A stretch of 64,000 nucleotides of DNA, taken from NCBI GenBank assembly GCA_963783375.1, contig CAWANH010000028.1:1280001-1344000 (forward strand). Reading direction: 5' to 3'. Shown here piece by piece: positions 1 to 64,000 of the stretch. The notes under the pieces were generated by a model. The model made no database searches. It worked only from the letters and a program-made list of their open reading frames with translations, and was not told where the DNA came from. The number at the start of each line of letters is the position of its first letter. The first letter of the stretch is position 1. A program made the position numbers and the translations under genes. The stretch comes from Candidatus Eiseniibacteriota bacterium (lineage in GTDB: Bacteria; Eisenbacteria; RBG-16-71-46; JABDJR01).

Positions 1-92
1 GTGGAGGGGACCGAGGCCTCGACCGGAACCACCGCGAATCCGATGCTGGTGACGAGGAGGAAGGAGGCGACGAGAGAACGATGGCGACGCAT
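1..92 (-). CDS. N-terminus of a secreted protein, running off the left edge of the window
   Basis: Minus-strand ATG at 92 preceded by an AGAAAGGA RBS. Reads MRRHRSLVASFLLVTSIGFAVVPVEASVPS, a typical Sec signal peptide. Not in the ORF track because it is truncated. Confidence 0.65.
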   Translation of the reverse strand, partial: MRRHRSLVASFLLVTSIGFAVVPVEASVPS

Positions 93-305
93 GATGAGGG
101 TTTCCTTTCTTCGTGCGGACGGAAGAAAGGACGGGTCGACGGTTCCGCCATGCATGGAGGATGCCGGGCCGGTGCGACGCCCACAGGCGGGTGACCGGTC
201 CGGCCGGAGGCGCGCGGGTGACGAGGCCTCGTCGCCGGGCGCACGGAATCCGGCGAAGGCGCCGGCGCCGCCGGTTCGGCGGACGTCGCCTCGTCGTGAG
301 AACGG

Positions 306-400
306 CGGGGGATCGAGCTTGCCGCCGGGGGACCGGATCGGCGCGGCCGCCGGCTCGTCCTGAATGGGCCGGGGGATTGAGCTTGCCGCCGGGGGACCGG
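306..400 (+). repeat. 31-bp direct repeat, two copies 64 bp apart, in a divergent intergenic region
   Basis: CGGGGGAT(C/T)GAGCTTGCCGCCGGGGGACCGG at 306-336 and 370-400, 30 of 31 positions identical. Confidence 0.85.
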
Positions 401-417
401 TGGTGTCTGATAGCGAC

Positions 418-1467
418 ATGATTCGACGTGTGGTCATCCCCGACTTCGGGGACGTGGACGTGCTCGAGGTGCGAAGCGGTCCGCCCCCGGCGCTCGAACC
501 GGGAACGGTGCGGGTGCGGGTGGCCGCGGCCGGGGTGAACTTCGCCGACCTGGTGATGCGGATGGGGCTCTACCCCGAGGCGCCCCCGCGCCCCTTCGTC
601 CCCGGCTACGAGGTGTCGGGGGTACTGACCGAGGTCTCCGAGGAGGCGGCGCGGGCCCGGCCGGAGTTGAAGCCCGGGCTCCGGGTGATCGCGGGGACCC
701 GGTTCGGCGGCTACGCGGAGGAGATCGTGACCCCACCGGGGAAGGTGTTTCCGCTCCCCGCGGACTGGTCCTTCGAGGAGGGGGCGGCCTTCCCGGTGAC
801 CTACATCACCGCGTGGTTCGCCCTGGTGGCCATGGCCCGGGTCCGGGCGGGGGACTACGTGCTGGTGCACGGGATCACCGGCGGGGTGGGCTCGGCCGCG
901 CTCCAGATCGCCCGGGCGGCGGGGGCGCACGTGGCCGGCACCTGCGGCGGGCCGGAGAAGGCGCGGATCGCCGAGAGCTGGGGCGCGGAGCGCGGGATCG
1001 ACTACCGGAGCGAGCACGTGCCCGCGGTGGTTCGCGCCTGGGCCCCCGACGGCGTGGACATCGTGCTGGAGTCCCGCGGGGGGAAGGGGCTTCGCGAGAG
1101 CCTGGCGTTGCCCAAGCCGACCGGGCGGGTGGTCACCTACGGGGTGAGCGAGATGGCCTCGGGGCGGAAGCGGAACTGGTTCACCGCTGCCCGCGCCCTC
1201 TGGCCGTTCCTGTGGATGAACCCCCTCAAGCTCATCCAGCGGAACCACGGACTCTTCGGCCTGAACGTGCTCGCGATGTGGGGGGAGGACACGGTGATGG
1301 ACTCGGCGATCGCCGGCTTGCGGGCGGGGGCGGAGTCCGGCGCCTACCGCCCCGTGCTCGACCGCACGTTTGCGTTGGCCGAGGCCCCGGCGGCGCACCG
1401 ATATCTGCACGAGCGGCGGAACCTGGGGAAGGTCGTGCTCACGACCGGGGTGGAGATGCCGGGCTGA
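418..1467 (+). CDS. MDR-family NAD(P)H:quinone oxidoreductase (VAT-1/Qor-like)
   Basis: AAGVNFADL..RMGLYP, VPGYEVSG, VLVHGITGGVGSAA and a C-terminal GKVVL. ATG at 418 preferred over 364. Confidence 0.9.
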   Translation: MIRRVVIPDFGDVDVLEVRSGPPPALEPGTVRVRVAAAGVNFADLVMRMGLYPEAPPRPFVPGYEVSGVLTEVSEEAARARPELKPGLRVIAGTRFGGYAEEIVTPPGKVFPLPADWSFEEGAAFPVTYITAWFALVAMARVRAGDYVLVHGITGGVGSAALQIARAAGAHVAGTCGGPEKARIAESWGAERGIDYRSEHVPAVVRAWAPDGVDIVLESRGGKGLRESLALPKPTGRVVTYGVSEMASGRKRNWFTAARALWPFLWMNPLKLIQRNHGLFGLNVLAMWGEDTVMDSAIAGLRAGAESGAYRPVLDRTFALAEAPAAHRYLHERRNLGKVVLTTGVEMPG

Positions 1468-1519
1468 GTCGGGTGTCGCAGTTCTTCGCCTCGCCGGAGC
1501 GCCGCGGCCGATCCACCGT

Positions 1520-1563
1520 GCATCCCCGGGATGCCTCGGCGCGGCGTTCACCCGGGGGAACGC
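1520..1563. repeat. Two CCCGGG-centred palindromes related to the 37.4-37.8 kb repeat unit
   Basis: GCATCCCCGGGATGC (1520-1534) and GCGTTCACCCGGGGGAACGC (1544-1563) in the intergenic gap. Confidence 0.55.
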
Positions 1564-1626
1564 TGGCCCCGGGCGGAGGAAGGTGAGTCCCGGGCCATTC
1601 CTCACGGTCCGCAACGAGGAGGATCC

Positions 1627-2559
1627 ATGCAGCACCCCGAACGCAACACTCCAGGCAGCCGCATGGCGGCGCAGGATCTCCCCGGCGACCGCGCGCCGGG
1701 GCACGAATCCCCCGGCGACACCCTCGCGGTGATCGGCGCCGGCACCATGGGCCACGGGATCGCCCACGTGGCCGCCCGAGCCGGCTACGCCGTCCGGCTA
1801 TACGACGTGGCCGGGGACGCCCTGGCCAAGGGCCTGAAGGCCATCGACGCCGACCTCCAGAAGGGGGTCGACAAGGGCAAGGTCTCTCCGGAGTCGCGGG
1901 CCGCCGCCCTGCACTGCATCCGGGGGGAACGGGATCTCGCCCGCGCGATCGACGGCGCGGACATCGTGATCGAGGCCGCCCCCGAGGATCTCGCCCTCAA
2001 GCGGCGCATCTTCGCCGACGTCGCCGCCCACGCCGCGCCCGGCGCGCTCCTGGCCACCAATACCTCCTCGCTCCCGGTGGGGGAGATCGCCGCCTCGGTT
2101 CCTCACCCTGAACGCGTGGCCGGGATGCACTTCTTCAACCCCGTCCATCTCATGCCGCTCCTTGAGATCGTCAGGGCCGAGGCGACCTCGGAAGCGACGA
2201 TCGCCCGCGCCGTCGACGCCGGCGCGCGAATGGAAAAGGAGTGCATTGTGGTCCGCGATGTCCCCGGCTTCGCCACCAGCCGGCTGGGCGTGGTGCTGGG
2301 CCTGGAAGCAATGCGGATGCTGGAGAGCGGCGTGGCCTCGGCCCCCGACATCGACAAGGCCATGACCCTGGGTTATCGCCATCCCCTGGGGCCGCTCCGG
2401 CTCACCGACCTGGTGGGTCTCGACGTGCGCCTGGCCATCGCGGAGCACCTTCACCGGGCGCTGGGCTCGGAGGCGTTCCGCCCCCCCGAGATCCTACGGA
2501 GCATGGTGGCCGAGGGACGGCTCGGGAAGAAGAGCGGCCGCGGGTTCTACGAGTGGTGA
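1627..2559 (+). CDS. 3-hydroxyacyl-CoA (3-hydroxybutyryl-CoA) dehydrogenase
   Basis: VIGAGTMGHGIA Rossmann motif, ATNTSSL, GMHFFNPV, GRLGKKSGRGFY. GAGGAGG RBS before ATG 1627. Confidence 0.93.
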   Translation: MQHPERNTPGSRMAAQDLPGDRAPGHESPGDTLAVIGAGTMGHGIAHVAARAGYAVRLYDVAGDALAKGLKAIDADLQKGVDKGKVSPESRAAALHCIRGERDLARAIDGADIVIEAAPEDLALKRRIFADVAAHAAPGALLATNTSSLPVGEIAASVPHPERVAGMHFFNPVHLMPLLEIVRAEATSEATIARAVDAGARMEKECIVVRDVPGFATSRLGVVLGLEAMRMLESGVASAPDIDKAMTLGYRHPLGPLRLTDLVGLDVRLAIAEHLHRALGSEAFRPPEILRSMVAEGRLGKKSGRGFYEW

Positions 2560-2731
2560 GCGGAAGGCGTCCCGCCTCGGCACGGGGTGGGTGAGGGGGG
2601 GAGAAACGGGCGCGGCGATCGCGGTGAAAACGGGTGGCGCCGGGCGGCGCAAAGCCCCGCGCAACCCGACTTCCCCGGTTCTCAGCCCCATCCTCCCGGC
2701 GTATCATCGGCCGGAGGAGAATCGTCACCGC

Positions 2732-4042
2732 ATGCTCAAGAACTACATCCTCGACACCAACGTGCTGCTCCACGACCCGGGATCCCTGGTCTCGTTCCAG
2801 GACAACACGGTCATCGTCCCGATCTACGTGATCGAGGAGGTCGATCACTTCAAGAAGGAGGCCTCGGAGCTGGGGCGGAACGCCCGCGAGGTCTCGCGCA
2901 TCCTCGACCGGTATCGCGCGGAGGGGAACCTCGCCCAGGGAGTGGATCTCCCCACCGGCGGCCGCCTTCGGGTGGTGATCGATCACGATTACCCGCTCGA
3001 GGCGATGAACGGAAGCCCATCCAAGGTGGACCACGCGCTTCTCTCCCTGGCGCTCAAGATCCGGGGGGAACGGGAGGGGGAGCTGCCGGTGATCCTGGTG
3101 ACCAAGGACACCAACCTCCGGATCAAGGCGGACGCTCTCGGCATCAAGGCCGAGGACTACGAGACCGGCCGGGTGGACCTGAACGAGCTTTATCGCGGTG
3201 CGGTGGACCTGACCCTGTCGCGCGAACAGGTGGAGGCGCTCCGCGCGGGGGAAACCCTGCCCGCGCCTCCCGGGGACTTCTACCCCAACGAGTACGCCTT
3301 GGCCCTCTCCGGCGGCGAGCCGGTGGTCTCGGCCCTGGCCCGCATCTCGGCCGACCTCGCCGGGCTCCAGCCGCTACACCTCCCCGACCGGCCGGTCCTG
3401 GGGCTGAAGCCCAAGAACAAGGAGCAGCACTTCGCTCTGGACGCGCTGCTGGACCCCGAGGTGAAGCTGGTGACCCTGATGGGAAAGGCGGGAACGGGGA
3501 AGACCATCCTGGCCATCGCCGCCGGACTCCAGCAGGTGGAGGAGCAGGGGACCTACGCGAGGCTCCTGGTATCGCGGCCGATCTTCCCCATGGGACGCGA
3601 CATCGGCTATCTCCCCGGCGAGGTCGAGGAGAAACTCAACCCCTGGATGCAACCGATCTACGACAACCTCGAGTTCATCCTCGAACGCCAGCGGGGGCGC
3701 AAGGGGTTCACGATCGGGAAGCTCCTGGCCGGCGGCACCATCGGCATCGAACCCATCACCTACATACGGGGAAGGAGCATTCCCGGGCAGTTCCTGATCG
3801 TGGACGAGGCGCAGAACCTCACCCCGCTCGAGGTGAAGACCATCATCACCCGCGTGGGCGAGGGGACGAAGATCGTGCTCACCGGCGATCCCTACCAGAT
3901 CGACAACCCTTACGTGGACGCCTCCTCCAACGGATTCAACTACCTGGTGCAGAAGTTCCGCCCCGAAGCCCTGGCCGCACACGTGGAGCTGGTCAAGGGG
4001 GAACGAAGCCTGCTCGCGGAACGCGCGTCGGACCTTCTCTGA
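2732..4042 (+). CDS. PhoH-family ATPase with N-terminal PIN nuclease domain (PhoH2/YlaK type)
   Basis: YILDTNVLLHDP PIN start, LVTKDTNLRIKA, Walker A GKAGTGKT, GYLPG, RGRSI, IVDEAQN, LTGDPYQID. GGAGGAG RBS. Confidence 0.95.
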   Translation: MLKNYILDTNVLLHDPGSLVSFQDNTVIVPIYVIEEVDHFKKEASELGRNAREVSRILDRYRAEGNLAQGVDLPTGGRLRVVIDHDYPLEAMNGSPSKVDHALLSLALKIRGEREGELPVILVTKDTNLRIKADALGIKAEDYETGRVDLNELYRGAVDLTLSREQVEALRAGETLPAPPGDFYPNEYALALSGGEPVVSALARISADLAGLQPLHLPDRPVLGLKPKNKEQHFALDALLDPEVKLVTLMGKAGTGKTILAIAAGLQQVEEQGTYARLLVSRPIFPMGRDIGYLPGEVEEKLNPWMQPIYDNLEFILERQRGRKGFTIGKLLAGGTIGIEPITYIRGRSIPGQFLIVDEAQNLTPLEVKTIITRVGEGTKIVLTGDPYQIDNPYVDASSNGFNYLVQKFRPEALAAHVELVKGERSLLAERASDLL

Positions 4043-4386
4043 GTTTCCCCCGGCGATCCGTGACCACGCTGATCGCTCCACGGGATCTCGCCATCCGCTC
4101 CGGAATTTCCCCCGCGACCCGTGCCGATGGTGATCGCTCCGCAACGCTCCAACCCCCACGTTGAGACTCTCCCCCGCGTCCTGGATGCGAGGCGGGACAA
4201 GGACTTCCGGTGATCTTGCCGTCTCCCGGCGATTCGCGGGAGCGCCGGTCAGGCCGCCAACGGCCCGCCGGACTTCTCAACAGACCCCCCGGCGGTTTCG
4301 CAAATTTTCCGCCGGCCTCCGAACCGACAAGCGCGCATGATGTTGGCTACCATGGGTAGGCGCGCGGCGAAAACCGGGAGGCGGGT

Positions 4387-4427
4387 TTCTCCACGACCCT
4401 TCCACACTTTCCACAGCCTTATGCACA
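4387..4427 (+). promoter_or_regulatory. Tandem DnaA-box-like 9-mers
   Basis: TTCTCCACG (4387), CCTTCCACA (4398), CTTTCCACA (4407) and TTATGCACA (4419, exact match to TTWTNCACA), all in the same orientation. TTCTCAACA also occurs at 4274. Confidence 0.45.
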
Positions 4428-4572
4428 CGGGCCGATGGGAGAAAACTCCAAGACACCATGCGGCTTGCGCCGGACGCTTCAATCGGGGCGCGAGATTCCG
4501 GTGCGTTCCGCCCGCAGGCGCCGATTGTTGAGCGCGTTCGGAAGCCATAATGCGCGCATGGAGCGAAACTTT

Positions 4573-4601
4573 TTGACCTGGCTCCGGACCCGCGTTACCT
4601 T
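4573..4601 (+). promoter_or_regulatory. sigma70-type promoter for the large ncRNA candidate
   Basis: TTGACC (4573-4578), 17-bp spacer, TACCTT (4596-4601). The predicted start near 4607-4608 coincides with the first base of the terminal closing stem. Confidence 0.7.
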
Positions 4602-4606
4602 GGGTT

Positions 4607-5520
4607 CGAGGGTCGTGATCGACCTGTCCGGCACCGACACCCGGCTTTGCCGGGACAAGGTGCAAGAACCCCAGGAGGGGCGGCGATCTCTGCGGAGAAA
4701 GCCAAGGACCTCCGCGGTGAAGACTCCGAAGGGTGCGCCGAGGCAGGCGGCTTGTCCGCCGACCGGAGCGAAGCCCATGGGAGGAGGCGCTCGTGAAGAG
4801 CGAGGCCGCCGCGGGGGGAGATGAACCCCTGGAGGGGAAGAAGCCCAAGGGAGGCACGAGCCGTCACGGCGCTTCGGCGCCGGCACGGCCACGGACTTCC
4901 ACGGAGACCAAACCCCGGAAGGCGGGCGAGGACACTGCTGAATCGAGCGCAGCAGGTCCGCTTGAGCCAACGTCAGGCGGGGAGGACCGAACCGAGAGGT
5001 CCGGACCATGCCGTGGAAGGGGAACCCTTCGAAGGGCGGAATCCCAGGAGCGTACCGGTCTGAAACACGGTCGGAAGGTTGCGGGAGGAACAAGGCGTCA
5101 GGAGGGTGCGAAACCCTGGAGACGCAGCGTACCCGGGCGAGGTAAACCCGGGGAAGTCGCTTCCCGCCTCCGGAAACGCTGTAGGGAGACAAACCCTGGT
5201 GAGGCGTGTGTCGCCGAGAGGCGGTGCGCGGCCCGGTTCGGTCAAACTCCGAAGGAGAGCGGAAGTCCAGGAGAGGCTCGCGACAACTTTCTCACGATGA
5301 CCGTCGCGACGGCGGGCACCGGAAGGCCTTCGGCGGGGCGTTAAAGCGACCCAGGTCCGAAGGAAGCGCGGAACCGATGACCGCGCTACGGATGCCCGAG
5401 GCAACCTCTGAAGGATGCGTAACTCCACGGGAGGAGGCGTTGTCGGGGTGACCCGGCTTCGCAGTCGATCCGGCGAGAAGTCTCAGAAGGGGAAACGGAC
5501 AGGCGGCGGCCCTCGTTTTT
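4607..5520 (+). ncRNA. Candidate ~910-nt highly structured modular non-coding RNA, family not recognised
   Basis: No credible ORF. 5' CGAGGGTCG (4607-4615) and CCTGTCCG (4623-4630) pair with 3' CGGCCCTCG (5507-5515) and CGGACAGG (5496-5503), then TTTTT (5516-5520). About nine repeated internal-loop helices, plus C(UUCG)G and GNRA-capped hairpins. Confidence 0.8.
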
Positions 5521-5825
5521 CTTGTAGCCAGCCCTCCCAGGGGGTCCGAAACCTCGGATCTCCGGCGCGAGGAGCCGGAAGCCGCCGCCAAGGTGCGCCG
5601 CCGACTCTCCCACCGCGCGGCGGCGCCGAGCGCGTCGCTCTCCCGGGTGCCGATCCGTCCTCAGGCACCCGTCTATCCGGTCCCGCCCGGATTTGCCGTC
5701 CGCGCTCCTCGCCCAACCGGCTCGGGCAACCGCCTGCCTGCTCGGCAGGGTCCCGAAACGCCCGCCGAGTCGTCGGCCTTTCCCCTCGGATCACTCCGGT
5801 CACCCCCCCCGCGTCAACGATCCGT

Positions 5826-6374
5826 TCAGCCTTCCCACTCCGGCAGCTCGCCCTCGGGGATCGCCCGCAGAAGTGGGTTCCCCCGGTCGCGCCCCGAGAG
5901 GATCGGCGCGTCGATTCCCCAGGGAACGCCCAGGTCGGGATCGTTCCACGCCACCCCCAGCTCGTCGTCGCCGTCGTAGTAGTTGTCCACCACGTAGGCC
6001 AGGGTGCAGTCGGTGAGGGCCAGGAAACCGTGGGCCACCCCCACCGGCACGAACACCCCCATCGGCTCCTGCTCGTCGAGGTCGATCACCTCCCGGCCCC
6101 CGCGGGTGGGGGAGCCGCGCCGGATGTCCACCAGGGCGATCCGGATCCGGCCGGCCATCGGCACCCAGTAATCGATCTGCCGCCGATGGTAGTGCAGGCC
6201 GCGCAGCACGCCCTCCCGCGAGTCGGATCGGTTGCCCTGGACGGCCTCCCAGTTCCGCTCCGGAAACCACTCCCGGCGGAAGGTTTCCAGGAAACGCCCG
6301 CGCTCGTCGGAGAACGGTTTCAGGACCGCGAACTTGACCCCGCGTATGCGGCTCGACTCCCGGATCTCGATCAT
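5826..6374 (-). CDS. rfbC: dTDP-4-dehydrorhamnose 3,5-epimerase
   Basis: FSDERGRFLE, GVLRGLHYH, VDIRRGSPT, VPVGVAHGFLAL, WNDPDLGVPW. GGAGGA RBS before ATG 6374. Confidence 0.92.
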   Translation of the reverse strand: MIEIRESSRIRGVKFAVLKPFSDERGRFLETFRREWFPERNWEAVQGNRSDSREGVLRGLHYHRRQIDYWVPMAGRIRIALVDIRRGSPTRGGREVIDLDEQEPMGVFVPVGVAHGFLALTDCTLAYVVDNYYDGDDELGVAWNDPDLGVPWGIDAPILSGRDRGNPLLRAIPEGELPEWEG

Positions 6375-6636
6375 GGTTTCCTCCGGCGCCTCGGCGCCGC
6401 CCCCCGCGGCCGCGCCAAGCCCCGACGCCCGGCCGCGGCCCCTGCGCCTCGACCGCGCCAATCTCTGCGGCCGGGGGCCGCGCCGGCCACCGCGGCTCGA
6501 TCGTGTCCGCCGATCCCTGGTACTCTTCAGGAAGGCCGTCACCCCCGCGCTCGCCCGGCGCCCGGCGCCGACGGCCTAACTTTCACTTGAGCAAGCCGTT
6601 ATCATAACAAAGACCGAAACCGCGAGGAGGCGTTCG

Positions 6637-6957
6637 ATGGCACGTTGGGTCGAGGTGGGCAAGGATGGGGATCTCGCCCCGGGAGAATTCAAGCTCGTGG
6701 AGGCGGGGGACCTGGAGCTGGCGCTCTTCAACGTGGAGGGAAAGCTCTGCTGCATCGAGGACCTCTGCACCCACGACGGGGGAAACCTGGTGGAGGGGGA
6801 CCTCGAGGGCCGGGTCGTGACCTGTCCCCGGCACGGGGCCACCTTCGACGTCTGCACCGGCGAGGCGCTGAGCCTCCCCGCGGTGGCCCCCACCCCGGTC
6901 CACGGGGTCCGGGTGCGGGACGGGGTGGTCGAGATCGAGGTCGAGGACGAGAATTGA
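6637..6957 (+). CDS. Rieske-type [2Fe-2S] ferredoxin
   Basis: CTH ... CPRHGATFD Rieske ligands, 106 aa, GAGGAGG RBS. Confidence 0.92.
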   Translation: MARWVEVGKDGDLAPGEFKLVEAGDLELALFNVEGKLCCIEDLCTHDGGNLVEGDLEGRVVTCPRHGATFDVCTGEALSLPAVAPTPVHGVRVRDGVVEIEVEDEN

Positions 6958-6986
6958 CCCGGGGCATTTGATTTCGAGGGAACGTC

Positions 6987-7892
6987 ATGGCAAGCCGCAA
7001 GCAACGACAGATCGCCCTCCTCAAGGTCCTGGCCGCGGCGGCCTGGGCGGACGGACGGCTGGACAACGAGGAAGTGAACCGCATCAAGGAGCTCATGCTG
7101 GCCTACGAGCTGGAGCCCGAGGAGATGCACGGGGTGCAGGCGCTCCTCGAGGCCCCGGTCTCCTACGCGCGGTGCGAGGAGCTGACCCGGGAACTCCTGG
7201 GCATGGTGAGCTCCAAGGGGGAGCGGGAGGTGGTGCTGGAGGAGGTGGAACGGATCTTCCGCGCCGACGGCCGGGTGGACGCCGACGAACGCGAGGTCCT
7301 GGAGGGGCTCAGGGGCGTCATGGACGCCATGAACTCGGTGGACCATTTCATGGGCCGCATCACCGGGGTCTTCCGCCGGGTGTTCGCGGGACGCGAAGCC
7401 GGGTCCTCGCCGGGCGAGCTGAGCGAGTACCTCAAGAACACCGTGCTCCTGCGTCTCGACGACCTCTCCCACGGAGCCTGGCGGGAGGGATTCGACGCCG
7501 AGAGCCTGAACCGGTACACCCTGTTCGGGGCGGTTCTGGGCCGGGTGGCCGACGTGGAGGACGGGGTCTCGGACGAGGAGCTGGCCAAGGTCCGCGCCAT
7601 CCTGGCCGAGCGCTTCGGGATCGAGCCGCCGCTCCTCGACTGGATCGCTCAGGCGGTGCGGGAGGCCGCGTCGGCCCGGATGGACCGCCAGGCGCTCCTG
7701 AGCGAGTACAACCGGATCGCCGACATGACCCAGCGGAAAGAGCTCCTGGACGCCGCCTTCGCGGTGGCCGCCGCCGACGGAACCGTCGGGAAGGCCGAGC
7801 TGGAGGAGCTCCGGCTCATCTCGAACTTCCTCTGGATCGATCGGCGCGACTTCGCCGACATCCGGCGGCCCTGGATGCGGTACGAGGGCTGA
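6987..7892 (+). CDS. TerB-family protein with repeated TerB-like domains
   Basis: Four (A/V)DGx(L/V)xxxE motifs: WADGRLDNEE, ADGRVDADE, EDGVSDEE, ADGTVGKAE. Confidence 0.8.
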   Translation: MASRKQRQIALLKVLAAAAWADGRLDNEEVNRIKELMLAYELEPEEMHGVQALLEAPVSYARCEELTRELLGMVSSKGEREVVLEEVERIFRADGRVDADEREVLEGLRGVMDAMNSVDHFMGRITGVFRRVFAGREAGSSPGELSEYLKNTVLLRLDDLSHGAWREGFDAESLNRYTLFGAVLGRVADVEDGVSDEELAKVRAILAERFGIEPPLLDWIAQAVREAASARMDRQALLSEYNRIADMTQRKELLDAAFAVAAADGTVGKAELEELRLISNFLWIDRRDFADIRRPWMRYEG

Positions 7893-7991
7893 TCGGGAAG
7901 GGGGGCGCCGCGGCCTCGGCGACCCCCATCGCGGTGCGGGCAGGCGCCGAGGCCCCGGTGACCGGCCCCGCGGAACGCGGGGCCCGGCCCC

Positions 7992-8540
7992 CTACATGAA
8001 GACCCAGATCTGGGCCGCGCGGTCGCGGGCCACCCGCTCGGGCTCGAATTCGCCGCCCTCGGCGTACTTCGCCCCCAGGCCCTGGGTGGAGATCCGCTCC
8101 GCCGGAATCCCATGGCTCACCAGGTATTTCTTGGCCGCATCGGCCCGGGCCCGGGCGAGGCTCGCCGCGTTCCCCGCCTCGCCGCGGTTGTCGGTGAGGC
8201 CCACCGCGAGGACGTGCCAGCGGGTGTTCACCTTGAGCTCCCGGACCGCCTCGATGAGCGCTCCCTGGGCCTCCTGGTTCAGTGACGAGGATCCCTGGGG
8301 GAAGGTGACGGTCTTCAGAAGCTTCTGCACCTCGAGCCCGGAGGGGACCGCCGGAGCCTCGGAGTAGGTCCAGGTGGTGACCGGGGGGGGGATATCGGGT
8401 TTCGTGGGCCGGCCCCCGTAGATTTCCTGTCCCTGGCTCGTCATGGGCCGCGGTTCGTTCTTGGACTTGTAGAGATTGGCGCAGCCGCCGACCGACAGCG
8501 CGGTGATCGCCAGCCCGAGGCCGACCCGGACCGCCACCAC
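7992..8540 (-). CDS. OmpA-family peptidoglycan-binding lipoprotein (start uncertain)
   Basis: Lipobox-like SVGGC. OmpA C-domain: VTFPQGSSSL, VGLTDNRG, LARARADAAKKYL, GIPAERI. Confidence 0.8.
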   Translation of the reverse strand: MVAVRVGLGLAITALSVGGCANLYKSKNEPRPMTSQGQEIYGGRPTKPDIPPPVTTWTYSEAPAVPSGLEVQKLLKTVTFPQGSSSLNQEAQGALIEAVRELKVNTRWHVLAVGLTDNRGEAGNAASLARARADAAKKYLVSHGIPAERISTQGLGAKYAEGGEFEPERVARDRAAQIWVFM

Positions 8541-8552
8541 CGACCGCCTCGC

Positions 8553-8581
8553 TTGTCGCGGTGAGGCCTCGGCCGTAGAAT
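8553..8581 (+). promoter_or_regulatory. sigma70-type promoter upstream of the photolyase gene
   Basis: TTGTCG, 17-bp spacer, TAGAAT. Confidence 0.55.
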
Positions 8582-8619
8582 GGGGACTCTCTCCATCCCT
8601 CTTCCCGAATCGGACTCGC

Positions 8620-10053
8620 ATGATCGTTGATTCCAAGCGCATGGTTCCACTCCATTCCGGATCGATCCGTGGTGGACGCGACTTCGTACTCTATTGGATG
8701 CAAGTTCAACGCAGAGCCGAATCCAATGATGCCCTGAATTTCGCGGTCGAGCAAGCCGATGAGCTGGGGCTCCCGGTCCTGGTCTACGAGGGACTTCGCC
8801 ACGACTACCCCCATGCCTCCGACCGCATCCATAGCTTCGTGCTGGAGAATGCCCGCGGACTCCGTAAGCGCCTGCACGAAAAGGGGATGAGGCATGCGTT
8901 CTTCCTCGAGCGCAACCCCCGGGACCGGCGGAAGATCGTGAAAGGGCTTCTGGCCAGGGCCGCCCTGGTGGTGACCGACCACTACCCCGCCTTCATCGTC
9001 CCCGGGCAGAATCGCGCCCTGGCCCGTCTGGCCGAGGCGGCCGGGGTGCCCGCGGTGGCGGTGGATGCCTGCGGGGTGGTTCCCCTGGCCGAGTTTCCCA
9101 AGCGGGAGTACGCGGCCCGCACCCTCCGTCCCAAGCTCCAACGGCTCCTGCCGTTCTACCTGGTCCCGGTCGCCGATCCCCGGCCCCGCCGAAGCGGGCT
9201 CCGGATCGATCCGGGGTTCCGGGAGGAGGACTGGCGGGAATCGACCTCGGCGAAGGTGGCCTCGTGCGCGATCGACCATCGGGTCCCCCCGGTGAGCGCG
9301 CATGTTCCGGGTGGCCGCGCGGCCGCCCTCGCCCGCCTCGAAGCTTTCATCCACCGGGGACTCGACCGCTACGCCGACGCGTCCAACGACCCGGGCGTCG
9401 GCGCGACCTCGGGGCTCAGCCCCTACCTCCACTTCGGCATGATCTCGGCCCGGGAGGTGGCCCTCACCGTGCGGGCCGCCCGCCCCCGCGCCGACCGGAA
9501 CGTGGCCGCCTTCCTGGAGCAGCTCATCGTCCGCCGGGAGCTGGCGTTCAATTTCTGCGCCCGCGAGCCCCGCCACAACTCCCTCCGCGCGATTCCCGAC
9601 TGGGCGCGGCGCACCCTGGCCGAACACGACGGGGACGAGCGCGAGTTCCGCTACCGGCGGGCGGAGTTCGAGGCGGCGCGGACCCACGACGAGCTCTGGA
9701 ACGCCGGCCAGGACGAGATCCGGCTGACCGGGGTCATGCACAACTACGTGCGGATGCTCTGGGGGAAGAAGATCCTGGAGTGGTCGAAGAGCCACGCCGA
9801 GGCGCTCCGCATCATGACCCACCTCAACGACAAGTACGGCCTGGACGGGCGGGACCCCAACTCCTACACCGGTTTTCTCTGGTGCTTCGGGCTCCACGAC
9901 CGGGCCTGGGGGGAGAGGCCGGTCTACGGCAAGATCCGGAGCATGTCGTCGGCCTCCACCCGTCGGAAGGTGGACGCCGACGCCTACATTGCTAGAATCC
10001 GGTCGCTGGGGGCGAAACCGGCCCTCATGAACGCGAACCGGATCGAAGGATGA
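8620..10053 (+). CDS. phr: Deoxyribodipyrimidine photolyase, class II-like
   Basis: VLYWMQ..RAESNDAL, SGLSPYLHFG, THDELWNA.Q, MHNYVRMLWGKKILEW, LNDKYGLDGRDPNSY, HDRAWGERPVYGKIR. Confidence 0.92.
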   Translation: MIVDSKRMVPLHSGSIRGGRDFVLYWMQVQRRAESNDALNFAVEQADELGLPVLVYEGLRHDYPHASDRIHSFVLENARGLRKRLHEKGMRHAFFLERNPRDRRKIVKGLLARAALVVTDHYPAFIVPGQNRALARLAEAAGVPAVAVDACGVVPLAEFPKREYAARTLRPKLQRLLPFYLVPVADPRPRRSGLRIDPGFREEDWRESTSAKVASCAIDHRVPPVSAHVPGGRAAALARLEAFIHRGLDRYADASNDPGVGATSGLSPYLHFGMISAREVALTVRAARPRADRNVAAFLEQLIVRRELAFNFCAREPRHNSLRAIPDWARRTLAEHDGDEREFRYRRAEFEAARTHDELWNAGQDEIRLTGVMHNYVRMLWGKKILEWSKSHAEALRIMTHLNDKYGLDGRDPNSYTGFLWCFGLHDRAWGERPVYGKIRSMSSASTRRKVDADAYIARIRSLGAKPALMNANRIEG

Positions 10054-10057
10054 CGAC

Positions 10058-11044
10058 ATGGACAAGATAATCCTGGACTGGGACACCATCCGCGGCCTGC
10101 TCCTGACCCACGGCCTGCGGATTCTTCTCATCTTCATCGCCTCCTTCGTGGCCTACCGGGTGGTGAAGTTCATCGTGCGCCGGGTGGAGCGGTCGGTGGA
10201 GGACGACGACCCCGATACCAAGAGCGAGGTGGAGAAGCGCGCGGAAACCCTGGGGCGGATCGTGAACCAGGTGTCGATGGTGGTCATCGCGCTCACCGCC
10301 GGGATGCTGCTCATGAAGGAGCTGGGGTTCGAGATCGGCCCCATCATCGCGGGGGCGGGGATCGCCGGGCTGGCCATCGGCTTCGGGGCCCAGAACCTGG
10401 TCCGGGATCTCATCACCGGCTTCTTCATCCTCTTCGAGAACCAGTTCCGGGTGGGGGACGTGGTCGAGGTGGCGGGGAAGGGGGGGCTGGTGGAGGCGAT
10501 CAACCTCCGGACCACCGTGCTCCGGGACCTCGAGGGGAACGTGCACGTCATCCCCAACGGGGCGATCGAGACCGTCACCAACCGCACCCGGGAGTGGTCC
10601 CGGATCATGCTCGACGTGGGGGTGGCCTACAAGGAGAGCGTGGACCGGGTGATGGAGGTTCTGGCCGAGATCGGGAAGACCATGGAGGAGGATCCCGAGT
10701 TCGGCCCCAAGATCATGGAGCCCCTGAGCATCCTCGGGGTGAACGAGTTCGCGGACTCCGCGGTCAACGTCCGGGTCGTGTTCAAGACGCGGCCGCTCAT
10801 GCAGTGGGCGGTGGGCCGCGAGTTCCGGCGCCGCATCAAGAACCGGTTCGATGAGGAAGGGATCGAGATCCCCTTTCCCCATCGCACCATTTACATCGGG
10901 GAGGGGGTCCAGGGGACCCTTCCCCACCGGACCGAGGCCGCCCCGCCCGACCCCGAGCGAGGCGGACGGCCGGGCCGGGACCTCACCGACACCGGACCCC
11001 AGATGGGGCCGGGAGAGACCGTCGAGGAGGCGCACGACCGGTGA
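10058..11044 (+). CDS. Small-conductance mechanosensitive channel (MscS/YbiO family)
   Basis: GIAGLAIGFGAQNLVRDLITGFFILFENQFRVGD, G.VE.INLRTT.LRD, IPNG, GIEIPFP. Confidence 0.93.
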   Translation: MDKIILDWDTIRGLLLTHGLRILLIFIASFVAYRVVKFIVRRVERSVEDDDPDTKSEVEKRAETLGRIVNQVSMVVIALTAGMLLMKELGFEIGPIIAGAGIAGLAIGFGAQNLVRDLITGFFILFENQFRVGDVVEVAGKGGLVEAINLRTTVLRDLEGNVHVIPNGAIETVTNRTREWSRIMLDVGVAYKESVDRVMEVLAEIGKTMEEDPEFGPKIMEPLSILGVNEFADSAVNVRVVFKTRPLMQWAVGREFRRRIKNRFDEEGIEIPFPHRTIYIGEGVQGTLPHRTEAAPPDPERGGRPGRDLTDTGPQMGPGETVEEAHDR

Positions 11045-13161
11045 AGATCTGCGAGGCCCCGGACCGGATCCGGGACGTGGTGCTGAACGGGCTGAGCCTG
11101 AGCCTGGAAGAGATCGTGGCGGTGGCGCGATACCGCGCCCGGGTCAGCCTGGACCCCGCCGCGGCGCGCCGGGTGGGGTTCTCCAGGGCGGTGGTGGAAC
11201 GGCTGGTGGCCGACCGGGCCAAGGTGTACGGGCTCACCACCGGATTCGGATCCAAGCGGGACATCCTGATCGATCCCGAGGAGTTGGGCCAGCTTCAGGA
11301 GAACCTGATCCGGAGCCACGCCTGCGGGGTGGGGGATCCGCTCCGCGAGGACGAGGCGCGGGCGGCCATGCTGCTTCGTGCCAACACCCTGGCCCGGGGA
11401 AATTCCGGGGTGCGCCCGGTGGTGATCGAGGCGCTGCTCGAGTTCCTGAACCGGGACGTCTTTCCCTGGATCCCCTCCAAGGGATCCCTGGGGGCGAGCG
11501 GCGACCTCGCCCCGCTGAGCCATCTCGCGCTGTCCTTGTGCAACGACCCCGAGGCCCGGTTCTACCGCCCCGATCCCGATGAGCCCGCCCCCGACGGTCC
11601 CCGGTCCGAGGGCGGCCGCGCGCCGGACTATGTGGCGAAGCCGACGGCCTGGCGCTTCGGGGCCGCCCCCGAAGGGCTCTTCGGCGGGCGGGACGGGCTC
11701 TCCCCCCTGGTGCTTCGGGCCAAGGAGGGGTTGGCGCTCAACAACGGAACCCAGGTGAGCGTGGCCATCGGAATCCTCACCCTGTTCGACGCCATCGTGC
11801 TGTTGGAGAGCGGGGAGCTGGCCTGCGCCCTGAGCCTCGAGGCCACCAAGGGGGTGCGCGACGCCTTCGACCCCCGTCTTCACGCCGCCCGTCCCCTCGA
11901 GGGCCAGCCCCAGACCGCAGCCAACATCCGCGCCTTCACCGAGGATAGCCAGATCCTCACCGTGCCTCTCAACACCGCCCGGCTCCACCGGGCCCGCTGG
12001 GCGCTGGCCGCGGCGGCGGAGATCCTGGAGGACCGGGAGGGAACGGGGCGAAAGGACCTCGTCGAGCGGGCGCGCGAGCTGGGGGACCGGCTGGTGGCGC
12101 TGGAGGACGACTCCCCCCATCTCCTGGAGCGGGAACGGGCCGCGCTCTCCGCCGCCGAGCGGGATCGCCTCCCCGAGCGTGCGGTGAACCAGCGCATCTA
12201 CCGTGAGGCCCTGGGGCCGATCCGAAGCGAGGTCCTGGCCCTCTATGCCTCGCTCCTGGAGGCGCCCCTGGCCGGGGAGTCGGTCAAGGGACGGGACTTC
12301 CTGGCCGACGCGGTCTCCCAGCTCCAGCTCGCCCTCCCCGAGATGCCCTCGGTCCAGGACGACTACTCATTCCGCTGCACCCCCCAGGTGATCGGGACCA
12401 CCCGCAAGGTGGTGGAGGACGTCCGTCGCACCCTGGTCATCGAAGCCAACAGCGCCACCGACAACCCCCTCATATTCCCTCCCCGGGGGGATGCCTTCGA
12501 GGGCACGGTGGAGGCCTACGCCGCCTCGCTCACCGTGAAGGAATGCCTGGAATCGGTGGTGAGCGGCGGGAACTTCCACGGCGAGCCGATCGCCGTCGCC
12601 CTCGACACCCTCGCGATCGCCCTGGCCGAGCTGGGAAGCATCTCCGAACGTCGCACCGCCCACCTGGTGGACGGGAATCTTTCGAACGGTCTTCCCTCGC
12701 TCCTGGTGGAGCGGAGCGGGCTCAACAACGGCCTCATGATTCCCCAGTACGTGGCCGCCGCCCTGGTGAGCGAGAACAAGGTGCTGGCCCACCCGGCCTC
12801 GGTGGATTCCATCCCCACCTGCGAGAACACCGAGGACCACGTGAGCATGAGTCCCCTGGCCGCGCTCAAGTGCCGTCAGATCCTGGAGAACGTGGAAATC
12901 GTGGTGGCCATCGAGCTCCTGACCGCCTGGCAGGGGGTGTATTTCCGCCGGCCCTTCCGTTGCGGGCGCGCCACCGAGCGGCTCTGGGAGGCGATGGAGG
13001 AGGCGGGGCTCCGGCCGGTGCGCACCGACCGGGTGCTGTACCGGGACATCGACTGGTCGCGGAGCTTCCTGAAGCGGGGCGGAGCGTGGCATCTGGCGCG
13101 CGCGTACGGCGCGGTGGGGGCCGTGGAGACGGGCGCGGATCGGCCTGCCGGGGGCGGATGA
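11041..13161 (+). CDS. hutH: Histidine ammonia-lyase (MIO aromatic amino-acid lyase family) with large insertions
   Basis: VYGLTTGFG, LIRSHACG (Ser-His pair typical of histidases), GASGDLAPL MIO motif, KEGLALNNGT, QDDYSFRC, GGNFHG, EDHVSM. Confidence 0.85.
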   Translation: MKICEAPDRIRDVVLNGLSLSLEEIVAVARYRARVSLDPAAARRVGFSRAVVERLVADRAKVYGLTTGFGSKRDILIDPEELGQLQENLIRSHACGVGDPLREDEARAAMLLRANTLARGNSGVRPVVIEALLEFLNRDVFPWIPSKGSLGASGDLAPLSHLALSLCNDPEARFYRPDPDEPAPDGPRSEGGRAPDYVAKPTAWRFGAAPEGLFGGRDGLSPLVLRAKEGLALNNGTQVSVAIGILTLFDAIVLLESGELACALSLEATKGVRDAFDPRLHAARPLEGQPQTAANIRAFTEDSQILTVPLNTARLHRARWALAAAAEILEDREGTGRKDLVERARELGDRLVALEDDSPHLLERERAALSAAERDRLPERAVNQRIYREALGPIRSEVLALYASLLEAPLAGESVKGRDFLADAVSQLQLALPEMPSVQDDYSFRCTPQVIGTTRKVVEDVRRTLVIEANSATDNPLIFPPRGDAFEGTVEAYAASLTVKECLESVVSGGNFHGEPIAVALDTLAIALAELGSISERRTAHLVDGNLSNGLPSLLVERSGLNNGLMIPQYVAAALVSENKVLAHPASVDSIPTCENTEDHVSMSPLAALKCRQILENVEIVVAIELLTAWQGVYFRRPFRCGRATERLWEAMEEAGLRPVRTDRVLYRDIDWSRSFLKRGGAWHLARAYGAVGAVETGADRPAGGG

Positions 13162-13264
13162 GCGAATCCGGGGCCCCGTGGTAGACTTGCCGGCCGACGC
13201 CCCTCGCGCCGGGAAATCCGCGGCCGGCGGGACCTCTCCCCACGGCCGGATCAGAGGAGTCAGC

Positions 13265-14590
13265 ATGTTCGCCGAACGCCGCCGACGATTCATGGATCGG
13301 ATGGGAAGCGGGGTGGCCCTGTTCTTCGCCGCTCCCGAAAAGACCCGCTCCAACGACACCAGCTACAAGTTTCGCCAGGACAGCTACTTTCACTACCTGA
13401 CCGGTTTCAACGAACCCGAAGCCGTCCTGGTCCTTCTTCCCGGGCATCCCGAGCACGAGACGGTCATGTTCGTCAGGCCCCGGGACAAGGAAAAGGAGAC
13501 CTGGAACGGCCGCCGGGCCGGACCCGAGGGGGCCAAGGAGCGCTTCGGCGTCGCCGAGGCTCACACCGTGGACCGGCTCCCCGAACTGCTCCCGGGGTAT
13601 CTCGGAAACGCCGGGTCCCTCTATCACGCCCTCGACCGGTATCCGGAGCGGGACCGCCAGGTCATGGTCGCCCTCGACGCGCTCCGGGGGAAGCTCCGGC
13701 AGGGGATCAAGGCTCCGGCCTCCATCATCGACCCCGCCTCGATCCTCAACGAGATGCGGCTCATGAAGACCCCCGAGGAACTCGAGCGGATGCGGCGGGC
13801 CGCGGTCATCTCGCGGGAAGCCCATCGCGAGGCCATGCGGAGCGCGCGGCCGGGGATGATGGAGTACGAGGTGGAGGCGATCGTCGAGTACGTGTTCCGC
13901 CGGCACGGGGCCGCCGCCCCCGGCTACGGCACCATCGTGGGCAGCGGGATGAACGCCACCATCCTCCACTACGTGGAGAACGAGGCGAAGATGAAGGACG
14001 GCGATCTCCTCCTGATCGACGCCGGAGCGGAGGTCGAGGGATACACCGCGGATATCACCCGCACCTTCCCGGTGAACGGCACGTTCTCCCCGGCCCAGCG
14101 CGAGATCTACGAGATCGTGCTCGACGCCCAGGTGAAGGGCATCGAAGCGACCCGGGTGGGGAACGATTTCGACACCGTCCATCAGGCCTCGCTGCGCGCC
14201 CTGGTGGAGGGGTTGATCCGGGTCGGGGTGGTCCAGGGCACCGCGGACGAGGTGATCGAGAAGGAAACCTACAAGCCCTACTACATGCACCGGACCAGCC
14301 ACTGGCTGGGTCTCGACGTGCACGACGTGGGGGACTACCGGAACGGCAAGGACTGGCGGACGCTGGAGCCGGGGATGGTGCTCACGGTGGAGCCGGGACT
14401 CTACTTCGGCGAGTTCCTGGAGACGGTGCCGGATCGCTATCGGGGGATCGGGGTGCGGATCGAGGACGACGTGCTGGTCACCGAGGGGGGGCCGGAGGTC
14501 CTGACCGCGGGAACGCCCAGAACGGTGGCGGAAGTGGAAGCGACCATGGCCGAGTCGCCGCGCGAGGTGGCCGAACGACCGGGGGTTTGA
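13265..14590 (+). CDS. pepP: Xaa-Pro aminopeptidase (peptidase M24B)
   Basis: FRQDSYFHYLTGF, LHY, LIDAG.E..GY.ADITRTFP, HRTSHWLGLDVHD, TVEPGLY, GVRIEDDV. GAGGAG RBS. Confidence 0.93.
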   Translation: MFAERRRRFMDRMGSGVALFFAAPEKTRSNDTSYKFRQDSYFHYLTGFNEPEAVLVLLPGHPEHETVMFVRPRDKEKETWNGRRAGPEGAKERFGVAEAHTVDRLPELLPGYLGNAGSLYHALDRYPERDRQVMVALDALRGKLRQGIKAPASIIDPASILNEMRLMKTPEELERMRRAAVISREAHREAMRSARPGMMEYEVEAIVEYVFRRHGAAAPGYGTIVGSGMNATILHYVENEAKMKDGDLLLIDAGAEVEGYTADITRTFPVNGTFSPAQREIYEIVLDAQVKGIEATRVGNDFDTVHQASLRALVEGLIRVGVVQGTADEVIEKETYKPYYMHRTSHWLGLDVHDVGDYRNGKDWRTLEPGMVLTVEPGLYFGEFLETVPDRYRGIGVRIEDDVLVTEGGPEVLTAGTPRTVAEVEATMAESPREVAERPGV

Positions 14591-14622
14591 CGCTCCGGGG
14601 AACAACCGGGAAAGGATCGAAC

Positions 14623-15069
14623 ATGCTGAGACCGTGGACGGCTTTGATGGTGGCGGGGACGGCCGCATTGCTGCTGGGGGGCTGCGGCCGGGGGCAGCAG
14701 GCCGCCGACGACGGCGATCGGGCCGCGGTGACCGACCAGGCCGCGGCGGGCGACGAGGCTTCGGCCGCCGCGGAGAACGCGACCCCCGACGCCGGGGGCC
14801 GGATGGTCAAAGTCCCGGAAGGGACGGAACTCGCCGCGACGACCCTGGAGGGGACGATCGGCTGCGGGCACTGCACCTATCACCTGACCCCCGAGTGCGC
14901 CCTGGCCATGAAGACCGCGGACGGCGTGGTCTACGTGATCGAGAACGATCCCGAGCACGAGGCCCACATGGGTGAGCGGTTTTCGGGAAAGCCGATCAGC
15001 GTGACCGGAAGGGTGGGCGAGAAGGACAGCATGAACGTCATCTACGCCGAAAAGGTCGACCTCCGCTGA
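14623..15069 (+). CDS. Lipoprotein of unknown function with a CxxC-x7-C motif (possibly DUF6370-like)
   Basis: Lipobox LLGGC, low-complexity linker, then CGHCTYHLTPEC and an OB-like beta-rich tail. Confidence 0.7.
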   Translation: MLRPWTALMVAGTAALLLGGCGRGQQAADDGDRAAVTDQAAAGDEASAAAENATPDAGGRMVKVPEGTELAATTLEGTIGCGHCTYHLTPECALAMKTADGVVYVIENDPEHEAHMGERFSGKPISVTGRVGEKDSMNVIYAEKVDLR

Positions 15070-15089
15070 CACGCGGAGTATGGACCGCG

Positions 15090-15131
15090 CGACGCCCCCG
15101 CCCGGAACGATCCGCGGGGGCGTCGTCTTTT
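15090..15131 (+). terminator. Rho-independent terminator
   Basis: CGACGCCCCCGC / GCGGGGGCGTCG 12-bp stem followed by TCTTTT, just after the 15069 stop. Confidence 0.7.
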
Positions 15132-15153
15132 GGGGCACCAGGGGGAGAGAGCG

Positions 15154-16194
15154 ATGGCGGGCAAGACCTACAAGGTGATGGTGGTGGGGACCGGGTTCGG
15201 ACGGCGGGTGCAGATGCCGGTGTTCCGGGACCATCCCCGTTTCGAGGTCGCGGCGGTGGCGAGCGGCCACGCCGAGAGCGCCCGGGAAGCCGCCCGGGAG
15301 TTCGGGATCTCCCACCACGGGGACGATTGGCGGAAGCTCCTGGAGTCGACCCCGGTGGACGCGGTGAGCGTGACCAGCCCGGTGGTCTTCCACCGGGAGC
15401 AGGCGGTGGGAGCGCTCCGGGCGGGCAAGCACCTGCTCCTGGAGAAGCCGGTGGCCCGGGACGCCGCCGAGGCCGAGGCGATCCTCGGCGCCGGGATGGA
15501 GAGCGGGAGGGAGGCGGCGGTGAACCACGAGTTCCGATACCGCCCCGACGTCCTGACCCTGAAGCGCATGATCGCCGACGGCCGGTTGGGTGAGCTTCGG
15601 GGCATCGAGTTCCGGGACGTCTTTTCGGCATGGGCCGACCCCGCGCGCGCCACCCACGGTTGGTTGAGCCTGGCCGAGATGGGGGGCGGGATGCTGGGCG
15701 CCATCGGATCCCACAACGTGGACATGATGCGATTCCTCACCGGACGCAAGGTGACCGCGGTCTGCGGCTCGACGTGGACGGCGGTGAAGCGCCGGGCGGC
15801 CGCCGGGGGCGCCGTGCGCGAGGTGACCGCGGACGACGCCTCGATCGCGGTTCTCGACCTGGGGGACGGCGTGATCGCGCGCATGGACATCCGGGCCTCG
15901 GTGTGGTGGAACGAGCACAGCATCCGCGCATTCGGATCCCGCGCCACCGCCACCCTGGACGGGAGCTGGAGAATCCATTTCCGGCGCCCCGACGGCGCCG
16001 AGGAGACGGTCGATGCCGATCCGGACCTCGGATGGACTTCGGAGGACCAGGACATCCGGAGGCCGCTCTTCCGACGCCTCCTCGACCGCTTCGCCCGGCG
16101 ACTGGACGGGGAGGCGGTTGACGATCTCGCCACCCTCGAAGAAGGGACGGAGGTGATGCGGGTGCTGGACGCGGTGCGAAGGGGGGGGCGGTGA
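15154..16194 (+). CDS. Gfo/Idh/MocA-family oxidoreductase
   Basis: VVGTGFG, AGKHLLLEKPVA, NHEFRY, GGGMLGAIGSH. Confidence 0.9.
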   Translation: MAGKTYKVMVVGTGFGRRVQMPVFRDHPRFEVAAVASGHAESAREAAREFGISHHGDDWRKLLESTPVDAVSVTSPVVFHREQAVGALRAGKHLLLEKPVARDAAEAEAILGAGMESGREAAVNHEFRYRPDVLTLKRMIADGRLGELRGIEFRDVFSAWADPARATHGWLSLAEMGGGMLGAIGSHNVDMMRFLTGRKVTAVCGSTWTAVKRRAAAGGAVREVTADDASIAVLDLGDGVIARMDIRASVWWNEHSIRAFGSRATATLDGSWRIHFRRPDGAEETVDADPDLGWTSEDQDIRRPLFRRLLDRFARRLDGEAVDDLATLEEGTEVMRVLDAVRRGGR

Positions 16195-16829
16195 GACGCG
16201 GCGGGTGGGGGCCGGCGGGGTCGCGGGCGGCCTCCCACGGTTTCGCGATCGCCCTGGCGGTGGTCGTGGCCGCCATGACCGCGGTCCCCTCGGCCCGGGC
16301 TCAAAGCGTCCAGGACCTGGTCCGGCAGGCGGCCCCCGAGGACAGCATCTCCCCCGGTCCGCCCCCCTCCCCGTGGACGGTGGTGGCGGGTGAAGTGGGG
16401 TTGGGCTCGACCCTGGCCGCTGCGGCCGGCTACGGGGTGGGGCTCCTGTCCGAGATCTTCTGCAACACCTGCGATGCCTCCAGGCCGGGAGGGGACACCC
16501 CGGGCATCCTGGTGGGCCTCCCCGCGGGAGCGATCGCCGGGGTGTGGCTGATCGGCCGCACCGATCCTCCCCTGGGAAAAGCCGGTGACACCGTCCTGGC
16601 CGCCTTCGCGGGCGCGGCGGTCTTCGGCGGATTCACCAAGATCCTCGAGGAACAGAGCGACGGCGTGCGGTGGGCGGCGGTGGTCTTCCCCGGCGCGCTG
16701 GCCGCGATGGGGTGGAACCGAAGCCGCGCCCTGGTGGAGCCGTCGGTGACCCTGCGGCGCGACCCACCCTCCCGGTGGGGAACGGGCGAACTCCACGCGG
16801 AGCTTCAGGTAGTCCGTCTACGTTTCTAA
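16191..16829 (+). CDS. Hypothetical membrane or secreted protein
   Basis: GTGA overlap with the upstream stop, signal peptide ending ARA-Q, several Gly/Ala-rich hydrophobic segments, ends VRLRF. Confidence 0.6.
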   Translation: MRRGGWGPAGSRAASHGFAIALAVVVAAMTAVPSARAQSVQDLVRQAAPEDSISPGPPPSPWTVVAGEVGLGSTLAAAAGYGVGLLSEIFCNTCDASRPGGDTPGILVGLPAGAIAGVWLIGRTDPPLGKAGDTVLAAFAGAAVFGGFTKILEEQSDGVRWAAVVFPGALAAMGWNRSRALVEPSVTLRRDPPSRWGTGELHAELQVVRLRF

Positions 16830-16857
16830 CCCGGGACACCGGGCCTACGGTCGCGGT

Positions 16858-17535
16858 CTACTTGATGGGCGTGAACCGTTTCTTGAGGTTCAGGAGGTTC
16901 TGGTCGGGGTCCCACGGATCGTAGCCTTCCCCCCCGCCGAAGTCGAGCCAGCCCAGGTTTTCGGGCTTGATGTCGTCGACCTTCTGGGCGGAGTTGATCG
17001 AGTTGATCCCGCAGGCGACGGTCCGGGCCAACCCGTCCACCGGCCGGGGGATGAGCTTCAGCCGGTCGGGGGAGTGGGCGTTGAGGGTGAAGTAGCCGAC
17101 GACGAGGGGAGTGACGTGCTGGCAGTAGTCCCACTGGCTCCAGGTGAGGAGGTTCCCGCTGTTGGCGCCCGGCCACTCGTCCATGGGCCACTCGAGGAGA
17201 ACGCAGTGCTGCCACGCGTCGATGTCCACCCCGGCGTCCAACGTGTCGTTGTAGGAGATGCCGAACTGCACCCCGGCCATCCCGATCGTGGTGTCGTAGT
17301 CCGCGAGGATGACGTAGGCGTAGTAATCCTGGTCGAGATCCCCTTTGGTGAGCACGTCCTTGAAGGTGGATACCTTGTGGCTCACGCAGGTGACGCGCTT
17401 CACGTTGTCGACGGGGACCAGGTGCATGATCAGCTTGACGTTCGGGTTATCGGAGGCGCGGCTGGGGACGGAAAGGACCGAGGCGGCGGCGAGGACGCTC
17501 AGGACGAGCAAGAAACCCCTTGTGAGTCTGGACAT
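16858..17535 (-). CDS. Secreted hypothetical protein, Trp/Cys-rich beta domain
   Basis: Signal peptide MSRLTRGFLLVLSVLAAASVLSVPSRA, GGGAGG RBS, strong GC3 codon pattern. Confidence 0.8.
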   Translation of the reverse strand: MSRLTRGFLLVLSVLAAASVLSVPSRASDNPNVKLIMHLVPVDNVKRVTCVSHKVSTFKDVLTKGDLDQDYYAYVILADYDTTIGMAGVQFGISYNDTLDAGVDIDAWQHCVLLEWPMDEWPGANSGNLLTWSQWDYCQHVTPLVVGYFTLNAHSPDRLKLIPRPVDGLARTVACGINSINSAQKVDDIKPENLGWLDFGGGEGYDPWDPDQNLLNLKKRFTPIK

Positions 17536-17674
17536 CCGAAAGACCTCCCGGGACGTGGCCCCAACCCCGTACATTTCCTTTGAGATAACAGGGGATAAGA
17601 GTATAGGGTTCCGTTGATTTTGGGTCAACAAAGCCCGGCCTCCGCCGGGAGGCACGAGAGGAGTTCCGGCCAGG

Positions 17675-19570
17675 ATGGACATACCCCGGCCCGCCCGTTT
17701 CGGGGGAATCTTCGCACTTGTACTCCTTGGCCTGGCCGCCTCCCAGGCGGCCGGCGCTCCCCACGCGGAGCTGCCGCGCGTGGTCCTTCACGGCGTTCCG
17801 TTCACCCTCAAGCTTTCCGATCCCGACCTCACCCCCGGCGACACTCTCAGGATTCGAGTGACGGCGGGAGAGACGGTCCGGAACGTCCTCGTTCCGGCGG
17901 GGGAGACGCTGGAACTCGATGACCTGGCCCTGGGCCGGGGGGAGAACCTGGCGCTGCGCTGGGACGGGGGGGAGTCGAGTCCCCCCGTGCATTCTCTACC
18001 CGGCTGGACCAGCCTGCTTCCCCCCTTGGTGGCGATTTTATTGGCCGTGCTCTTCCGCCAGGTGGTGCTGGCCCTTCTGGCCGGCGTCTGGTTGGGGGCC
18101 GTCCTGGTCTTCCAGGTGGATCCGTTTACCGGCCTCCTCCGCACCATGGATACCTACGTTTCGGGGTCGCTCCAGGATTCGGGACACGTGAGCATTCTCC
18201 TCTTCTCCTTCCTCCTGGGGGGCATGCTGGGGGTGATCCAGCGCGCGGGGGGAACCAAGGGGATCGTGAACACCGTCGCCCCTCTGGCGCGTACCCCGAG
18301 GAGCGGCCAGATCACGGCCTGGGTCCTGGGCATCCTCGTCTTCTTCGACGACTACGCGAACACCCTCCTGGTCGGTCCCACCATGCGTCCGATCACCGAC
18401 CGGCTCAAGATCTCCCGGGAAAAGCTGGCCTATATCGTGGATTCCACCGCGGCCCCGGTGGCCAGCATCGCGGTGGTCTCCACCTGGATCGGAGTGGAGG
18501 TGGGGCTCATCCACGACGCGTTCGTCCACTCCGGGATCGAGCGCGACGCCTTCGGCGCCTTCGTGGCCTCGTTGCCCTATCGGTTCTACCCCATCTTCGC
18601 CCTGTTCTTCGGGTTCCTGGTGGCGGCCACCGGCCGCGATTTCGGCCCCATGCTCCGGGCCGAGCGTCGGGCGCGGCGAACGGGGCGGGTCCTGCGCGAG
18701 GGGGCCATGCCCCTGGCCGATTTCGGCGGAGACGCCCTGGAGCCCCCCGCGGACAAGCCTCACCGGTGGTTGAACGCAGCGCTGCCCATCCTGGTGGTGG
18801 TGGTGAGCGTGCTCGTCTTCATCTACGTGGGGGGGCGGAAGGCGGCGATCGCGGATGGAAAAGTCCTGGATCTGAAGACGATCGTGGGAAGCGCGGACTC
18901 CTATTCGGCGCTCTTATGGGCCGCGTTTCTGGGGTCGTTCTCGGCCGTGGCGCTCGCGGTGGGCCAGCGCATCCTGAACGTACATGCCGCGATGGAGGCA
19001 TGGCTCCAGGGTGCGAAGTCGTTGTTTCTGGCCGCGGTGATCCTCACCCTGGCCTGGTCCATCGGCATGATCACCGCGGAAATGGGGACCGCCGGGTACC
19101 TGGTTCACGTTCTGAGCGACAGCCTGAAACCCCACTGGGTGCCGGTCCTGGTGTTCATCTTCTCCGGGATCACCTCCTTCGCCACCGGTTCCTCCTGGAG
19201 CACGATGGCCATTCTTATTCCGCTGGTCATTCCCCTGGCCCACCGACTGGCCCCGGGGAACGATCTCATCCTGGCCGGGACCATCTCCAGCGTCCTGGCC
19301 GGCTCGGTGTGGGGGGATCACTGTTCACCCATTTCCGACACCACCGTGCTCTCCAGTATGGCCTCGTCCTCGGACCACATGGATCACGTCACCACCCAGC
19401 TACCCTATGCGGTCGTGGTGGCGCTGGTGGGTATGGCGGTGGGGGACATACCGACCGCGTTCGGCCTGCCCTTCTGGGTATCGTGGATTCTGGGAGCGGC
19501 GGCCCTGGGGGGCATCCTCTACGTCTTCGGAAGGAAGGACCAAAACGCGGGGGTGGAGGTGTCCGAGTGA
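17675..19570 (+). CDS. Na+/H+ antiporter NhaC-family transporter
   Basis: FFDDYAN, SREKLAYIVDSTAAP, FATGSSW, GDHCSPISDTTVLSS, many TM helices. Confidence 0.9.
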   Translation: MDIPRPARFGGIFALVLLGLAASQAAGAPHAELPRVVLHGVPFTLKLSDPDLTPGDTLRIRVTAGETVRNVLVPAGETLELDDLALGRGENLALRWDGGESSPPVHSLPGWTSLLPPLVAILLAVLFRQVVLALLAGVWLGAVLVFQVDPFTGLLRTMDTYVSGSLQDSGHVSILLFSFLLGGMLGVIQRAGGTKGIVNTVAPLARTPRSGQITAWVLGILVFFDDYANTLLVGPTMRPITDRLKISREKLAYIVDSTAAPVASIAVVSTWIGVEVGLIHDAFVHSGIERDAFGAFVASLPYRFYPIFALFFGFLVAATGRDFGPMLRAERRARRTGRVLREGAMPLADFGGDALEPPADKPHRWLNAALPILVVVVSVLVFIYVGGRKAAIADGKVLDLKTIVGSADSYSALLWAAFLGSFSAVALAVGQRILNVHAAMEAWLQGAKSLFLAAVILTLAWSIGMITAEMGTAGYLVHVLSDSLKPHWVPVLVFIFSGITSFATGSSWSTMAILIPLVIPLAHRLAPGNDLILAGTISSVLAGSVWGDHCSPISDTTVLSSMASSSDHMDHVTTQLPYAVVVALVGMAVGDIPTAFGLPFWVSWILGAAALGGILYVFGRKDQNAGVEVSE

Positions 19571-19731
19571 ACCGGCGGAAGGGAATCGCGATGAGGAACG
19601 GGAAGGCGCCCACGACGCACGCGCGCTTCCGCCCCCAAGGCGAAAGCGCCCGGCGGCCCCCGTCGGGGGGGCCGCGCCATGGCCGCGTTCGTGTCCGCCG
19701 GCGTGGGGCCGGCTTCGAGGACGCTACGGAG

Positions 19732-20184
19732 CTACGGACTGATCGGGGAACCCTTCTGGAGGCTGCCGTTGGCGCCCGCCTTGATCTTGTCGGCGGAGTC
19801 CGCCATCGGCGCCCCCGACACGGAGGCACCCGAGGTCTGGTTCTTCACTTCGCAGCGCAGGAGGACCCCATCCGGATCGAAGTAGAGGTTGGTGATCGTT
19901 CCCCCGACGAAGTAGTTTCCGTAGATCCAGTGCTTGGCGGCTTCTTCCTCGTTCACTTCCTCCACCCGGACCGGCTTTCCCCACGCGACCTGGACCATGT
20001 CCTCGGACATACCGACCATGATCTGGCCGTTCAGGATGGCCTCGGCCATCTGTTCGCTGAGCATGGGGTGCTGGTCGACGTAGAGGCTACGCTCCATGGC
20101 GGCGCGGTTGGTGCTGGCACATCCTGCCAGCAGGATGCCCCCGGCAACGCCGGCGACGAGGATGAATCCGAGGTATCGACGCAT
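19732..20184 (-). CDS. Small lipoprotein, SmpA/BamE-like fold
   Basis: Lipobox LLAGC. VGMSEDMVQVAWGKP ... WIYG ... LYFD pattern. GGGAGG RBS. Confidence 0.75.
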   Translation of the reverse strand: MRRYLGFILVAGVAGGILLAGCASTNRAAMERSLYVDQHPMLSEQMAEAILNGQIMVGMSEDMVQVAWGKPVRVEEVNEEEAAKHWIYGNYFVGGTITNLYFDPDGVLLRCEVKNQTSGASVSGAPMADSADKIKAGANGSLQKGSPISP

Positions 20185-20449
20185 CGTCAACCCTCCCGGG
20201 GGTCGCGCCACCGGCGAGGCAGCTGTGACACGACTCCGGTTGTTCCCCCCTGGGTACAGGGGCTGGACCTCGCCAGATCGGACCTCGAACGCACCGGGAC
20301 GGTGAGGCGCCTTGGCCCGTCACCCGAGAGTGTATGCACATCCCGGACCGTTCCACGGCCCGACGATTTCAAGCTACTCCTGGAGCGGAGGGGAGACAAC
20401 GAAAATAACGACATAGCCACCCTCGTCCCCTATATCGCAGGTTTGCGAA

Positions 20450-22189
20450 ATGCTTACAAACGCGCGTAACCGGGTGAATTCCCCCATCTTGTGGGGGATA
20501 TGCCTCGCCCTGCTGCTGGCCCTGTTGGGCTGGTCGCTCCTTGTGGATCCCGGCGCCGACCCGCCCTCCGGCGCCTCCGCCCTGGAGGGCCAGCTTCTCA
20601 TCGGGGCTCGCGCCATGCTTCCGGGTCAGGACATCCCTCTGGGAGACTGGGCGCCGGAGGTCCTCATACCGATCCAGCTTCGGACCGATGCGCTGGCGTT
20701 TCGGCTGTTCGGGGTGAGCCTGATCGCCGCCCGCGTGGTCAACGCGGTAGCGGCGCTGTTGGCCGTGCTCCTGTTCTTCTTCCTCGTGCGGATGAGCTCC
20801 GGCCCGGGTATCGCGCTACTGGCCGCTCTCTTCCTGGCCGTGAACCCGATGTTCTTCGAGGTATCGCGAACGGCGCTCCCCGCGGTCTTCGACATCCTGC
20901 TCATGCTCGTTGCCATCCGGGTCTGGATCGCCGGCCGGAGGAGCGGCCTCGCCGCGTTCCTGTCCGGGGCCCTGGTGGTGACGGCGGGCCTCCTGGAGGA
21001 CGGGCCCTCCACCGCATTCTTCCTGCTTACGGGGCTCATCATGGCGCTCTTCCTGACCTTGCACGCCTGGAAGATGCCCTGGAGGGAAAGAACGCACTAT
21101 CGCCTGCGGTTCTTCTGGATGGGAGTGGGGTTCATGCTGATCATCTTCGTGCTGCGGGTGGTCACCCACTGGGCCCAGGTGGGAGCGATCTGGAGACACA
21201 TGAACCCGGCATCCATCCAGATTCTCGCGGCCAACGTGGTCCTGACCCCCGTCCACGCCGCATCCATGGTCCGGCACATGCCGCTCCTGTCGGCGGTGGC
21301 CGTGGGATACTTTCTGTTCTTCGCCAAGAGCGGCGTGCGGCCCCTGGCCCGGCACCGCCGGCTCGATGAAGTGAGACTCTGGTTCCTGGCCTGGATCCTC
21401 GCCGCGGTTCCCTTCATGCTCTTCGGTGGACGCTTGGACCTGTACCGGCTGGCCCTGTTGGTGCCGCCGACCTGCCTGCTCGGGGCCGAGGGGATCGCGC
21501 GGCTCTTCGCCCTACGCCGGATCGAGCGCCCCCGGATCGACGTGATGATCGTCATGGTGATGATCGCCCTCTTCACGTGGTTTCTCTCCGCCTGGCTCGT
21601 CCACCTCCTCCTTCCCCGGGTCGAGCTCACCGGCTACTGGAACCGGCATCAGATCCGAACCTCGGTGATCACGATGTTGGCGGGCTGGCTCGTCCTCACC
21701 TATTTCCTCGGCTGGGCGTATCTCAAATGGAAGCGTTTCACCCTCCCCCTCCGCCCCCTCCCGATCACCGGGCTCGCCGCTCTGCTCCTGGGCGGGATCA
21801 TCCTGCTCGGGGTTTCGGCATCGGTGTCCACGTGGAGCCGCCGAACCCACGAGGTGGAGAAGGCCTCCTCCCTGGTTGCGGGGCTCGGCCCGCGGAGCCT
21901 CGTGGTTGGATCCTGGGCCCCGCTCCTCACCCTCGGCCACCCGGCTCGGGCCGCGATCATCTGGGACGGGGTAAACGACGAACCCGCCTCCTGGCACCGG
22001 GAGGTCGACTACCTGCTCCTCCAGGACAACCGGGAACGCGATCCCGGCGAGGCCCCGATGCGGCTCTTCCTAACGGGGGAGGGACGGCCCCGGGTGAAAC
22101 CGGCCGGAGGGAGCGCGGTCATCGGGGGGGGCACGATCCAGCTGTTCCGCGTCGAGAGAAACCAGCCCGGGCCGGCTCAGGGCCGGTAG
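20450..22189 (+). CDS. Polytopic membrane glycosyltransferase (GT-C, ArnT/PMT-like)
   Basis: FRLFGVSLIAARVVN and ALLAALFLAVNPMF pattern, more than 10 TM helices, periplasmic C-terminal tail. Confidence 0.7.
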   Translation: MLTNARNRVNSPILWGICLALLLALLGWSLLVDPGADPPSGASALEGQLLIGARAMLPGQDIPLGDWAPEVLIPIQLRTDALAFRLFGVSLIAARVVNAVAALLAVLLFFFLVRMSSGPGIALLAALFLAVNPMFFEVSRTALPAVFDILLMLVAIRVWIAGRRSGLAAFLSGALVVTAGLLEDGPSTAFFLLTGLIMALFLTLHAWKMPWRERTHYRLRFFWMGVGFMLIIFVLRVVTHWAQVGAIWRHMNPASIQILAANVVLTPVHAASMVRHMPLLSAVAVGYFLFFAKSGVRPLARHRRLDEVRLWFLAWILAAVPFMLFGGRLDLYRLALLVPPTCLLGAEGIARLFALRRIERPRIDVMIVMVMIALFTWFLSAWLVHLLLPRVELTGYWNRHQIRTSVITMLAGWLVLTYFLGWAYLKWKRFTLPLRPLPITGLAALLLGGIILLGVSASVSTWSRRTHEVEKASSLVAGLGPRSLVVGSWAPLLTLGHPARAAIIWDGVNDEPASWHREVDYLLLQDNRERDPGEAPMRLFLTGEGRPRVKPAGGSAVIGGGTIQLFRVERNQPGPAQGR

Positions 22190-22256
22190 CCACCCGGGCC
22201 ACGGGGAAGATTCCGACCGGGCCCGAATTTCCGGCGGGCTGCTATACTCGCCGGTC

Positions 22257-22688
22257 ATGTTGGGAAGGCGTTTGACCACCGATGCCGAGCTTCGGGACCT
22301 TCTATCCCGGGTGCGGACGGTGGCGGTGGTCGGGCTCTCACCAAAGCCCCACCGGGACAGCTATCGGATCGCCGAGTACCTCCAACGAGCCGGGTACCGG
22401 GTCGTCCCCGTGCATCCCGCGGGGGGAACGATCCTGGGGGAAACCGTCTACCCCTCGCTGGAGGCGGTTCCGGCCGAGCGGGAGGTGGATCTGATCGACG
22501 TGTTTAGGCGACCGGAGGCCCTTCCCGGGCTGGTGGTCGAGGTGAAAGCATGCCGGGCGGGGACGCCGATATGGCTCCAGCTGGGCGTGGTGAACGCGTC
22601 CGCCGAGGCGGGGGCGCTGGCCGCCGGCTCCGACGTGGTGGCCGACCGCTGCATCCTGGTGGAACACCGCCGGCTCATCCCGGGGTGA
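22257..22688 (+). CDS. CoA-binding protein (YccU family)
   Basis: TVAVVGLSPKPHRDSY, YRVVPVHP, VDLIDVFRR, IWLQLG, VVADRCILVEH. Confidence 0.9.
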   Translation: MLGRRLTTDAELRDLLSRVRTVAVVGLSPKPHRDSYRIAEYLQRAGYRVVPVHPAGGTILGETVYPSLEAVPAEREVDLIDVFRRPEALPGLVVEVKACRAGTPIWLQLGVVNASAEAGALAAGSDVVADRCILVEHRRLIPG

Positions 22689-22737
22689 GTGGGCCGGCCC
22701 GGCGGGAGGGAGCGGACGCGGCGCGGGTCGGGAGGGA

Positions 22738-22761
22738 GAGGAAGAGGAAGAGGAAGAGGAA
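22738..22761 (+). repeat. (GAGGAA)4 simple tandem repeat just before a start codon
   Basis: Four perfect hexamers ending 1 bp before ATG 22763. Confidence 0.85.
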
Positions 22762-22762
22762 G

Positions 22763-24262
22763 ATGGGGTTGATGAAACGATCGGGACGGGACGACAAGGA
22801 ACGGGCACGAGACGCCGGGGCCTCGAACGGGAGACGGGGGGAGAGGCGCTTCCCGGGCGGATTCCGATGGATCGCCGGCCTCTGCGCGTCGGGGATCGGT
22901 CTCCTGGCGTGGGCGGGGCCGGTCCTGGCTTCCGAGGCCGGGGGCGAGGGCCCCATCCACGTTCCCCCGATCTGGATGATGGGGTTCTTCGGGGCCATGC
23001 TCCTGGCCATCGCGGTTCTTCCTCTCACCCCGCTCAATCACTGGTGGGAGAAGAACCGGAACCGGCTCCTCGTCTCGGTGGTTCTGGGAGCCTACCCGGC
23101 CATCTACTACGTGCAGCACGATTTCCCGGAGCTGAGCCACGTGATGCTCCACGAGTACGTGCCGTTCATCGTGCTCTTGGGAAGCCTGTTCATGATTGCG
23201 GGAGGAATACGGCTCACCGGAGATCTGCAGGCGTCTCCCGGGGTCAACACCAGCTTCATCGCCATCGGCACCCTGTTGGCCTCGTGCATCGGGACCACCG
23301 GGGCCAGCATGCTCCTCATCCGGCCGCTCCTCCAGACCAACCGGGAGCGGACCTACCGGGTCCACACCGTCATCTTCTTCATCTTCCTGGTTTCGAACAT
23401 CGGGGGGTCGCTCCTTCCCATCGGGGACCCGCCGCTCTTCCTGGGCTACCTGGCCGGCGTCCCGTTCTTCTGGACCCTGAACCTCTGGACGGTATGGCTT
23501 CCGACCTCCCTGGTGGTTCTCCTTCTCTACTACCTCCTTGACCGGGTGTACTACGCGAAGGAGCTGCCCGCGGTGCGGGAGTGGGACCGTCAGGCCATCG
23601 AGCCCCTGCGGCTCCGCGGCGGACTCAACTTCCTGTGGCTTCTGGGGATCGTGGCCGCGGTGATCACCATGCACGCCCACTCGCCGGTCGCCCTCCTCCG
23701 GATCCCGTACGCCCGGGAGGCCACCATGGTGCTCATGGTGGTTCTGGCCTTCGCCACCTCGCCCCGGCAGAACTGGAAGGACAACTACTTCACCATGGGG
23801 CCGATCGTCGAGGTCGCGGTGCTCTTCCTGGGGATCTTCATCACCATGACGCCCACCCTGGCCATCCTGAAGGCCAACGGGGCACAGCTGGGGGTCGATT
23901 CCCCGGCCAAGTTCTTCTGGAGCACCGGTGCGCTTTCGAGCTTCCTCGACAACACGCCCACCTACATGGTGTTCTTCAAGGCCGCCTCGGGGGCGGTGGC
24001 CGAGGGGGCCATTCACGCCGGGACCCTGATCGGACACGGGATCGACAAGGTACCTCACCGCATGCTCATGGCCATCTCCGCGGGAGCGGTGTTCATGGGG
24101 GCCAACACCTACATCGGGAACGGTCCCAACTTCATGGTGAAAGCCATCGCCGAGGAATCCGGAATCAAGATGCCGTCGTTCTTCGGCTATATGCGCTGGT
24201 CGCTGGCCATCCTGATGCCCATCTTCATCTTGGTGAGCCTGATCTTCTTCCGGGGAGCGTGA
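22763..24262 (+). CDS. Putative sodium:proton antiporter / citrate-transporter-like protein (IT superfamily; start uncertain)
   Basis: IGTTGASMLLIRPLL, FFIFLVSNIGGSLLPIGDPPLFLGY, LSSFLDNTPTY, GANTYIGNGPNFMVKAIAE, MPSFFGY. Confidence 0.88.
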   Translation: MGLMKRSGRDDKERARDAGASNGRRGERRFPGGFRWIAGLCASGIGLLAWAGPVLASEAGGEGPIHVPPIWMMGFFGAMLLAIAVLPLTPLNHWWEKNRNRLLVSVVLGAYPAIYYVQHDFPELSHVMLHEYVPFIVLLGSLFMIAGGIRLTGDLQASPGVNTSFIAIGTLLASCIGTTGASMLLIRPLLQTNRERTYRVHTVIFFIFLVSNIGGSLLPIGDPPLFLGYLAGVPFFWTLNLWTVWLPTSLVVLLLYYLLDRVYYAKELPAVREWDRQAIEPLRLRGGLNFLWLLGIVAAVITMHAHSPVALLRIPYAREATMVLMVVLAFATSPRQNWKDNYFTMGPIVEVAVLFLGIFITMTPTLAILKANGAQLGVDSPAKFFWSTGALSSFLDNTPTYMVFFKAASGAVAEGAIHAGTLIGHGIDKVPHRMLMAISAGAVFMGANTYIGNGPNFMVKAIAEESGIKMPSFFGYMRWSLAILMPIFILVSLIFFRGA

Positions 24263-24533
24263 TTTCACCCAACGCCGGCTGCTCTAGCCGGACCTTCGCG
24301 AACCGGGGGCTCCGTGGGGACCGCCGGGCACCCTCCCCCAGGTTCCGTCCGGCCGGGCGAATGTGATATTATTAGCCGTCACTTTCACATCGAAACCCAA
24401 GCGCAGACACCGGGCCGCACGAGCCGTGGGAGCTTCCACGTAACCACCGCTTCTTTCCGGCGTCTATCACCCCACGGACCCTCGTCGGCCGAATCGTGAC
24501 CGCACCGACGCCCTCACCGATAGGAGCAGCTTC

Positions 24534-27398
24534 ATGCGCAGGCGCTTATTCCCCCTCGTCCTCGTGATGACCTTCACCGCGATCACGGCGGTCTCCGCGT
24601 TCGCGGGACCCGAGAAGGTCGGGCCCCTCCTCCGGAAATACGTCGATACGAACCTCCAGGTGGCGGTCGACCCCATCCGGCACCAGACCGCGGAGGGGGT
24701 GATGAGCGCCGCCGACGCGGGCCTCGGCGTGCGTTGCCTCATCCAGGGAGACGTGACCCGGCAGGAACTCGAGGCCCTGGGGGTCACCGTGACCTCCCAG
24801 GCCGGTCCGGTGTTCAGCACCTACGTCCCGACCTCGGCCATCCTTCCCGTCTCGGACTTGCCGGGGATGGTGCGGATCCAGGCGGCGCGGATGCTCAAGC
24901 CCAACCTGAACGCCGCCACCTCGGAGACCAACATCGTCCCCGAGGTCCACGGCCAGTCCGGACCCGCCTACGGCGGAAACACCGGGAGCAACGTCATCGT
25001 CGGCATCGTGGATTCCGGGTTCGACTACAAGCACGAGGACTTCAAGCTGAGCGGGGGCACCAGCCGCTTCGACCGCATCTGGGACCAGACCAACTCCTCC
25101 GGCCCCGCCCCCGGCGGTTCGTTCACCTACGGCACCCAGTATCTCCAGGCGGCGCTCACCGCCGGGACCCCGGTCATCACCAATCCCGGCGGCCACGGGA
25201 CCCACGTGACCGGGATCGCCGCGGGGAACGGCCGGGGCACCGGAAACGGCCAGGCCGCCTACCGCTACACCGGGGTGGCCCCCGACGCCACCCTGATCGG
25301 GGTGAAGACCGATTTCTCCGACGCGGGGATCGTCGACGGCGTGAACTACGTCTTTCAACGGGCCGCGGCCCTGGGCAAGAACGCGGTGGTGAACCTGAGC
25401 CTGGGCGGTCAGTTCGGGCCTCACGACGGCACCGATCCCCTCGACGTGGGCATCTCCGCGCTGACCGGCGCGGGCAAGATCGTGGTCGCCTCGGCCGGGA
25501 ACGAACGGGGCGCGGCCATCCACGCCCGCGGCCAGCTTCCGGCCGGCGGATCCCCCAGCGTTCTCAACATGACCTACTCGGTGGGGAGCTACTCCGCCAA
25601 CCCCGGCACCCAGAATGACATCGTGCTCTTCGACGGCTACTACGAGAGCACCGACAACTACACGGTCACCGTGATCAGCCCCAACGGAATCGTCACCGGC
25701 CCGATCACCCGCGGGAACAACACCGGGGTGGACACCAACGACGGCGCGGTCCAGATCGAGAACGGTCTCTACACCAACACCACCGGGGACTACGAAGTCT
25801 TCGTGGCCCTGTTCGACTACACGGTGGCCCACAAGCCCGCCGCCGGCACCTGGACCATCCGCTACACCCGGACCACGTCCACCAACTCCAACATCGATCT
25901 CTGGAACTACGTGAACTCCAGCAACATCCCGGGCAACTTCACGTCCAACGTCACGGACGACGTGACGATCGGGAGCCCGGGCAGCGGCCTGGACGTGATC
26001 ACCGTGGCCGCCTACGCCACCAAGACCGGCTGGACCTCGATCGACGGGAACAACTACACCTACGTCTCGCCGCCGGCGTACGGCGACCTCGCCGGCTTCT
26101 CCAGCCGGGGGCCGCTCCGGGACGGAACCCAGAAGCCGGACATCTCCGGGCCCGGGTTCGGCGTCATGTCTACCCTGGCCACCGACGCGAACACCGCGGG
26201 GAACCAGCCCTATATCGATCCCGACGGTAAGCACTGGATCCAGGCCGGTACCAGCATGTCCTCGCCGATGGTGACGGGACTCTGCGCCCTCATCCTGAAC
26301 AAGGACGGCGCGCTCACCCCGGCTCAGATGAAGACCAAGCTCTACAACAGCGCCCGGACGGACGCCTACACCGGAGCGGTGCCGAACGCCGATTGGGGGT
26401 ACGGGAAGATGAACGGCCTTCCCGCCGACATGACCAATCCGACCGTCACCGTCACCGCCCCCAACGGGGGAGAGACCCTGGCCGCGGGCTCGAGCGCCAA
26501 CATCACCTGGAGCGCCAGCGACAACTTCGGGGTGGACCACGTCGATCTCTACTACTCGACCGACGGAGGATCCACCTTCCCGAACATGATCGCTTCGGGC
26601 GAAGCCAACGACGGGACCTACTCCTGGAGCGTGCCCTCGGTTTCCACCTCCACCGCGCGGGTGAAGGTGGTGGCCTCGGATGCGGGGTCGAACACCGGCG
26701 AGGATCAGAGCAACGCCAACTTCACCATCCAGGTGCCAGACACCACCCCGCCCAGCGTGGCGGTGACCGCGCCCAACGGCTCGGAGTCCCTGGTCGAGGG
26801 TTCGTCCGCCAACATCACCTGGAGCGCCAGCGACACCGGTTCCAAACCCTCCGGGGTGACCGGGGTGGCGGCCATCGCCGGAGTGGACTCCGTCACCATC
26901 TCCTACTCGAACAACAACGGGGGGAGCTGGATTCCGGTCGCCTCGGGCGAGCCCAACGACGGGACCTACTCCTGGACCGTCCCCAACGACCCGACCACTC
27001 AGGCTCTGGTCCGGGTCCAGGCCTACGATCCCAGTCTGAACGTGGGGAGCGACGTGAGCGACGCGGTGTTCACGATCTCCACCTCCACCGCGGTGCCGGG
27101 AGGTGCGATCCCGACCGTGCTCAACCTGGCTCAGAACCGCCCGAACCCGATCACCGGCGCCACCACCACCCGGATCTCCTTCGGGCTCACCAAGGAGGGT
27201 CCGGCGACCCTGCGCGTCTTCGACGCTTCGGGACGCGAAGTGGCGGTCCTGGCCCACGGGACCTATTCCGCCGGAACCCACGCGGTGGACTGGAACGGTC
27301 TCACCCGGGACGGGGGCCGGGCCTCGTCCGGCCTGTACTTCTACCGCCTGGAGACCCGGGAGGGCACCATCACCCGGAAGCTCATGGTGCTCAAGTAG
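24534..27398 (+). CDS. Secreted S8 subtilisin-like serine protease with two Ig-like repeats and a C-terminal FlgD-Ig/T9SS-like domain
   Basis: Catalytic triad motifs VGIVDSG, HGTHVTGIAAG, GTSMSSP. Repeats TVTAPNGGE / AVTAPNGSE..ANITWSASD. Tail LAQNRPNP...WNGLTRDG...SGLYFYRL. Confidence 0.93.
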   Translation: MRRRLFPLVLVMTFTAITAVSAFAGPEKVGPLLRKYVDTNLQVAVDPIRHQTAEGVMSAADAGLGVRCLIQGDVTRQELEALGVTVTSQAGPVFSTYVPTSAILPVSDLPGMVRIQAARMLKPNLNAATSETNIVPEVHGQSGPAYGGNTGSNVIVGIVDSGFDYKHEDFKLSGGTSRFDRIWDQTNSSGPAPGGSFTYGTQYLQAALTAGTPVITNPGGHGTHVTGIAAGNGRGTGNGQAAYRYTGVAPDATLIGVKTDFSDAGIVDGVNYVFQRAAALGKNAVVNLSLGGQFGPHDGTDPLDVGISALTGAGKIVVASAGNERGAAIHARGQLPAGGSPSVLNMTYSVGSYSANPGTQNDIVLFDGYYESTDNYTVTVISPNGIVTGPITRGNNTGVDTNDGAVQIENGLYTNTTGDYEVFVALFDYTVAHKPAAGTWTIRYTRTTSTNSNIDLWNYVNSSNIPGNFTSNVTDDVTIGSPGSGLDVITVAAYATKTGWTSIDGNNYTYVSPPAYGDLAGFSSRGPLRDGTQKPDISGPGFGVMSTLATDANTAGNQPYIDPDGKHWIQAGTSMSSPMVTGLCALILNKDGALTPAQMKTKLYNSARTDAYTGAVPNADWGYGKMNGLPADMTNPTVTVTAPNGGETLAAGSSANITWSASDNFGVDHVDLYYSTDGGSTFPNMIASGEANDGTYSWSVPSVSTSTARVKVVASDAGSNTGEDQSNANFTIQVPDTTPPSVAVTAPNGSESLVEGSSANITWSASDTGSKPSGVTGVAAIAGVDSVTISYSNNNGGSWIPVASGEPNDGTYSWTVPNDPTTQALVRVQAYDPSLNVGSDVSDAVFTISTSTAVPGGAIPTVLNLAQNRPNPITGATTTRISFGLTKEGPATLRVFDASGREVAVLAHGTYSAGTHAVDWNGLTRDGGRASSGLYFYRLETREGTITRKLMVLK

Positions 27399-27421
27399 AG
27401 GACAATTTTCGTCGAGGAACG

Positions 27422-27459
27422 ACGGCCGGGGCGGGTCTACCGCTCCGGCCGTTTCTTTT
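27422..27459 (+). terminator. Rho-independent terminator
   Basis: ACGGCCGGGGCGG / CCGCTCCGGCCGT stem followed by TTCTTTT. Confidence 0.75.
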
Positions 27460-27462
27460 GCC

Positions 27463-27491
27463 TTGAGCCCCTCCCTCGGGGTTGCCATGAT
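27463..27491 (+). promoter_or_regulatory. Possible sigma70 promoter for the metK operon
   Basis: TTGAGC, 17-bp spacer, CATGAT with an upstream TG. Confidence 0.4.
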
Positions 27492-27660
27492 CGAGGCACC
27501 CGCGCGCGGCCGGGAGGCCGAAGCGCGCCTCGGCTCCTTTCGGCCGCGATCCCACGCGGCCCGGTCGGCTTCGCCCGAACATGGGTTCCGGGCCGGGACG
27601 AAGCCGCACCTCCGCCTTCGACGGCGGGGATCCACGGCCCGGAGACGGAGGGGACGACGG

Positions 27661-28839
27661 ATGACGCAGTACCTCTACAGCGCCGAATCGGTGGCCGAAG
27701 GGCATCCCGACAAGCTGTGCGACCGGATCTCGGACACCGTGCTGGATGCGGTCCTGGAGAAGGACCGTTTCGCCCGGGCCATCGTGGAGACGGTGGTCAC
27801 CCGGGGGATGGTTCTCCTCACCGGCGAACTCACCACCAACACCTACGTGGACCTCGACCGCATCGTTCGCGACACGCTCCGCCGGGTGGGCTATGCGGAT
27901 CAGGAGGCCGGGTTCGACCACCGGGCCTGCGCGGTGGTGAGCCTCCTCCGGGAGCAGTCCGACCAGATCGGCGCGGTGGTGGACAGCCGGAAGGCCGGGG
28001 ACCAGGGGATGATGGTGGGGTTCGCCACCGACGAGGCGGCCGAACTGGGCACCGACACCGCGCTCATGCCAATGCCCATCGCCGTCGCCCACGCCCTCAT
28101 GCGCCGGCTCCGCGACGTCCGCCGCGACGGCGCCCTGTCCTGGCTCCGCCCCGACGGCAAGTGCCAGGTCAGCTTCGTGTACGAGAACCGTATTCCCCGC
28201 GCCCTGGCCTCGATCTCCCTGTCCGCCCAGCATGCCCCCGGGGTGGAGGTGGCCCGCGTCCGCAAGGAAGTGGAGGAGGCGGTGATCATGACCACCCTTG
28301 CCGATCTTCGCCTCACCCGGGGCAACGAGGCCCGGATCGAGGTGAACCCCGCCGGATCGTTCATCGAGGGAGGTCCGGCCTCCGACGCCGGTCTCACCGG
28401 CCGGAAGATCGTGGTCGACGCCTACGGGCCCATGGCCCACCACGGTGGGGCCGCGCTTTCGGGGAAGGATCCGACCAAGCTGGACCGCTCCGCCACCTAC
28501 GCCGCCCGCTGGGTGGCCCGCTCGGTGGTGCAGGCGGGGCTGGCCCGCCGGTGCGAGGTGGACCTGGCCTATACCCTGGCCCACGAGCATCCCGAGAGCG
28601 TCCGGGTGGAGACCTTCGGAACCGGGGTGATGGCGGACGAGGATCTGGCCGGGGCGGTGACCCGGACCTTCGATCTCACCCTACCCGGGATCCTCACCGC
28701 GCTCGATCTCCTGCGACCCATCTACGCGGAGACCTCGGCCTTCGGACACTTCGGCCGGACCGACGTGACGTTCCCCTGGGAACGAAGCGACGAGGCGGCC
28801 GCCCTGTCCGCCCGCTTCGAGGGGAGGGAGCGGCCATGA
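27661..28839 (+). CDS. metK: S-adenosylmethionine synthetase, divergent
   Basis: ESVAEGHPDK, AGDQG, PDGK.QV, GGP..DAGLTGRKIVVD, SGKDPTKLDRS, FGHFGR. GGAGGGG RBS. Confidence 0.88.
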   Translation: MTQYLYSAESVAEGHPDKLCDRISDTVLDAVLEKDRFARAIVETVVTRGMVLLTGELTTNTYVDLDRIVRDTLRRVGYADQEAGFDHRACAVVSLLREQSDQIGAVVDSRKAGDQGMMVGFATDEAAELGTDTALMPMPIAVAHALMRRLRDVRRDGALSWLRPDGKCQVSFVYENRIPRALASISLSAQHAPGVEVARVRKEVEEAVIMTTLADLRLTRGNEARIEVNPAGSFIEGGPASDAGLTGRKIVVDAYGPMAHHGGAALSGKDPTKLDRSATYAARWVARSVVQAGLARRCEVDLAYTLAHEHPESVRVETFGTGVMADEDLAGAVTRTFDLTLPGILTALDLLRPIYAETSAFGHFGRTDVTFPWERSDEAAALSARFEGRERP

Positions 28840-30047
28840 GCGGAACGCGGAAACGGGGCTTTTCGACCCTGGCCATCCACGGCTCCAAGCACGTGGACAA
28901 GCACGACGTGTCGGGTCCCCCCCGGGCGGTTTCGCCGCCCATCTTCATGAGCTCCACCTTCGCCTTCGAGAACGCGGACCAGGGGGCCCGGATCTTCGCG
29001 GGGGAGGAGGAGGGCTTCGTCTACACCCGCCTCGGGAACCCCACCACCGCCGCCCTGGAGCGGGAGATGGCGTTTCTGGAGGAGGGGGAGGCGGCGCTGG
29101 CCTCCGCGTCGGGCATGGCCGCCACCACCCTGGGGGTTCTCACCGTGACCCGTAGCGGGGAGAAGGTGGTGGCTTCCAACACCCTCTACGGCGGCACCCA
29201 TCAGCTCTTCTCCCAGACCCTCCCCCGGCTGGGGATCGACGTGGCGGAGGTGGACGCGGTGGACCCGGCCAACATCGCGGAGGCCATCGACGACCGCACC
29301 CGGCTGGTCTACGTCGAAACCCCGGCCAACCCGACCCTCACCGTGGTGGACATCGCCGAGACCGCCCGGATCTGCCGGAAGCGGGGGGTGCCGCTCATGG
29401 TGGACAACACCTTCGCCACCCCGTACCTCCAGCAGCCGCTCACCCTGGGGGCGGACGCGGTGATCCACTCCGCCACCAAGTACATCGGCGGCCACGGGGA
29501 CACGGTGGCCGGGATCCTGGTGGGGAAGAAGGCGTTCATCGACGAGGCCCGCTCGGAGATCCTCCGGGACCTGGGTCCGGCGATCAGCCCCTTCAACTCC
29601 TGGCTCCTGCTCCGCGGGCTCAAGACCCTGCCCGTCCGCATGGACAAGCACTGCGAGAACGCCATGGAGATCGCCCGCTACCTGGAGTTCCACCCCGCGG
29701 TGGAGCGGGTGCTCTACCCCGGGCTCCGGGTCCATCCCCAGCACGCCCTGGCCAAGACCCAGATGCGGGGGTTCGGGGGGATGGTGAGCTTCATCGTGAA
29801 GGGCGGGCGCGAGGCCGGCCGGAAGCTCATGGACCGGGTCGAGCTCTGGACCCTGGCGGTGAGCCTGGGGGACGTGGACAGCCTGATCGAGCACCCGGCC
29901 AGCATGACCCACTCCACCTACAACGAGGCCGCGCTCCGGGAGGCGGGGATCGAGCCGGGGCTGGTGCGGCTCTCGGTGGGGCTCGAGAACGTCGAGGACC
30001 TGGTGGAGGATCTGAAGCAGGCCATGGCCCCGCTGCTCGGTGGGTAG
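28836..30047 (+). CDS. megL: PLP-dependent methionine gamma-lyase / cystathionine gamma-synthase family enzyme
   Basis: YTRLGNPT, SGMAA, ETPANPT, VDNTF, HSATKYIGGHGD, AVSLGDVDSLIEHPASMTH, LVRLSVGLE. ATGA overlap with the metK stop. Confidence 0.85.
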   Translation: MSGTRKRGFSTLAIHGSKHVDKHDVSGPPRAVSPPIFMSSTFAFENADQGARIFAGEEEGFVYTRLGNPTTAALEREMAFLEEGEAALASASGMAATTLGVLTVTRSGEKVVASNTLYGGTHQLFSQTLPRLGIDVAEVDAVDPANIAEAIDDRTRLVYVETPANPTLTVVDIAETARICRKRGVPLMVDNTFATPYLQQPLTLGADAVIHSATKYIGGHGDTVAGILVGKKAFIDEARSEILRDLGPAISPFNSWLLLRGLKTLPVRMDKHCENAMEIARYLEFHPAVERVLYPGLRVHPQHALAKTQMRGFGGMVSFIVKGGREAGRKLMDRVELWTLAVSLGDVDSLIEHPASMTHSTYNEAALREAGIEPGLVRLSVGLENVEDLVEDLKQAMAPLLGG

Positions 30048-30340
30048 GCCGTTCATCGGGGCCGGGGCGCCCCCGCCAATCCCGGGTCGCCGGGGCGGTT
30101 CCGGGGCGCTCCGCCCGCCCCTCCGAGGCCTCGGAGTTCGCCCCGAAAAGCGACGGTTTTGGTCGCTTCCTTTGGACCGGTCCAAAGCGAGGCGCGCCGA
30201 TCCGTTCCCGTCCCACCGGGTATAATCACCGGGAAGAACCTGCCGATTTCCGGGGTAGCTTCAGTACCCGCATCGAACCGGACCAGGCACGATTCCGGAC
30301 GGGACGCCGGCCGCATGAGGCGCCCGCTCCCGGGAGACCC

Positions 30341-31621
30341 ATGAGGCTTCCGACACCAGAGCCCGACTACGCCGCCCACGCGATGCTGGACCCCCATTAC
30401 CTGGAGCGCGACCACATCGGGGCGCGGGCTCTGGCCCGGGCCTACCTGGAGATGTCCCGGAGCGACGAGATCCACAACCGGTACCTGAACCGGCTCCTGA
30501 ACCCGATCGAGCGGCCCCGCCCGCTGGCCGAGAACCTGGAAGCGGCCCGCCGGTACCTCGTGGACGTGAACGCCTACGTGCGGGAAGTGCTGAGCCTGCT
30601 TCCCGCCGCCCTCCGCAAGCCCCTCGCCCCCGACCCCGAGGTGGCGGCCCGGAATGAGATCCTGGGCCTCTTCGACCTCGCGTTCCGCGGCGACAACCCG
30701 CGGATGCGCTTCGAGGCGCAGCGGAAGCTCTACCTGGCCAAGCTCCTCTTCGACGTCGACCACGACCCCGGGGTGCAGATGGGGGGCGTCCACAAGGAGT
30801 ACTTCGAGCGCATCCTCGACGACGAGCTCTGGGGGGGAGCGCGCCGGATGAAGACGGTGGACGTCTACTACGACATCGCCGCCGACGGGATCCGGATGGA
30901 TATCGGCACCCGGAAGACCGGAAGCCGCCAGGAGCGCTGGCGGTTCCACCTCATGCGGGTGCGGCGGCCGGGGAAGCGGGCCATGCACGTGTACCACTAC
31001 GCCTGCCGGTTCAAGCAGGAGGTGGCCCCGTTCCGTTACCAGGAAGGGGAGCCGGAGTACGAGGTCCAGGAGAAGCCGATCTGGGAGACCCTGCACGAGC
31101 GGCGGAGCGGGTCCATCCTCTCCAAGATGATCCGCAAGGGCGAGGTCCACCCCCGGAAGATCCAGGACATCATCGGCTCCATGTTCATCGTGAAGGACCT
31201 GCGGGAGGTGAACGATCTCCAGGAGGTGCTCTTCGACATCTTCGGGGGGCCGCTCCGCTGGAAGGATCGCGTCAACACCATCACCCATCCCGACGACCGC
31301 TCCCGGCTGAACGCCTACTCCGGCCGTGGGTACGAGGTTCTGAAGAGCGACGTGGACGTGATCTACGCGCCCCCCAAGAACGGGCGAAAGCCCTACATCT
31401 TCTCGGTCGAGGTGCAGATCTACACCGTCGAGGGGTTCCTGCGGACCGTGCACAGCGGGCACTACGCGAGCCATCAGCGGCTCAAGGTCCGCCAGTTCCT
31501 CGTGGGGCTCCTCCCCTACCTCTTCCCCACCCGGATGTACGAGCCCGAGGTCATCCAGCGTTGCCTGGCGAGTTTCGAGGAGGATCCCGCGGATCTGGGA
31601 GCGCGGCTCCCGGCAAAATGA
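30341..31621 (+). CDS. Hypothetical protein with a C-terminal RelA/SpoT-like nucleotidyltransferase fold (TIGR04552/TIGR04562-like)
   Basis: Ordered motifs SILSKMIRKG, IQDIIG, SGRGYE, VEVQIYT, ASHQRLK match the RSH synthetase motif order with substitutions. Confidence 0.6.
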   Translation: MRLPTPEPDYAAHAMLDPHYLERDHIGARALARAYLEMSRSDEIHNRYLNRLLNPIERPRPLAENLEAARRYLVDVNAYVREVLSLLPAALRKPLAPDPEVAARNEILGLFDLAFRGDNPRMRFEAQRKLYLAKLLFDVDHDPGVQMGGVHKEYFERILDDELWGGARRMKTVDVYYDIAADGIRMDIGTRKTGSRQERWRFHLMRVRRPGKRAMHVYHYACRFKQEVAPFRYQEGEPEYEVQEKPIWETLHERRSGSILSKMIRKGEVHPRKIQDIIGSMFIVKDLREVNDLQEVLFDIFGGPLRWKDRVNTITHPDDRSRLNAYSGRGYEVLKSDVDVIYAPPKNGRKPYIFSVEVQIYTVEGFLRTVHSGHYASHQRLKVRQFLVGLLPYLFPTRMYEPEVIQRCLASFEEDPADLGARLPAK

Positions 31622-31634
31622 ATCCCGTCCAGGA

Positions 31635-32654
31635 TCACACCGGGGCGAGCTGAGCGATCGACGAGGCGAGCTTGAGGGTGTGCACCGCCCGGAGCGTGAC
31701 CCACGGACTGGTCACGTTGGGCTTCCCCACCCGGATGGGCATGCGATCGTTGTAGTCGAACTCCAGCTTCCACCGACCGTTCTTCATCTGGCGGGAGAGG
31801 ATGAGTCCGAGGGCGGGCTGCATGGCCTCGTGGGCCCCGTAACCCAATCGCGCCAGGATCCAGGCCACCTCGAGGATGTCGGTGTTCCAGAAGCGGGGGA
31901 ATCCGAACTCCGTCCACTCCGGCTTGGGCGCGGGTTCGCCCACCGGCGAACGCTTGTACATGTGAAGGTGGTAGGTGAGAAGGGCATGGGCGGTGCGCTC
32001 GATCAGGAGCCGGATCTCGGGGGTCCGGCGTCGCGCGGGCAGGGAAAGCAGGGCGAGAAGCGGCTTCACCGATCCCATGTAGCAGTTGAACGGGAGGGTG
32101 GCGGCGTTGGGCTGGAAGTTCTCGCAGGGATAGAGCCCGTCCCCCTGCTGGCGACTCACCAGGAAGCCGATGGCCCGCTGGGCGCGCGCGTCGCCGGTGT
32201 AGCCGAAGTGGATGAGAGCCTCCACGATCGCCCCGGTGAGGCAGGCCCATTGGCCGCCGATGGTGCCCCCACGCCGGAGGCTCCCCTCGTGGCTGAACCC
32301 GCCGCCGTCCCGGCTCTGGGCGACCGAGAACAGGAACTCCACCGCCCGGTTGATCTCCGGCGTGCGCTCCCCGCCCAGCTGGGCGGCCAGGTAGAGTCGC
32401 CAGGCCGTTCCGTAGTAATAGTCGTCGGCGTAGACCGTCGGCTCCTGCCATGCCCCGTTGGGCTTCTGGCCGGCCAGGAGCTTCTCCAATCGCGGGTGCC
32501 GTGCGGCGGCGGCCCGGGCCTCGCGCACCGCGGGGTCGGTCTCGGGGCGCTCCCGGATCCAGGTCAGGGCGCGGTAGCGCACCATCGGGTCGTCCTGTTC
32601 CAGAAGCCACCCGGTCGGGTCCTCGTTCATGCGGGCGAACCAGTTCGTGGCCAC
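31635..32654 (-). CDS. Prenyltransferase/squalene-oxidase-repeat (alpha/alpha toroid) protein
   Basis: GTG start after GAAGGAG. QW-like repeats QKPNGAW, QSRDGGF, QQGDGLY, QMKNGRW, plus FGFPRFWNTDILE and SPWVTLRA. Confidence 0.75.
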   Translation of the reverse strand: MATNWFARMNEDPTGWLLEQDDPMVRYRALTWIRERPETDPAVREARAAAARHPRLEKLLAGQKPNGAWQEPTVYADDYYYGTAWRLYLAAQLGGERTPEINRAVEFLFSVAQSRDGGGFSHEGSLRRGGTIGGQWACLTGAIVEALIHFGYTGDARAQRAIGFLVSRQQGDGLYPCENFQPNAATLPFNCYMGSVKPLLALLSLPARRRTPEIRLLIERTAHALLTYHLHMYKRSPVGEPAPKPEWTEFGFPRFWNTDILEVAWILARLGYGAHEAMQPALGLILSRQMKNGRWKLEFDYNDRMPIRVGKPNVTSPWVTLRAVHTLKLASSIAQLAPV

Positions 32655-32677
32655 GGTGTCTCCTTCCGAAAACGGAA

Positions 32678-33778
32678 TCAGGCGGCGAAGAGGAGATCGA
32701 CGCCCTCCCGATACCCTCGACTGCGGGTCTCGGGACGGATGAGGGAGCGGGCGCCGGGCGCTCCGACCGCCACCACCAGGGGGGCGCGGCCGGCCGGCTC
32801 CAGCTCGGTCCAGGAATGCACGGGGGAGCCGAGCGTGCGGCCCCCGATTTTCCTCCGGTCCACCTCGTAGAAGCGGGTGACGTGAACGCCCCCGGCGGTC
32901 AGGAGCCGGGCCAGGCGGCGACCGGTCCGGCCCGCTCCCCAGATCGCCGTCTCGCCGCCGGCCAGGACCCGGTGTCGGGCCAGGTAGTGCGCGCGGGCGG
33001 CCAGAAAGGCCCGCGGGTGGTACCGGGGAGAGGTGAGGGAAAGCCGGTCCGGGGTCTGTCGCCAGGCCAACAGCACCGCGTCGACCTTGGCCAGGTCCCA
33101 GCCCGCTTCCAGCAAGCGGAGCCACAGATCGTAGTCCTCGGCCCATTCGGTTTCCCGGTAGCCGCCCACCGCGGAGAGGGCCTCCGCGCGCATCAGCACC
33201 GACGGGTGGGCCAGGGGGGACTCCACGAAAACCTCCCGGGCGTGGTCTTCGGGCGTGGTGAGGCCGTTCAACCACCCCTGGTAGCGCCGCCAACCGGGTC
33301 CGAGGCTCCGCCGCGGAAACATGGCGACCCGCGATCCCACCGCCGCGGTCCGCGGGTGGGCGTCGAGGTGATCGGCCTGGCGGCGGAGCCGGTCGGGATG
33401 GCAGATGTCGTCGGCGTCGAATCGGGCGAGATAGGGCGCCTGGGTGGCCAGGCGGGCGGACTCCAGGGCGGCCACCAACCCGCGCCGGGCGCCGTCGAGG
33501 ATCCGGAGACGCGGCTCGTGCCGGGCGTTGGCCTCGAGGATCGCGAGGCTCCGGTCGGAGGAGCCGTCATCCACCGCCACGACCTCGAAGTCCGGGCGGG
33601 TCTGCCGCCACAGGGAGCGGAGGGCGCGGTCCAGGGTGGCCGCGGCGTCTCGGACGGGGAGGAGCACCGCGATGGCCGGGGGGGACGCGGGCCCGGAAGC
33701 CCCTTCCGCCGGGCCTCGTCTGGGGAGGTCCGGGGCGGCTCCGCGGCTCAAAGTGCGGGCGGGAGCATCCTTCCGCAT
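32678..33778 (-). CDS. Glycosyltransferase family 2
   Basis: VLLPVRD, VAVDDGSSD, LARFDADD, HPSV, AEDYDLWLR. C-terminal IWGAGRTG Rossmann-like domain. Confidence 0.9.
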   Translation of the reverse strand: MRKDAPARTLSRGAAPDLPRRGPAEGASGPASPPAIAVLLPVRDAAATLDRALRSLWRQTRPDFEVVAVDDGSSDRSLAILEANARHEPRLRILDGARRGLVAALESARLATQAPYLARFDADDICHPDRLRRQADHLDAHPRTAAVGSRVAMFPRRSLGPGWRRYQGWLNGLTTPEDHAREVFVESPLAHPSVLMRAEALSAVGGYRETEWAEDYDLWLRLLEAGWDLAKVDAVLLAWRQTPDRLSLTSPRYHPRAFLAARAHYLARHRVLAGGETAIWGAGRTGRRLARLLTAGGVHVTRFYEVDRRKIGGRTLGSPVHSWTELEPAGRAPLVVAVGAPGARSLIRPETRSRGYREGVDLLFAA

Positions 33779-34029
33779 GATCGCGCACTATAGCAGAGGC
33801 TCCCCGGCGGGGGGAGGGGTTGCGCATTTTGGGGCTCGCGGATATTCTAAACGGCATGTATGCAATGGCTTAGCCGTCGGGAGGGATCCCCGCGGCGGCC
33901 CCGGGGATCCGGTGGCCATGAAATCACGCGCGAACCCGGGTTATTCGTGAAACCTCCGGCCGGACGGCGAACCGGTTCGACGTCGCGACCGCGTGTTCAG
34001 GAACGACCCGGACCAAAGGAGAGCCGGCG

Positions 34030-34485
34030 ATGCTGCTCGACGTGGGCAAGAAGGCCCCCGCCTTCACGCTCAAGAACCAGGACGGAGAGAAGGTCTCGCT
34101 CAAGGACTTCGCGGGGAGGAAGGTGGTGCTCTACTTCTACCCCCGGGACATGACCCCGGGGTGCACCCGCGAAGCCCAGGGATTCCAGGCCATGCTGGGC
34201 CGGTTCCGGAAGAAGGGCGCCGCGGTGATCGGGGTCAGCAAGGACTCGCCGGAGAGCCACCGCAAGTTCTGCGACAGGTACGATCTCGAGTTCACGTTGC
34301 TCTCCGACCCCGAAGGAACCGTTCTGGAAAAGTACGGGGTCTGGCAGGAAAAGAACATGTACGGGAAGAAGAGCATGGGGGTCGTCCGCACCACCTACGT
34401 GATCGACGAGCGCGGGGAAGTCCAGATCGTGTTTCCGCGGGTCAAGGTGGACGGCCACGCGGACAAGGTGCTGGAGGCGTTGTGA
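34030..34485 (+). CDS. bcp: Peroxiredoxin Bcp/PrxQ
   Basis: VVLYFYPRDMTPGCTREA, GVSKDS, LLSDP, RTTYVID. Confidence 0.95.
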   Translation: MLLDVGKKAPAFTLKNQDGEKVSLKDFAGRKVVLYFYPRDMTPGCTREAQGFQAMLGRFRKKGAAVIGVSKDSPESHRKFCDRYDLEFTLLSDPEGTVLEKYGVWQEKNMYGKKSMGVVRTTYVIDERGEVQIVFPRVKVDGHADKVLEAL

Positions 34486-35027
34486 GGCCGAAGGGGTTCG
34501 AGCCGCGGGACGTCGACTCCGGGAGCGGGAAGGGGGCGGATCGTTCCCGGGGGGGCCGGGGCTCGCGGGGTGGGCGGGGATCGCGTACCGAGCAGGGATC
34601 GCGGCGCGAGCGGGGTTTGAAGGTCGTGCCGGGCACGCGGGGCCCGCAGGGTCCCGTGCCCCCGGTCCGCCGGATCATCTGGTTGGCCTTCATGGCCGCG
34701 GTGCTCATGTACGCCGCGGTGGGCTACGCCATGGTGAAGCAGGCCGAGACCCCGGTCGCTGCGATCCCCGGCTGGCTGTTCCCCGCCCTGGGGGTGGCGC
34801 TGGCCGCCGCCGCGATCTTCATCCCCGGCCTCCTGGCCGGGAACGCCCCGACCGCGCGCGACGGGGTGGTGCTCATCACCTCGGCGGAGCTGGTGGCCTG
34901 GGCCCTGGACGAGGCGGTCGCCCTGGTCGGGCTGGTGGCGGTCCTGGTGGGACGGAGCTTTTCCGGCTCGTTGCTCTATTTCCTCGCGTCCTGGGTGTTG
35001 CTCTGGATCCACCGGCCGCGGAGCTGA
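34482..35027 (+). CDS. Hypothetical membrane protein (start uncertain)
   Basis: Four hydrophobic segments from IIWLAFMAAVLMYAAV to LLWIHRP, including WALDEAVALVGLV. GTGA overlap with the bcp stop. Confidence 0.6.
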   Translation: MRPKGFEPRDVDSGSGKGADRSRGGRGSRGGRGSRTEQGSRRERGLKVVPGTRGPQGPVPPVRRIIWLAFMAAVLMYAAVGYAMVKQAETPVAAIPGWLFPALGVALAAAAIFIPGLLAGNAPTARDGVVLITSAELVAWALDEAVALVGLVAVLVGRSFSGSLLYFLASWVLLWIHRPRS

Positions 35028-35122
35028 AGGGAGGCGCTCTTCCCGCCTACCGGGCGCCTCTCCGAAGTCTTCGGCCGGGAATCGACCGCGGGGCGATTCG
35101 TGGACCGTTCGAGCCGGCGGCG

Positions 35123-35473
35123 TCAGGGGGTTTCGGCGGGCGGGGCGTAGCGGCGGCGGAGCCTCGGGAGGAAGAGCGCCGAGGCCGAGAGCAACGTGAA
35201 GAGCGCCACTCCCCCCAGGATCGCCACCAGGCGAAGCCACGGCTCCCCCAGCGCCCGCCGTTCCGCCGTGAACACGAACAGCGTCCGCACCCACTCCGCC
35301 GCGCCCAGAACCAGGACGATCTGCACCGCGCGCGCCGCCCAACGCCGCCGGATGAGGAGGAGAAAGGGGAAGAGGAGGCTTGCCGCCACCAGCTCGTAGC
35401 GCCCGGCGCGGAGGAAATGGGCGGCGAGAACGAGCGCGCTCAGGAAGATGGGGACGAGCGTGACGACGATCAT
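35123..35473 (-). CDS. Small hypothetical membrane protein
   Basis: GAGGAG RBS, LSALVLAAHFLRAG, GEPWLRLVAILGGVA, four TM segments. Confidence 0.75.
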   Translation of the reverse strand: MIVVTLVPIFLSALVLAAHFLRAGRYELVAASLLFPFLLLIRRRWAARAVQIVLVLGAAEWVRTLFVFTAERRALGEPWLRLVAILGGVALFTLLSASALFLPRLRRRYAPPAETP

Positions 35474-35719
35474 GGGGTTCTCCTCGGGCGGCTTGGGGTG
35501 CGCCATCCCCCTGGGGGGTGGCGGGGGCGAGTATATCCCGGCGGCCCGGGGCGGGGCCCGTGGTCCGGGGGGGGCGGCATTTCCGCCGCCGCCGTCCCGC
35601 GTCGCTGAAGCCCTTGGCCGGGAGGAGGTTGGGGGGGGCGCCGAGGTCTCGGAGGGTCGGGCCTCGAAGCCCAGGTGCCGCGTAACGTGTTGTATGGCTT
35701 GGATTTTTGGCCCCACCTC

Positions 35720-35778
35720 TTGTGTCCTGCCGCCACCGGGCGTAACCTACTCATGTGTTTGGATAACAAGTGATGAGT
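35720..35778 (+). promoter_or_regulatory. sigma70 promoter with overlapping candidate SOS operator
   Basis: TTGTGT-N17-TAACCT (35720-35748). The 16-mer CTACTCATGTGTTTGG (35747-35762) overlaps the -10 and start region. ACTCAT/ATGAGT inverted repeat. Confidence 0.55.
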
Positions 35779-35817
35779 TGTCACCGGTGCGTGGAGGGCG
35801 GCCGGGAGGAGGCGGCC

Positions 35818-36072
35818 ATGCGGCTGGAGCGTTTGGACGAGGCGGTCAAGGTGCGGGCGGACTTCCAGGGGGGGAAAGTCACGCCGCTGCTCATCAAACG
35901 GGGGGCGCGGGAGATCAGGGTGGCGCGGGTGACCGCGCGTTGGGACGACCGGCGCGGGGCCCACAAGGTCCACTACTTTTCGGTGCAGGCGAATTCGGGG
36001 GACGTATATCAGCTCGAATTTTCGAGCGGAGACCTGTTGTGGAAGCTCGACTCGGTGATGCTGGAGGGGTGA
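35818..36072 (+). CDS. Small beta-rich accessory protein (DUF6504/ImuB-C-like), translationally coupled to dinB
   Basis: GGAGGAGG RBS. 84 aa with V..V..RW ... HYFSV ... YQLEF ... WKL pattern. TGATG overlap with dinB. Confidence 0.7.
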   Translation: MRLERLDEAVKVRADFQGGKVTPLLIKRGAREIRVARVTARWDDRRGAHKVHYFSVQANSGDVYQLEFSSGDLLWKLDSVMLEG

Positions 36073-37340
36073 TGCCGGAGGCGGGCGACCGGAGCGCGGA
36101 GGGGGTCGAGGGACGGTTCGCGGATGACGCGGGCGACGAGCGCACCGTGCTCCACGTGGACCTCGACGCCTTCTTCGCCTCGGTGGAGCAGCTCCGCTAT
36201 CCTCAGCTCCGGGGAAAGCCGGTCATCGTGGGGAACGGGGTCATCGCGTCCTGCTCCTACGAGGCGCGGCGCTTCGGCTGCTACGCGGGCCAACCCTTGA
36301 GCGAGGCCCGGCGCGTCTGCCCGGGGGTGGCGATCCTGGACGGCTCCGAGGCGGTCTACCGCGCCTTCGCCGAGAAGACCTTCGCGGTATGCGCCGATCT
36401 CTCGCCGGCCATGGAGACGTTCCTGGACGAGGCGTTCCTGGAGCTCACCGGAACCGAGCGCCTCCACGGCGATCTCCGGCAACGCGGGGCGGCGCTCAAG
36501 CGCCGGGTGCTCGAAGAGGTGGGTCTCCCGGTCACGGTGGGGCTCGGCCCCAACCGCATGCTGGCCAAGATCGCCAGCAAGTCGGTGAAGCCGGACGGGC
36601 TCCGCTGGATCCGGGCCGGCGAGGTGGAGAAGGTCCTGCCCGCCCTTCCCATCGACCGGCTTCCCGGGGTTGGGTTTCGGGTGGGGCGCGAACTGCGAAA
36701 GCTCAACGTCCGCACCATCGGCGAACTCCGCGCCTTTTCGTCCGAAGTCCTGGAACGCATGTTCGGGGCGTCGGGACGGGCCATCTACGAGCGATGCCGC
36801 GGCCGCGACACCCGTCCGGTGGAGGCGCGCGAGGTGCCGCATTCGGTGAGCCGCGAAACGGCTTTCCACCGGCCGGTGACCGATCCCGCGGAGATGGAGG
36901 GGATGCTGTATTACCTCCTGGAGCGGGCGGTCCGCCATGCGCGGGGGCTCGGGCTTTCCGCGCGGACGATCCAGGTTTGGATCGACTACGAGGACTCGGG
37001 GCGGGCGGCGGCCGCCCGGAGCCTGTCGGCGCCGTCCGACCAGGACGCGGTGTTCTTCGAGCGAGCGCGGGCGTTGTTGGCGGCGCTCCACGTCCGTCGC
37101 GAGGCGGTGCGGCGGGTCGGGACCGCGCTCTCGCGCTTCTCGGCCGACGCCGCCCACCAGAGCGAGCTCTTCGAGGCGGGGGCGGACCTGGAGCGCGAAA
37201 AGCTCTACCGGAGTCTCGACCGGGTGCGTTCGCGCTTCGGGCATGCGTCGGTGGTGGCGGGGCCGTCGGTGAGGTTGTTGGGCCGGCTCGAGCAGGACCG
37301 GAACGGGTTCGTTCTGCGGACGCCGTCGCTGACGAAGTAG
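36072..37340 (+). CDS. dinB: Y-family DNA polymerase IV
   Basis: HVDLDAFFASVEQ, SYEARRFG, LDEAF, LAKIAS..KPDG, LPGVG, clamp-binding-like QSELF, C-terminal LDRVRSRFG. Confidence 0.93.
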   Translation: MPEAGDRSAEGVEGRFADDAGDERTVLHVDLDAFFASVEQLRYPQLRGKPVIVGNGVIASCSYEARRFGCYAGQPLSEARRVCPGVAILDGSEAVYRAFAEKTFAVCADLSPAMETFLDEAFLELTGTERLHGDLRQRGAALKRRVLEEVGLPVTVGLGPNRMLAKIASKSVKPDGLRWIRAGEVEKVLPALPIDRLPGVGFRVGRELRKLNVRTIGELRAFSSEVLERMFGASGRAIYERCRGRDTRPVEAREVPHSVSRETAFHRPVTDPAEMEGMLYYLLERAVRHARGLGLSARTIQVWIDYEDSGRAAAARSLSAPSDQDAVFFERARALLAALHVRREAVRRVGTALSRFSADAAHQSELFEAGADLEREKLYRSLDRVRSRFGHASVVAGPSVRLLGRLEQDRNGFVLRTPSLTK

Positions 37341-37420
37341 GGGGCGCGGGGGGGGGCGTGATTGCCGGGATGCGGTCGAGTGGGGGCGCGCGAGTCTGCG
37401 CGGGCGCGCCGAGGGCGTGG

Positions 37421-37827
37421 TTGCGGACCATGTTCACCCGGGTGAATACGTGGCGCGGGGTATTTATTGCGAACATTGCTTCCCCGGGGAAGCACGGGCA
37501 TGTATTCCAGCGCCGACGCCCGGCCGCGTGCCATGTCGCCGGGCGGAATCGGCGGCCGCGTCGTGATAAGGACCTTGTCGCGAACATTGCTTCCCCGGGG
37601 AAGCACGGCCGGGGCTTTATTGCAAACATTTTGCACCCGGGTGCAACTCTGCGTCCGCGGGGAAGTGCGAACCGTGCCGGTCCGTTGCTCGATGACGAAA
37701 CGTCCGTAGGGGCTTGTTCGCACCGCGCCCGCTACGAGTTCTCTGTCGCGTACCTTGTGCACCCGGGGGAACACGCGGGGTATGCTGCGGCCCTGTGTCT
37801 GCGAGCAGGGTGAACCCGGGTGCAACT
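37421..37827 (+). repeat. Cluster of six 29-bp imperfect direct repeats, each with a CCCGGG-centred palindrome
   Basis: Units start at 37421, 37467, 37578, 37620, 37746 and 37799, for example TTGCGAACATTGCTTCCCCGGGGAAGCAC and TTGCAAACATTTTGCACCCGGGTGCAACT. Gaps are 17, 82, 13, 97 and 24 bp. Confidence 0.85.
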
Positions 37828-37860
37828 CCACGGGAGAGGCGAAATCCTGCCGGCGCGGCG

Positions 37861-38769
37861 CTACCTCAGCAGATCCGTGAGCGCCGCCCCCAGATCCGGA
37901 AACCGGAACGCAAATCCCAGCCCGCGGGCCTTCATCGGCACCAGGCGCTGGCTCACCAGCGCGGTCTCCTCGGCCATCTGGCCCAGGGCGAGCTTCATGG
38001 CGAAGGCGGGAACGCGAAACAGCGCCGGCCGGCCAAGGGTCGATGCGAGCTCCCGGGTGAACGTCTCGTTTCGGACCGGGTTAGGCGAGGACACGTTCAG
38101 GGGTCCCCGGACCGCCTCGCGGTCCAGGGCCATGAGGATCATCTCCACCCAGTCCTCGATATGGATCCAGGGAAGCCATTGCCGGCCGTCACCGAGCTTC
38201 CCCCCCAGACCGAGCTTGAAGAGCGGCAAGAGCGGTTTCAGGAACCCCTCGCCCGGAGCGAGCACGGGGGGGATGCGAAGCAGCACCACCCGCACCCCCA
38301 ATTCCCCGGCCGCCCGGGCCTCGGTCTCCCAGGCCTCGCAGAGGCGGGCCAGGAAGCCGGTCCCCGACGCGGCGTCCTCGGTCAGCTCCTCGTCCCCGCG
38401 CGTGCCGTAATAGCCCGAGGCCGAGCCGGAGAGGAGGACGGCCGGGCGCTTGGCCGCGTCACGAAATCCGGTCACCACGTGCTCGGTCCCCCGAACGCGC
38501 GAGGCCACGATCCGTTGCTTGCGGTCCTCGGTCCAGTACCCGATCAGGCTCTCGCCGACCAGGTTCACCACCGCGTCCAGGGTTTCCACCGTCGCGGCGG
38601 GGAAGGGCTCCACGCCGGGCCGCCAGCGCTCGAAGCGGATGGGGGAGGACGGCGTCGCATGGCGCTCGGGATTGCGGGAGAACACGGTCACCGTGTCTCC
38701 CCGCCCCACGAGGCGATCGGTCAACCGGCTCCCCAGAAGCCCCGTCCCGCCGGTGATGCCGATTCGCAT
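37861..38769 (-). CDS. TIGR01777-family NAD-dependent epimerase (YfcH-like)
   Basis: IGITGGTGLLG, AVVNLVGE, SASGYYG, CEAWE, GDGRQWLPWIHIED, GPLNVSSPNPV. AAGGAGG RBS. Confidence 0.92.
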   Translation of the reverse strand: MRIGITGGTGLLGSRLTDRLVGRGDTVTVFSRNPERHATPSSPIRFERWRPGVEPFPAATVETLDAVVNLVGESLIGYWTEDRKQRIVASRVRGTEHVVTGFRDAAKRPAVLLSGSASGYYGTRGDEELTEDAASGTGFLARLCEAWETEARAAGELGVRVVLLRIPPVLAPGEGFLKPLLPLFKLGLGGKLGDGRQWLPWIHIEDWVEMILMALDREAVRGPLNVSSPNPVRNETFTRELASTLGRPALFRVPAFAMKLALGQMAEETALVSQRLVPMKARGLGFAFRFPDLGAALTDLLR

Positions 38770-38851
38770 GGTCCCTCCTTGGCGGGCAAGCGTCGCCGGG
38801 GATGTTCGCCGACGTCGCCGCGCCTTCACCGTCCAGCATGGGGAACGCTCC

Positions 38852-38945
38852 TCGCGCGGTCAACCGGCCGGGCAGGTGCTTCACCGGCCCGTCGCGCGGT
38901 CAACCAAGTGAGCAAGCGCCTCACCGGCTTGTCGCGCGGTCAACC
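38852..38945 (+). repeat. Tandem repeat with a 40-bp period and three invariant 14-mers
   Basis: TCGCGCGGTCAACC at 38852, 38892 and 38932. TCACCGGC at 38881 and 38921. Confidence 0.85.
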
Positions 38946-39177
38946 GGGGGCCGCGAACCGCCCATCGGCCCGCCCAACGGCCAACCGGGGCCGCGGACCC
39001 GCCCGCGCCGCTTCCCCAACCGCACCCTCGCCGGGTTAGAATGCGGATGCCCGCCGTCCCGGCCTCGGGCGGATGTCGCCGAAGGCCGGGGGCGGTGGGA
39101 CGCGGTCCCCCCGCAACCGGAACTCGAGCGGACCGTGCTCGACGCGGCTTCCCCCGCCGCCAACCGGAGGAGGTCCC

Positions 39178-41208
39178 ATGACCCGGGAAGACGCCCCCGA
39201 CGCCGACCGCGATCACCCCGCCGACGAATCCGCCCCGGTCGACGCCGGCCTCGATCGCCGCGCCCGTGAGTCCATCCTGGCCAACGCCAAGCTGGGGATC
39301 CGCGCTCCCGAGTTCGGCCTCGATCAGACCTGGCTCAACGTGGACCGGCCGCTCTCCCTCCGGAACGACCTCGCCGGGAGGGTCGTGGTGATCGACTTCT
39401 GGACCTTCTGCTGCATCAACTGCATGCACGTGCTTCCCACCCTGGCCAGCCTGGAGCGCCGCTTCGCGGACCGGCCGTTCACGGTGGTGGGGTGCCACTC
39501 GGCCAAGTTCGCGAACGAGACCGACGTCGATCAGATCCGCCAGGCCGTGCTCCGCTACGACATCGTGCACCCGGTGGTGGTGGACCGCGAATTCGGGATC
39601 TGGCGGAACTACGCGGTTCGGGCCTGGCCGACCCTGATGCTGGTGAGCCCCGACGGCCGGCTCCTGGCCCAGATCGCCGGCGAGCCCGCGCCCGAAGTCC
39701 TGGATGCCCTGGTGGGGCAGGCGCTGGAGATCTACGCCGCCGAAGGGAATCTCGACCCGCGCCCGCTCCCGCTCCGACCCGAGAGCTCCCGCGAGTTTCC
39801 ACGGGAACTCGCCTACCCGGGGAAGGTGGCGGTCGAACCCGCCGGCGACCGCATCCTGATCGCGGACACCGGGCACCACCGCATCGTCGAAACCACGGGC
39901 GCGGGCGCCTTCCTTCGCGCCTTCGGCTCCGGTGAGCCGGGCCTCGCCGACGGCCCCGCCGACCGCGCCCGCTTCCGCGCCCCCCAGGGCATGGCGTTCC
40001 ACGACGGCGCGCTCCTGGTCGCCGACACCGGGAACCACGCCGTCCGGCGGGTGGATCTTGCGACCGGCGAGGTCACGACCCTGACCGGCACCGGGGAGCA
40101 GGGGCACGCCCGGGAAGGGCGGTTCGCGGGACGCGAGGCGGCGCTCAACTCGCCCTGGGACCTCGCGGTCCGCGATCACGAAGCCCTCATCGCCATGGCC
40201 GGGGCGCACCAGATCTGGCGGCTCGACCTCAACACGAACGAGATCGGCCCCCTGGCCGGGGACGGGAGCGAACGGAAGGCCGACGGCCCCTTCGAGCACG
40301 CGGCCTTCGCCCAGCCGTCGGGGCTGGCCCTGGTGGGCACGAACCTGTACGTGGTCGATTCCGAGTCGAGCTCGATCCGGACGGTGAATCTGGTCGAACG
40401 CACCGTGACCACCCTGGCCGGTGGGAACGACGACCCCCGCGACCTGTTCTTCTTCGGCGACGAGGCGGGTCGCGGCTACGGCCGCCGGTTCCAGCATCCG
40501 CTGGGGATCGCCGCCCACGCCGGGTGCCTGTTCGTCGCCGACAGCTACAACCACAAGCTCAAGACGGTGGACCCGTCGCGCGGCGCGGTGCGTGCGCTAT
40601 CCGGGACCGGGCGGCCGGGGACGAACGACGGGCCGGGAAACGCGGCCTCATTCGGCGAGCCGGGCGGCCTGGCCGCGCTCGGTGACCGGTTGCTGGTCGC
40701 CGACACCAACAACCACCGCATCCGGATCGTGAACCCCAAGACCGGCGCGGCGGAGACGCTGATCCTCACCGGCGTGGCCATCCCCACCGCGCGGGTGGCC
40801 GGATCGGGGAGTGAACCGGACGCCGGGCCGCTACCCGAGCTTCCCGGCGCCGTCCGCCTCACCCCCGGATCGGCGCGGCTCGCTCCCGGGGACGCGATCC
40901 TGGTGGTGCGGGTACTCCTTCCCCCGGGCGAGAAGACGGTGGCGGACGCCCCGTCCCAGGTGCGCGTCTTCTCCGAGACCCCGGCGATCCGCGTCTCCGC
41001 TACATCCGCGCGTTTCGAAGGCGCCGAAGCCCGCGTCCGGATCGGAGTCGACGGTCCCGGAACCCTCACCGTCCAGGCCCTGGTCTATCACTGCGGGGAC
41101 GGCGACACCTGCACGGTATCGTCGGTGCGATGGGACCTCGTGGTGGAGACCGACCCCGCCGGCGGGCACGAACTCGCGCTCACCCACACCGTCGATCCGG
41201 ACGCCTGA
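39178..41208 (+). CDS. Thioredoxin-like plus NHL-repeat protein (NHLRC2/SOQ1-like)
   Basis: DFWTFCCINCMH, HSAKF, VRAWPT, repeated ADTGHHRI / ADTGNHAV / ADSYNHKL / ADTNNHRI blades. GGAGGAGG RBS. Confidence 0.9.
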   Translation: MTREDAPDADRDHPADESAPVDAGLDRRARESILANAKLGIRAPEFGLDQTWLNVDRPLSLRNDLAGRVVVIDFWTFCCINCMHVLPTLASLERRFADRPFTVVGCHSAKFANETDVDQIRQAVLRYDIVHPVVVDREFGIWRNYAVRAWPTLMLVSPDGRLLAQIAGEPAPEVLDALVGQALEIYAAEGNLDPRPLPLRPESSREFPRELAYPGKVAVEPAGDRILIADTGHHRIVETTGAGAFLRAFGSGEPGLADGPADRARFRAPQGMAFHDGALLVADTGNHAVRRVDLATGEVTTLTGTGEQGHAREGRFAGREAALNSPWDLAVRDHEALIAMAGAHQIWRLDLNTNEIGPLAGDGSERKADGPFEHAAFAQPSGLALVGTNLYVVDSESSSIRTVNLVERTVTTLAGGNDDPRDLFFFGDEAGRGYGRRFQHPLGIAAHAGCLFVADSYNHKLKTVDPSRGAVRALSGTGRPGTNDGPGNAASFGEPGGLAALGDRLLVADTNNHRIRIVNPKTGAAETLILTGVAIPTARVAGSGSEPDAGPLPELPGAVRLTPGSARLAPGDAILVVRVLLPPGEKTVADAPSQVRVFSETPAIRVSATSARFEGAEARVRIGVDGPGTLTVQALVYHCGDGDTCTVSSVRWDLVVETDPAGGHELALTHTVDPDA

Positions 41209-41338
41209 ACGGACGGCGGGCGGCCTTGACCCGGCCGGGGGCGACGGCGGGCGAACGTGCGAGGGAGGGGCCGACCGGGGGCGACGGCGGGCGGGCTTCC
41301 GGAGGATCGCGCGGGCGGGGGCGGGTGAGTCCGGCCGG

Positions 41339-42130
41339 TCAGCGCCGGTTCGGATAGAGCGTCTTGATCCGGCTCCAGGAGACGTCCTCGGTGGGCACCG
41401 AGCCCGCGGGGCCGGCCTTCACCCGGCCGGTGGCGGGGTTCATTCCGAAGTCGTAGTCCCCGATCGCCGTCACCACCAGCGGGAGGTTGTGGTCCATGTC
41501 GCGGATGCAGTAGCCCTGGCCGCTCACCTCCTGGATCATCCAGTCGAGGTCGGCGGTCCACTTGTACTCCAGGGCGCCGGGGGAGTTGATGTGGACGTGG
41601 GCGAGGTAGATGCCGCTGGGCTGGAGAAACGCGTCCCGGCCGAAGGGCGGCGACCAGCTCCCCAGCTCGGGGATGCTCCCCACCACGCACCAGCCGATAT
41701 CGGGCTGGACCAGACGGTCGCTCCAGATCATGTGGGTCACCGGGAGCCAGCCGTCGTCGTAGACGTTGGTGTCGAAGGTGACCAGAACCTCCTGGTTGGC
41801 TTCGGCGAGCCGGACGTGAAGGTTGATGTTGTACCCGTCGGGATACCCGGTGGACCAGGTGAGCGTCCCCACCTTGAACTCGTAGGTCCCGGCCGGGACA
41901 TTGGCGATGACCATCCGGCTCAGAATTCCATCGCCGGCCACCGCGTCGCCCCCGGTGCCGTCGTCCCGGAGGAGGTTCCCGGAGTCGGCGCCCCAGGCGC
42001 CGGGGGTGGCCAACTCGGAGGAGGCCTCGTAGAAGCTCCCGCGCGCGTACCAGTCGGCGGCACGGGCGGGCGCCGAGGTCGCCAGGACGGCCAGCCCGAG
42101 GGGAAGGAACATCAAGAGCGGTCGGCGCAT
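41339..42130 (-). CDS. Secreted protein with a DDG..GD..AGDG acidic motif, a CBM20-like segment and a C-terminal SWSRIKTLY tail
   Basis: Signal peptide ending ARA, LRDDGTGGDAVAGDG, VVGSIPELGSW, VPTEDVSWSRIKTLY. Confidence 0.8.
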   Translation of the reverse strand: MRRPLLMFLPLGLAVLATSAPARAADWYARGSFYEASSELATPGAWGADSGNLLRDDGTGGDAVAGDGILSRMVIANVPAGTYEFKVGTLTWSTGYPDGYNINLHVRLAEANQEVLVTFDTNVYDDGWLPVTHMIWSDRLVQPDIGWCVVGSIPELGSWSPPFGRDAFLQPSGIYLAHVHINSPGALEYKWTADLDWMIQEVSGQGYCIRDMDHNLPLVVTAIGDYDFGMNPATGRVKAGPAGSVPTEDVSWSRIKTLYPNRR

Positions 42131-42239
42131 GGCGAGGTCTCTTCGATGGGCGGTCGGCGCGGCGGGAACCCCGAGTTCGGGTTCAATGTAGCAAATTGCA
42201 GGGGGAGCCGGAAGCGGGGCGGCACGGTAGGATCCCCCC

Positions 42240-42965
42240 ATGGACGCCGACCCCTGGGGCCCCCTGGGCCTCGCCCTCCTCGACTACTATCAGGGCGACC
42301 GGACCGTCCGGGTCACCGTCCACACCGAGGGGATGAAGACCGAAGACCTCCCCGCCCGGCACTTCTTCCGCGAGCCGGACGACTTCCCCCCCGCCGAGGT
42401 GAACGCGCTCGCGCTCTGCCGGGGGCGGGTGCTCGACGCGGGCGCGGGGGCGGGGGATCACGCCCTGGTCCTCCAGCGCCGGGGCCTCGAGGTGGTCGCC
42501 GTCGACATCTCCCCCCTGGCGGTGGAGATCATGCGGAAGCGCGGGGTCCGGGACGCGCGGCCGGGCGACGTCTTCCGGCTGGACGGCGAGCGTTTCGACA
42601 CCGTTCTCATGATGATGAACGGGATCGGGGTGGTGCGAACCCTCGAGGGTCTCGACCGATTCCTGGAGCACGCATCCGCGCTCCTCGAGCCTCAGGGCGA
42701 AATCCTTTTCGACTCCACCGATCTTCGGCGGAGCCTCGATGTGAACGAACACCGGGCCATGGAGGCGCGCCGGCGCGAGGGGCGCTACGAGGGCGAGGTC
42801 CGCTTCCAGATGGAGTACCGCGGACGGAAGGGCGCCCCCTTCACCTGGCTCTTCGTCGATCCCGAGACCCTGGCCGAGCACGCCGGCCGGCGCGGGTGGC
42901 TGACCCAGGTGGTGTTCGAGGAGGAGGGGGGCGAGTACCTGGCCCGGCTCCGGGCGGCGGTCTGA
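42240..42965 (+). CDS. Class I SAM-dependent methyltransferase
   Basis: GRVLDAGAGAG, VAVDISP, FDTVLMMMNGIG, FTWLFVD. Confidence 0.88.
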   Translation: MDADPWGPLGLALLDYYQGDRTVRVTVHTEGMKTEDLPARHFFREPDDFPPAEVNALALCRGRVLDAGAGAGDHALVLQRRGLEVVAVDISPLAVEIMRKRGVRDARPGDVFRLDGERFDTVLMMMNGIGVVRTLEGLDRFLEHASALLEPQGEILFDSTDLRRSLDVNEHRAMEARRREGRYEGEVRFQMEYRGRKGAPFTWLFVDPETLAEHAGRRGWLTQVVFEEEGGEYLARLRAAV

Positions 42966-43049
42966 TCCAGAGCGGCCACCCCGCCCGCGGCGGGCTCCGC
43001 CAGGAGCCGGATCCCGGCCGGCTCGAGCCGGGGGAGGCTCCCTCCCCGC

Positions 43050-43535
43050 TCACGCGATCGCCCCCGGCTTCCCGAGAATCCGCCGGAGCAGCCCGGTCTG
43101 CCCCACGTGATACGCCTCGTGGAAGGCGAAGAGGCCGAGGGCGATCTCCAGCGGCACCGTCTCCTCGGGCCGGACCGGATGGGGGACCGGCTCGGCCAGG
43201 CGCGCGGTGTCGAGGCCCGACACCGCGGCCACGATCCGCTCCTGGGAGCGGTTGAAGGCGCCGAGGATCATCTCGAACCGGTGGCAGTCCGCGTCCTCCC
43301 TCGGGGGTTCGCCGCGGCGGTACCCGCGGGCCTCGTCGTCGGTCCAGAGCGGCGGCCGGCCCAGCCGGCTCAGGATGCCGTTCCGGGTGGCGGTCACGTG
43401 CCCGGCCACGTAGTTGATGGAGCTTCCCCCCGACGGCGGGTGGACCAGGCTTTCGGCGTGGGTGATTCCGTCGACGTTGGCGTTCAGGACCAGGTGGGTG
43501 AAGGCGAGCTGGGAGGCGAGCACCTCGGGCGTCAT
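43050..43535 (-). CDS. DinB/YfiT-superfamily four-helix protein (not a polymerase)
   Basis: SINYVAGH and HEAYHVGQ metal-binding histidines, GKP tail. Confidence 0.85.
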   Translation of the reverse strand: MTPEVLASQLAFTHLVLNANVDGITHAESLVHPPSGGSSINYVAGHVTATRNGILSRLGRPPLWTDDEARGYRRGEPPREDADCHRFEMILGAFNRSQERIVAAVSGLDTARLAEPVPHPVRPEETVPLEIALGLFAFHEAYHVGQTGLLRRILGKPGAIA

Positions 43536-43557
43536 CGTGAGTTCCTTTCCGGACGGT

Positions 43558-44427
43558 TCAGCGCAGGAGCGGCACCGTGCCCTGTTCGTCCAGCGGCGCG
43601 TGGAACGACCCGAACTTCGACCCCAGGGTCATGTCGCCGGCCAGCCGGTAGGAGGCGCTCTGTCCCTGGAGGAGGCTCAGGGCGGCCGCCCCCAGTTGAA
43701 GCGGGTTCACGTGGATGGCGAAGTCCACCTCGTTGCTGCCGTCGGCGACCAGGTCCACGGAACGGTCGAGGCTCCCCTGGGCCAGGTCGTGACCGCCGAG
43801 GGTGAGGGCGTAGTCCAGGTCGGACAGGGCGGTGGCGAAGGCGTTCTTGTTTCCCACCAGCAGCGTGAAGTGCCCGTCGGCCGAGGTGGGGGAGAGATTG
43901 TCCCAGCGGATCCGTGCGAGGCTGACGCTCGGCGGCGCGGGGACCGGGAACTCGCCGTGCTTTCGGACCGGCACCGTGACCCGGCCGAGCGCGGGGACGT
44001 CGAAGCCGAGCTGGATGGTCGCGTCGTAGGGGATCACCGCTCCCGGCGACACGCCGGAGAGGGTGTTGAGGACATTGGCGAACCCGAGGGTCACCGGGAT
44101 CGGCACGACCTTCGATCCGTGGCCGGGGATGGACCCCCCGGCCTGGGCGTCGCCGGAAAGGAGCGACTTCCCGTTGCTCGCCAGGCCGAAGGTGACCGCG
44201 CTCAGCGGGATGTCCGGCGAGTAGGGGTTTTCGACCATGACGTCGAAGGTGAGGGTGACCGCCGAGAGGGTGAGCCCGGTGAGCGACACGTCCTGAACCT
44301 TCGCGCTCGGCCGGGGGACGCCCGGCTGGAGCGCGGCGCAGCCGGGGAGGGCGACGAGGAGCAACACGGCCGCGGCGCCGCGGCGAAGGCTTCGGGTGTG
44401 GGCCGGCGGGACGGGTGACGATCGCAT
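43558..44427 (-). CDS. LEA type-2 (WHy domain) lipoprotein with two domains
   Basis: Lipobox LPGC. Two NPN-like motifs (VENPY, VGNKN) in duplicated beta-sandwich halves. Confidence 0.8.
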   Translation of the reverse strand: MRSSPVPPAHTRSLRRGAAAVLLLVALPGCAALQPGVPRPSAKVQDVSLTGLTLSAVTLTFDVMVENPYSPDIPLSAVTFGLASNGKSLLSGDAQAGGSIPGHGSKVVPIPVTLGFANVLNTLSGVSPGAVIPYDATIQLGFDVPALGRVTVPVRKHGEFPVPAPPSVSLARIRWDNLSPTSADGHFTLLVGNKNAFATALSDLDYALTLGGHDLAQGSLDRSVDLVADGSNEVDFAIHVNPLQLGAAALSLLQGQSASYRLAGDMTLGSKFGSFHAPLDEQGTVPLLR

Positions 44428-44527
44428 AACTTCATGACTCCTTGATGATTGGCGCGGCGGTGAGCGCCGGCCGAGGCCCCATCTTAGCAAAGCGGCTTCC
44501 CGCCGGGCACAAGGCCCCGGCAAATCC

Positions 44528-44557
44528 TTGAATTACTAAACAAAAATCTGGTACTCT
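44528..44557 (+). promoter_or_regulatory. sigma70 promoter with a candidate SOS operator filling the spacer
   Basis: TTGAAT-N18-TACTCT. The 20-bp quasi-palindrome TACTAAACAAAAATCTGGTA lies at 44534-44553 in an unusually AT-rich patch. Confidence 0.55.
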
Positions 44558-44587
44558 GAGAGTCGCCCGCTTCCCCGGGAGACCCCC

Positions 44588-47500
44588 ATGTCGCTCTACG
44601 TTCCCCTCCACGTCCAAAGCGCCTGCTCCCTCGGCCGGGGAACGGCCCCGGTGGACGCGCTGGTCGCCGCCGCCGCCCGCTACGGGCACGACGCCCTGGC
44701 GCTCACCGACCGGAACAACCTCTACGGCGCCGTCCCCTTCACCCGGGCCGCGCGCGAGGCCGGGCTGAAGCCGATCCTGGGCGCCGAGCTGGGCGGCCCC
44801 GAGGGCTTGGTCACCCTGCTCGTCCGGGACGCCGAGGGCTACGCCAACCTCTGCCGGCTTCTCACCCGCCGGGGCCTCGAACCGGGTTTCCGCCTGGTGC
44901 CGGCCCTGGCCGAACTCCACCGGGGCCTCCACGTGCTGGTGGCCGAACCGAAGTTGCTCCGGGCCCTGGCCCGCTTCCTCTCCCGCGAGACCCTGTGGGG
45001 GGAACTCCCCGCGCCGCGCCTGGGGGAACCCGCCTTCGCCGCGGTCGAGGACGCCGCCCTCGCCCTGGGGCTCGAGACCGTGGCCACCGGGGCGATCGTG
45101 ACCCTCGCCCGCGAGGACCACCGGCTCCACGCCACCCTGACCGCGATCCGCGAGAACACCCTGGCCGCGCGGCTCGAAGCCAGGGACCTCGCCCCGCGCG
45201 AGAGCTGGTTCCGGGCGCCGGCCGCCATGGCCTCGATCTTCCGCCGCCGGAGGCGGGCCCTGGCCAACACCCGCCGGATCGCCGACGACTGCCGCTTCAC
45301 CCTGGAGCGCACCCGCTGGATCTTCCCCGACCCGCCTCTGCCCTCCGGCGAGACCGCCGCCTCCCACCTCCGGAAGCTCTGCGAGGCGGGGCTCGTCCGC
45401 CGCTACCCGCAGCATCCAACCGCCGCCCGCCGGCGGCTCACGACCGAGCTTCGCATCATCGACCGGCTGGGCTTCTCGAGCTACTTCGTGGTGGTGGGGG
45501 AGATCGTCCGCTGGGGGCGGGAGCGCGGGATCGCCACCGTGGGGCGGGGGAGCGGGGCCAGCGCGGTGACGTCCTACGTTCTCGGCATCACCAACGTGGA
45601 CCCGGTCCGCTACGGGCTCACCTTCGAGCGCTTCCTCCACGAGAAGCGCCCGGACTGGCCGGACCTCGACGTGGACCTCTGCTGGAAGCGGCGGGACGAG
45701 GTGATCGAGCACGTCTACGCGACCTACGGGCGGGACCGGGTGGCCATGATCTCGACCCACAACACCTTTCAGCCGCGTTCCGCCTTCCGCGAGGCGGCCA
45801 AGGCCCACGGGATCGCCAACGCCGTGGTGAACCGGCTCAGCCGCTGCGTCCCCCACGCCGCCGACGCGCCGCTTCGCGAGGCGCTCCGCGCCGCCCCGCG
45901 CGGGGACGAGATCCCGCGCACCGAGCCTCCCTGGCCGCGGATCCTGGAAGACGCCGAACGGCTGGTGGGGCTCCCGCGCCACCTCGGACTTCACCCCGGG
46001 GGGATCGTGATCTCCGACCGGCCGCTGGCCGAATACGTGCCGCTCCAGGAGGCGGCCAAGGGGATCGTCTCCACCCAGTTCGAGATGCGGGCGATCGAGG
46101 CGGTGGGGTTGGTGAAGATCGATCTCCTCGGAAACCGCGCCCTCTCCACCATCCAGGAAACCGTGGAGCTGGTGGAGGCGCGCCGCGGAGTGCGCCTCGA
46201 CCCCGACCGCTTCCCCCACCAGGACCCGGCCACCGCCGCGCTTCTCGCCACCGGCGACACCCTCGGCGTCTTCCAGATGGAGTCGCCGGGGATGCGGAAC
46301 CTGAACCGGATGCTCGGGACCCGCGACCTCGCCACCACCATCGCCGCGGTGGCGCTCATCCGCCCCGGCCCCGCGGCGAGCGGCATGAAGGAGCGCTTCT
46401 GCCGGCGGGCGCGGGGGAGCGAGCGGCCGGCCTACGCCGACCCGCGGCTCGAGCCGGTGCTCCGCGAGACCCACGGGGTCCCGCTCTACGAGGAGGACGT
46501 GATGCGGGTGGCGGCCGAGGTGGCCGGGGTGTCGCTGGCCGACGGCGACGTGCTCCGCCGGGCCATCGCCGGGACCGACGAGCGGGAGCTGGCGGACCTG
46601 GCGCGCACGTTCATCGCGCGCGCCCGGCGCCGGGGCTACCGGCCCGAAACCGCGGAAGCGATCTGGAACGGGCTCCTCCGCTTCGGCTCCTTCGCCTTCT
46701 GCAAGGCCCACGCCGCGGGCTACGGCATCCTGGCCTGGCAGGCGGGGTGGCTGAAGGCCCACTACCCGATGGAGTTCGCGGCCGCGCTCATGAACCACCA
46801 CGCCGGGATGTACGACAAGCGCACGCACCTGGAAGATGCCCGCCGGCGCGGGGTGCGCGCGCTGCTCCCCGACGTGAACCGCTCCCGGGACACCTTCACC
46901 GCCGACGGCGAGGGGATCCGGATCGGGCTCGAGCGGGTGCGGGGGCTGAGCCTCACCGCCCGCGAGGCGATCCTGGCCGGGCGCGCGCGGCGCCCTTTCG
47001 CCGGGCCCGAGGACCTCGCGAGCCGGGTCGCTCTGGCCCGCCCGGAGCTGGAAGCGCTGGTGCTTGCCGGCGCCTTCGACTTCGCCGGACGCACCCGCCC
47101 CGAGATGCTCTGCGCGGTGGCCTCGGGGTTCGATCTCTTTCGCCGGAGCGGCCGCGAGCGAAGCTCCGGCGGCGACCTCTTCGAGGACGCCGCCCCGGTT
47201 CGCGCCCCGTGGGCCACGCCCCCCCTGCCCGAGTTCAGCCCGGTGGAGCGGCTCTGGCTGGAATGGCACGTGCTCGGCCTCTGCGTGGACGGCCATCCCA
47301 TGGAGGCGTTCCGGGCCGAGCCGGGCGGGCTCCCCCGCGGCACGGTGCCGGTGGCCGACGCCGAGCGGGTGCGCGGACGGCGGGTTGCCGCCGCGGGGAT
47401 CGTGGCCGCGCGCCGCACCGTTCCCACCCGCCAGGGCCGCCGCATGCAGTTCGTCACCCTGGAGGACGAAACCGGCATGATCGAGTGCACCCTCTTCCCC

Positions 47501-47734
47501 GACGCCTACGAGCGTCACCGCGGCGTGGTGCGGAATCTCGGCCCCTACGCGGTCACCGGACGGATCGAGGAGCAGCACGGGGCGCCCACCCTGAACGTGG
47601 AGCGCCTGGTGAAGGTGGCGCTTCCGCCCACCCTGGCCAGGCTCCTGGCCGGGAGCGTCCCGATGTTGGAGGAAGGCGCCGGGGGAGGCTCGGGGCGCGG
47701 CGGGACCGGCTCCGAGGCCTCGGCGACGGCCTGA
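44588..47734 (+). CDS. dnaE2: C-family DNA polymerase III alpha subunit, probably the error-prone DnaE2 type
   Basis: PHP domain (LHVQS, ALTDRNNLYG), GRGSGAS, PDLDVD, HPGGIVI, KIDLLG, FCKAHA, OB fold FVTLEDETG. Shorter than replicative DnaE1 and ends just after the OB fold. Confidence 0.82.
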   Translation: MSLYVPLHVQSACSLGRGTAPVDALVAAAARYGHDALALTDRNNLYGAVPFTRAAREAGLKPILGAELGGPEGLVTLLVRDAEGYANLCRLLTRRGLEPGFRLVPALAELHRGLHVLVAEPKLLRALARFLSRETLWGELPAPRLGEPAFAAVEDAALALGLETVATGAIVTLAREDHRLHATLTAIRENTLAARLEARDLAPRESWFRAPAAMASIFRRRRRALANTRRIADDCRFTLERTRWIFPDPPLPSGETAASHLRKLCEAGLVRRYPQHPTAARRRLTTELRIIDRLGFSSYFVVVGEIVRWGRERGIATVGRGSGASAVTSYVLGITNVDPVRYGLTFERFLHEKRPDWPDLDVDLCWKRRDEVIEHVYATYGRDRVAMISTHNTFQPRSAFREAAKAHGIANAVVNRLSRCVPHAADAPLREALRAAPRGDEIPRTEPPWPRILEDAERLVGLPRHLGLHPGGIVISDRPLAEYVPLQEAAKGIVSTQFEMRAIEAVGLVKIDLLGNRALSTIQETVELVEARRGVRLDPDRFPHQDPATAALLATGDTLGVFQMESPGMRNLNRMLGTRDLATTIAAVALIRPGPAASGMKERFCRRARGSERPAYADPRLEPVLRETHGVPLYEEDVMRVAAEVAGVSLADGDVLRRAIAGTDERELADLARTFIARARRRGYRPETAEAIWNGLLRFGSFAFCKAHAAGYGILAWQAGWLKAHYPMEFAAALMNHHAGMYDKRTHLEDARRRGVRALLPDVNRSRDTFTADGEGIRIGLERVRGLSLTAREAILAGRARRPFAGPEDLASRVALARPELEALVLAGAFDFAGRTRPEMLCAVASGFDLFRRSGRERSSGGDLFEDAAPVRAPWATPPLPEFSPVERLWLEWHVLGLCVDGHPMEAFRAEPGGLPRGTVPVADAERVRGRRVAAAGIVAARRTVPTRQGRRMQFVTLEDETGMIECTLFPDAYERHRGVVRNLGPYAVTGRIEEQHGAPTLNVERLVKVALPPTLARLLAGSVPMLEEGAGGGSGRGGTGSEASATA

Positions 47735-47812
47735 CCGGGGCGCGGGCGATTCCGGGCCGGGCGGGCCGGCTCCGGCCGTCCCCCGCCGCAACCGGCGCAC
47801 CGGCGCCGGGGG

Positions 47813-48775
47813 CTACCGCCGGCCGGATTCGCCCCAGGCGTACTTTCGCTGCAGGAAGGAGTGGATCCACTCGAAGTCCTGGATGAACTTCGCCCCCATC
47901 TGGGGCATCTGCATGCGGACGAGGATCCGCCCCACCGACGCCGCGTGGGAGGGGACGGTCGGGTCCTCGAGGAGGGCCTGCCAGTAGGTAAGAAGCGCCT
48001 CGCGGTACTCGCTCTCCCCGTCCAGATACAGCCCCTCCTGGTAGAGGGCGGGGGCGAAGGCCGGATGTTCGGCGAGGACGTCGGTGAGAATCTTCCGGGC
48101 TTCGGGCTTCTTTCCCTCGTCGAGAAATATCGAGGCGCGGAGCACCCGGGCCGCCGGGAAGTCGGAGCGGATCCGAAGGGCCCGCTCCGCCCCCCGCTCC
48201 GCCTCGGCCAACGCCCCCGCGCGCCGCGCCGCGTCGCCGTAGAGGTACCAGAGGGCGGCCTGGGTGGAGTCCCTCTCCAGGGCCTCCTGGAAATCCTGTA
48301 CGGCCTCGGCATGGTTCTCCAGGTGCATGGCGCGGATGCCCCGGAGCGCGGCCTCGCCGGTGTCGGGAAGGGAGTAGCCGGCCCGGGCGGCGGCCAGGCC
48401 GAGGGCCTCGTTCATGTCGCGATCGGCCCCGGCAAAATCGCTCAGGGACGTATGGGCGATCCCCAGGAAGAGCACCGGGCCGGGGTGATCCGGCTCCAAC
48501 GCCGCCGCCTGCTCCAGTTCCTGGATGGCCTCACGGGGCTCGTCATCGATGAGGATCACCCCCAGCCGGTAGTGGGCGGGGAAGGACTTGGTGTCCTTCT
48601 CCAGGATCGTTTCGAGGGTGGCGCGCATGCCGGCGAGGTTTCCCTTCGACCACTGCTCGTCGGCTCGCTTCAGGGCGTCGGTGTCGGCGAGGGCGTTTCC
48701 CGCCGAGGTTCCCTTCCCGCACCCCCAGCCCAGGGCCACGAGCGCGAGGATCAGGATGCCGAGGTTCCGGGTCAT
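47813..48775 (-). CDS. Tetratricopeptide-repeat lipoprotein
   Basis: Lipobox GWGC, repeated A..LxP....LG TPR units, AAGGAGG RBS. Confidence 0.85.
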   Translation of the reverse strand: MTRNLGILILALVALGWGCGKGTSAGNALADTDALKRADEQWSKGNLAGMRATLETILEKDTKSFPAHYRLGVILIDDEPREAIQELEQAAALEPDHPGPVLFLGIAHTSLSDFAGADRDMNEALGLAAARAGYSLPDTGEAALRGIRAMHLENHAEAVQDFQEALERDSTQAALWYLYGDAARRAGALAEAERGAERALRIRSDFPAARVLRASIFLDEGKKPEARKILTDVLAEHPAFAPALYQEGLYLDGESEYREALLTYWQALLEDPTVPSHAASVGRILVRMQMPQMGAKFIQDFEWIHSFLQRKYAWGESGRR

Positions 48776-49004
48776 GACGAGGCCTCCTTGCCGGTCCGGA
48801 CCGCCCGCGAGGCCGCCACGACGGGGATATCGCGAGCGACCCGGGGCACGGGGTCGGAGAGACGCTAGGAACGATACCGGGCCGCGTCAAGAGCGGCCCC
48901 ATCACGATCCGACGGCCATCCGTTCCATCGTGCGACGCGCGCCCAGGAATGGCGCGGACCACAGAGCATGCTACAATCCGCGGTCCGCAAACGCGAGCGG
49001 GAGG

Positions 49005-49385
49005 ATGCCGGACGTGACGAACTGGACGCGGGGGCTCGCCGCCATGCTGTTCCTGACCGCAGCGGCCGCTTTTCCCCTGGGATGCTCCAAGAAAGTGGAT
49101 CCGCGACTCACCGGGCTTCCCGGCTATCCGGTCTACCGGAAGTACTGCAAGCGCTGCCACGGGGCCGACGGGGCCGCGAGCAAGGCCTCCCGGGTGGCCG
49201 AACGGCCGGTGGATCTCGCCGCCCCCGCATTTCGCGACAGCACCACCCTGGAGTCCCTGGAGCGGGTGATCGCGACGGGGAAGGGGAAGATGAAGGGCTA
49301 CGACGAAAAGCTCGGCCCCGGGGAGATCGCGGCGGTGGCCCGTTTCGTCCGCGCGCTGTCGGGGCCGGACATCCGGCCGAAGTAG
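49005..49385 (+). CDS. Monoheme c-type cytochrome lipoprotein
   Basis: Lipobox PLGC, CKRCHGADG, distal GKGKMKGY. Confidence 0.88.
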   Translation: MPDVTNWTRGLAAMLFLTAAAAFPLGCSKKVDPRLTGLPGYPVYRKYCKRCHGADGAASKASRVAERPVDLAAPAFRDSTTLESLERVIATGKGKMKGYDEKLGPGEIAAVARFVRALSGPDIRPK

Positions 49386-49494
49386 AGACGCCGCCCTTGG
49401 GCCGGTGCGGCCCTGGGACCAGCGTCCCTCCGCCCCGGCGCTCGGATCGCGCCGGCAGGCGACGACCGTCACCCAGCACGACCGTATCCGAGGT

Positions 49495-50802
49495 TCACCC
49501 GGGTAAATTCCCCGCCACACGCGCCCCGCGCTCCGGCACGCGCCGCAGAAGGAGCGCTCCCGCCACCACCATGATGGCCAGGGTGCCAACCGCGAGCCGG
49601 TAGCGAGCCGGCCCCAGCCCGCCCCCCGCCAGCACGATGACCCCCCAGATCAGCGGCCCCACCACCGCCGATGCCTTGTTGGTGAAGGCGTAGAGCCCGA
49701 AGAGCCGGCCCTCCTCCCCCGGCGGGGTCAGGGTCAAGAGGAGCGGGCGCGACGCCGTCCACAGGGAGCCGAGGAGCGCTCCAATGAATCCCCCGATCAC
49801 GTAAAACACGACCACCGAGGGCACCAGGGCCACGGCCAGAAGACACCCCGCCCAGAGCCACGCCGTGGCCAGAAGCGTTCGGTGGGCGCCGATCCGGTCC
49901 ACCACCCATCCGGCCAGGAACGAGCCTCCGATGGCCGGGATCGTGGCCAGCATGAAGAACACCACCTTGGCGCTGTCCGGCATTCCCAGCACCTTCTGGG
50001 CGTAGACCGCCATGAAGATGATCACCGTCTGCACCGCGTCCAGGATGAGGAGGTTGGCGGCGAGGAAGGTCAACACCCCGGGATAGCGGCGGGAATCGGC
50101 CAGGGTGGCGCGGATCTCCCCCAGGGCCTCCCGCCAGGAGGGGCGCGGCCCGGCCGGGCCCGGCTGTTCCCGCACCCGGAGGAAGATCGGAAGCGCGAAC
50201 AGCGCGAAGAGGGCGGCGGTGGGAATGAAAGCCGCCGACCGGCCCCCGGCATGCACCCCGGGAAGGCCGAGGTTCAGGATCGGCATCTTCCCCTCGACGA
50301 AGGGGGTCACCAGCAGCATGCCGATGAAGGAGCCGGCGTACCCCAGCGCGACCCCGAACCCGCTTACCCGTCCCCGGGTCTCCGGCCGGCTCACCGCGGG
50401 GAGGAGCGCGTTGTAGAAGACGAGCCCGCCCTGGAAAGCGTAGTTGGAGAGGGCGAAGACGGCCAGGGCAAGGACGAGGCCCGGGAGCCCGGGAAGTTGC
50501 GTCACCCATCCCAGGCTTGCGGTGGCTCCCACCGAGACCGCGGTGAAGATTCCCAAGAACACGAGCCGCCGCCCGCCTCGATCCGACCAGAGGCCCAGGT
50601 AGGGGAGGGTGAGGGCCACCAGGGCCATCGACCCGCCGTAGAAGAGGCTGTACCAGAGATCCTCCCGCCCCCGGTCCACCGTGACCCACTGGGCGAAGAA
50701 GAGCGTGATCACGTTCATCGAGTAGATCGTGTTGGCCAGATCGTAGAGGGCCCAGGCCACCGGGCCTCGAGGCGGGGATGGGGGGGAGCCGGAGCCAGCC
50801 AT
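49495..50802 (-). CDS. MFS transporter (UMF1/Atg22-like)
   Basis: WALYDLANTIY, FYNALLP, GRVSGFGVALGYAG, ASRPLL, FGLYAF, about 12 TM helices. Confidence 0.9.
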   Translation of the reverse strand: MAGSGSPPSPPRGPVAWALYDLANTIYSMNVITLFFAQWVTVDRGREDLWYSLFYGGSMALVALTLPYLGLWSDRGGRRLVFLGIFTAVSVGATASLGWVTQLPGLPGLVLALAVFALSNYAFQGGLVFYNALLPAVSRPETRGRVSGFGVALGYAGSFIGMLLVTPFVEGKMPILNLGLPGVHAGGRSAAFIPTAALFALFALPIFLRVREQPGPAGPRPSWREALGEIRATLADSRRYPGVLTFLAANLLILDAVQTVIIFMAVYAQKVLGMPDSAKVVFFMLATIPAIGGSFLAGWVVDRIGAHRTLLATAWLWAGCLLAVALVPSVVVFYVIGGFIGALLGSLWTASRPLLLTLTPPGEEGRLFGLYAFTNKASAVVGPLIWGVIVLAGGGLGPARYRLAVGTLAIMVVAGALLLRRVPERGARVAGNLPG

Positions 50803-51067
50803 GGGCGGGAGTCTATGAACCGCGGCCCGGGGTCGCAAGGGTCGGGCGGGGACGCGGCCGCGGCGCCCATGGGCGCCGGCGAATGCCCGGAAGTCCGGTG
50901 TCCGCTGCGTCGAGGCCTCGGAGGGGCGGGCGGTGGGGCACGGACGGCGCCGTGGCGGCCGGGGGACGGAACCGATACCCTTGCCCGATCCCCGCCTGCG
51001 TTCATGCGGGGCCCGGGAACGACGACCGGAACGGCGGACCGGCTGGATGGCCATGAGAGGAGACACG

Positions 51068-51502
51068 GTGGACCGGAACCTGGACGAGACGCATCCGCCG
51101 GACATCGATGTGGTGGCGGGAGTGGTCGTCGAGGCCGGCCGGGTCCTGGTCGCCCGGCGGACCAGCAGCCAGCGGTATCCCCTCCTCTGGGAGTTTCCCG
51201 GGGGCAAGGTGGAGCCGGGGGAAACCCCGGAGGAGGCCCTCGACCGTGAGTTCGCCGAGGAACTGGGGGTGCGGGTCCAGGCGATCGGGGGGTACGGCGA
51301 GATTCGCTACCGGGCCGACTCCGGGCGGTGGATCCACGTCCGGTTCCACCTGGCCCGGCGGACCGGGGGAGAGCCGGCGCCCCTGGAGGTGGACGCCGTG
51401 GAATGGGCGGGGAAGGACCGGCTCGAGGCCCTCGATTTCGTCCCCGCGGATCGGGGGATTCTGGTCCGGGTGCTGGAGGACCTCGACGCGGGGCGGCTGT
51501 AA
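51068..51502 (+). CDS. Nudix hydrolase (MutT/NudG-like)
   Basis: Nudix box WEFPGGKVEPGETPEEALDREFAEELG. GAGGAG RBS before GTG 51068. Confidence 0.9.
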   Translation: MDRNLDETHPPDIDVVAGVVVEAGRVLVARRTSSQRYPLLWEFPGGKVEPGETPEEALDREFAEELGVRVQAIGGYGEIRYRADSGRWIHVRFHLARRTGGEPAPLEVDAVEWAGKDRLEALDFVPADRGILVRVLEDLDAGRL

Positions 51503-51608
51503 CCGGGGCCGGGGGAGGCGTTCACCGAGCGTGACGCGTGACGGACGGGAACGCGGTGAGGAGGGGGAGGGAAGCCTGGGGGAACGGAACCGGCCGGAGG
51601 ACGGCTAG

Positions 51609-52022
51609 CTAGGGGCGGGGGCTTTGGGGGCCGCCCTCGAAGAGCGTCTTCAGATAGCTCCAGGTGGCGCGCTGGACCGGCGAGGGCACGTTTACGGTGA
51701 TCGAGCCCTGGATGGAGACCTGGTCGCTGGCGAAGTAGTGGATCACCCCGGGATCGTTGAAGGTCTTCTGGAGGGTGGCGTCGGTCTTCGAGAGCTTGAA
51801 CTCGAAGATCTGGCCCAGGTTCTGGTCGTCCGGGGACTCCCCGCTCACCAGAGTGTGGGAACCGGACTCCCAGACCCACTGGACGACATCCCCACGGTTG
51901 ATGGTGATGTCGGCGGGATCGAGGCCGTCGGTCTTCACCGTCACCTGGACGGTCGCGCCCAGGGCAAGCGCCGGTACGAGCAGTGCGATCGCGCACAGCG
52001 CACCGACAAGCCGAAGGCGCAT
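51609..52022 (-). CDS. Secreted cupredoxin-fold protein with a C-terminal TWSYLKTLF tail
   Basis: Signal peptide, DPADITINRGDVVQW, GSHT, TFNDPGVIHYF ... GSITV. AAGGAGG RBS. Confidence 0.8.
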   Translation of the reverse strand: MRLRLVGALCAIALLVPALALGATVQVTVKTDGLDPADITINRGDVVQWVWESGSHTLVSGESPDDQNLGQIFEFKLSKTDATLQKTFNDPGVIHYFASDQVSIQGSITVNVPSPVQRATWSYLKTLFEGGPQSPRP

Positions 52023-52236
52023 TCCGACCTCCTTCCCAGCGTAAAGGACCTCAAAGCAAGTATATGCCAAGTGATCGGCCGGGGCAAGGTTCGGCTTGAA
52101 GGGCCCTAACTCGAAGCGGGAGAGCGGGCTAGAGTTCGATCTGGGCTGCAAAATACCTCAACCCCACCCCAGGGCCTGACGATACCAGAAATGGCCTCCC
52201 CTGCAGGGAGGCCACCAAGGGGTTGGGTTTGAGCCT

Positions 52237-53895
52237 ATGAGACGCTGCCGCAATCGATCCATCGCCAGGGGGGCCCTCGTTCCGGGGGCCCTTGTGCTCG
52301 CGTGCCTGGCCGGGTGCCGGGGGGAGGTCCCCCAGGCTTCGGTCGCCGCCGCCGCCTCACCGGTCCATGGAGGGGTCTTCCGGCTGGCGCTGGAGTCGCC
52401 CGCTACCCTGGATCCCGCCCTCACCGCGGATATCTACGAGGCCACGGTGACCAACCAGATCTTCAGCGGGCTCCTCAAGTGGGATGGGGACCTGAACGTG
52501 CTCCCGGACGTGGCCCAATCCTGGACCATCTCCCGGGACGGCCGGGAATACGTCTTCGATCTTCGGCGAAACGCCCGCTTCCAGAACGGACGCCAGGTCA
52601 CCGCCGAGGACTTCATCTACTCCTTCACCCGGCTCTTCAACGCCGCGGAGGTTCCTCCCGGGATCATCCAGGACTACATGCACAAGATCGTGGGAGTGGA
52701 CGACTTCATGGCCGGCCGGGCGGATCGCATCAGCGGGCTCTCCGCCCCCGACCCGTTCACCCTGGTCGTCCGCCTCAACAAGCCTTACGCCTCGTTCCTC
52801 TCGGTGGTATGCATGGACCAGGCCCGGGTGGTGCCGCGGGAGGAGATCGAGCGGATGGGAGCGGCGGAGTTCGGTCTTCACCCCGTGGGATGCGGGCCCT
52901 TCCGGCTGGTGCGCTGGGAGCCCCAGAAGGAAATGGTCCTGGCCGCCAACCCGGACTACTTCGGGTCCCCCGCCAACCTGGACAGCGTGGTGATCTATCA
53001 CTACCCCAGCGACCAGGGACAGCGCCAGAAGCAGCAGTTCCGCGCGGGGCGGCTGGACGCCTGCGAGGTTCGTGAAAACGAGATCGACGCGCTCGCCCGG
53101 GACGGTTCCGTCTCCATAGTCCGACGGCTCGAACTGAGCATGGAGTTCATGGGGATGAACGTGGATCTTCCCCCCTTCAACGATACGCGGGTCCGGCAGG
53201 CGGTCAGCATGGCCGTGGACCGGGAGAGCCTGGGGCGGATGGCCGGAGCCGGGTTCCACGTTCCCATGGGGCTGCTCCCCCCCGGGATGCCGGGATACGC
53301 TCCCGAGTCGAAGATTCTCCCCGAGGATCTCGCGCGGTCCCGACTCCTTCTTGCCGAGGCGGGGTACGGACCGAAGCACCCTCTGACCTTCGACATCACC
53401 ACCTCGAACCGGAGCCGCCACGCGGTGGTCCGGGACAGTGTCCTGGTGGCGTCCCTGGCCCGGGTGGGGATCGAGGCCCGTCTGGACGAGGTCTCCTGGA
53501 ACGAGCTCATCACCAGGGTGGATGGGCGCCACGCCCCCGCCTTCGAGCTGACCTGGATCGCCGATCTTCCCGATCCGGAGAGCTTCCTCTACACCCTCCT
53601 GGCCTCGGACGGCGGGTACAACCTCTTCAACTACCACAACGAGGGGGTGGATTCCCTCCTCAACGCGGGCCGGGACGAGCCGGTGGTGCAGACCCGGCTC
53701 GAGCTCTACCGCGAGGCCGAGCGGCGAATCCTCCGGGAAGCGCCCCTCATCCCCCTCTTCAACGTGATGACCCTGTACGCGTTCCAGCCGTACGTGCATG
53801 GGGTGGAGATGTCTCCGTTCGGGATCTGCAGCGTGCCGATGGAAAAGATCTGGCTCGACCCCCGACCCCGGGAGGGCATATATGCTGGGCTTTAG
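52237..53895 (+). CDS. ABC-type peptide/nickel substrate-binding lipoprotein (SBP family 5)
   Basis: Lipobox LAGC, TLDPA, PDVAQSWTIS.DG..YVFDLR..ARFQNG, PVGCGPF, PPFNDTRVRQA. Confidence 0.92.
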   Translation: MRRCRNRSIARGALVPGALVLACLAGCRGEVPQASVAAAASPVHGGVFRLALESPATLDPALTADIYEATVTNQIFSGLLKWDGDLNVLPDVAQSWTISRDGREYVFDLRRNARFQNGRQVTAEDFIYSFTRLFNAAEVPPGIIQDYMHKIVGVDDFMAGRADRISGLSAPDPFTLVVRLNKPYASFLSVVCMDQARVVPREEIERMGAAEFGLHPVGCGPFRLVRWEPQKEMVLAANPDYFGSPANLDSVVIYHYPSDQGQRQKQQFRAGRLDACEVRENEIDALARDGSVSIVRRLELSMEFMGMNVDLPPFNDTRVRQAVSMAVDRESLGRMAGAGFHVPMGLLPPGMPGYAPESKILPEDLARSRLLLAEAGYGPKHPLTFDITTSNRSRHAVVRDSVLVASLARVGIEARLDEVSWNELITRVDGRHAPAFELTWIADLPDPESFLYTLLASDGGYNLFNYHNEGVDSLLNAGRDEPVVQTRLELYREAERRILREAPLIPLFNVMTLYAFQPYVHGVEMSPFGICSVPMEKIWLDPRPREGIYAGL

Positions 53896-56221
53896 CGAGC
53901 GGCGCCGCCTCCGGCTCCAATACCGGATCCTGGTCGCCTTCATCGCCATCGTCACCGGGGTGATCGCCCTGGTCATCATGGTGGTGGACGTCCGCCAGCG
54001 CCACGTGATGATGGAGCTCAACCGGGAGCGGGGGCTGGCCATCGGGCACAGCCTGGCCGCGGCCTCCTCCAACGCGCTTCTCTCCTACAACTACGTCGCG
54101 CTCCAGCAGCTGACCCAACACGCGGTGCGCGAGGACGGCGTGCGCTACGTGATCGTGCTCGACAAGGAGGGAAAGGTCGCCGGCTACAGCGGGCGTCCGG
54201 AGTGGCAGGGCCGGGAGCTCTCGGACGGGGTGAGCCTGGCCGCGTCCCGATCCGGCGACATGCTCATCCAACAGGTGCATACCAAGGAAATGGGACCCCA
54301 CGCCGGTCTCGACATCGCGATTCCGGTGTTCGTCGAGGGCTCTCCCACCAAGTGGGGGCTGGTCCGGGTCGGTCTCTCCCTGGACGGAATGTACGATGAG
54401 CTCTACCGGACGCGATTCTGGCTGCTCGCCCTGGGGGCGGGAGTGCTTTTCCTGGGCTTCATGGTCGCCCGGCTGCTGGCCCGCCGCATCGTCGGGCCCA
54501 TGGATCGTCTGGTCGAGGCCACCGCCGAACTGGCCAAGGGAAATTTCGACTACCGGGTGGGTCTCACCACCGGGGACGAGTTCGAGGATCTCTCGCGCAA
54601 GTTCGACTGGATGGCCCGGGAGATCCGGGAGAAGCAATCCCAGGTCGAGAGCACCAACCGGGAACTGGCCGCCTTGAACGCGAGCCTGGAAGAGAAGGTG
54701 GTCGTTCGCACCAAGGCCCTCACCGAGGCCGAAGAGAAGTACCGGCTCCTGGTGGAGCAGTCTCCCAACCCCATCTGCATCATCCAGAACGGCCACCTGG
54801 TCTTCTTCAACCAGGCCTTCTGTGAGACGTTCGGGCATTCGGCCGGGGAACTGAATTCACCCGAGTTCGATTTGGCCGCCCTCTTCGACCCGGAGGAGAC
54901 CGACGTCGAGAAGCTCTTCTCTCCAGGAGTCGGGGACCACTCCGGCGTGCTCAACGCGCCGCGGGAGGTCCGGGCACGCCGGCGGGACGGAACCTGGATC
55001 CACCTGGACATGCGCTCCACCGCGATTTCCTTCGAGGGCGCTCCCGCCCTGGAGGCGATCCTGGTGGACGTGACCGAACAACGGGAGCTCCAGGAGAACA
55101 TCGTGTCCTACGAGCGCCTGCGGGCGCTGGGGGAGATGGCCAGCGGGGTGGCCCACGACTTCAACAACGTCCTGGGGGCGATCCTGGCCCGGGCCCAGTT
55201 CCTTCGTCGTCACACCGCGGAGGATGAACTGCTTCGGGGTCTGCGCATCATCGAGAAGGCCGCCCAGGACGGGGCGGAAACCGTGAAGCGGATCCAGGAG
55301 TTCACCCGGGTCCGTACCGACCGTGATTTCGCCGAAGTCAACCTCAATGACGTTCTGGAAGACGTCCTGGAGATGACCCGGAGCCGATGGGTGGACGAAG
55401 CCCACCGCCTGGGGAAGAAGATCGAGGTCAAACGCGCCCTGAACGAGGTTCAGCTGGTGGCGGGGAACATCTCGGAGCTGCGCGAGGTGTTCACCAACCT
55501 CATCCTGAACGCGGTGGACGCGATTCCCCGCCAGGGCGCGATCACCGTCTGCACCTACAACGAAGGTCCGAACGTGGTGGTCGTCATCTCCGACACCGGC
55601 GAGGGGATGTCCCCCGAAGTCCAGCGCCGCCTCTTCGACCCGTTCTTCACCACCAAGGGGGCCCGCGGAAACGGTCTCGGTATGAGCATCGTCTACGGGA
55701 TCATTCGGCGGCACGGGGGCGACGTGGTGGTGAAGAGCGAACGCGACCAGGGGACCCTGTTCGAGGTCACCCTGCCCGCCCTGGCCGCCTCACTGCGCTC
55801 CCCGGATGCGGAGCCGCCGGAGACGAGATCCTTCACCGGCTCGGGCACGGTCCTGGTGGTGGACGACGAGGAGGATATCCGGACCCTGGTATCGGAGATC
55901 CTGGAAGACGCGGGGTACCGCACCACGATCGCTCCGGGGGGAGCGGAGGCGGTGGATCTGCTGCGGTCCCGGTCCTTCGATCTGGTGGTCACCGATCTGG
56001 GCATGCCGGTGGTGGGCGGATGGGACGTCGCCCGCGAGGCCCGGAGCGCCTGGCCCGACGTTCGCCTGCTCCTTCTCACCGGATGGGGCTCCACCCTGGA
56101 TTCCGCGGAGGTTGAGCGCTACGGGATCGATCGGACGCTCAAGAAGCCGTTCGAAATGAACGAGCTGCTGGGGGTGATCCACGAACTCCTGGACGATCCG
56201 GAAATCCGAAAGAGCGCCTGA
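53882..56221 (+). CDS. Hybrid sensor histidine kinase (periplasmic sensor, HAMP, PAS, HisKA, HATPase, receiver)
   Basis: Two TM helices, GDEFEDL HAMP, GVAHDFNN, NLILNAVDA, DTGEG, FDPFFTTK, GLG, VLVVDDE, TDLGMP. Confidence 0.93.
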   Translation: MLGFSERRRLRLQYRILVAFIAIVTGVIALVIMVVDVRQRHVMMELNRERGLAIGHSLAAASSNALLSYNYVALQQLTQHAVREDGVRYVIVLDKEGKVAGYSGRPEWQGRELSDGVSLAASRSGDMLIQQVHTKEMGPHAGLDIAIPVFVEGSPTKWGLVRVGLSLDGMYDELYRTRFWLLALGAGVLFLGFMVARLLARRIVGPMDRLVEATAELAKGNFDYRVGLTTGDEFEDLSRKFDWMAREIREKQSQVESTNRELAALNASLEEKVVVRTKALTEAEEKYRLLVEQSPNPICIIQNGHLVFFNQAFCETFGHSAGELNSPEFDLAALFDPEETDVEKLFSPGVGDHSGVLNAPREVRARRRDGTWIHLDMRSTAISFEGAPALEAILVDVTEQRELQENIVSYERLRALGEMASGVAHDFNNVLGAILARAQFLRRHTAEDELLRGLRIIEKAAQDGAETVKRIQEFTRVRTDRDFAEVNLNDVLEDVLEMTRSRWVDEAHRLGKKIEVKRALNEVQLVAGNISELREVFTNLILNAVDAIPRQGAITVCTYNEGPNVVVVISDTGEGMSPEVQRRLFDPFFTTKGARGNGLGMSIVYGIIRRHGGDVVVKSERDQGTLFEVTLPALAASLRSPDAEPPETRSFTGSGTVLVVDDEEDIRTLVSEILEDAGYRTTIAPGGAEAVDLLRSRSFDLVVTDLGMPVVGGWDVAREARSAWPDVRLLLLTGWGSTLDSAEVERYGIDRTLKKPFEMNELLGVIHELLDDPEIRKSA

Positions 56222-56277
56222 CCCGACCGGTTCAGGAGACCGTGCAGCGAGGGGGCGCAGATGGCCGTCGGATCGGG

Positions 56278-57018
56278 CTAGCTCTTCGTCTCCTCGTCCA
56301 CGAACTTGTAGCCGACCTTGTGGATCGTACGGATGAATCGGCTGCGATCCCGGCCTCCCTCGAGCTTGCGGCGGAGGTTGGCAATGTGGGTATCCACGGT
56401 CCGGCTGGTTGGAAGGTCGTCCGCGTCCTTTCCCCAGATCTCGTCCAGGAGCCGCTCCCTCGTGATGGTCTGACCCACGTTGGTGATGAACAGGCGCAGG
56501 ACCTCGAACTCCTTGAACGAGAGTTGAATCTCCCGACCGCGCTTCCGGCACTCGCGCCGCGCGAGATCCACCTCGACGTCCCCGAAGGAATAGGTCTCCA
56601 CCGGCTCCTTCTCCCGGTCGGCCTGGGTTCGGCGGAGCACCGCGGTGATGCGGGCGAGGAGTTCGCGGATGGAAAACGGCTTGGTCACGTAGTCGTCGGC
56701 TCCCAGGCGGAACCCCTCGACCTTGTCCGCCTCCATACCCTTTGCGGTGATGAGGATGACCGGCACCTCCCTGTCCTCGGCGCGAATGGCTTCCAGGACC
56801 TCGAACCCGCTCATCTCGGGAAGCATGATGTCCAGAAGCACCATGTCGGGGCGCTCCCGCGACCAGGTGCTGAGGCCCGCGCGGCCGGTGGTGGCGGTCA
56901 GCACCGAGAAGCCCTCGAAGGCGAGGTTGTGTTCGAGTCCGATCAGCATGTCCGGTTCGTCCTCGATGATGAGGATCCTGGCGGGAGCCTGATTCGTGAC
57001 CGCTTCTGGATTGCTCAT
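56278..57018 (-). CDS. OmpR-family response regulator
   Basis: ILIIEDE, LLDIMLP, GADDYVTKPF, RTVDTHIANLRRKL, VGYKF. Confidence 0.95.
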   Translation of the reverse strand: MSNPEAVTNQAPARILIIEDEPDMLIGLEHNLAFEGFSVLTATTGRAGLSTWSRERPDMVLLDIMLPEMSGFEVLEAIRAEDREVPVILITAKGMEADKVEGFRLGADDYVTKPFSIRELLARITAVLRRTQADREKEPVETYSFGDVEVDLARRECRKRGREIQLSFKEFEVLRLFITNVGQTITRERLLDEIWGKDADDLPTSRTVDTHIANLRRKLEGGRDRSRFIRTIHKVGYKFVDEETKS

Positions 57019-58664
57019 GCCTGGTGTCCCTCCTGGCCGGGATGGTTTCCATCCGGCGTCCTGGACGCGTCCTCGATGGGGAGGAAGATCATGAACGTGC
57101 TGCCCTCGCCGAGCCGGCTCTCCAACGTGATCCGGCCGCCGTGAGCATCGACAATATGCCTGACCAGCGTCAGCCCCAGCCCCGACCCCTTGACGTCGTG
57201 GATCAGTCCCCTTTCGACCCGGTAGAACTGCTCGAATATCTTATCCTGTTCCCGGGGGGGTATGCCCACCCCGTGATCCTGGACCAGGATACGGGCCTCG
57301 CCGTCCTGCCGGCTGAGTTCCACTCTAAGGTATTTCCTGTCTCTCGAGTACTTGATGGCGTTGTCCATGAGGTTCAGGAGAGCCTGGGTGACTCCTTCGC
57401 CGTCCGCGGGGACCGGGGGGAGATCCTCGGCCAACCGGATCTCCACCTCGAAACCCTGCCGGCGGAGCTGGAAGTCGTAGGCGGAAAGCGTCTCGTTGAT
57501 GATGGCGGCCAGGTCCACCGGTTGCATCTGGTAGGTCTTCCGCCCCTGTTCGATCCGGTTCACGTCCAGGACGTTGTTGATGAGGTGGGTGAGTCGCTGG
57601 CTCTCCTTGTGGATGACCCGGAGGAACTCCTTGCGTTTCTCCGGGTCCGGGACGCGATCCAGCTCCAGGGTCTCCGCGAACAGACGAATCAGGGCGAGGG
57701 GGGTCTTGAGCTCGTGGGAAACATTGCTCACGAAGGTCGACTTCACCTCGGCCAGCTCCATCTCGTGGAGGACGTAGCGCAGCGTGAAGGCCACCGCCAC
57801 CAGGATCACCAGGAACATGGTCACGATCACCGCGAGATCCGTGATCACCACGCTGCGCACCCAGCTCTCGAACCGGTCGTTCTGGAGCTGGATGCCCACC
57901 CGGTAGAAGGGGAGCACGCGCGTGAAGGGGCGAACGCCGATGTATCCGGTGTGGAGCCCCGGTTCGGTCTGGAAGAAGGGCGTCCCCTCCTCGTCCATGA
58001 GGGTCACCGCCACCGGGGTCGGCGAAAGGGCCCCGCGAAAGACGTCGGGGTTGCTCACCAGCTCCTTGGTCAGGGTCTGCTCCAGGAATCCGCTCTCGCT
58101 CTGGACGTAGGCCAGGTTCCAGACGAACGCCGCCACACCCAGGAGTTCCCCGTCGTCGGAGTGCAGGGTGAAGTAGGTCACCTCGGCGGGGGCAAGGGAG
58201 TCGGGGGACGTGATGTGGCTGAGGGGGCTGGGTAGGATCTGGTGCTTGGGCAGGGTGGCCATGATCGGGCGCATGACCCAGTCGGGGGGGGGTACGAAGG
58301 CCAGGGGGAGGCTTGCGTGAATGTCCGGGTAGTAGACGAGACCCACCGGGCTCACGAAGAAGGCCTGCCGGTAGAGAGGGTTCTCGTCCTGGAACCGGTT
58401 CAGGAACTCCTTGACCTCCACCGGGTTCTCGGGAGGCACGAGCCGGGCGGAGACCATGTTGAGCTGTTCCTTCTCCCAGTAGGCGTCTTCCAGGGCGTTC
58501 ACCGCAATGCGGGCGGTGTAGTCTCCATAATCGGAGCGTACCGTCCGGGTGATATTGGTGAAGTCGCGGAGCAGCCTCACGCCCAAGAGGCTCAGGAACA
58601 ACGCAGGCAACGCCAGCCCCGCGGCCAGGAGAACAAGGAGGAGCCTCTTCCGGGGGCGTTTCAT
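57015..58664 (-). CDS. Sensor histidine kinase
   Basis: VSHELKTPL, NLMDNAIKY, DHGVGI, FEQFYR, GSGLGL. ATGA overlap with the regulator gene. Confidence 0.93.
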   Translation of the reverse strand: MKRPRKRLLLVLLAAGLALPALFLSLLGVRLLRDFTNITRTVRSDYGDYTARIAVNALEDAYWEKEQLNMVSARLVPPENPVEVKEFLNRFQDENPLYRQAFFVSPVGLVYYPDIHASLPLAFVPPPDWVMRPIMATLPKHQILPSPLSHITSPDSLAPAEVTYFTLHSDDGELLGVAAFVWNLAYVQSESGFLEQTLTKELVSNPDVFRGALSPTPVAVTLMDEEGTPFFQTEPGLHTGYIGVRPFTRVLPFYRVGIQLQNDRFESWVRSVVITDLAVIVTMFLVILVAVAFTLRYVLHEMELAEVKSTFVSNVSHELKTPLALIRLFAETLELDRVPDPEKRKEFLRVIHKESQRLTHLINNVLDVNRIEQGRKTYQMQPVDLAAIINETLSAYDFQLRRQGFEVEIRLAEDLPPVPADGEGVTQALLNLMDNAIKYSRDRKYLRVELSRQDGEARILVQDHGVGIPPREQDKIFEQFYRVERGLIHDVKGSGLGLTLVRHIVDAHGGRITLESRLGEGSTFMIFLPIEDASRTPDGNHPGQEGHQA

Positions 58665-58692
58665 GGGAGGGCGGGCTCGGCGGTCACCGGGG

Positions 58693-59187
58693 TCAGAACC
58701 TCACCGTGGTCCTGGATCTCACCGCCAGGGAGGCTTCGAGGTGGAGCCGGTGAATGATCGATTCCCGGTCGGAGGTGAGGATCGCGAAGACTCCGTGGGC
58801 CCCGGTGGAGATCTGGAGCTGGACCAGGTTGGATCCGAGCACGTCGTGGCCGCAGGCCTGCCCGAGCCGGGACCGGAGCTCGGGTTCGGCGGCCAGCCGG
58901 GTGGCCAGTTCCTGTCGTTCGTAGGCGAATCGGAGGAGGGGCTCAGCCACCGAGGGATCGTTGGAGTAGTAGTAGTAGACCACCCCGCGGCGGAGGGAAC
59001 CCACCTCCTGCTGGGCCAGGGGGAATACCTCCTGGTAACGGCTCCACAGGTCGCAGACCGGACACCCCGGAACGGTAGGGCGCTCCGCCGCATTGGGGAC
59101 CTGGCCGGAGGAAACGCCGGTCCGCGCCCCCAGAAGCAGGCAGAAGGCCAGTCCCGCCCCCAGGCCCGTCCGGATCGTCTTCCGCAT
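58693..59187 (-). CDS. Secreted hypothetical protein with CxxC, first gene of the two-component operon
   Basis: GAAGGAG RBS, signal-like N-terminus, CPVC and ACGH. Ends 28 bp before the kinase start. Confidence 0.7.
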   Translation of the reverse strand: MRKTIRTGLGAGLAFCLLLGARTGVSSGQVPNAAERPTVPGCPVCDLWSRYQEVFPLAQQEVGSLRRGVVYYYYSNDPSVAEPLLRFAYERQELATRLAAEPELRSRLGQACGHDVLGSNLVQLQISTGAHGVFAILTSDRESIIHRLHLEASLAVRSRTTVRF

Positions 59188-59374
59188 GAATCTCTCCTTC
59201 GGCCCGCCACCGGGTGCCAGGACCGGTTCCCGCCGTCCCGCTTTCCCTTCATAATGGTACGCGTCGGGGGATCTCCCCGGAGGTGCCGATAGGAACTATA
59301 ACCCGTCCGGGGCCTTTTCATGGATGGGGGGCGCCGTTCCCGGTGACCGGGGCCGGCGTGCCGAGGACAAAGGA

Positions 59375-61180
59375 ATGTATGAAGCCCACTTCGGGTTGAA
59401 CGCGAATCCATTCAGCTCGAGCCCGCTGCCGGAGTTCGTCTACGAGAGCCGGGAGCACCGCGAGGCCCTCGCCCATTTCCAGTACGCTCTGGCCAACCGG
59501 GAGGCGTTCGTGCTCCTCACCGGCGAGGTCGGGACGGGGAAGACGACGGCGATCCAGGCCCTCCGCCGCCTGCTCCCCGACGGGACCCCGGTGGCCGTGG
59601 TCACCCACACCACCCTGGAGCCCCGGGAGCTTCTCGACGAGATCGCGCTCCGGTTCGGCTTGGAGCCGGCGACCGGCGAGAGCAAGCCGATGCTCATGCG
59701 CCGGATGGAGACCTTTCTGGAAGACCACCGGCGGGGAGGAGGTCAGGCCCTGGTGGTCCTGGACGAGGCCCATCTCCTGAGCCCCTCGCTCCTGGAGGAG
59801 GTTCGACTCCTCTCCAATCTGGAGAGCATTCACGGAGGGAAGCTGATCCAGATCTGCCTGGTGGGCCAGCCCGAGCTGGAGTCCCATCTCCACCAGCCGC
59901 AGCTCCGCCAGCTTCGCCAGCGCATCAGCGTGCGCTACGCCCTCAAACCCCTGAACCGGGAGGAGACCCGGGGCTACATCCACCACCGCCTCGCCGCGGC
60001 GGGCGCGAGCGATCCGGCCGCCATCTTTCCCCCGGAAGCCGCCGGCGCGATCCACGCCCTGAGCCAGGGGATTCCCCGGGAGATCAACGTGCTGGCCGGG
60101 CAGGCCCTATTGAACGCCTACCTGGAAGAGGCCCCGATCGTATCCCGAAACCACGTCTTCTCCGCCAAGTCGGACTACGGGTTCGAGGGGATCGTGACCG
60201 GAGCCGCCGCCCTCTCGCCGGAAGGGGCCCCGAGTCCTCCTCCCCCGCGCACCCTGCCCGTCGCGCCTCCCCGGACGTCGGCGCCTCGAAGCGTTCCGCC
60301 TCCCCCAAGCGAGCCTACCCGTACCGCTCCCCCGGCCGGGGACGTTCCGCGCCCCGCGCGCCGGCCCATTCCGCTCCCGCCGGCCTCGCTCCGCCCCCCG
60401 CCCCGGGTGGAGCCGTCCTCTGCGGCTCCGCGCCCCGCTCCCGCCCCCGCCGCTCCCCGCGCCCGGCTGAGCGCCGGTCCCGGACTGGCCGCGGCGCCCC
60501 GGCGAAAATCCAGGCGGACGGTCTGGATAGCGGGGCTGGTCGTGCTGGTGGTCCTGGTGGGCGCCGGGGCGATCTGGCTCCGGGGAGGAGAGCCCAAACC
60601 CGAAGCGGATCTGGAAATCGCGTCCCTGCCCGGCGGGAACCCCGGTGGGACCGGCCCCGAGGCCTCGGAGAGCGCGCGCACCGGGGCCGGCATGAATCCG
60701 GTGATCGACACCACCGCCGGCGTTTCCCTCCCCCCCGCGGCCGTCGCCGCCGGGTATCCGGCCGCCGAGGCGGAGTCTTCGGGCGTCGCGGCCCCCTCGG
60801 CCATGAGCGCAGCGCCCGACACCCAGGGCGCCGCGGCCGCTCCGTCCCAGGACCTTTCGCCGCCGGCCGCCGCCGGCGGCGACGGGGAATCCGGGCTCCT
60901 CGCGGTCCAGGTGGCGTCGTTTCAGACCCGGCGCCGGGCCGAAGCGGTGCGGGACGCGGTGAGCCGGAGCACCGGCCTTCCGGCCGCGGTTCTCCCGGCC
61001 GAGGTGGACGGCGCGGTGTGGTACCGCATTCTCATGGGGGCCTTCGACTCCGAGGCTGCGGCCCGGTCGGCGGCGGAGCCGCTTCTGCGGGCCCGGACCA
61101 TTCGCGTGGTGGTGGTGCGGCAGATCCCCGGGAGCTGGGAGCCGTTCCTGAGCGGGACCGGGCCCGCTCCCCCGGGCTGA
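59375..61180 (+). CDS. ExeA/GspA-family AAA ATPase with a Pro-rich linker, TM helix and C-terminal SPOR domain
   Basis: MYEAHFGL..NPF, LTGEVGTGKTT, VLDEAH, LVGQPEL, LRQRI, GIPREIN. SPOR-like VQVASF ... WYRILMGAF. Confidence 0.9.
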   Translation: MYEAHFGLNANPFSSSPLPEFVYESREHREALAHFQYALANREAFVLLTGEVGTGKTTAIQALRRLLPDGTPVAVVTHTTLEPRELLDEIALRFGLEPATGESKPMLMRRMETFLEDHRRGGGQALVVLDEAHLLSPSLLEEVRLLSNLESIHGGKLIQICLVGQPELESHLHQPQLRQLRQRISVRYALKPLNREETRGYIHHRLAAAGASDPAAIFPPEAAGAIHALSQGIPREINVLAGQALLNAYLEEAPIVSRNHVFSAKSDYGFEGIVTGAAALSPEGAPSPPPPRTLPVAPPRTSAPRSVPPPPSEPTRTAPPAGDVPRPARRPIPLPPASLRPPPRVEPSSAAPRPAPAPAAPRARLSAGPGLAAAPRRKSRRTVWIAGLVVLVVLVGAGAIWLRGGEPKPEADLEIASLPGGNPGGTGPEASESARTGAGMNPVIDTTAGVSLPPAAVAAGYPAAEAESSGVAAPSAMSAAPDTQGAAAAPSQDLSPPAAAGGDGESGLLAVQVASFQTRRRAEAVRDAVSRSTGLPAAVLPAEVDGAVWYRILMGAFDSEAAARSAAEPLLRARTIRVVVVRQIPGSWEPFLSGTGPAPPG

Positions 61181-61213
61181 TCGGCGCGTTCACCGGCCCT
61201 GAGGCCACCTTCG

Positions 61214-61243
61214 TTGACATCCGGGGGGGAACCGGGATTTAAT
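61214..61243 (+). promoter_or_regulatory. sigma70-type promoter
   Basis: TTGACA-N18-TTTAAT, ending 10 bp before ATG 61254. Confidence 0.55.
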
Positions 61244-61253
61244 CGGGGGCTCC

Positions 61254-62359
61254 ATGATCGAACTCATCGTTTTCTCCAAGCCGTTCCGTGCCGCTTCCGT
61301 CGCGGTGGCGCTGGCCGCCGTGCTCCTGGTCTCATCCTGCGGAGGGGGGGGGAGAGGCGGGTTCCGCACGTCTCCGTACCGCCCGCGGACACCTTGCGGG
61401 TCCCGGGTGAGACTCATCTCAAGAACGTGCGTCAGCTCACCTTCGGGGGGGAGAACGCCGAGGCGTACTTCTCCCCGGACGGGAAGGAGCTGGTCCTCCA
61501 GTCCACCCGCCCGCCCTACCAGTGCGACCAGATCTTCCGCATGACCACCGACGGGAAGAACCTGGAGCGGGTGAGCAACGGCGAGGGGCGCACCACCTGC
61601 TCCTACTTCCTCCCCGACGGGGCCTCGATCCTCTATTCCTCGACCTTTCTCGCCTCCCCCGACTGCCCGCCCCGGCCCGACATGAGCCACGGCTACGTCT
61701 GGGCCATTTATCCCGGCTACGACATCTTCGTCCGCTCCCCGGAGGACAGCCTGACGCGGATCACCAAGACCCCGGGCTACGACGCCGAGGCCACGGTGAG
61801 CCCGACCGGGGACAAGATCGTCTTCACCTCGATGCGGAACGGGGATCTCGACATATACACCATGAACCTGGACGGAACCGGGGTGCGCCAGCTCACCGAT
61901 CTCCTGGGATACGACGGCGGTCCCTTCTTCTCCCCGGACGGGAGCGAGATCGTCTACCGCGCCTATCATCCCGCCGATCTGGAGGAGGAAGAGGACTATC
62001 GGGGGCTCCTGGCCCGTAATCTCATACGGCCCGGGAAGCTGAACCTCTACGTGATGAACGCGGACGGGAGCGACAAGCGGCTGATCCTGGAGAACGGGGC
62101 GGCCAACTTCGCGCCCTATTTCTTCCCGGACGGGGAGCGCATCATCTTCAGCTCGAACCTGGACGATCCCAAGGGGATGAACTTCGATCTCTACATGATC
62201 CACAAGGACGGCACCGGCTTGGAGCGGATCACCTTCAACAAGACCTTCGACGGTTTCCCGATGTTCTCGCCGGACGGGCGGCAGTTGGTCTTCGCTTCGA
62301 ACCGCAACAACCGTGCCCCGCACGACACCAACATCTTCATCGCCGATTGGGTGGAGTAG
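61254..62359 (+). CDS. TolB-like PD40 beta-propeller lipoprotein, frameshifted at a G9 run as sequenced
   Basis: The signal peptide and lipobox (..VLLVSSC) are in the 61254 frame. The body (GETHLKNVRQLTFGGENAEAYFSPDG, GYDAEAT, YDGGPFFSPDG, FDGFPMFSPDG) is in the 61214 frame. The junction is at G9, 61344-61352. Confidence 0.82.
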
Positions 62360-62379
62360 AACCGAAGAAAGGAATCGAC

Positions 62380-63042
62380 ATGAAGGTATCGAGCGCCTGG
62401 TCCTGGCTGATCGCCGTCGCGCTGGGAGCGGTTCTGGCCGCGGGTTGCGGGGGCGGGAAGCTTCCCGAGAACCAGCAGACCGATGGCCAGAGCGCGAACC
62501 AGCTCCCGGAGGGACACCCGCCCCTCAACGGCCAGGGCGGGCCGATGGCCCAGAGCCAGGGTATGCTGGGGAGCGAAGGCCCCACCGACGACAACCCCCT
62601 GCCCCTGAAGCTCAGCGGTCTGAACAGCGTGGAAGAGCTGAAGAGCGGCATGGCGGCGACCAGGAACGAGCAGGCGGCGAAGCTGTTCGAGGACGGTTTC
62701 CGGAAGACCTTCACCGCGGACAACTCCAAGCGGGACTACGCAGGGGCGGCCGCCGATCTGAAGCAGGCCATCGCCCTGGATCCGAAGTACGCCCAGGCCT
62801 ACCGGGCCCTGGGCTACGCCGAATTCAACATGGGCTTCAATGTGGACGGGGCCATGGCCGACTATCAGAAGGCCATCGAGCTGGACCCGAACTACGGCGA
62901 GGCCCAGTACGCCATCGCCTTCATGTACGCGATGACCGACCGGGAGAAGGGCGCGGACCACTTCAAGAAGGCCATGGAGCTGGGAGTGCCCGACGAGCGG
63001 CATCTCGGTGAGCGCTTCTACCAGGACGTGAAGGTGAAGTAG
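62380..63042 (+). CDS. Tetratricopeptide-repeat lipoprotein
   Basis: Lipobox AAGC, LPEGHPPL linker, TPR units AIALDPKY and AIELDPNY. AAAGGA RBS. Confidence 0.87.
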   Translation: MKVSSAWSWLIAVALGAVLAAGCGGGKLPENQQTDGQSANQLPEGHPPLNGQGGPMAQSQGMLGSEGPTDDNPLPLKLSGLNSVEELKSGMAATRNEQAAKLFEDGFRKTFTADNSKRDYAGAAADLKQAIALDPKYAQAYRALGYAEFNMGFNVDGAMADYQKAIELDPNYGEAQYAIAFMYAMTDREKGADHFKKAMELGVPDERHLGERFYQDVKVK

Positions 63043-63080
63043 GCGCGGTGACCGGGCCGATCGGTCCGGTTCCGGGCATG

Positions 63081-63120
63081 AAAACGGCGGGGGCCGCCCT
63101 CGGGCGACCCCCGCCTTTGT
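63081..63120. terminator. Probable bidirectional terminator between convergent genes
   Basis: AAAAC, then a GGCGGGGG...CCCCCGCC stem, then TTTGT. Confidence 0.65.
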
Positions 63121-63149
63121 CGTGCCTTGCGGCGCCTGCGCGCCGGGCG

Positions 63150-64000
63150 TTACCGGACCAGCACCGCCCGCCGCACCAGTTCCGTCCTGCCGCTATGGAG
63201 GCGGATGAAGTAGATGCCGCCGGCCAGGGCCCGGCCGCGATCATCCCGCCCGTCCCAGCTCACGGTGTGACGGCCCGCCCCCCAGTTCCCCTCGGCCAGG
63301 GTGTTCACCCGGCGGCCGGCCAGGTCGTACACCTCGACCCGCACCGTGGCCGGCTCGGGCAGGGTGAAGGCCACCGCGGTCCCCCTGGAGAAGGGGTTGG
63401 GGCTGTTCTGGGCCAGGGCCAGAATCCGAGGCTCTCCGGCCGGCTCCTCGGGCACCCCGGTCACCGTGACGTTCACCGGCACCGTGGCCTGGTTCATCGC
63501 CACCGGTGGCGCCATCCCCTGGTTCACCCATGCGTTGTAGAGGTCCAACCCCGCGTTGTTGGTGACGTTGGCGTCCCGGAGGAACTCCACGTACTCCTTG
63601 CTGGTGCTCTGATAGTAGAGGGTGACCCGGACCGATTCCGCGGTGGCGGGAAGGAAGTAGCGCGTGTCGTCCCAGTACTGCCCGTCGGCGTAGCTGTAAC
63701 CCACCGGTGGCGACTGGATCGCCTTGAAGGCGGCGTTGGTGAAGCCGCGCGGGGGGATCCGGTCGTCGAAGTAGACGGTGTCGTTCAGCACGAAGTGGAA
63801 CGAGGGCCCGGCCGGGAAGCCCAGGGCGCCGGCCAGGGACGGGCTCAGGCCCCCGTGGATCTCGTAGATCTTGAGGTCCGCGTCGTGGTCGAGAACCCCG
63901 GTCCCGGAGTCGTACGTCCCGGATTCGTAGACGGGTTGCCCACCCGAATCGATCGCCTCGACGTGGAGCCACACCCGCCGCCCTTCCGGGTAGCCGGAGG
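63150..64000 (-). CDS. C-terminal part of a large secreted protein, probably multiheme cytochrome c family, with a FlgD-Ig/T9SS-like tail (5' end outside the window)
   Basis: PSGYPEGRRVWLHV, FHFVLND..FDDRIPPRGF and LYYQSTS resemble the post-heme region of such proteins. Tail LAQNSPNPF...WDGRDD.G...GIYFIRL. No CxxCH lies in the visible part. Confidence 0.7.
   Translation of the reverse strand, partial: SGYPEGRRVWLHVEAIDSGGQPVYESGTYDSGTGVLDHDADLKIYEIHGGLSPSLAGALGFPAGPSFHFVLNDTVYFDDRIPPRGFTNAAFKAIQSPPVGYSYADGQYWDDTRYFLPATAESVRVTLYYQSTSKEYVEFLRDANVTNNAGLDLYNAWVNQGMAPPVAMNQATVPVNVTVTGVPEEPAGEPRILALAQNSPNPFSRGTAVAFTLPEPATVRVEVYDLAGRRVNTLAEGNWGAGRHTVSWDGRDDRGRALAGGIYFIRLHSGRTELVRRAVLVR

Follow-up and report, generated by a model that had tools for sequence, protein, structure and literature searches.

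The interval 4607-5520 on the plus strand of the window, the 64,000-nt stretch of Candidatus Eiseniibacteriota DNA analysed here, is a real and well-supported gene for a large structured noncoding RNA (ncRNA). We make this call because conservation is confined to the proposed RNA span, homologues carry compensatory changes, insertions and deletions break the reading frame, and contigs from RNA libraries cover the interval. Independent transcription of a large ncRNA outside Rfam, which an earlier note on this DNA had proposed, is likewise supported by covariation, span-limited conservation and the RNA-library contigs. The checks named in that note gave no Rfam match at the gathering score, compensatory changes among 79 homologues and RNA-library contigs over the interval 4607-5520. 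The note had mentioned the neighboring PIN-PhoH gene as a boundary only, and had overlooked both the link of the RNA to this gene (phoH2) and the repeated module from which the RNA is built.

The stop-to-stop gap between the PIN-PhoH gene (4042) and rfbC (5826) spans 1,783 nt. The claim that it holds no credible protein gene stood up: long GC-rich open frames are present, but none of the four tested has a Pfam match, and of 50 indels relative to four close homologues, 49 have lengths not divisible by 3. The four nearest full-length matches in a set of 61 related genomes are 74-82% identical to the window RNA, and three of them start at window positions 4596-4606 and stop at 5500-5518. The plus strand is purine-rich (59.8%), as had been noticed earlier, and the 914 nt of the gene fold with a minimum free energy (MFE) of -456.1 kcal/mol (z -6.88), a value equalled by none of 20 dinucleotide shuffles; the fold of the reverse strand reaches -414.2.

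The gene is bounded by a predicted promoter, a stem that pairs its two ends, and a T-tract. The -35/-10 pattern, the stem and the T-tract are all retained in ten aligned copies, and the stem sequence differs between families. Both the promoter and the end-to-end pairing followed by five T residues had been proposed before, and their coordinates proved correct. A promoter and terminator scanner at its threshold reported no promoter site, the predicted one included, and no hairpin terminator on the plus strand; the promoter is called because it is conserved among homologues, a looser version of the pattern matching upstream of the RNA in 13 of 18 loci. The closing stem was scored per sequence, since the ends are too poorly aligned for column covariation to be usable there. 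The pairing beats 200 of 200 shuffles in all nine genomic copies tested, and is better than all 30 shuffles in 14 of 66 short contigs.

Contigs from six salt-marsh RNA libraries, from six studies, cover the RNA interval, two of them nearly at full length (857 nt with 22 differences and 829 nt with 25 differences). These are assembled contigs, which carry no strand, start or level information, and missing cover of the flanks is not read as silence of the flanks. Several RNA-library contigs stop at 5496-5506 and a DNA-run contig continues to 5615, which hints weakly at the 3′ end. RNA runs have a summed contig depth of 60-6,700 and two DNA runs one of 2-28, but this quantity mixes many organisms and is no measure of expression.

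Table 1. Features of the RNA locus, in window coordinates.
Feature	Position	Strand	Remarks
PIN-PhoH (PhoH2) gene, 436 aa	2732..4042	+	Pfam PIN_4 and PhoH; ATG at 2732; candidate partner
DnaA-box-like 9-mers	4387..4427	+	4419-4427 (1 mismatch), 4407-4415 and 4387-4395 (2 mismatches)
Predicted sigma-70-type promoter TTGACC-N17-TACCTT	4573..4601	+	TTGACC 4573-4578, 17-nt spacer, TACCTT 4596-4601 (coordinates checked); kept in alignment A1 of ten copies
Large structured ncRNA gene	4607..5520	+	About 910 nt; single copy in genome; fold, homologues, covariation, RNA-library contigs
Closing stem P1	4607..5515	+	4607-4630 pairs with 5496-5515; 9/9 copies; sequence varies between families
Arm I	4669..4836	+	M1 (4669-4679/4826-4836) encloses M2 (4724-4734/4773-4783)
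Arm II	4844..5036	+	M3 (4844-4854/5026-5036), helix 4896-4906/5009-5019, M4 (4913-4924/4971-4982)
Arm III	5042..5187	+	M5 (5042-5052/5177-5187), helix 5077-5087/5161-5171, M6 (5095-5107/5113-5125); most conserved arm
Arm III hairpin	5055-5074	+	Loop UGAAACA
Arm IV, outer part	5194..5491	+	M7 (5194-5205/5480-5491, degenerate in window), M8 (5247-5257/5423-5433)
Arm IV, inner part	M9 (5265-5275/5406-5416), M10 (5327-5335/5355-5363), hairpin 5366-5386	+	M10 degenerate in window
T-tract, likely 3′ end	5516..5520	+	TTTTT directly 3′ of closing stem
rfbC (dTDP-4-dehydrorhamnose 3,5-epimerase)	5826..6374	-	Convergent neighbor, outside the system

The repeated module, present in about ten copies per RNA, consists of an unpaired AA, four base pairs, a 3x3 internal loop 5′-ANG-3′/5′-GRA-3′, and four further base pairs. 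Tallied over about 770 aligned copies of the loop, G·G forms one end pair in 711, and at the opposite end A·A occurs in 607, G·G in 107 and G·A in 15. The middle position is unconstrained (G 247, A 232, T 192), and the two positions of the unpaired AA 5′ of the ANG strand are A in 591 and 633 instances. A strict test accepts seven modules in the window RNA and seven to nine in most homologues. A finder that uses no alignment likewise reports seven in the window RNA, with none on the other strand and a shuffle mean of 0.21; elsewhere on the contig, a single tile of 3,400 reaches four, the maximum there. Kink-turns carry a 3-nt bulge followed by tandem G·A/A·G pairs, and an array of kink-turns was rejected, as the loop is symmetric, with G·G and A·A/G·G pairs and G·A in 15 of 770. 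The non-canonical purine pairs of the purine-rich loop of the HIV RRE and of bacterial loop E reshape the groove for protein binding. Both show the same interchange of G·G and A·A as the module but differ in sequence and register; the likeness is an analogy of motifs only and implies no homology.

The alignment used to assess covariation has 79 non-redundant sequences, with a mean identity of 55% and an effective number of 60; they were obtained from 95 candidates by removing eight that were odd, partial or very divergent and eight that were redundant; another 40 metagenome loci of 625 nt were scored with the model and left out of the alignment. With a conservative null drawn from 20 simulations along the tree, 11 column pairs pass the threshold of E<=0.05, and all 11 are of Watson-Crick type. 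Arm IV holds eight of them, and the pair 4732-4775 in arm I is another. In arm III, 93.9% of cells are paired, a value reached by none of 500 shuffles and compared with 33-47% for slid controls, and both sides have changed in 29 of 41 pairs. In alignment A4 the pair count, which is weaker for arm IV, is low at four of seven helices (71% paired versus 61.6% for the slid -1 control), because the window row is displaced by one column there. The M9 stem pairs are 99-100% paired in a separate alignment. M10 passes the strict module test in 3 of 76 sequences because its register came from the degenerate window copy, and its loop pairs are retained. Part of the invariance of M6 is a selection artefact, since M6 served as a search pattern.

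A fold constrained by 107 supported pairs contains no crossings and consists of four arms that meet at a single junction, together with the closing stem and a 5′ hairpin (Table 1); a plain MFE prediction recovers 70 of the 107. Each arm opens with a module (M1, M3, M5, M7) and carries one to three more, M1 having one A·C mismatch in the window. The long-range pairing CTTCCACGG/CCGTGGAAG, which had been reported earlier, was found in place (4896-4904 with 5011-5019). Four hairpins listed in the same note (4868-4881, 4991-5000, 5212-5223 and 4640-4654) are indeed present, but they are peripheral and variable and do not belong to the conserved core. The hairpins at 5055-5074 and 5366-5386 may make tertiary contacts. 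We take the conserved loop of the former (UGAAACA) to be T-loop-like, and in a Planctomycetota-type subgroup this hairpin is swapped for a short loop; the latter has the conserved loop AACCNAU. A candidate loop-loop pair 5065-5378 falls below the tree-aware threshold in the 79-sequence alignment. Arm IV is matched weakly (E 0.005) by the covariance model built on arm III, hinting at an internal duplication. An SRP-like stretch at 5351-5375 was rejected because it is not conserved.

Homologues were found in Eisenbacteria, Myxococcales and their kin, Planctomycetota and one Acidobacteriota genome, mostly with lengths of 0.9-1.25 kb and up to about 2.7 kb. An exact 26-letter pattern occurs in 14 genomes, which include Candidatus Eisenbacteria (seven), Myxococcales, Deltaproteobacteria, Acidobacteriota and Planctomycetota. 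With the arm III covariance model, the RNA was detected in 8 of 150 genomes of the window's phylum, 30 of 151 of the phylum of the Myxococcales record (hereafter the Myxococcota group; a few matches are weak), 16 of 17 of one Planctomycetota class, and 1 of 150 sampled Acidobacteriota, with one strong and one marginal match among 14 genomes of one further phylum. The count for the window's phylum is 10 in a set of 206 genomes. The large genome searches used strict filters, so these counts are lower bounds. A pattern scan of JGI metagenomes gave at least 120 exact matches; among the metagenome loci listed, 66 of 80 are whole contigs shorter than 1.3 kb (median 1,139 nt), about the length of the RNA.

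Some genomes carry two to six diverged copies. One of them (G217, L245-L250) has six model matches, of which four dispersed copies are 75-80% identical, and each copy has its own promoter-like site and different flanks. In another (G342; L264-L266 on C46, C5 and C95), each of three paralogues is about 2.7 kb long and contains a hairpin-rich insert of about 1.4 kb, and in these inserts CUUCGG hairpins number 7-9 on the sense strand versus 0-1 on the other, with local fold z values down to -6.4. Inserts of about 0.8 kb occupy a similar place in a third genome (G248; L272, L273). A shorter natural version (G008; L037/L014), which apparently lacks arm I but has its own promoter-like site and closing stem, is a candidate minimal construct. 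The downstream neighbors of the RNA vary widely among homologues. Some neighbors are specific to a lineage: PTS IIA or a MoxR-type ATPase is encoded beside the RNA in the Planctomycetota class (L230-L243), and a convergent queG adjoins four Myxococcota-group loci (L210-L213). A plasmid blastn search returned one 34-nt chance match and no homologue, and viral scans with exact patterns of limited reach returned zero and one match, the one being no homologue.

In 11 genomes, the window's included, and on one metagenome contig, the phoH2 gene precedes the RNA on the same strand; the 11 genomes represent three lineages and comprise nine of the window's phylum, one Acidobacteriota genome and one of the further phylum. 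Of 206 genomes of the window's phylum, 15 encode PIN_4 and 10 carry the RNA, with both present in nine. In nine of these ten RNA-bearing genomes phoH2 is upstream within about 1 kb, and in the tenth (85% complete) the contig ends upstream of the RNA. As for the six other PIN_4 genomes, two show contig ends after phoH2, one of them with an RNA 3′ end on another contig, one has a 75-nt remnant, and three are without the RNA. The sole RNA-bearing Acidobacteriota genome among 150 and the strong match of the further phylum both have phoH2 directly upstream. The adjacent pairs within one phylum may reflect a single inherited event.

In the Myxococcota group, PhoH2 is encoded in all 30 RNA-bearing genomes versus 85 of 121 without the RNA, a comparison among kin that are not independent; phoH2 is within about 1.5 kb of the core at none of the 30 loci, and some genomes have two to six RNA copies per one phoH2. 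No phoH2 adjacency was seen at 16 Planctomycetota loci. Full-length PhoH2 was found in 3 of 17 genomes of that class, one of them the RNA-negative genome, and 14 of the 16 RNA-bearing genomes show only a PIN-less PhoH with the same protein query; no PIN_4 was found in genome G380. PhoH2 also often occurs without the RNA, as in the 85 Myxococcota-group genomes and in genomes G005, G073 and G004. We conclude that the genetic link between the RNA and phoH2 is real but not obligatory; because related genomes are not independent, Fisher test values exaggerate its strength. The remnant in G004 (C1, about 1223030-1223150; L260) retains the promoter, closing stem and T-tract and has lost all modules; a membrane-protein-like ORF separates it from phoH2, and DnaA-box-like words remain upstream. 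In the viral collection, 42 contigs (L282-L323), many longer than 100 kb, encode PIN-PhoH relatives of 36-58% identity, 41 of them near full length, and none of the 42 phoH2 loci carries the RNA by model or module count.

PhoH2 has been described as a hexamer that acts as an ATP-dependent helicase and RNase, with a preference for duplexes bearing an overhang; such proteins occur widely, and their biological role is still poorly defined (PMC7390352). We give nearly even credence to a mechanism in which the RNA, as a multivalent scaffold or decoy, engages the PhoH2 ring and restrains its RNase activity. The four-armed hub would present its approximately ten copies of the purine-rich internal-loop module, each module, of one helical turn, probably serving as a docking site for one protein subunit. 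The ring-forming helicase-nuclease encoded upstream would be bound by the RNA and its RNase restrained. With its ends paired, an abundant RNA of this kind would offer the helicase no free end and would be bound rather than destroyed. Such multivalent recognition fits because ten one-turn, non-canonical loops are combined with a free periphery, but ten modules do not match six PhoH2 subunits. In the Planctomycetota class, where PhoH2 is lacking, the partner would be another protein, for example its PIN-less PhoH.

The proposed mechanism may also have a regulatory layer, since 9-mers upstream of the promoter and of homologues resemble what we take to be the DnaA-box consensus. Words with no more than one mismatch occur within 300 nt upstream of the promoter at 12 of 17 loci, five of which have estimated promoter positions; they also precede the RNA at 10 of 12 loci in Planctomycetota and 7 of 26 in the Myxococcota group. 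Among the controls, none of 39 downstream windows had such a word, and 4 of 376 sites matching the promoter pattern in the genome did. From these words we infer DnaA control of RNA synthesis, and the boxes would likely couple synthesis to the replication state. An origin of replication at this locus was rejected, with dnaA and the densest box cluster lying 0.5 Mb away.

Alternatively, the modules could be sites of RNA-RNA docking, in which the AA of one module packs into a second module, at its loop or its flanking pairs, to give a self-folded pseudo-symmetric particle or a homo-oligomeric cage, with PhoH2 at most an unfolding or turnover enzyme. The conserved unpaired AA before the ANG strand, the radiation of four modules from one junction over short linkers, the tolerance of long variable inserts and the ability of half-modules to pair with other partners would all be accommodated, and A-minor contacts build the GOLLD and ROOL cages (PMC12286853). 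The persistence of the RNA where PhoH2 is missing also favors this idea. Nevertheless, we consider it unlikely, as no kissing-loop or pseudoknot pair exceeds the tree-aware threshold, pattern scans found no phage copy, unlike GOLLD and ROOL, and the adjacency of phoH2 in three lineages would be left unexplained. Less probable still is a role as a multivalent sponge for some other RNA-binding protein that is widely conserved, with phoH2 as a co-regulated travelling neighbor. Planctomycetota copies without PhoH2 retain the core, unrelated genes adjoin the RNA elsewhere (queG, PTS IIA, MoxR ATPase and others) and some genomes have up to six RNA copies, yet phoH2 is the sole neighbor that recurs across phyla, and no candidate protein was found, CsrA being excluded in the genomes tested.

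A CsrA sponge proper, a mobile element or intron, and an unannotated protein gene are largely refuted, and together we regard them as the least probable explanations. In CsrB/RsmZ sponges, GGA motifs in hairpin loops bind CsrA. The window RNA is similar in having many copies of a short motif in one molecule, suggesting multivalent protein binding, and it contains 42 GGA words; but its motif is an internal loop that arises from pairing between distant segments, and the free middle base of the loop means that GGA is not kept. Moreover, CsrA was found in none of the five RNA-bearing genomes tested, with a control positive in 3 of 14. Dispersed paralogues in some genomes might suggest a mobile element, but they are 75-80% identical with promoter-like sites of their own, and no adjacent transposase or reverse transcriptase was seen. 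There is no Rfam intron match, and the long open frames that could suggest a protein gene are broken by nearly all of the indels described above. A store of phosphate or nucleotides, or a dedicated substrate, that PhoH2 would unwind and degrade on starvation is very improbable. This proposal could draw on the link of PhoH2 to phosphate limitation in Corynebacterium (PMC7390352), the high contig depth in sediment RNA libraries and the ability of the RNA to increase in bulk by 1.4 kb. However, ten near-invariant non-canonical loops would be needless for a store, and in G004 the RNA gene is reduced to a remnant with phoH2 retained.

The window and 12 diverse homologue loci have no Rfam match at the gathering score, and by E-value the best hits (E 0.11) are to unrelated families at chance level. 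The earlier view that the RNA cannot be assigned to rRNA, tmRNA, RNase P, SRP, 6S or an intron holds, as neither Rfam (group I and II introns included) nor ARAGORN gave a match to any of these, and the covariance models of GOLLD, ROOL, OLE, MISL, HEARO and raiA gave none at the gathering score. The suggestion of an undescribed class stands insofar as the RNA is outside Rfam, but a preprint (COMPASS, October 2026; bioRxiv 10.64898/2026.10.21.760802) has already nominated long structured ncRNAs beside PhoH2 genes. Its text reports 14 clusters on the 5′ side and 13 on the 3′ side of phoH2, the lead cluster (#1,412,455) being a 357-nt motif in a Bacteroidota-enriched subtree. As far as the preprint text goes, the window RNA resembles these RNAs in being structured, transcribed, without an Rfam match and adjacent to PIN_4-PhoH at part of its loci; the features of that type present here are covariation, absence of a known-family annotation and recurrent PIN_4-PhoH adjacency. 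Neither Eisenbacteria nor any name with Myxococc- or Planctomyc- appears in the text, as distinct from the figures, nor does an internal loop; a repeated module, DnaA boxes and a length of 0.9-2.7 kb, all seen in the family described here, are likewise absent from it. Our family may be one of the COMPASS 3′-side clusters; it belongs to a kind of RNA only recently nominated, and its architecture is absent from the preprint text. The supplementary motifs of PMC5737381 may include a relative, and most of its motifs are expected to be in Rfam. Our literature search, which lay mostly outside subscription journals, found no description of the module, or of the RNA in these taxa.

The window RNA shares with GOLLD, ROOL, OLE, raiA and MISL its length, a multi-junction and covarying structure, a transcript of its own and an open function, but differs from them in being built from one repeated module and in having no Rfam match. 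GOLLD and ROOL are often found in prophages and near tRNA genes. In contrast, no tRNA gene was found in the window, and the viral and plasmid scans that were run contained no homologue. Type III toxin-antitoxin RNAs such as ToxI consist of tandem repeats located upstream of, and co-transcribed with, an RNase gene. The likeness is that repeated RNA units are encoded beside an RNase that they could restrain; the window RNA, however, lies downstream with a promoter of its own and has nested rather than tandem units, RNA contigs of 829-857 nt exist, and the RNA and phoH2 each occur alone.

Only a handful of bacterial RNAs this large are known, and the recent examples GOLLD, ROOL and OLE turned out to have unexpected structures. 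On the unlikely side, in our estimation, is the most far-reaching form of the proposal: a new class of giant RNA (0.9-2.7 kb) with an uncatalogued module and DnaA control, forming an RNA-gated PhoH2/PhoH helicase-nuclease machine and absent from the preprint clusters. If true, such a ribonucleoprotein machine would supply the missing RNA partner of PhoH-family proteins, and an RNA of 0.9-2.7 kb would rank among the longest outside the ribosome. A dedicated RNA partner would make the question of the role of PhoH2 testable, and because one motif sets the design of the RNA, a module of about 30 nt can be directly tested for binding and its structure solved. The family is common in environmental assemblies, as seen in the at least 120 metagenome matches, and unannotated, so its members have probably been miscalled as hypothetical proteins or discarded.

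Three further observations concern the surroundings of the RNA gene. Directly 3′ of the phoH2 stop codon, at window positions 4045-4140, are two 35-nt direct repeats that are 80% identical and 61 nt apart, and the first 40 nt are weakly retained in three relatives. A protein with a double TerB domain is encoded at 6987-7892 on the plus strand, and an ORF at 8476-10053 on the minus strand resembles DNA photolyase by eye.

Follow-up and report, generated by a model that had tools for sequence, protein, structure and literature searches.

What occupies the 1.8 kb gap between phoH2 and the gene for a dTDP-sugar epimerase (ending at 5826, - strand) is the question raised by this locus, part of the 64,000-nucleotide stretch of DNA analysed here as a whole and termed the window. 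The initial annotation had described here a large RNA made of about nine copies of one helix/loop/helix module, an interpretation that the present analysis supports. To our knowledge, only a handful of bacterial non-coding RNAs this large are known, most with open function.

Limits of the RNA gene

In an alignment of Eisenbacteria relatives, sequence conservation spans from about 4605 to 5520, and the ~910-nt element within these limits is a stand-alone non-coding RNA gene with a promoter of its own. Its probable start (~4608) was set from the promoter and its probable end (~5520) from a closing helix and a U-tract. The closing helix differs in sequence yet stays complementary in homologs from three lineages, and the RNA measures ~750-1,240 nt among homologs in which this helix can be placed. 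The features of the locus are as follows.

2591-4042, + strand: phoH2 (PIN_4 and PhoH), assigned by Pfam, synteny and profile; a conserved upstream neighbour outside the RNA
4387-4427, no strand: cluster of DnaA-box-like 9-mers upstream of the promoter (consensus of PMC8203912)
4573-4601, + strand: sigma70-type promoter TTGACC-17-TACCTT, called from sequence, with the same arrangement at the same place in homologs
4607-4616, + strand: 5' strand of the closing helix, pairing with 5506-5515 and followed by the U-tract at 5516-5523
4608-5520, + strand: large non-coding RNA, ~910 nt, delimited by conservation, covariation, RNA-run contigs and frame-breaking indels

A protein-coding gene was ruled out, as the four overlapping ORFs have no Pfam match and indels break the frame: none of the 5, 11 and 12 indels that separate the RNA from its three closest homologs has a length divisible by 3. 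The element occurs only once in its own genome, which excludes a dispersed repeat. Rfam 15 returned no match in the window at gathering score and, at E ≤ 10, just four chance-level matches in the gap (E 1-3.7); five homolog loci gave none at E ≤ 0.5. The families without a match include GOLLD, ROOL, OLE, MISL, RNase P, SRP and the group I and II introns. No tRNA genes were found in the window, and a stock promoter/terminator scan called neither signal at the locus. A look-alike of SRP helix 8 at ~5351-5370 was dropped, being unconserved in homologs.

Beyond the U-tract, positions 5540-5800 hold a GC-rich hairpin region with an inverted repeat around 5645-5670, partly kept in relatives G001, G002, G004 and G007, which could represent a small element of its own or else the terminator serving the gene on the opposite strand. 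Elsewhere in the window, a long ORF at 11041-13161 presumably encodes a relative of histidine ammonia-lyase with a large internal insertion, as judged by eye.

Presence in RNA libraries

The RNA is present in RNA libraries. Among the listed sequencing runs that hold part of the locus, 14 of 20 are RNA runs. Three RNA runs were compared, carrying three study codes, two of them possibly from one campaign; their contigs, from a copy 97-98% identical to the present one, together cover 4658-5506. Individual contigs cover 4674-5506 (22 differences) in one run, 4658-5118 (11) and 5231-5506 (6) in another, and 5144-5501 (10) in the remaining one. The RNA-run contigs end at 5501-5506; the DNA-run contig goes on to 5615. 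Summed contig depth ranges from 54 to 128,000 in the six bins at 4556-5479 versus 0 to 17 in bins lying wholly outside the element, and is flat across the locus in the DNA run. Contig depth sums over organisms and gives no level, strand or ends, so that it is no measure of abundance, although it hints that the RNA is abundant. In a metagenome scan at least 120 stretches were retrieved, and 68 of the 80 taken with flanks measure 1.0-1.35 kb, close to the length of the RNA itself, as would be expected of assemblies made from RNA. Pairing of the ends of these contigs with each other gained no support, being best in 6 of 68; the ends are ragged and the test is crude.

Promoter and upstream DnaA-box-like sites

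Homologs carry a TTGAC-17-TA..T promoter just upstream of the conserved region. The DnaA-box consensus used for the scan was that given in the accessible part of PMC8203912. At the present locus, the 9-mer at 4419-4427 lies within one mismatch of this consensus, and three weaker CCAC copies accompany it. A box with at most one mismatch occurs within 250 bp upstream of 20 of the 33 called promoters versus 0 of 31 downstream controls, distributed as 8/8 in Eisenbacteria, 10/12 in the Planctomycetota group, 2/12 in the Myxococcota group and 0/1 elsewhere; this count leaves out loci without a promoter call, several of which also have boxes. None of 1,679 permuted 9-mers reached 20 promoters. In G000, the genome that holds the present locus, boxes are rare: of 205 promoter-like sites 2 have one, and of 57 tRNA/tmRNA genes none. 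Apart from the RNA promoter, the only boxed promoter-like site of G000 lies at C28:1717440-1717530, where the boxes again lie just upstream of a TTGAC-17-TA..T promoter; the gene behind it we take to be mraZ, of the cell-division cluster. The upstream 9-mers might instead be MraZ-type GTGG repeats, a weaker alternative to the DnaA-box reading. A location at the replication origin was ruled out, the main box cluster lying by dnaA ~500 kb away on the same contig. Two small genes of G000, at C28:~424930 and C29:~921500, were also seen to have a DnaA-box-like 9-mer upstream, and their products, by eye, presumably resemble RRM RNA-binding proteins.

Secondary structure and domain organisation

Covariation was computed on 84 sequences and then on 131 (effective number 86, mean identity 52%), the first set having left out sequences with too little flank or more than 90% identity. 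The RNA displays the overall shape of a wheel, in which the closing helix holds four domains, each opened by a module. The domain-opening modules are M1 (4670/4826), M3 (4843/5026), M5 (5042/5176) and M7 (5195/5481, imperfect in this copy), and the inner modules are M2 (4724/4774) and M4 (4913/4971), both inverted, M6 (5095/5113), M8 (5247/5423) and M9 (5266/5405). A tenth module, M10, is present in homologs and decayed here (5326-5363).

4669-4837, + strand: domain 1, with M1 (4669-4680 with 4826-4837) around inverted M2 (4724-4734 with 4773-4783)
4843-5037, + strand: domain 2, with M3 (4843-4854 with 5026-5037) around inverted M4 (4913-4924 with 4971-4982)
5042-5187, + strand: domain 3, the most conserved core, with M5 (5042-5052 with 5177-5187) and the M6 hairpin (5095-5125)
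5055-5074 and 5133-5151, + strand: hairpins of domain 3, the former with a conserved UGAAAYA loop
5194-5492, + strand: domain 4, with M7 (5194-5204 with 5481-5492), M8, M9, decayed M10 and a hairpin at 5366-5385
5247-5433, + strand: head-to-head pair of domain 4, M8 (5247-5257 with 5423-5433) and M9 (5265-5276 with 5405-5416)

Every strand quoted in the initial annotation was found where it had been placed, and the five pairings presented there as clean (M3, M4, M5, M6 and M9) are borne out by covariation in the 131 homologs. The four weaker pairings combined correct strands with wrong partners, since covariation assigns others: 4670 pairs with 4826, 4724 with 4774, 5195 with 5481 and 5247 with 5423. 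Covarying pairs of domain 1 include 4678-4828, 4725-4782 and 4732-4775. Core pairs counted over 55 sequences were paired in 98.6% of cells, versus at most 51% in slid controls, and 22 of 34 pairs had changed on both sides; part of the invariance of the M6 helix stems from the use of M6 in selecting the sequences.

The near-constant spacing noted from this single copy is also real and conserved, although 5244/5263 and 5403/5421 join modules head to head rather than closing one module and opening the next. Modules have a constant length of 4 bp + 3 + 4 bp, loops are spaced 14-21 nt apart, and in 362 of 380 cases AA forms the end of the linker. Domain 2 also holds a GNRA hairpin at ~4990. GNRA loops are kept in 110 of 131 homologs at one hairpin and in 106 of 131 at the M6 loop, and poorly at two other hairpins (34/131 and 30/131, where alignment error is possible). 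The RNA also contains a loop that we take to be T-loop-like. The 110 column pairs with the strongest covariation included no pseudoknot or kissing-loop helix, in an alignment whose weakness in the variable loops may hide short contacts; the only crossing pairs are isolated ones near 5128/5131-5156/5157.

Repetition of the module was assessed with a descriptor requiring at least 4 bp, an R.N.G/G.N.R loop with matching first pair, at least 4 bp, and AA before the A-strand. Within 4608-5525 it found 8 modules that do not overlap one another, whereas the reverse strand gave 0. Shuffling, the control proposed in the initial annotation, left a mean of 0.17 and at most 2 modules in 500 dinucleotide shuffles against the 8 of the RNA (mean 0.67, maximum 5, without the AA rule). 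Across 10,286 genome tiles there were no more than 2 modules anywhere except in the tile overlapping the RNA locus. The descriptor was designed once the family was known, which biases both tests in its favour, and the homolog evidence therefore outweighs them. With the same descriptor, module number came to 6-9 at 9 loci of Eisenbacteria and to 6-12 at 18 of the Planctomycetota group. As a point against the map, free-energy folding alone recovered only 44 of 72 module pairs, forcing all of them costs 8.8 kcal/mol, and the overall folding z was -3.4 relative to 20 shuffles.

The internal loop consists of two same-purine pairs around a free pair

Loop composition was analysed at the 994 of 1,310 module sites from 131 homologs in which all 8 flanking pairs are intact, with counts uncorrected for relatedness. 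The first loop pair is A.A in 746 sites, G.G in 223 and mixed in 11, versus 350 mixed pairs expected if the positions were independent. The third is G.G in 918, A.A in 55 and mixed in 3, versus 106 expected. At the middle pair all 16 combinations occur. These counts and the unconstrained middle define the unit as two same-purine pairs, A.A or G.G and almost never mixed, surrounding a free pair, which replaces the AGG:GAA loop by which the module had initially been defined. Exchange between A.A and G.G recurs in at least 7 of the 10 modules. A kink-turn is defined by a 3-nt bulge followed by tandem G.A/A.G pairs, and a kink-turn/L7Ae-type motif was ruled out, as the present loop is a symmetric 3x3 and mixed A.G pairs are avoided.

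The exchange is probably the signature of a symmetric trans pair, a geometry suggested here by the substitution pattern. According to the accessible text of 10.1101/098723, A.A/G.G exchange is uncommon and is permitted where the backbone alone is contacted, as in Rev-RNA complexes, for which it is described at a protein-bound trans pair; same-purine trans pairs are also reported there to gather cations and to form ligand pockets. In the purine-rich loops of the RRE, the major groove is widened for an arginine-rich helix and several Rev copies assemble per RNA (PMC4488727, accessible part).

Distribution and natural variants

When 61 relatives were searched at the DNA level, the match was near full length in G001, G003, G006 and G007 and partial in G008, G021, G027 and G038. 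A 27-letter pattern run against a species-level genome collection found 13 loci, titled Ca. Eisenbacteria, Myxococcales/Deltaproteobacteria, Acidobacteriota, Planctomycetota or unclassified. A pattern search of Eisenbacteria placed carriers at 10 of 206 genomes, a lower bound because the pattern is out of register at its 5' end and so consumes two of three allowed mismatches; a covariance model of the core, run on 41 relatives, recovered these 10 again. With this model, whose carrier counts are lower bounds given the draft genomes, matches were obtained in 31 of 151 genomes of the Myxococcota group (phylum of G206; six matches are weak, with E between 1e-7 and 9e-4) and in 26 of 121 of the Planctomycetota group (relatives of G209). 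In the phylum of G208 (1/151) and among relatives of G210 (1/101) the seed genome alone matched. Both lone carriers, L187 (G208) and L188 (G210), have phoH2 directly upstream, which may reflect joint transfer of phoH2 and the RNA as one block or misbinning of the contig. Viral contigs (one exact pattern) and plasmids and phages (blastn) yielded zero matches in searches that are insensitive to distant copies. A mobile or phage element found no support, as these collections lack a match and the neighbours are ordinary chromosomal genes.

The family varies in copy number and architecture. Myxobacterial G207 (L184-L186), G206, G217 and G242 have 2-6 model matches each at separate loci, and the three G207 copies are 56-69% identical. 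G008 (L189/L030) carries a short version of ~750 nt without domain 1 (M1, M2), with its own promoter and closing helix. A Planctomycetota-type subfamily (L233-L247, L040, L047, L054, L056) displays an extra 5' domain and a short loop in place of UGAAAYA, and often has a PTS EIIA gene downstream.

At the syntenic site of G004 (L011:1467-1580), the promoter, both ends including the closing helix, and the U-tract are kept, the ~840-nt module body is gone and ~70 nt are left; the genome gave no match to the core covariance model. G004 is a 3-contig assembly of the same genus as carrier G007. The site may be a natural knockout or may encode a 70-nt mini-RNA, and an assembly error is also possible. 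As read from this site, the RNA gene appears to be dispensable in one relative, G004.

Proposed function and alternative explanations

The gene, its secondary structure, the loop rule and the fixed module spacing are direct observations, from which we tentatively propose, with a confidence just short of even, that the RNA would serve as a multivalent scaffold or sponge, each module binding one copy of a candidate protein. Nine modules in four domains would present the unit helix / same-purine pair - free pair - same-purine pair / helix as docking sites, in which symmetric trans-type same-purine pairs would introduce a backbone kink and leave the major groove open, as at the Rev site of the HIV RRE. 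Head-to-head modules at fixed distance would create paired sites for a dimeric or oligomerising protein, the RNA would be abundant enough to titrate or organise its protein, and the DnaA-box-like sites would link its transcription to the replication cycle. Scaffold or sponge is the best fit because sites are identical and regular, valency is variable, paralogs are redundant, the gene seems dispensable and no kissing loops were detected. Valency is flexible in that module number varies between loci and G008 lacks domain 1. Redundant sponge RNAs occur as several copies per genome, like the diverged G207 copies. Against this proposal, free A.A/G.G exchange implies that the bases themselves are probably not read, and AA linkers, GNRA loops and a T-loop-like loop are typical parts of RNA-RNA docking. 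No partner protein was identified among CsrA, PhoH2 and the products of neighbour genes.

Binding of CsrA/RsmA, whose target trinucleotide the initial annotation had pointed out, is not supported. The RNA does have purine-rich repeats, some copies of which read GGA, and csrA is present in four carriers (G008, G014, G021, G038), as would suit a CsrB/RsmZ-like sponge. However, no csrA turned up in 11 of 15 carrier genomes, G000 (97% complete) among them, and GGA occurs in about a third of strands (245 of 746 A-strands, 196 of 748 B-strands), partly within helices; on the A-strand the last A of GGA is base-paired, A-U covarying with G-C. We regard a CsrA sponge as largely refuted and scarcely tenable. 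That the RNA might be a dedicated substrate, decoy or regulator of the adjoining PIN-PhoH RNA helicase/RNase is very doubtful. phoH2 immediately precedes the RNA, in the same orientation, in 9 Eisenbacteria carrier loci, in G208 and G210, and in metagenome locus L079, and one gene further upstream near the G004 remnant. Full-score PIN_4 occurs in 13 of 61 Eisenbacteria genomes, covering 9 of 10 carriers, and PIN_4 in 31 of 31 carriers of the Myxococcota group versus 84 of 120 non-carriers (p 9e-5 by Fisher's test, with no correction for kinship or completeness). In the Planctomycetota group, by contrast, the association fails (full-score PIN_4 in 8 of 26 carriers versus 23 of 95 non-carriers), phoH2 is common without the RNA (e.g. 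G005), and G004 retains it though the RNA body is lost. PhoH2 was thus rejected as an obligate partner, being strong in two lineages and failing in this third, and phoH2 appears from its genomic distribution to be an old neighbour and no required partner. Other neighbour genes are varied, and outside Eisenbacteria a scan of 70 of the 85 loci chosen as cluster representatives or added as extra members brought out no RNA-binding neighbour gene in common.

The main rival explanation, a serious one though less probable than the scaffold or sponge and compatible with it, holds that the modules are repeated RNA-RNA joints producing a compact particle or protein-free multimer, as in GOLLD, ROOL and OLE, with AA linkers and GNRA loops docking into the C-G pairs flanking each loop. 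Constant module length, constant loop-to-loop distances, the AA ends of the junctions and GNRA loops conserved at two hairpins agree with it, and both A-minor contacts and RNA-only complexes are described for GOLLD, ROOL and OLE (PMC12286853, accessible text). The known cages, as described in the same accessible text, also need covarying kissing loops, which were not detected here; gain or loss of whole domains is hard to fit with a closed cage, and the GNRA motif is poorly kept at two other hairpins. More specific, and unlikely, is an RNA lattice or cage built from ten double same-purine joints without kissing loops and timed by DnaA, which would make this a cell-cycle-linked structural RNA of several phyla. 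The purine-purine loops may also be imagined as pockets for a metal ion, polyamine or nucleotide in a small-molecule store or sensor. The many identical sites per RNA and the cation-gathering, ligand-binding properties reported for same-purine trans pairs (accessible text of 10.1101/098723) would suit such a function, but the gene stands alone, with no expression platform and no consistent metabolic neighbours, and a free middle pair is unlike a ligand pocket; we consider it highly improbable. The multivalent scaffold or sponge remains our tentative preference.

Comparison with known RNAs and implications

The sponges CsrB/CsrC and RsmX/Y/Z carry many copies of one short motif, with variable valency and redundant paralogs, all of which the present RNA shares; the motif there is a single-stranded GGA, whereas here it is a base-paired internal-loop module, and most tested carriers lack csrA. 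Loop-E-type submotifs of 5S rRNA and SRP RNA helix 8 are protein sites built on a symmetric non-canonical loop that includes G.G. Our module likewise has a symmetric non-canonical internal loop including G.G, but leaves the middle pair free where loop-E-type submotifs constrain it, and SRP and 5S gave no Rfam match at E ≤ 10. MISL RNA is a large Rfam family with repeated substructures, similarly large and repetitive, from which the present RNA differs in having no Rfam 15 match at gathering score or E ≤ 10.

GOLLD, ROOL and OLE, as covered in the accessible text of PMC12286853, share with it the size class, a stand-alone gene, rich covarying structure, open function, patchy distribution, dispensability in at least one lineage (here apparent) and many junction adenosines; RNA-only folding or assembly of this type is also treated in PMC12990946 (accessible part). 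Our RNA has no Rfam match and no detected pseudoknot or kissing helix, and the association of GOLLD and ROOL with phages or prophages and tRNA clusters was not seen in the collections searched or in the window. Its iteration of one internal-loop module 9-10 times is not described for the three families in that part of PMC12286853. HIV-1 RRE stem IIB shares internal-loop purine-purine pairs, A.A/G.G exchange and several sites per RNA (PMC4488727, 10.1101/098723, both in their accessible parts), which describe G.A and G.G around one bulged U and sites unlike each other. This contrasts with the ten near-identical symmetric 3x3 loops of a bacterial chromosomal gene, and the resemblance is one of mechanism only, without homology. 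No published description of the RNA was found in the literature searched, although one may exist in subscription articles or in supplementary files such as the 224-motif supplement of PMC5737381. What the present analysis adds is a corrected map of nine modules, the rule of same-purine pairs, the signal of DnaA-box-like sites at the promoter, the tests of CsrA and PhoH2, and the putative natural deletion.

The RNA spans at least three phylum-level groups, Eisenbacteria, the Myxococcota group and the Planctomycetota group, and its design is unusually regular, with one 3D module used 9-10 times and an A.A/G.G rule drawn from about 1,000 natural instances. Such regularity makes direct tests feasible, since the structure of one ~30-nt module could be determined and the module itself serve as bait. 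The RNA would then represent either multivalent RNA-protein scaffolds of a new class or a novel unit of RNA self-assembly, and the DnaA-box-like promoter and the putative natural deletion may offer the first handles on the physiology of this RNA.
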